Below, in pieces: positions 1 to 19,195 of a DNA stretch of 19,195 nucleotides. The notes under the pieces were generated by a model, which was not told the origin of the DNA, ran no database searches, and saw nothing but the letters and a program-made list of their open reading frames with translations. This DNA is from Trichoplax adhaerens (taxonomy: Eukaryota > Animalia > Placozoa). How positions within the stretch are numbered: position 1 is the first letter of the stretch; every line of letters begins with the position of its first letter. A program made the position numbers and the translations under genes. The stretch is taken from assembly GCF_000150275.1 (NCBI RefSeq), contig NW_002060946.1, forward strand, positions 7,441,991-7,461,185, given 5' to 3'.

Positions 1-1478
1 ACTCATAAGCTATAATGAACTATGCGATAATCTACATAGATAATTCGTAAGCATAAAACAAAACTTAAGCTATAACAAATTTATAGCTAGGCTAAATTTT
101 TGAGGAAATTATAATCGAGTACTGTTGTTACTACTGCATATCGTTTTACGTATGAATGAAATAATTAATTAATTTCATTTAGAAAGTAACGGCGCCTATT
201 TATAAAGCAACAAAATATTAGATAGTAATTTTGTAAAATCACGGATTTTTTAATAAATACGGTAACACTACTATTAATTAATGACCTTATTTAAGTTTAC
301 TAATTACTGAGATTCAATGCTAATAAATACGTGAAATGTACTATGGTATTTAACGGAACTAATTAAGTATCAGTCCACAATGTCACTTCGACACAAATTC
401 CAATACAAAATGCTGTTTGAAATAGCGCCACAAAGTTACAAATCGAAATTTTTTTCGAGGAAAATTATAAGTATTATACAGAAAACTAAACACCACGAGC
501 CTACCGTCACTTTTATTCTCCCCGACATTTGCCTAGAGTAAGACTCTAAGTACTGATAATCGCCTAATATCAAGAGGAACAGTAACATTATTAATTTCTC
601 TTAGATAAAACTGAACCTATCCTTTATTGAAAAGTCATTCAAATTATAATCAATCGACATAAATATTAATTATAATTATTATATTTGTTAGCTTGACATT
701 AAAGTATTCCGAGTAAGACTTTGAGAAGAGATAACACAGATGATTTCTTTAAAATTACTTTATTCGTTTTTATTTAAATAGATATACTGTTAGCGATGTA
801 AGAGATAAACATTAACCACTAATGTTCTCTGAGACTGATATCTAAGAACTGCTCTTATGGCACGCAGTGGTCAGAATTAAGTGCGTAGCTTTCTTAAGCT
901 ACTAATTGGCCATAAAAAAAGCCAACTCGCCTGGTTAGAGCTAGTTCTCCTGGAATAACTAATAAAAATACAGTAATACTGGGATATACATGCTCGTTAA
1001 AATGCCGAGTAACCCTGCTAGGTTACGACAGCCAGCACTAAATAAATTATAACACTATAATCATAGAGTGCAGCTTAGGATTCAATCTTTTACTCCTATA
1101 AGGCAGATTATAAGACAAGGATGTAAGATAATGAAACCAATTCGATACAAAATAATCCAGTTGATAAGTTCAAATACTAAAAATGAGCACAATAATATAT
1201 AGTTCTAGCGAAATTTATTTTAAATGTTATTATAGCTAATGATATTAAATGTGGGGCAGTACGAATTGTAATATTGAACAGAGAATTAATCGAAAGCAGC
1301 CTGAGCCATAGCAGTGTTGTAGTTTATCAACACTTACTTTATTAAAACATACAGTTCTACAATATATTTTATCACTGTAATTAGCTGAAATCAGTAAATG
1401 TGTCCATAAAAAATTTGCATTAATTGAATCTTAATCGGCTAACTATCAATATCTGCTGCATCTGCTTGCTATTCCCGT

Positions 1479-2437
1479 TCAAGATTTAAAATTGCAAATA
1501 CCATAAATTCGATAACATAGATTTCGTAATACCATTTTAATATTCTTGTCAAGAGAAAAGAACAAGGTCGGATTGACTAAGTAGGAGAAAAGATTAATAG
1601 TATATAATAGCGAATATCCTAATATTATACTTATATCATCTAAGAGATAAGAGTACCGATTTTGGCAAAATATTGCATAAAGTAAGGTTGCAATTACAAA
1701 GAGTAACGTTAATGACACTTGCATAATAGTTGCAATTATAAACCTTCGAAGTACACTCTTCGTACGGTTGGTTGAAGACTCATTATCATATCTGGCAGCA
1801 GTATTGTGGGATGTTTGATTGAATAAATAATGCCAATCCGCCTATAATTTCTTCTTATTATTAATACCGGAATCATACAGACGAGCAGCAAATATGCAAG
1901 AAGAGTAGATAGCGTTAAATATATAACCATATGGATAGCCAATATCACAAGTTTTCGCTTTTAAATCCTATGATCCAACTAGAAACGCAGGAAAGGCACA
2001 CACCATACTAATTAACCACGACAATATAATAATACTAGTGCAATGTTTAGATATTACCGAGTTTCGAAATGTTAATGGACTAGTAGCAAGTTTTAATCGA
2101 TAGATACTAATCGCTGTCAAACTTAAAATGGATGTATTATTTGAAATAGAAGGCATTTCTTGTTAAATTTTACATATGACATCACCTGTAGATTTTGATA
2201 TGACCTCACCTGATATTGTATTGGTAGTAAGGATAAATATCTAGATGGAAGAAATGACATCAGATATTGCGACATTAGTAATAAAATTATAAGACTGATC
2301 TTGTAGTTTTTTGGCTGATAACCGAAATACTACTAGAATACCGTTACTGAAAAATGTCAGCATGCAAAAAAAAGACACTATACAATCAAAATCAAGTTAC
2401 TTTGCTGATAAAGGAGCATTGCAGTATTATTAGACAT
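1479..2437 (-). pseudogene. Disrupted rhodopsin-class (class A) GPCR, a diverged paralog of the two intact GPCRs in this window
   Basis: Manual translation gives MSNNTAMLLYQQSNLILI / IVSFFCMLTFFSNGILVVFRLSAKKLQDQSYNFITNVAISDVISSI*IF...DVICKI*QEMPSISNNTSILSLTAISIYRLKL...SWLISMVCAFP...GS*DLKAKTCDIGYPYG... / MIPVLII..NY / ...LVNPTLFFSLDKNIK. This is colinear with KKLLDPTY, NVAASD, FCKV, ISLYRLK, KTC..GFPFG and NPILFLFFDKNIR of the intact paralogs. Lesions: a frameshift near 2381-2396, in-frame stops at 2241-2243, 2163-2165 and 1968-1970, and two compensating frameshifts near 1885 and 1835. Confidence 0.88.
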
Positions 2438-4259
2438 TGTCTACCAGAAAATTTGTCAAATGGAACTATTACAACAATTTACTGTTCTAAGAAATAGACA
2501 GTTACAGAAACAATCATCGAATCATGAACACTGTATTATAGCAGGAAAGATTTATGATTAATATCAAATAATAAATACTTTAGGTCAAAAGATTAGGGGA
2601 TCTTCTCAATCTTATCTGACATTGCGGCGTTAATAAAAAAATTTAACAGCTTATTAATTGTTAACTACACAATCACATCGACTATTACACTTAGTAACGA
2701 TTTTATCTCGTTCATGAAGCCTTTTAGTAAATTGATATCCATTTGGCGAAAATTTTTTTGGGCGACTTCGCTAAATCATTTTTTTACTATCATAGATCTA
2801 ATAAATGACATAATTGAATTATTTTTAGGAACCTAGATAGGCCATGAAATTGCATTTATACAGTTGTTGAATAAGTATTGATTTATTAAAACAGCAATTA
2901 CGATTACTAATTAGCTTTTCAATTATTAAATATCAATGAGGTAAAATATGATTAGCGCATGTGTTGCTAGGTAATATTGTACTAATTAAGTTAAGATAGT
3001 GCATGTAACATGTTTACAAAATATTCAATAATTAATTATAACCCATTAAGTAATTTTAACTTATTCTAAAGTTACTTTTGAAGGAAACAAATAATTATGT
3101 AAAGTGGCGCTAATAAATAATCAAGACAATACTTTAATGGTTGTAGTTGATTAGATGTCGTATAAAATTTATGTGACTTGAGCATACTGTAATTTTAAAT
3201 ATGCTTACTCTTTACGATATTGGAAATTAGTAGAAGAGCAAGGATATTTTTATGTAGATTGATTTGCTCGATAAAATTTCTTGATTGTCTAATTGAGGAG
3301 AAGTGTTCTCTTAGATGACTCAAGTCTTACTGTAGGCAACTTTGTTACCGTAAATCGATTAAGCTAAGTGTATTTAATTCAGAACTACAAATAGGAGGTT
3401 GTAATATACTTTGCTTCTTCCAGACTTAGGATACTTTAAATTAAAGCTAATAAACTTTAGCTCTTGTTTTCTTAAAAGTCTGTAATAAAAGCCTTTTTGA
3501 AATTCTATCTGCTTTGAGACAATTATGCTGTGAGAATTAGATTTAGATTAGATAGAATAGATAGGAGGCACTTTTAATACCATCACTATTTGCATCTAGC
3601 ATATGTTTTTGTTAAATGATTGAATAGTAATTTTTTAAAGTAATTAATCTTTTATTTCATTAATGAATTCAATTTTCGAAGCCTAAGTGACTAAGTCCAA
3701 TTATAAAATTCCCCCAAAATTTGAACTATCGAATACATATCGCAAGCTATACATTATTGCCTTGATTTATTTATTGATATTGTTCATTTATACACTTGAC
3801 AAATACATTTAAATTTAAATAATATTGAAGAGAAATATAGAAGCTGACATATAAACATAGCTTTATTAGGCTACTTTTATAGTGACTAACTGATACTGTG
3901 ATAAAATAAAAAGCTTACTTTTAATACGTTTAAGCATCGAACAAAGTTGCGTTACATAGCATTTACAGTGTTATGCAATAAACAACTAACTATACCAAAG
4001 GTTAAAATCTTTCTTAGTAAAAGGTACGTAGACTACGTTTACTAATAGCAGCCTATTTGTTGGAAACTTTAAATAAACACTTGCAATAATACTGGCAAAG
4101 ATTTAAAGATTATCGAAGATTTCTTACAAATTTTGCATATTATATTCAGTTTTGTTTATAATTCCATATAGTCCTTAATTTAGACTCTGTTACGGATGAA
4201 TTCAGAATATTTTATGATATTGTATTGTAATATACTAGTAATATTCAGTGGTGGTAGAA

Positions 4260-4974
4260 NNNNNNNNNNNNNNNNNNNNNNNNNNNNNNNNNNNNNNNNN
4301 NNNNNNNNNNNNNNNNNNNNNNNNNNNNNNNNNNNNNNNNNNNNNNNNNNNNNNNNNNNNNNNNNNNNNNNNNNNNNNNNNNNNNNNNNNNNNNNNNNNN
4401 NNNNNNNNNNNNNNNNNNNNNNNNNNNNNNNNNNNNNNNNNNNNNNNNNNNNNNNNNNNNNNNNNNNNNNNNNNNNNNNNNNNNNNNNNNNNNNNNNNNN
4501 NNNNNNNNNNNNNNNNNNNNNNNNNNNNNNNNNNNNNNNNNNNNNNNNNNNNNNNNNNNNNNNNNNNNNNNNNNNNNNNNNNNNNNNNNNNNNNNNNNNN
4601 NNNNNNNNNNNNNNNNNNNNNNNNNNNNNNNNNNNNNNNNNNNNNNNNNNNNNNNNNNNNNNNNNNNNNNNNNNNNNNNNNNNNNNNNNNNNNNNNNNNN
4701 NNNNNNNNNNNNNNNNNNNNNNNNNNNNNNNNNNNNNNNNNNNNNNNNNNNNNNNNNNNNNNNNNNNNNNNNNNNNNNNNNNNNNNNNNNNNNNNNNNNN
4801 NNNNNNNNNNNNNNNNNNNNNNNNNNNNNNNNNNNNNNNNNNNNNNNNNNNNNNNNNNNNNNNNNNNNNNNNNNNNNNNNNNNNNNNNNNNNNNNNNNNN
4901 NNNNNNNNNNNNNNNNNNNNNNNNNNNNNNNNNNNNNNNNNNNNNNNNNNNNNNNNNNNNNNNNNNNNNNNNNN
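4260..4974. other. Assembly gap (715 N)
   Basis: Run of N. The ORFs spanning it in the track are artefacts. Confidence 0.99.
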
Positions 4975-5836
4975 ATTAATTTTTACTTCGCTATAACAGA
5001 ATTCCATTACGTATGATCAATAGTTAATCATCTATGCTTTAGTTCGATTGGACCCTAGAAATACACGAAAATAGAAATAAGCAATTCCTATTATTCGTTC
5101 GTGTTTATAAATCTTACTCTCCTGCTGTTCTTCCTACATTATAAAATTAATTCTTAAGCATCTATCTCGTTGATTGTGCTAGTTACGTGACAAGCTCGTA
5201 ACCTATATCTATTCCATTTTGCTATTGCTATTCGACTAGATCACGTCTTTTATCTGTTATCTAATATTATACGATTTCCTCTAAAGCTGGCTGCAATAAA
5301 AACTACTGTTTCACTTCTTTATCCGTCGTTATTTATTTCTGATACGACTATTAGCAATATTCCATAATATTACATCTAGCTTAAAATCTAAAATATCCTC
5401 TTGTTACAGTGTTATATACTGTATTACAGTAGAAATATCAATGTTAGGATAATTCTATTAGATATCCTTATTTAGTTAACTTCTAATTTGGATATACTGT
5501 ATTTTAATATAGCACTGACTTTTTATGACAGTGACACTTATACACATACTGAAATTAATAGTTATAATAGGGAATGCAAATCATCTGCTTACAGTTCGAA
5601 TCATTGTGATTGTAATTTACTTATGGTAGACTGTAAATTATCATGGAAATGTTCAGTGATAGGACATATCGTAATCTGACTATTCTGTATTAGTCATTAT
5701 ATGTCTATGTTCGTAAATACTGTTGTCTGCATTAAGGGAGCAGTAGCTAAAATTAATATCTAATTCAGTAAATGATTCTAATGTTAATTGTATTAACTAT
5801 GACTCATGAACTATTAAGGAATAGTAATAAGTGCAG

Positions 5837-5886
5837 NNNNNNNNNNNNNNNNNNNNNNNNNNNNNNNNNNNNNNNNNNNNNNNNNN
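5837..5886. other. Assembly gap (50 N, probably a placeholder of unknown size)
   Basis: Run of exactly 50 N. Confidence 0.98.
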
Positions 5887-6714
5887 CCATCTGATAGGCG
5901 AAAGCGAAGTGAACAACGTGGAAATGCACGATCAGCAAAGCGGCGGGAGCTTGGACTAGTATACGTAATTTATATGTTTTGAATATCACTTGTTTACGGG
6001 AGAACCATGTTAAAGGTGTGTAAGAGCTTTATAATTATAATGATTAACTATCTAGAATGACGAGGTAAATGAAACTGTAGTGAAAGTGCTTTTTTTAATA
6101 AAGGCTTTTCACCTAGAGTGGTACTTTCTTAAATACTTAGCTGACTAATGTAGTACAACTTCTGTACTACAAGATAGTAAAAGCGCCTCATTTATATACT
6201 CTAACATTGGCATGAATCTGCATAACTTCTCTAACATTGCGATAACATTCTTGAGATATCATTTTTCAGTATAACACAATTGACTAATAAACATACTTGT
6301 ACCGTACAACATTAATTTATCATTTACCAGTACAGCAATACAAGATAACGGTAACAACTATGCATAGTTAAGGATATTAATCCTTAAGAACAATATTATC
6401 TAGCGTTGCTAGTCTAGCAGTCGCGACAAGAGAGTACTTTACCTACAGAAGCGTATTTATATTCTTTTCAGATTACAGAAATCCTTCTCAGGATACTTTA
6501 TTTTAAATAATGAAAAGATCTATCAATTTTATACCAGAGTGTAAAAGCTATCGCCTACGAGTACACATAATATTTCATATGTCTGTACTTAATATATAGT
6601 CTACTCTCGTTAATTTTTGAATAACAGGTCTATCAATAAATAAACAGGCTGTACAGTGCACACTGTAAAAACTCGGGAGTACTGTGTACAGTACAGTATG
6701 CCAACTATAAATTA

Positions 6715-7000
6715 CAGGAACGCCGGAAATCGAGAACAGTCCTAGAATCCTCGCGACGGCGAAAGGAGAAAGTTTGTGAGATTGCAAAGTATAGGTTGAC
6801 GACGANNNNNNNNNNNNNNNNNNNNNNNNNNNNNNNNNNNNNNNNNNNNNNNNNNATAGCGCATAGACTTCAGATACCTGAATTAGAGAGTAGCGTGCAA
6901 ATGTTTCTAAACTATCAGATAATTAGAGCGAGACGAACTTTCCTTCAATAAGAACGACGACTTTGCACGGTAGAAGAGAGACGCAGGAATGATGTCAAAA
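6715..7000 (+). promoter_or_regulatory. CpG/GC-enriched segment, candidate promoter or first non-coding exon of the integrase-derived gene
   Basis: Local CpG enrichment against the AT-rich background, an ETS-like GCCGGAAAT at 6722-6730 and TCGCGA at 6751-6756. It lies about 1 kb upstream of the ATG at 7892, and a splice acceptor (ttgttatatag, ending 7860) precedes the first coding exon. Confidence 0.35.
6806..6855. other. Assembly gap (50 N, probably a placeholder of unknown size)
   Basis: Run of exactly 50 N. Confidence 0.98.
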
Positions 7001-7891
7001 TTCAGCAATGTAGCGTCTTCTTGATAGTACTGTATCTTATTCTTTAGTATCGATCTGTTGGTGTTGGAAAATCGTTAATTTCACTAAATACGAAACTACT
7101 GAACAAACGCAAGCTAGATAGCTCGTACAGACCTATGATACGACAGTTTAGAACTTCAAAAGGATCTGTGGAATAGTATTAGTTTTGTAAGATACAGTAA
7201 CATATACGCGTATAATACATATTGGAGTAGACAGATAATGTTATACTGTTATTTTATCTACCGATATTTTACTATACTGACGCATGGTTTAATAAATATT
7301 CGTAGAGTAAAAGTCATTATGGCATGTAGTGTCTTAACATTCAAGTATGTGTGTCAGAATAAAGTGAAGACTTGAATTCTATTCGGAATTGATTCCAGCG
7401 TTGGCATGCTTTCTTTTGTTATGTACACTTGCCAAAACTAAACTATATTGTCGCTAAACAGTAAAGAATGATAATACAAACTTGTTACAACATGCCTAGA
7501 CACTCTACTATTGCCATTCGTCCATTACAACACAGTGGAGGCTGTGCTTTTAATTTTCTTAACTCAAAGATTAGAAATTAATTTAACTACGATGCTATGT
7601 TTTCTATTCGCTAAGGGTAGCGTCAAGCTTCCATACGAGCATACGTATAGCATAATTATAATTATCTATTCTAGTTTGGGTAATAACTTGTACTAATAAG
7701 GTAGCGAAGAATATTAGAAGTGCAAGTGTTAAAAGTAGAGTAATACGTTAATTAATTACGTTGAATAGCTCTTTCATAAATTTTGTTTCTCGTATGAATG
7801 TTATCAAGAAGGTATGTAGAATCATTTCTGATTATATTTTACATTTAATTTGTTATATAGGACGCAATCTGGAGGACATTCATAGTTTGCA

Positions 7892-9146
7892 ATGATGGAT
7901 GAAGAATTACGAATAGAATTTGACACAGAAGTTGCCAAATTTCGTGATTTAAAAACTAGCGCTTGGTCATTAACTAGAAATAAATACAACATGATTGCAA
8001 ATCGATTGCAACAACTGGTAGCGGATAAGTTACAGGCTAAGTCCTCCTACGATTATCACATCCTCAAGCGATATGAAGTCCGTTTGGTTTCGCATGATAG
8101 TCAGGATAATAGTTTAAAATTATTTATTAAGGGAACAAATAAACAATTTGTTGCAATTGAAGACATATTTGATATTATTCACTCTATACATATCCAAGCA
8201 AACCATGGCGGGCGCAATAAAATGAATGGGATATTGGCCAAGCAGTACGCTAACATAACGAGAAAACATTTACTTATTTACAAGCAGCTATGTCGTATTT
8301 GTACTGCGAAAGATCACAAAAACAAGCGTAAATCAGTAATCTCTGAACGTAAATCTTATAACGCTTTTTCAAGGTGCCAGGTAAGACAACAGGTATTAAA
8401 ATTTCCATTAAGTTACGGTAATTATCGGAATCATTATCCGCTAGATAGAGGTATTGGATATGGGTATTCTCCATCAAGATGACCTGCGATATATTCTAGT
8501 TTACCAAGACCAACTTACCAATTTTACGAAACTTAAGGCTTTAAAAACTAATACATCGTTAGAAGTTGCAGATCAGTTAGCGCAAATAATTTGTGACATT
8601 GGCGCTCCAGTAATTCTTCAAACTGTACATGGACCAAAATTTGCAAAAGAGGTCAAAAATTAAGATACTTATTAGTATTAGAGACGTATGTTCATAGTTA
8701 TTACTTCTAAAATGTTGTCTTTCATATCACATATATATTTTATCTTGATGTACGGTAATAAGCTTTTACTGTATATGTTACAGGTTCTAGACGAGTTAAG
8801 CCGCTTGTGGCCATATTGTAGATTAGTCTATAGTGACACAATGCATTCAAATCTCCAAAATTCCGTGGATACTACTATAAATATAGTCCAATCATTATTA
8901 ACGACTTCGCAATCAGATTTTGAAGCCAATATGAAATGGAGTATAAGATTATCATACATTCAGTGGCAAATAAATAACAGATTACATCCGATTATTGGTC
9001 GCACTCCATACGAAGCAATGTTCGGTTGTAAGCCAGCAGTTAGAATGATCCATGGTGCATTACCTGCTGAATTAATTGTTCGACCTAAGCAGGAACTTAA
9101 CTTGGTACAAAATGAAAATGAGATCGTATCGTCAAGGTATAATTAG
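7892..9146 (+). CDS. KRBA2/SCAND3-like (GINGER2/TDD-type) integrase-domain protein, catalytically degenerate; 3 coding exons 7892-8380, 8445-8651, 8784-9146; about 352 aa
   Basis: The spliced product has an HHCC zinc finger (H-x4-H-x28-C-x2-C: HIQANHGGR...CRIC) and rve-core motifs RCQIEVLDM, YILVYQDQLTNFTKLKALK, GAPVILQTVHGPKF, LSRLWP, W..RLSYIQWQINN and RTPYEAMFG. Two phase-0 GT-AG introns join the three ORF fragments without gaps relative to the family alignment as I recall it. The 3' end may splice further (donor at 9137). Confidence 0.88.
8381..8444 (+). other. Intron 1 of the integrase-like gene (64 nt, phase 0)
   Basis: CAG|GTAAGA donor and CTAG| acceptor. Removal restores RCQ-IEVLDM, matching the family motif RCQVDLIDM. 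Confidence 0.85.
8652..8783 (+). other. Intron 2 of the integrase-like gene (132 nt, phase 0)
   Basis: GAG|GTCAAA donor and TTACAG| acceptor. It contains an in-frame TAA (8661-8663). Removal restores FAKE-VLDEL..LWP and a 36-residue spacing between the second and third catalytic positions. Confidence 0.8.
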
Positions 9147-12124
9147 AATAAGATCACTGATTCCGTGATAGAATATAGCGGTACTGTTATTAAAAATTAA
9201 GAATGAAACTCTTTATCCGCCATCTGTGCAAAATGCTACTTCCTATAAAGACCTTCTAAGCTAACTCGACATGGTAGAGATAGTTTCTCAGAATTGTACG
9301 TGCAATCATACACAATATTAATGATATACCTTCAGACATTATGCATAAATACTGTAAAAGATTATTATAGAGTAGACCATATAACTTATTATTACTATAT
9401 TGAGTTACTCGTAATATTTGATTTGATTAAAGCTTTCCGAAGAAACCGGCAATCTTAACATTTGTTTAGCCAAAAGCTGTAATAAATGTTAAATGTACGA
9501 AGACTTCTTTACTAGTATTAATTCTTATGCAATATAATTATGGGTTATTTGGTAAACAATATGCTTAATTTATGAAATCATTTCTGTACTTGGTTCTAAC
9601 AACTATTTTTGCGAAGTTTAATGGCAACAATATTGTTAGAAAAATGCCCGATCATTGATGTTTTAAAAAACTGATCTATTCATTAGTGTAACATGCAATA
9701 TGAAAGGGATGCTTAATTTTGATACGTAATGGAATTACTTAAACTTTGAAATCTAAGTTCAAAAATTGAATCTGTTAGTGATTACTTATCTGCTGTTTCG
9801 ACTTACGACAGGAAAAGTAAAATATCTATTTAAAAATAATAAATATATAAGCAATACTGATGTTGCAGCGTTAGCCATATGCACTTAATTAAATAGCACC
9901 TGCATATTCATAAAGAAGTATTCTGGTAGTAATTTTCCATTATATCTATCTTTTGTATTTCATTACAAACAAAGTCAATTTAGGTAGAATTTATCTTGCG
10001 ACATTTGTGAAGTATACTTAATACTTGCAATCACGAATACAGGTATAGCATGTGAGCTTTCGCCATACGAACTTCTTTTCGAAAGTTGCTTCGATTGGTG
10101 TGTGATTTTGTTAATTTTATGCAAAAAGATATGGTTCTCTGAATTGTTCAAAAATTCTAATCATAAATAATTTGAAGTAAACAGGTTGTTACGGAATTCT
10201 CGTTAACAAAAATCTCTCCAACTACAGACTATAATTTCAAATACGAAGATAATTTCTATTGCATTGTATTAGAATGAAATTCTACAATTACTAGAATTTC
10301 CTGCAAGCCTGAAGCTTGTACATCCTTTGTACTAACACCATGACTGTACATTAAAATACAGCTGACTCAATATCATTAATTTCAGGCCTAAGTCTAACTC
10401 CATTGTATTTCGCATAAGAAAATTTAGTTTACGATACAAATCGAAATCAACGACAATATTACATAGAACCAAATCTAAGTAGAGGCTGTATGTGTATAGC
10501 AACGTTTTCATTTCAATGAATGTTCAAATCTATCAGATACAGAATTAATCGAATTTAGATTTAGCCTCACAAACATCATTTGCTGTGCTATCCAACGTTG
10601 AATGATTAGGTGATTTTATTTTGTTACTCAGATATAATTAATATCATTAGCAGGAAGTTAGCAGCAGCTAAAATTAATAAACACTGGTAAATTAGAGTCT
10701 AGTAATAAGTTAATAAATTGTAACATATGAAACTATACATTATTATCCTCTACTTACAATCAAATTTAATAAAGCTAGTTTCTATTATAGTAATTTTAAT
10801 ACGGGCATTTAACCAAAACTTTATGAGCTAATATTATATTTAACATTCTGGCAGTACGGTATTTTATTGTTGCAGAATCTTAGTGATGATCTTGATATAC
10901 GGCATGAATATAACCTTATTACGAGGAGTTACAGCACACCAACGTATGAAATGCGAAACAGGCTTATGTTAGAACGCTATGTACTATATGTACTAACAGG
11001 TAAAAGTTAAAGACAAATTGTATTTAATATTATGTAAGAAAAGGCTTTGTTACTCAAGTGTACAAGATTTCTATAGAGCTTGGTTGAAAAGTATCTGCTA
11101 TTTGCAAGACGTTATAATTTCATCGTCCTTGCATTAGTAAATTGCATAAGACTATAAAAACCTTCAAAATGAATATTTAATGATATATTTGTAGTATCTG
11201 AAAGTTTTAAATTAGCTAGTTTACCCATGAGTAAACATTTAAAAGGATTTCTGTAATACTATACAGTAATAAAAGGCACGTAAAGAATAGTTACGAAGGT
11301 ATCAAAATTTTAGTATTTCGTACCGTTGAATGACTGTTTTACCATAGGTGTATCAAATGAAAGTGACGACTTTTGGTGAAAGATGCTTATAAAGATGTTC
11401 TTAAAATAAGCAGTGTTCCATTTCGATTCAAGTGTTGTCTTAATTGTTCGTGAAAAGCTTTTTCGTTGATTCTTATCAAAGAATGACGGTTATGTATTAC
11501 ATCTATAACATGTAGCTGCCAGTAACAAAAGATTTCACGTATAGACAAGGAAAAATAATGTTGACTAAGAATGTTCTATTCTCATATCCATATAGATAAG
11601 AGAAAATGTATTATTCTTATGTTACCGTAATTACCACCTTGTATAGCTTTGTTACATCCCTTTCAGGTAGTAACGTCGTATAAATTAAATTAGCGTAGTG
11701 AATGCATCAGTAAATTATGGTAGAAATACTAGCTTTAAACTATTACATGATATTTTGCCGTTTCATATACATCAAATACCAGCGGCCATACTATTAGTTC
11801 ATTTTGGAGTAAATCTTTGACTACTGTGTGTTTCTGCTAGCTAGTAATATTCCACAAATTATTGAACGTAACGTTAGATGGTAGTCAGATAATGAACCAT
11901 AAATACTAACACACATTATCTTCTATTTATTTTGATTGATCTAAACGTTAATTGCAACTCTGACTGTGATGCACTGGTATTCCTCTCTGCCGCTAGAATA
12001 TCTTTGCAACTCGTAGGATAATCAAATATTCAATCAGTTTAATAGCTATTGGAAATTTATTCTACTAGTAAGACTCTAAACTTGCAGTAATTAGAAAAGA
12101 TAGCAAAGATCGCAGTAAAGCAGT

Positions 12125-13057
12125 CTAGCTGTAGTTTTTGATAGGCAGAATTCTAACGAGGTTTGATCTTATGTTTTTATCAAAAAACAAAAATAGAATT
12201 GGATTTATTAGACAGGTTGAGTAAGCAACTCCAAAAATAAATGCGAATGCTACTGATGACGGTGAATTTGTTCTTAATGAATCAAATTGGGTAGTATTGG
12301 CTAGTGCTATGCCTGTCATAAATATACTGAAAGGTAATATTAAAATCATGTAAACTGATGTTGTTATAACCATAAATTTTACTGCATTAAGAGATCGATT
12401 TACCTGACTTCTTCTATTTTTTTGCTCTGCCTGTTTTACTCGTGACAGTAGCTTGCGAAATATCTTAATATAGCAAAATAACATCACAATTGCGGGTATG
12501 ACGTATCCCACTATCATTACTGCTGTATAAAAAGTTTGATTAACTATTGGACCGAATGGAAATCCTGTCATACAAGTTTTGTAATCGCTGTTATAAGTTG
12601 TTAAAGAATAACCAGGAATAGAAATTGAGAAACTAACTGTCCATATCGCAATCATCCATTTTGAACGATGCTTGTATATGAATGAGGTTGAACGAAAATG
12701 AATGGGGTCTGAAACCATTTTGAGTCGATATAGGCTTATTAATGCCAAACTGAACGAAGATGTAAGTAATGAAGCATAAAAGATGAATGAAAGAACTTTA
12801 CAAAATATGGACCAGGCAAAATTACTTAACGGTATGTTAGTTAAACTGAAAAAGTTAATGACGAATACTTGTATCGATGTAGTCAGATCAGAGGCTGCTA
12901 CATTAATAATAAAGAGGTATGTCGGATCAAGCAATTTTTTTGAGCGAATAATTACCAAAAGCAGTAGGAAGTTACCAATTATCCCAAGAATTGAAACTGC
13001 GGTGATGCTAGCGGCCATAGATAGTAAAGCCGAACTGGAGGACGTGGAGTTATTCAT
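12125..13057 (-). CDS. Intronless rhodopsin-class (class A) G protein-coupled receptor, orphan, 310 aa
   Basis: Seven hydrophobic segments. TM1 GN, TM2 NVAASD, Cys at the top of TM3 (FCKV) with an ECL2 Cys (KTCM), DRY-position SLYRL, TM4 W, TM5 IP...CY, TM6 LPF, TM7 NPILF, and N-terminal N-glycosylation sequons (NNST). Confidence 0.95.
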   Translation of the reverse strand: MNNSTSSSSALLSMAASITAVSILGIIGNFLLLLVIIRSKKLLDPTYLFIINVAASDLTTSIQVFVINFFSLTNIPLSNFAWSIFCKVLSFIFYASLLTSSFSLALISLYRLKMVSDPIHFRSTSFIYKHRSKWMIAIWTVSFSISIPGYSLTTYNSDYKTCMTGFPFGPIVNQTFYTAVMIVGYVIPAIVMLFCYIKIFRKLLSRVKQAEQKNRRSQVNRSLNAVKFMVITTSVYMILILPFSIFMTGIALANTTQFDSLRTNSPSSVAFAFIFGVAYSTCLINPILFLFFDKNIRSNLVRILPIKNYS

Positions 13058-13675
13058 TATAGGATATTATCGAAGTAAATTTTGCTATCTTAATAATCTA
13101 AATATTTAAAGTAAAAGATGAGGCAACTTTTGGATACAGATTATGATTTAAAAGGTCAATTCATTAGAACAAGTAAGTTAAATACGAGAACGATTTCACC
13201 TGACGAAAATCAACTGAAGACTATATGAAGTGCTTTAGCATAGGTTATCTTTTATGTTTTCTTTACATTAAAAATAAAGTACCAAGTATTTATCAAATCT
13301 CAAATTATGTAATTTTTATGATAATATGCTGTTTCAACTTTGTAAGACAAAGAGCACAAACAATAAATTGCTAACAATTTTGCATGAAATTAATTTAATT
13401 ACTGTAAAGTTTACCATATTTCAAGTGTGCATTGATGCAGGTAATCAAAAGCTGATCTATTAATAGAATATTAAAATAACATGATGTAATGCCCGAACTG
13501 TATTATATCAGAAATGTCAAAGATTTATTTATTAGAGACATATATGGTATTGCAGCTTTTGTTTAGTAAAAATAATTCCGAAGTCTCCATAATCATACTT
13601 TATATGTATAATTCCCGGAACAATTTAATACCGACTGTAAGATGTCGATCGCTAAATGGCGGTTATTTTCATAGA

Positions 13676-14118
13676 CAGAAAAACCTTGATGCATAAATAC
13701 TATTAGCAGATAATAGAAGCAGGCAAAAGTTAAATGTCTATTCAAGGTTGACAATATTTGCTTCATGTAAAAGTTAGAGAAGCAGTAAACACGCAAAACT
13801 AATGCGTTTATTGACATAATTGAACCTTGATGCGTGAATACTACTTACAGATATGAGTAAGAAGTGGACACGCAAAAATAGTGCGTCATCAATTAACATC
13901 TAAACAGAAAACTTTAATGCATGAATATCACTTGCAGATAGAAGCAAGAAGCAGGCAAAATTTAAAAATCTACTTCAAGTTAGGCGGTATTTGTATCGTG
14001 CAGTAGTTAGGGAAGCAATAGACATGCAAAATTAGTGTGTCATCGACCTAATCTAACCTTGATGTATGAAAGCCACGTACAAATATGAGTCAGAAGTAGG
14101 CAAAAAGTAAGAGTCTGT
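13676..14118. repeat. Degenerate tandem repeat with a unit of about 141-145 bp, arranged as a higher-order duplication of about 228 bp
   Basis: The unit start AAC(C/T)TT(G/A)ATG recurs at 13682, 13823, 13910 and 14055. Shared blocks include GAAGCAGGCAAAA, AGTTAG.GAAGCA and ACA(C/T)GCAAAA.TA.TG.GT. The second unit is internally deleted (87 bp). Confidence 0.9.
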
Positions 14119-15360
14119 TTTTACTGAAAATCGATTTTTAGTAAGTTATTGGGTTAGTTGTTCTACTAGTTTATCAATTGCTATTGAATAATCAAGACTA
14201 TAATCTTGGTTGTTTAGATTCCTTCAGTAATAAATAGTAGTAATTCTCTGACTACCTCGTCTACACTATCAGTAACGCTATAACGATACTGGAGTATTCG
14301 ATCCTTGGAACTGATCCATTCCTTGATATCGCTAATTTCGTCTCTGTAATATTGTAAGAGTTGGTCTTCATTAGCGTCAGCATGTATAGACTTACTTTGT
14401 CACTAGTGTTGTGTGATAGTGTCATATAGGAGGTGGAGAAGCAGTAGACAAGTAAAAAATGTGAATTACCGATCCAATCGAGAATTTGTTCCATACTCTC
14501 TTTATCTGTGCAAGTACTACACATAAATATTTTATAAAAGGCAGGACTCAATCCTGCATGAATATTAAAAGATCTTTAAGTTTCGCCAGATACCCTATAC
14601 AATTAGAACGACAATTATTGCTATCAGGCATCGACTGAATAAGAAATACTTAGCGGAATATTTTTCAGAATAATTTTAAAAGTTTTCAATTTTAAAATTA
14701 TTAGCATAGAGGATAGTATCGAAGTGGTATTGACGATCAAAATTGCTACCAGATCGTAGTTTTTTTTATAATAATATCTAACTGTCATCTAATGGCACAC
14801 TGGGATGAGAATTGTGCTAATTTATGTCGCAATTCAGGATCAGTAATAAGATTTATTTTCATCGGAAATCTCTCAAGCTATATGTTGGATCTCCTACACA
14901 GCACTGCAATATTAAATAAAGTAACATACATTAATAAATTATTTAAACATTGCATTTTAGTTATTATATCAGATTATTGTATAGTTCTGCCAACTAAACA
15001 TCATTCGTAGACTAGACTATAACATTACACAAGTGCTTTTTCGCAGAAAGTATCTACCTATTGTAAATGTCGATACTTCTTGGTAAAGGAACTAATTTAT
15101 TCAATAAGGAGAAATTTAATAAGAAGTCAGAATCTATCAAAAGTTACTTTTGATTAATTAAAATTTTGCAATTAACAATTGATGCCATCAAATATTTTGA
15201 GGCTTAAGGGTAAGTTTATATTCTTTAAATGTTACAGTATCTGCTATTAAAGTGTTAGAATTAGTAGATTGTAAAGATCGGTATCTTAACATAAATTCGA
15301 AAGAACATTAACCTTCTTAGAAGTTTAAAAATTTTCGAACAATTACAGAATTTAAGCATA

Positions 15361-15728
15361 AATTGCGTTTAGGTAGCAGATGTAAATTTTGTTAGAATAA
15401 GAAGCTTAGCAATAGTATTTCTAATTCCTAAAGCGTTCCCTGTTGTAATTTTCTTGACCCGTGTTATATCGAGAATGATCTATTTCTGTAGAGAGTTTCA
15501 TCGTAAAACTTTATTTTATATCCTTTTCAAAGCCGATAATATTGTGTAGTTAAAGCAAATGTAAATTTTGTTAGAGTAAGAAGTTTAGTAAAAATGTTAT
15601 AATTTATAAAGCAATCCTATTATAATTTTCTAGAGCTAGGGTATATCGTCGAATAATTCATCTCCGTAGAGAGCTTTATCGTGAAATATTTTTTACATAA
15701 TCTTCAGTAGCTGATAATTGCTTATAAG
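15361..15728. repeat. Two-copy degenerate tandem duplication, period about 179 bp
   Basis: AGCA(G/A)ATGTAAATTTTGTTAGA.TAAGAAG.TTAG occurs at 15375 and 15554. GTAGAGAG.TT.ATCGT and G..GATAAT also recur at the same offset. Confidence 0.9.
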
Positions 15729-16093
15729 AAGCGCACATAGACAGCAAGGGATTCATACAATATATAATAATATATTATGTTGATTAAAATGAATTTTTCT
15801 CATTTACAGTAGCTATTATTCCATATGTAATTATCTCATCTCTCCCGTGCAACAGAATTGAGTTAATTAAATTTATTGGATGGATACAAAAGCAGATCAT
15901 AGTAGGAGTATCGGTTTTAGTTTATCCTATCGAACCATATAGTACTGTTTTCTGAATCTAAACTCAATCATTGTACCTGTAGCTAGCTCATCATGAATTA
16001 TTGATGAATAATATTAAACTTGACTGTACAGCACATATATTTTATCGACTACTAATCAGAAAACAGTGAACATTCTAATGTTTTAACTTGACT

Positions 16094-17020
16094 TTAGCTA
16101 TTAATAGAAAATATTCTGATCATGTTTGATTTTATATTTCTATCAAAACATAAAAATAAAATTGGATTTACTAGGCAAGTCAAGTAGCTACTGCCGTAAA
16201 TAAATGCGAATATCACAGAAGCTGGTGGATTTATTATTAGCAAATCAAACGGGGTTAAGTTTACTATCGCTAAAACCGCTAGAAATATGCTAAAAGGTAA
16301 TATTAAAATCATGTAAACTGATGTTGTAACAACCATAAATTTTACTGCATTAAGAGATCGATGTATTTGACTTCTACTAGTTTTTTGCTCGGCTTGTTGT
16401 ACTCGAGTTAGAAGCTTACGAAATATCCGAATATAGCAATAAAACATCACAATTACTGGTATGATGTATCCTATTATCAATACCGTTATGAAATAAATTT
16501 GATTTAATGTTTGACCGAATGGAGAATCTGTTACACAAATTTTGTATATACTACTATAAGCTGATAAAGGGAAACTAGGAATAGAAATCGAGAAACTAAC
16601 TATCCATATCGCGATCATCCATTTTGAACGATGCTTGTATATTAATGATGTTGTACGAAAATGTATGGGTTCTAATACCATTTTGAGTCGATATAAGCTT
16701 ATTAAAGCTAGACTGAACGAAGATGTAAGTAATGAAGTATAAAAGATAAATGAAAGAACTTTACAAAATATGGACCAACCAAAAGGACTTAGGTACAAGT
16801 CAATAGCGGTAAATAAATTGATGCAGAATACTTGGATAGATGTAGCTAGATCAGAGACTGCTACATTAGTGATAATGAGATATGTTGGATCCAGTAACTT
16901 CATAGAACGTATAATCACCAAGAGTAGCAGGGAGTTCCCTAATATCCCAAGTATAGCAATTGTAATGACACTGGCGGCCATAGGCAGCAAAGCTGAGCTA
17001 GAATTTGTGGAATTATTCAT
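16094..17020 (-). CDS. Intronless rhodopsin-class (class A) G protein-coupled receptor, orphan, 308 aa; close paralog of 12125-13057
   Basis: Same motif set (GN, NVAVSD, FCKV, SLYRL, W, IP..CY, LPF, NPILF). I placed the start at ATG 17020 (MNNST), matching the paralog; the track start at 17041 is a TTG. Confidence 0.95.
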   Translation of the reverse strand: MNNSTNSSSALLPMAASVITIAILGILGNSLLLLVIIRSMKLLDPTYLIITNVAVSDLATSIQVFCINLFTAIDLYLSPFGWSIFCKVLSFIFYTSLLTSSFSLALISLYRLKMVLEPIHFRTTSLIYKHRSKWMIAIWIVSFSISIPSFPLSAYSSIYKICVTDSPFGQTLNQIYFITVLIIGYIIPVIVMFYCYIRIFRKLLTRVQQAEQKTSRSQIHRSLNAVKFMVVTTSVYMILILPFSIFLAVLAIVNLTPFDLLIINPPASVIFAFIYGSSYLTCLVNPILFLCFDRNIKSNMIRIFSINS

Positions 17021-17373
17021 TCTATTAAAATGCTTTAGCAAGTTTTGCTGCTTTAACTCGAATATCTATAAAGTTAAAGATAAGGCAATTTCTGGATATA
17101 GATTATTTTTGATAAAATTTGAAACAGATTTAGAATTCGATATTCTGAAATGAAAAGATTTTGACAATTGCTGGAATGAGAAATTTAGATTAACTTTTAG
17201 ATTTTACGATAGAAACCTCAGTAGAAGGTTATTATAGTGCCACTGTATAGTTAGTCATAACCATTTAACTTTCAAAAGATAAGCGTTAAGGATATTTATG
17301 ACGAATATACATAATTTAAATATGATGACATACTATTTCAGTACGCTGGACGATAATTTTAACAATATATTGC

Positions 17374-17421
17374 AACCTTTTGTATTAAATTAAATTAAAT
17401 TAAATTAATTATCAAAAGGTT
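17374..17421. repeat. (TAAAT)n microsatellite bracketed by a 9-bp perfect inverted repeat
   Basis: AACCTTTTG (17374-17382) ... about 4.5 copies of TAAAT ... CAAAAGGTT (17413-17421). Confidence 0.7.
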
Positions 17422-19195
17422 AGTATACCTAAAGTAGGTTTGATGAAAGTCATTGAAGCTAATTACTTAATAGAAGTTTAAAAGGCATCATTACTAGATC
17501 TACGAGTTTGTAATGGCCGAGTAATAGTCTTTTACTATTACCATAGGTTCGCGATCTCTAACTCTTAATCTGAGTTATTTTTAAGTCGAGTACATCCTTA
17601 TGATAGGCAATAAACCGTCACAACCGATAGAGTAGTTTTAAAACTACGTTTATTATTCCGTCTATCTGTGAGAGTGAATTCAATTTTCACCTCTCATATA
17701 ATCAGTTGAAAACGGTTAAGATAAACCGGATAAACACACTTAGATTATTTTTTACAAGCAAGTATTTCCATACAAAATCATATAGCATAGCATAAGCTTA
17801 CACCCTATAGTAAATGTATTAATCTAATACTATTAAAAAACAGAAATCGGCGCTAGTTAAGATGAAACAGATAACTTTTAACATGTGACTAATAGCTTAT
17901 CAATATCTATATTAATGTAATATATGTCTAGACAATCTATTAATCAATCCGGTAAGCAAATTCTTTACAAATGTGAATAATGACTATTATATCAAAAGAG
18001 CACCAAAGGAGAATACAAAAGGACAAAAAAGAAAAAATTTGTACTCTACCAAAACGGGCTATTTCGAAGAACAGACTTTGTACTATTATAAAGTAGCAAA
18101 AAATTTTTCAAAAATTATAGGGAAAATTAATGATATGCCAAGTTAATTACACCGCATTACAAGATTCAGTTCCTGAATTACAACCAAGCCGATATTTAGG
18201 ATCCTGATCTTACTCTTAAAATTGATTCTCTTCTCATTATAGTGTTCATGTTGCCCAGCTATTATAGGATTTGCAAAGCTATTAATGGTATGAAAGAGTA
18301 ATTTATCAACTTTTCGTATAAGAATAGTTTTAATAATATATAAAATATTTAACAAATCATTTAATTACGTAAAGTTCCGATACCACTTACCTTAACATTT
18401 ACTCATGGATAGCAATAAATCTTATATTAAAGTTGTTCGCCTTTGTAATACCTATTTTATTTAGAATTAAACATAAAAGAATTAATTACCCTTTCAATTT
18501 AAGTGAATGTGAAGATCTCTTCTACTAAAGTTCAATATTCAAGAAACATGAAAGCATATATTACTGTCCTACCCATTTTTGAGAATAAAGTTTAGTGCTC
18601 AATTTCTAGTCAACTCTATTGGACAATCTATACTACTGATAAATCCTTGAATAAATGTATAAAAATACCGCCGACGAAAGTTTAATATTTAGAGACTACC
18701 TTATTTAAGTTATCATAATCAGGCAACGCTAGTATTATATTTTTGGACGATATATATAGCTGAAGATGAAAGCAATATCTTGAGGTTATCTTACGATATT
18801 GCTCGCAATCCATATAAAGAAATAGCGGACTGGAATTATCCTTCTCGTCATAATTCTTCATTAAGCTTATTATGCTGTAACTATGAGGTTTTAAATGAAA
18901 CCAATTCAATAACGCATTAAGCAAGTTCTATATGATTGCTGGCTTTTACAGCCATCATTATGGTTACTCATATTGCTAAAGATAGAGGCTCCTTCTTACA
19001 TTTATACTTATCAAGCTAATGAAAAAAAAATATCAATGCACATAATGTTAGCAATTCACAAACTTATAATCTGAAACTTAATTTCTCAGTTGTTATCCCA
19101 CTTAAGCCAGTTACAGAGCGATTTGAGTTAGACTTCCAAAAGCAGCTATCAGATGTTAATTAAAAATGTTTCATATTGCTGTTGTATTGTAATAA

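What the first reader, a model, noticed from the sequence alone, without database searches (positions are those of the whole stretch)
7892..9146. Candidate domesticated GINGER2/KRBA2-like integrase gene with all three catalytic residues substituted
Seen: three ORF fragments splice through canonical phase-0 introns into an uninterrupted ~352-aa protein with an intact HHCC finger (codons at 8189, 8204, 8291, 8300) and an rve fold. The first catalytic Asp is Glu (RCQIEVLDM, 8448-8450), the second Asp is Val (LQTVHGPKF versus LQSDNGxEF, 8625-8627), and the Glu is Asp (LQNSVD versus SQGSVE, 8868-8870). Known: mammalian KRBA2 and SCAND3 are host genes derived from GINGER2-type integrase/transposases. 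Inference: an open frame and preserved structural residues, combined with a dead active site and no visible TIRs, point to an independent domestication as a non-catalytic DNA- or chromatin-binding protein. No KRAB or SCAN domain is evident in the model, and the host appears to be an early-branching animal.
Basis: partly seen in the sequence, partly recalled or inferred. Interest (0 to 1): 0.85.

Follow-up and report, generated by a model that had tools for sequence, protein, structure and literature searches.

The report
Domesticated dead integrase gene in Trichoplax
A single-copy, spliced and transcribed gene of the placozoan Trichoplax encodes a transposon-derived (Ginger2/KRBA2-like) integrase that keeps its zinc finger and fold but has lost all three catalytic residues, so it is a fairly ordinary but well-supported new case of a transposase turned into a host gene.

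Summary
The three exons 7892-8380, 8445-8651 and 8784-9146 give 352 codons. One RNA-seq contig joins them at exactly the predicted GT..AG introns. A further 5' UTR exon about 1 kb upstream falls partly in an assembly gap.

The same protein is public: RDD36129.1, "SCAN domain-containing protein 3", Trichoplax sp. H2, 351 aa, one residue different.

A family alignment, a profile match to prototype foamy virus (PFV) integrase (E 4.6e-17) and an AlphaFold model (pLDDT 85; top Foldseek hits are PFV integrase) place Glu, Val and Asp at the D, D, E columns. The HHCC zinc-finger residues are intact.

Evidence for domestication:
- The gene is unique in the 105.6-Mb genome apart from allelic contigs.
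- It lacks terminal inverted repeats (TIRs) and target site duplications (TSDs).
- It is syntenic in Trichoplax sp. H2.
- Other Ginger2-like copies in the genome carry stop codons.
- Its closest relative, from an unnamed organism in public reads, is a reciprocal best hit with the same exon structure and conserved upstream neighbours. That relative has an open frame with pN 0.375 against saturated pS 0.70, and a differently degenerate triad (N, D, N).

The binding function is inferred, not tested. This is a new member of a known kind (compare KRBA2, SCAND3, Imagin).

Full-length analyses used the public protein.

The parts
6749..6805 (+). Visible part of a non-coding 5' UTR exon. It runs about 21 nt further into the assembly gap 6806-6855 and ends at a GTAAGT donor seen on the allelic contig C1206.
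   Evidence: RNA contigs of X9 and X11 carry 31 and 78 extra letters before 7861. Those letters are found once in the genome, at C1206:8136-8165, followed by GTAAGT. C1206 aligns with window 5928-6805 and 6858-7737. The window reads ...TTGACGACGA and then N. The start of the exon is not mapped.
7861..8380 (+). Exon holding the 5' UTR (7861-7891) and coding exon 1 (7892-8380, 163 codons). It encodes an N-terminal helical/beta domain and the HHCC zinc-binding domain.
   Evidence: The acceptor AG is at 7859-7860, and RNA contigs start matching at 7861. The ATG is at 7892 with an in-frame TAG at 7883. Exon 1 alone finds 568 proteins at E<=0.001 and gives a weak zf-H2C2 hit.
8189..8302 (+). HHCC zinc-finger residues: His codons at 8189 and 8204, Cys codons at 8291 and 8300.
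   Evidence: These are invariant columns H99, H104, C133 and C136 in alignment A1. Integrase_H2C2 is found in 24 of 31 family members.
8381..8444 (+). Intron 1, 64 nt, GT..AG, phase 0.
   Evidence: Skipped in the X9 RNA contig. The relative L014 and the decayed paralog on C1092 have an intron at the same position.
8445..8651 (+). Coding exon 2 (69 codons): first half of the RNase H-fold core. Glu (8448-8450) replaces the first catalytic Asp and Val (8625-8627) replaces the second.
   Evidence: Family alignment. The family profile aligns these columns to D128 and D185 of PFV integrase.
8652..8783 (+). Intron 2, 132 nt, GT..AG, phase 0.
   Evidence: Skipped in the X9 RNA contig, and X11 shows a loose end that matches the end of exon 2. 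L014 and the decayed paralogs on C1414 and C150 have an intron at the same position.
8784..9146 (+). Coding exon 3 (120 codons plus TAG): second half of the core. Asp (8868-8870) replaces the catalytic Glu. There is no C-terminal domain and no Znf_SCAND3 finger.
   Evidence: Pfam finds nothing in the public full-length protein. Family members that are longer carry Znf_SCAND3.
9147..9714 (+). Probable 3' UTR.
   Evidence: A contig of run X10 spans 8907-9714. That run's RNA label is a guess, so the 3' end is not established.

Best explanation
This is a host gene of Trichoplax, made from the transposase of a Ginger2-type (KRBA2/SCAND3-like) cut-and-paste transposon.

The 352-aa protein keeps three of the ancestral modules: an N-terminal domain of about 85 residues, the HHCC zinc-binding domain and the RNase H-fold integrase core. 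It has lost the C-terminal part, including the SCAND3-type zinc finger, and all three metal-binding residues (D to E, D to V, E to D). It therefore cannot perform canonical two-metal DNA cleavage or strand transfer.

It is transcribed from a promoter about 1 kb upstream through a 5' UTR exon, and it is spliced at introns inherited from the transposon.

Shown here: the gene model, expression, the fold, the dead triad, single copy, synteny, and long-term maintenance of the frame.

Inferred: it works by binding rather than by catalysis. The most likely mode is binding DNA or chromatin through the N-terminal and HHCC domains and the core surface, possibly as a multimer. It would then act as a regulator or as a repressor of related transposon ends.
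For: Model and splicing:
- The exon model was read directly and an RNA contig confirms both splice junctions.
- An identical model is deposited for Trichoplax sp. H2.

Fold and residues:
- The family profile matches PFV integrase at E 4.6e-17 across the NTD and core.
- The AlphaFold model has pLDDT 85.4. The top Foldseek hits are PFV intasome integrase at E 5e-13, and core-only hits reach target TM about 0.75.
- The triad columns read E, V, D, while all 10 family-invariant residues are kept.

Not a mobile element:
- The only other copies at DNA level are allelic contigs, 98-99% identical.
- No TIRs or TSDs were found.
- Most other family loci in the genome carry stops.

Synteny:
- The H2 contig carries the same downstream GPCR gene.

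Deeply diverged relative (contigs L012-L014):
- Same three coding exons and canonical introns, with a 332-codon open frame.
- Sister to this gene in the tree, with SH-aLRT 97.
- Reciprocal best hit.
- Its upstream flank holds a 54-nt element. In this genome that element occurs only upstream of this gene's copies.
- Its upstream flank also holds a signal-peptide exon. Its best genome-wide matches lie on the same strand 24-49 kb upstream of the window and on the allelic contig C1206.
- pN is 0.375 against pS 0.704, which is saturated, giving omega of about 0.25.
- Its triad reads N, D, N, so the catalytic positions drift while the structural ones are held.

Polymorphism:
- Among runs and haplotypes there are 4 synonymous and 4 non-synonymous coding variants, giving pN/pS of about 0.26 by my count.
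Against: - The organism behind L012-L014 is unknown, so orthology rests on microsynteny, tree position and reciprocal best hit. It cannot be checked against a species tree.
- dS is saturated, so omega is only an upper-bound style estimate.
- H1/H2 and haplotype differences are too few to measure selection. Each comparison has one coding difference, and both differences are non-synonymous.
- Some RNA-labelled contigs also contain the introns, which means intron retention or DNA carry-over.
- Many database relatives also have degenerate triads, so a dead triad alone is common in this family.
- No binding, localisation or phenotype data exist. The dimer prediction gave no verdict.
- The gene is not in the T. 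adhaerens protein set seen by the searches.
Confidence: 0.72

Rival explanations
1. It is an inert relic of a Ginger2 transposon that is transcribed and spliced by accident, with no function for the host.
For: The genome holds many decayed family copies. Degenerate triads are frequent among database relatives. The two differences from the H2 copy and from the other haplotype are both non-synonymous. The T. adhaerens protein set seen here has no model for it.
Against: A 352-codon frame has a chance of about 2e-13 of staying open at this composition. The closest relative also keeps its frame open, and both introns, at saturated synonymous divergence, with pN about half of pS. All 10 family-invariant structural residues are kept. 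The other copies in the same genome did acquire stops.
Confidence: 0.08
2. It is still an enzyme: a nuclease or transferase that uses a non-canonical acidic site, for example Glu at the first position, the conserved Asp four residues later (..IEVLDM..) and Asp at the third position.
For: Two of the three substituted positions are still acidic (E and D), and the family-conserved second Asp of the DxxD motif is present.
Against: Val at the second position cannot bind metal. The closest relative has N, D, N at the three positions, so no acidic constellation is conserved between the two. The C-terminal domain present in longer family members is absent.
Confidence: 0.06
3. It is a host gene, but it acts through protein-protein or RNA binding (scaffold, decoy or cytosolic role, as reported for Imagin) rather than on DNA or chromatin.
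For: Imagin, a Ginger1-derived gene with a lost DDE triad, is reported to accumulate in oocyte cytosol (PMC12863088). Nothing here shows nuclear localisation or DNA binding.
Against: The HHCC domain and the N-terminal domain are the best conserved parts between the two relatives (alignments). By established knowledge, these domains contact DNA in solved intasomes of retroviral integrases. The linker between the NTD and the core is basic (..KNKRK..).
Confidence: 0.1
4. It is part of a still mobile, possibly non-autonomous, Ginger2 element whose ends lie outside the region inspected.
For: Ginger2 elements reach 6-7 kb (PMC2836005). The upstream sequence differs between haplotype assemblies.
Against: No second copy exists anywhere in 105.6 Mb apart from allelic contigs. 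The flanks are shared with H2, including the GPCR gene. The upstream neighbours are conserved in the diverged relative. The only 15-nt inverted repeats lack TSDs, and their left arms are missing in H2.
Confidence: 0.02

Closest known systems
Ginger2/Tdd DNA transposon transposases (Bao, Kapitonov and Jurka 2010, PMC2836005). These proteins are auto-annotated as 'KRAB-A domain-containing protein 2-like' or 'SCAN domain-containing protein 3-like' in invertebrates.
   Same: [quoted passage not shown] Sequence similarity to P0151 is E 1e-48 at 34% identity. The introns are at positions shared with decayed copies in the same genome.
   Different: The D, D, E triad is replaced by E, V, D. There are no TIRs, no TSD and only a single copy. 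The C-terminal region with the SCAND3-type zinc finger is missing. The gene is fixed at a syntenic locus.
Mammalian KRBA2 and SCAND3 (ZBED9), host genes with a Ginger2-derived integrase domain (Llorens et al. 2012, PMC3575427).
   Same: Same source superfamily and the same kind of event, an integrase domain kept in a host gene. NCBI names the H2 protein after SCAND3.
   Different: There is no KRAB, SCAN or hAT-derived part. The protein is much shorter. It occurs in a placozoan, so it is presumably an independent event, though that was not tested by a tree here.
Imagin, a Ginger1-derived integrase-like gene of malacostracan crustaceans (PMC12863088).
   Same: A single-copy multi-exon gene with transposon-borne introns. 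H2C2 and the core are kept, the DDE triad and the inverted repeats are lost, and it is under purifying selection.
   Different: Imagin derives from Ginger1 (with the YPYY motif), not Ginger2. It is in a different phylum. Its reported dN/dS is 0.05-0.13, against an estimate of about 0.25 with saturated dS here.
GIN1 / Gin-2, vertebrate genes derived from Ginger1 (PMC2836005).
   Same: Domesticated integrase genes that kept the transposon's intron positions and lack flanking TIRs.
   Different: They originate from Ginger1 and are restricted to vertebrates.
Prototype foamy virus integrase (for example PDB 3l2q, 4e7k).
   Same: Best structural and profile match across the N-terminal region, the HHCC domain and the catalytic core.
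   Different: The match is at fold level only (17-22% identity). PFV integrase has D128, D185 and E221 and a C-terminal domain. This protein has neither.

Membership tests
Ginger2/Tdd transposase family | H2C2 (HHCC) zinc-binding domain N-terminal to the core | tested here: met
   H99, H104, C133 and C136 are invariant in A1. Exon 1 gives a weak zf-H2C2 hit (E 0.045). Integrase_H2C2 is found in 24 of 31 relatives.
Ginger2/Tdd transposase family | Integrase-type RNase H-fold core | tested here: met
   The family profile matches PFV integrase at E 4.6e-17. The model has pLDDT 85.4 and Foldseek E is 5e-13. Pfam rve itself is not detected in this protein alone.
Ginger2/Tdd transposase family | Catalytic D, D, E triad | tested here: not met
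   The three columns read E, V, D.
Ginger2/Tdd transposase family | Element ends: 50-180 bp TIRs with TGTNR termini and 4-bp TSDs; multiple copies | tested here: not met
   Only two chance 15-nt inverted repeats were found, without TSDs. There is no other copy in the genome apart from allelic contigs.
Ginger2/Tdd transposase family | Sequence kinship with recognised Ginger2-type (KRBA2-like/SCAND3-like) proteins; no YPYY or GPY/F motifs | tested here: met
   P0151 matches at E 1e-48, and its relatives bear those names, including in species where Ginger2 was described (aphids, Littorina). There is no YPYY string in the protein. No tree with Repbase Ginger2 sequences could be made.
KRBA2 / SCAND3 (ZBED9) host genes | KRAB or SCAN domain (and hAT part in SCAND3) fused to the integrase domain | tested here: not met
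   Pfam finds no domain at E<=0.01 in the full-length public protein.
KRBA2 / SCAND3 (ZBED9) host genes | Orthology with the mammalian genes | not tested
   No mammalian KRBA2 or SCAND3 sequences were at hand. The literature dates those genes within tetrapods and mammals (PMC3575427).
Domesticated (exapted) transposase genes in general | Single copy, immobile, syntenic across lineages, expressed, frame kept under purifying selection | tested here: met
   Caveats: the organism of the diverged relative is unknown and dS is saturated.

The most novel reading that the evidence does not exclude
The gene is an ancient placozoan host factor. It would have been fixed before the split of deeply diverged placozoan lineages, and it arose independently of vertebrate KRBA2 and SCAND3. 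It would use a catalytically dead Ginger2 integrase (N-terminal domain, HHCC domain and core) as a sequence- or structure-specific DNA-binding module, for example to regulate genes or to silence Ginger2 ends. That would make it an integrase domestication in one of the earliest-branching animal phyla.
Probability: 0.35. Interest if true: 0.6.

Novelty: new member of a known kind. Interest (0 to 1): 0.45.

Why it matters
Domesticated integrases and transposases are well documented in vertebrates, and recently in crustaceans (Imagin). The paper searches here found no description of a Ginger2-derived host gene in Placozoa.

This case is small at 352 aa and has a clean structure. It is already supported by transcripts and by a deeply diverged relative in which the catalytic positions drift while the structural residues hold. 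That makes it a convenient model for asking what a catalytically dead integrase fold is kept for.

It also corrects the automatic name 'SCAN domain-containing protein 3', because the protein has no SCAN domain. And it adds a gene that the T. adhaerens protein set seen here lacks.

Tried and rejected
- Pfam, exon by exon, gave only a sub-threshold zf-H2C2 hit. Pfam on the public full-length protein gave nothing. The rve claim therefore had to be carried by the family profile and the structure model.
- The search for homologous proteins with exon 1 found nothing. This is a word-index and length limit, not evidence of absence.
- The TIR search found two perfect 15-nt inverted repeats (5000/9722 and 6472/11243). 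I rejected both: they have no TSDs, no extension of complementarity, and their left arms are absent from the H2 contig.
- I asked whether the conserved 54-nt upstream element is a tRNA. ARAGORN found none.
- Shared intron positions cannot serve as evidence of orthology, because decayed paralogs share them.
- H1/H2 and haplotype comparison for dN/dS has too few differences.
- The homodimer prediction of the core (residues 156-351, two copies) gave no verdict: score 0.57, with one control at 0.58. It is not evidence either way.
- Paper searches for Trichoplax plus Ginger2, for Trichoplax plus the SCAND3 name, and for the SRA run prefix of the relative's contigs gave nothing useful.

Full report
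**Source.** The window is G000:C1411:7441991-7461185 of a 105.6-Mb, 1414-contig genome. A paralog on contig C1355 (37,731 bp) encodes the deposited protein TRIADDRAFT_62470 of Trichoplax adhaerens. The gene studied here is 99% identical to a Trichoplax sp. H2 contig.

**Observation.**
- The three exons, their phase-0 GT..AG introns and the 352-codon frame are as described. An in-frame TAG at 7883 closes the frame upstream of the ATG.
- The exon 1 search returned a public 351-aa protein, P0001 (NCBI RDD36129.1, 'SCAN domain-containing protein 3 [Trichoplax sp. H2]'). All full-length analyses used that database protein.

**Transcription and splicing.**
- In the RNA-seq run X9, one 831-nt contig joins 8378|8443 and 8649|8782 (GT..AG, cut +2). 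These are exactly the predicted introns 8381-8444 and 8652-8783.
- X11 shows the exon 2 to exon 3 junction as a loose end.
- X10 and X11 also hold intron-containing pieces, from intron retention or DNA.
- Contigs of X9 and X11 both stop matching at 7861, just after an AG, and continue with letters that occur only once in the genome. That place is on the allelic contig C1206, directly before a GTAAGT donor.
- In the window this 5' UTR exon starts by about 6749 and runs into the N gap at 6806-6855. The gene thus has at least four exons and a promoter about 1.1 kb upstream of the ATG.

**Fold and residues.**
- Pfam alone fails on this protein.
- Among 31 aligned relatives, 24 carry Integrase_H2C2, 16 carry rve and 3 carry Znf_SCAND3.
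- The profile of that alignment matches PFV integrase at E 4.6e-17 from the HHCC domain through the core. The family's D, D, E columns fall on D128, D185 and E221.
- An AlphaFold2 model of P0001 has mean pLDDT 85.4. Its best Foldseek hits are PFV intasome integrases at E about 5e-13. Core-only chains reach target-normalised TM about 0.75 and rmsd 3.2-3.7 Å.
- In the alignment the protein has Glu, Val and Asp where intact members have ..QVDLIDM....LQSDNGREF.. and ..SQGSVERAN...
- The four HHCC residues and six further family-invariant residues are retained.
- The protein ends soon after the core. It lacks the C-terminal region and the SCAND3-type finger that longer relatives have.

**Family.** The best full-length relative, P0151 (34% identity, E 1e-48, intact triad), belongs to a large set of animal proteins auto-named 'KRAB-A domain-containing protein 2-like' or 'SCAN domain-containing protein 3-like'. 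The set includes aphids and Littorina, where Ginger2 elements were first described. The Ginger2/KRBA2-like assignment is supported.

**Transposon or gene?**
- At DNA level the 3.8-kb unit occurs only here and on the contigs C1185 (99%) and C1206 (98%). These are alternative haplotype assemblies.
- At protein level the genome has roughly 15-20 other family loci. They are closer to the canonical transposase (up to 62% identity), but most of them are interrupted by stops.
- No TIRs or TSDs flank the gene.
- The H2 contig is collinear through the downstream intronless GPCR gene.

**The closest relative.**
- P0003 lies on three contigs from runs SRR30664515-17, organism not given.
- Its locus has the same three coding exons, canonical introns at the same two positions, and an open 332-codon frame.
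- It is sister to the Trichoplax gene (SH-aLRT 97) among 136 sequences. It is also its reciprocal best hit in the genome.
- Its 4.4-kb upstream flank shares two things with the Trichoplax locus:
  - The first is a 54-nt element found in this genome in only two places. One is 2.9 kb upstream of the C1185 copy (likewise in H2). The other is a 92%-identical duplicate further upstream on C1411.
  - The second is a signal-peptide plus acidic exon. Its best genome-wide matches all lie on the same strand 24-49 kb upstream of the window and on C1206.
- I take this as microsynteny, and so as orthology with a diverged placozoan.

**Selection.**
- Over 332 aligned codons the amino-acid identity is 41%. 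pS is 0.704 (saturated) and pN is 0.375, giving omega of about 0.25 by Nei-Gojobori summed per exon.
- At the local composition a stop is expected every 13 codons or so. Open frames in both lineages therefore imply selection on the protein.
- The relative's triad reads N, D, N against E, V, D here. The catalytic positions are free to vary, while the zinc ligands and the structural core are held.
- Variants among runs and haplotypes split 4 synonymous to 4 non-synonymous. That gives pN/pS of about 0.26, which is only marginally significant.
- H1/H2 and haplotype differences are too few to use.

**Mechanism.**
- Shown: an expressed, spliced, single-copy, syntenic, selectively maintained integrase-fold protein without a metal-binding triad.
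- Inferred: it acts by binding. The most conserved parts are the HHCC domain and the blocks around ..YxLVYQD.., ..ELSRLWP.. and ..TPYxAxFG...
- A basic, disordered linker (..KNKRK..) separates the zinc domain from the core.
- By analogy with solved intasomes, the N-terminal and HHCC domains would contact DNA.
- The dimer prediction gave no verdict.

**Comparison and novelty.**
- This is the same kind of event as KRBA2 and SCAND3 (Ginger2-derived, mammals; PMC3575427). It also resembles GIN1 and Gin-2 (Ginger1-derived; PMC2836005).
- The closest parallel is Imagin. Imagin is Ginger1-derived, keeps transposon introns and H2C2, and has lost its DDE triad and inverted repeats (PMC12863088).
- I found no paper that describes it in Placozoa. 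The H2 protein carries only an automatic and misleading name.
- It is therefore a new member of a known kind, of moderate interest.

Noticed in passing
window 12125-13057 (-) and 16094-17041 (-); fragments at 1479-1948 (-): Two intronless rhodopsin-type GPCR genes of 310 and 315 aa lie in tandem at about 78% nucleotide identity (7tm_1 on the H2 ortholog). On the H2 and C1185 arrangement a further copy lies upstream of the integrase-derived gene.
   Followed up: partly
window about 10129-10344: A dispersed repeat of about 200 bp has at least 10 copies elsewhere in the genome at 72-78% identity. One run lacks 18 nt inside it, at 10227.
   Followed up: no
window 4260-4974, 5837-5886 and 6806-6855 (N gaps); contigs C1185 and C1206: Small contigs are alternative haplotype assemblies of this locus. 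C1185 and H2 share an upstream arrangement (GPCR copy plus 2.4 kb) that the window lacks. C1206 matches the window's arrangement and fills the gap that hides the end of the 5' UTR exon.
   Followed up: partly
L011 (H2) 1428-1478; C1185:5629-5679; C1411:7411221-7411271; L012 1165-1755 (three copies): A conserved 54-nt element opens a short ORF (MMASPST.. / MVASPSP..). It lies 2.7-2.9 kb upstream of the gene in H2, in C1185 and in the diverged relative. Its nature is unknown and it is not a tRNA.
   Followed up: partly
G000:C1411:7400896-7418255 (+), C1206:1854-2012; L012:267-473: A tandem family of exons encodes a signal peptide plus an acidic stretch upstream of the gene.
   Followed up: partly
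protein P0017 (398 aa, origin unknown): The same N-terminal plus HHCC module is fused to a BTB/POZ domain and C2H2-like fingers instead of an integrase core. This may be another domestication of the module.
   Followed up: no
G000:C1355:35263-37116 (-) and G000:C1411:7676966-7677343 (+): Two paralogs. One is TRIADDRAFT_62470, which has an N-terminal module plus Znf_SCAND3 and a model that spans an assembly gap. The other is an open N-terminal fragment 227 kb downstream on the same scaffold. Their status as gene or relic is unknown.
   Followed up: no
proteins P0002, P0004, P0007 (1162-1848 aa, origin unknown): These long predicted proteins hold three or four stretches that match the exon 1 module. 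They could be tandem copies or concatenated gene models.
   Followed up: no
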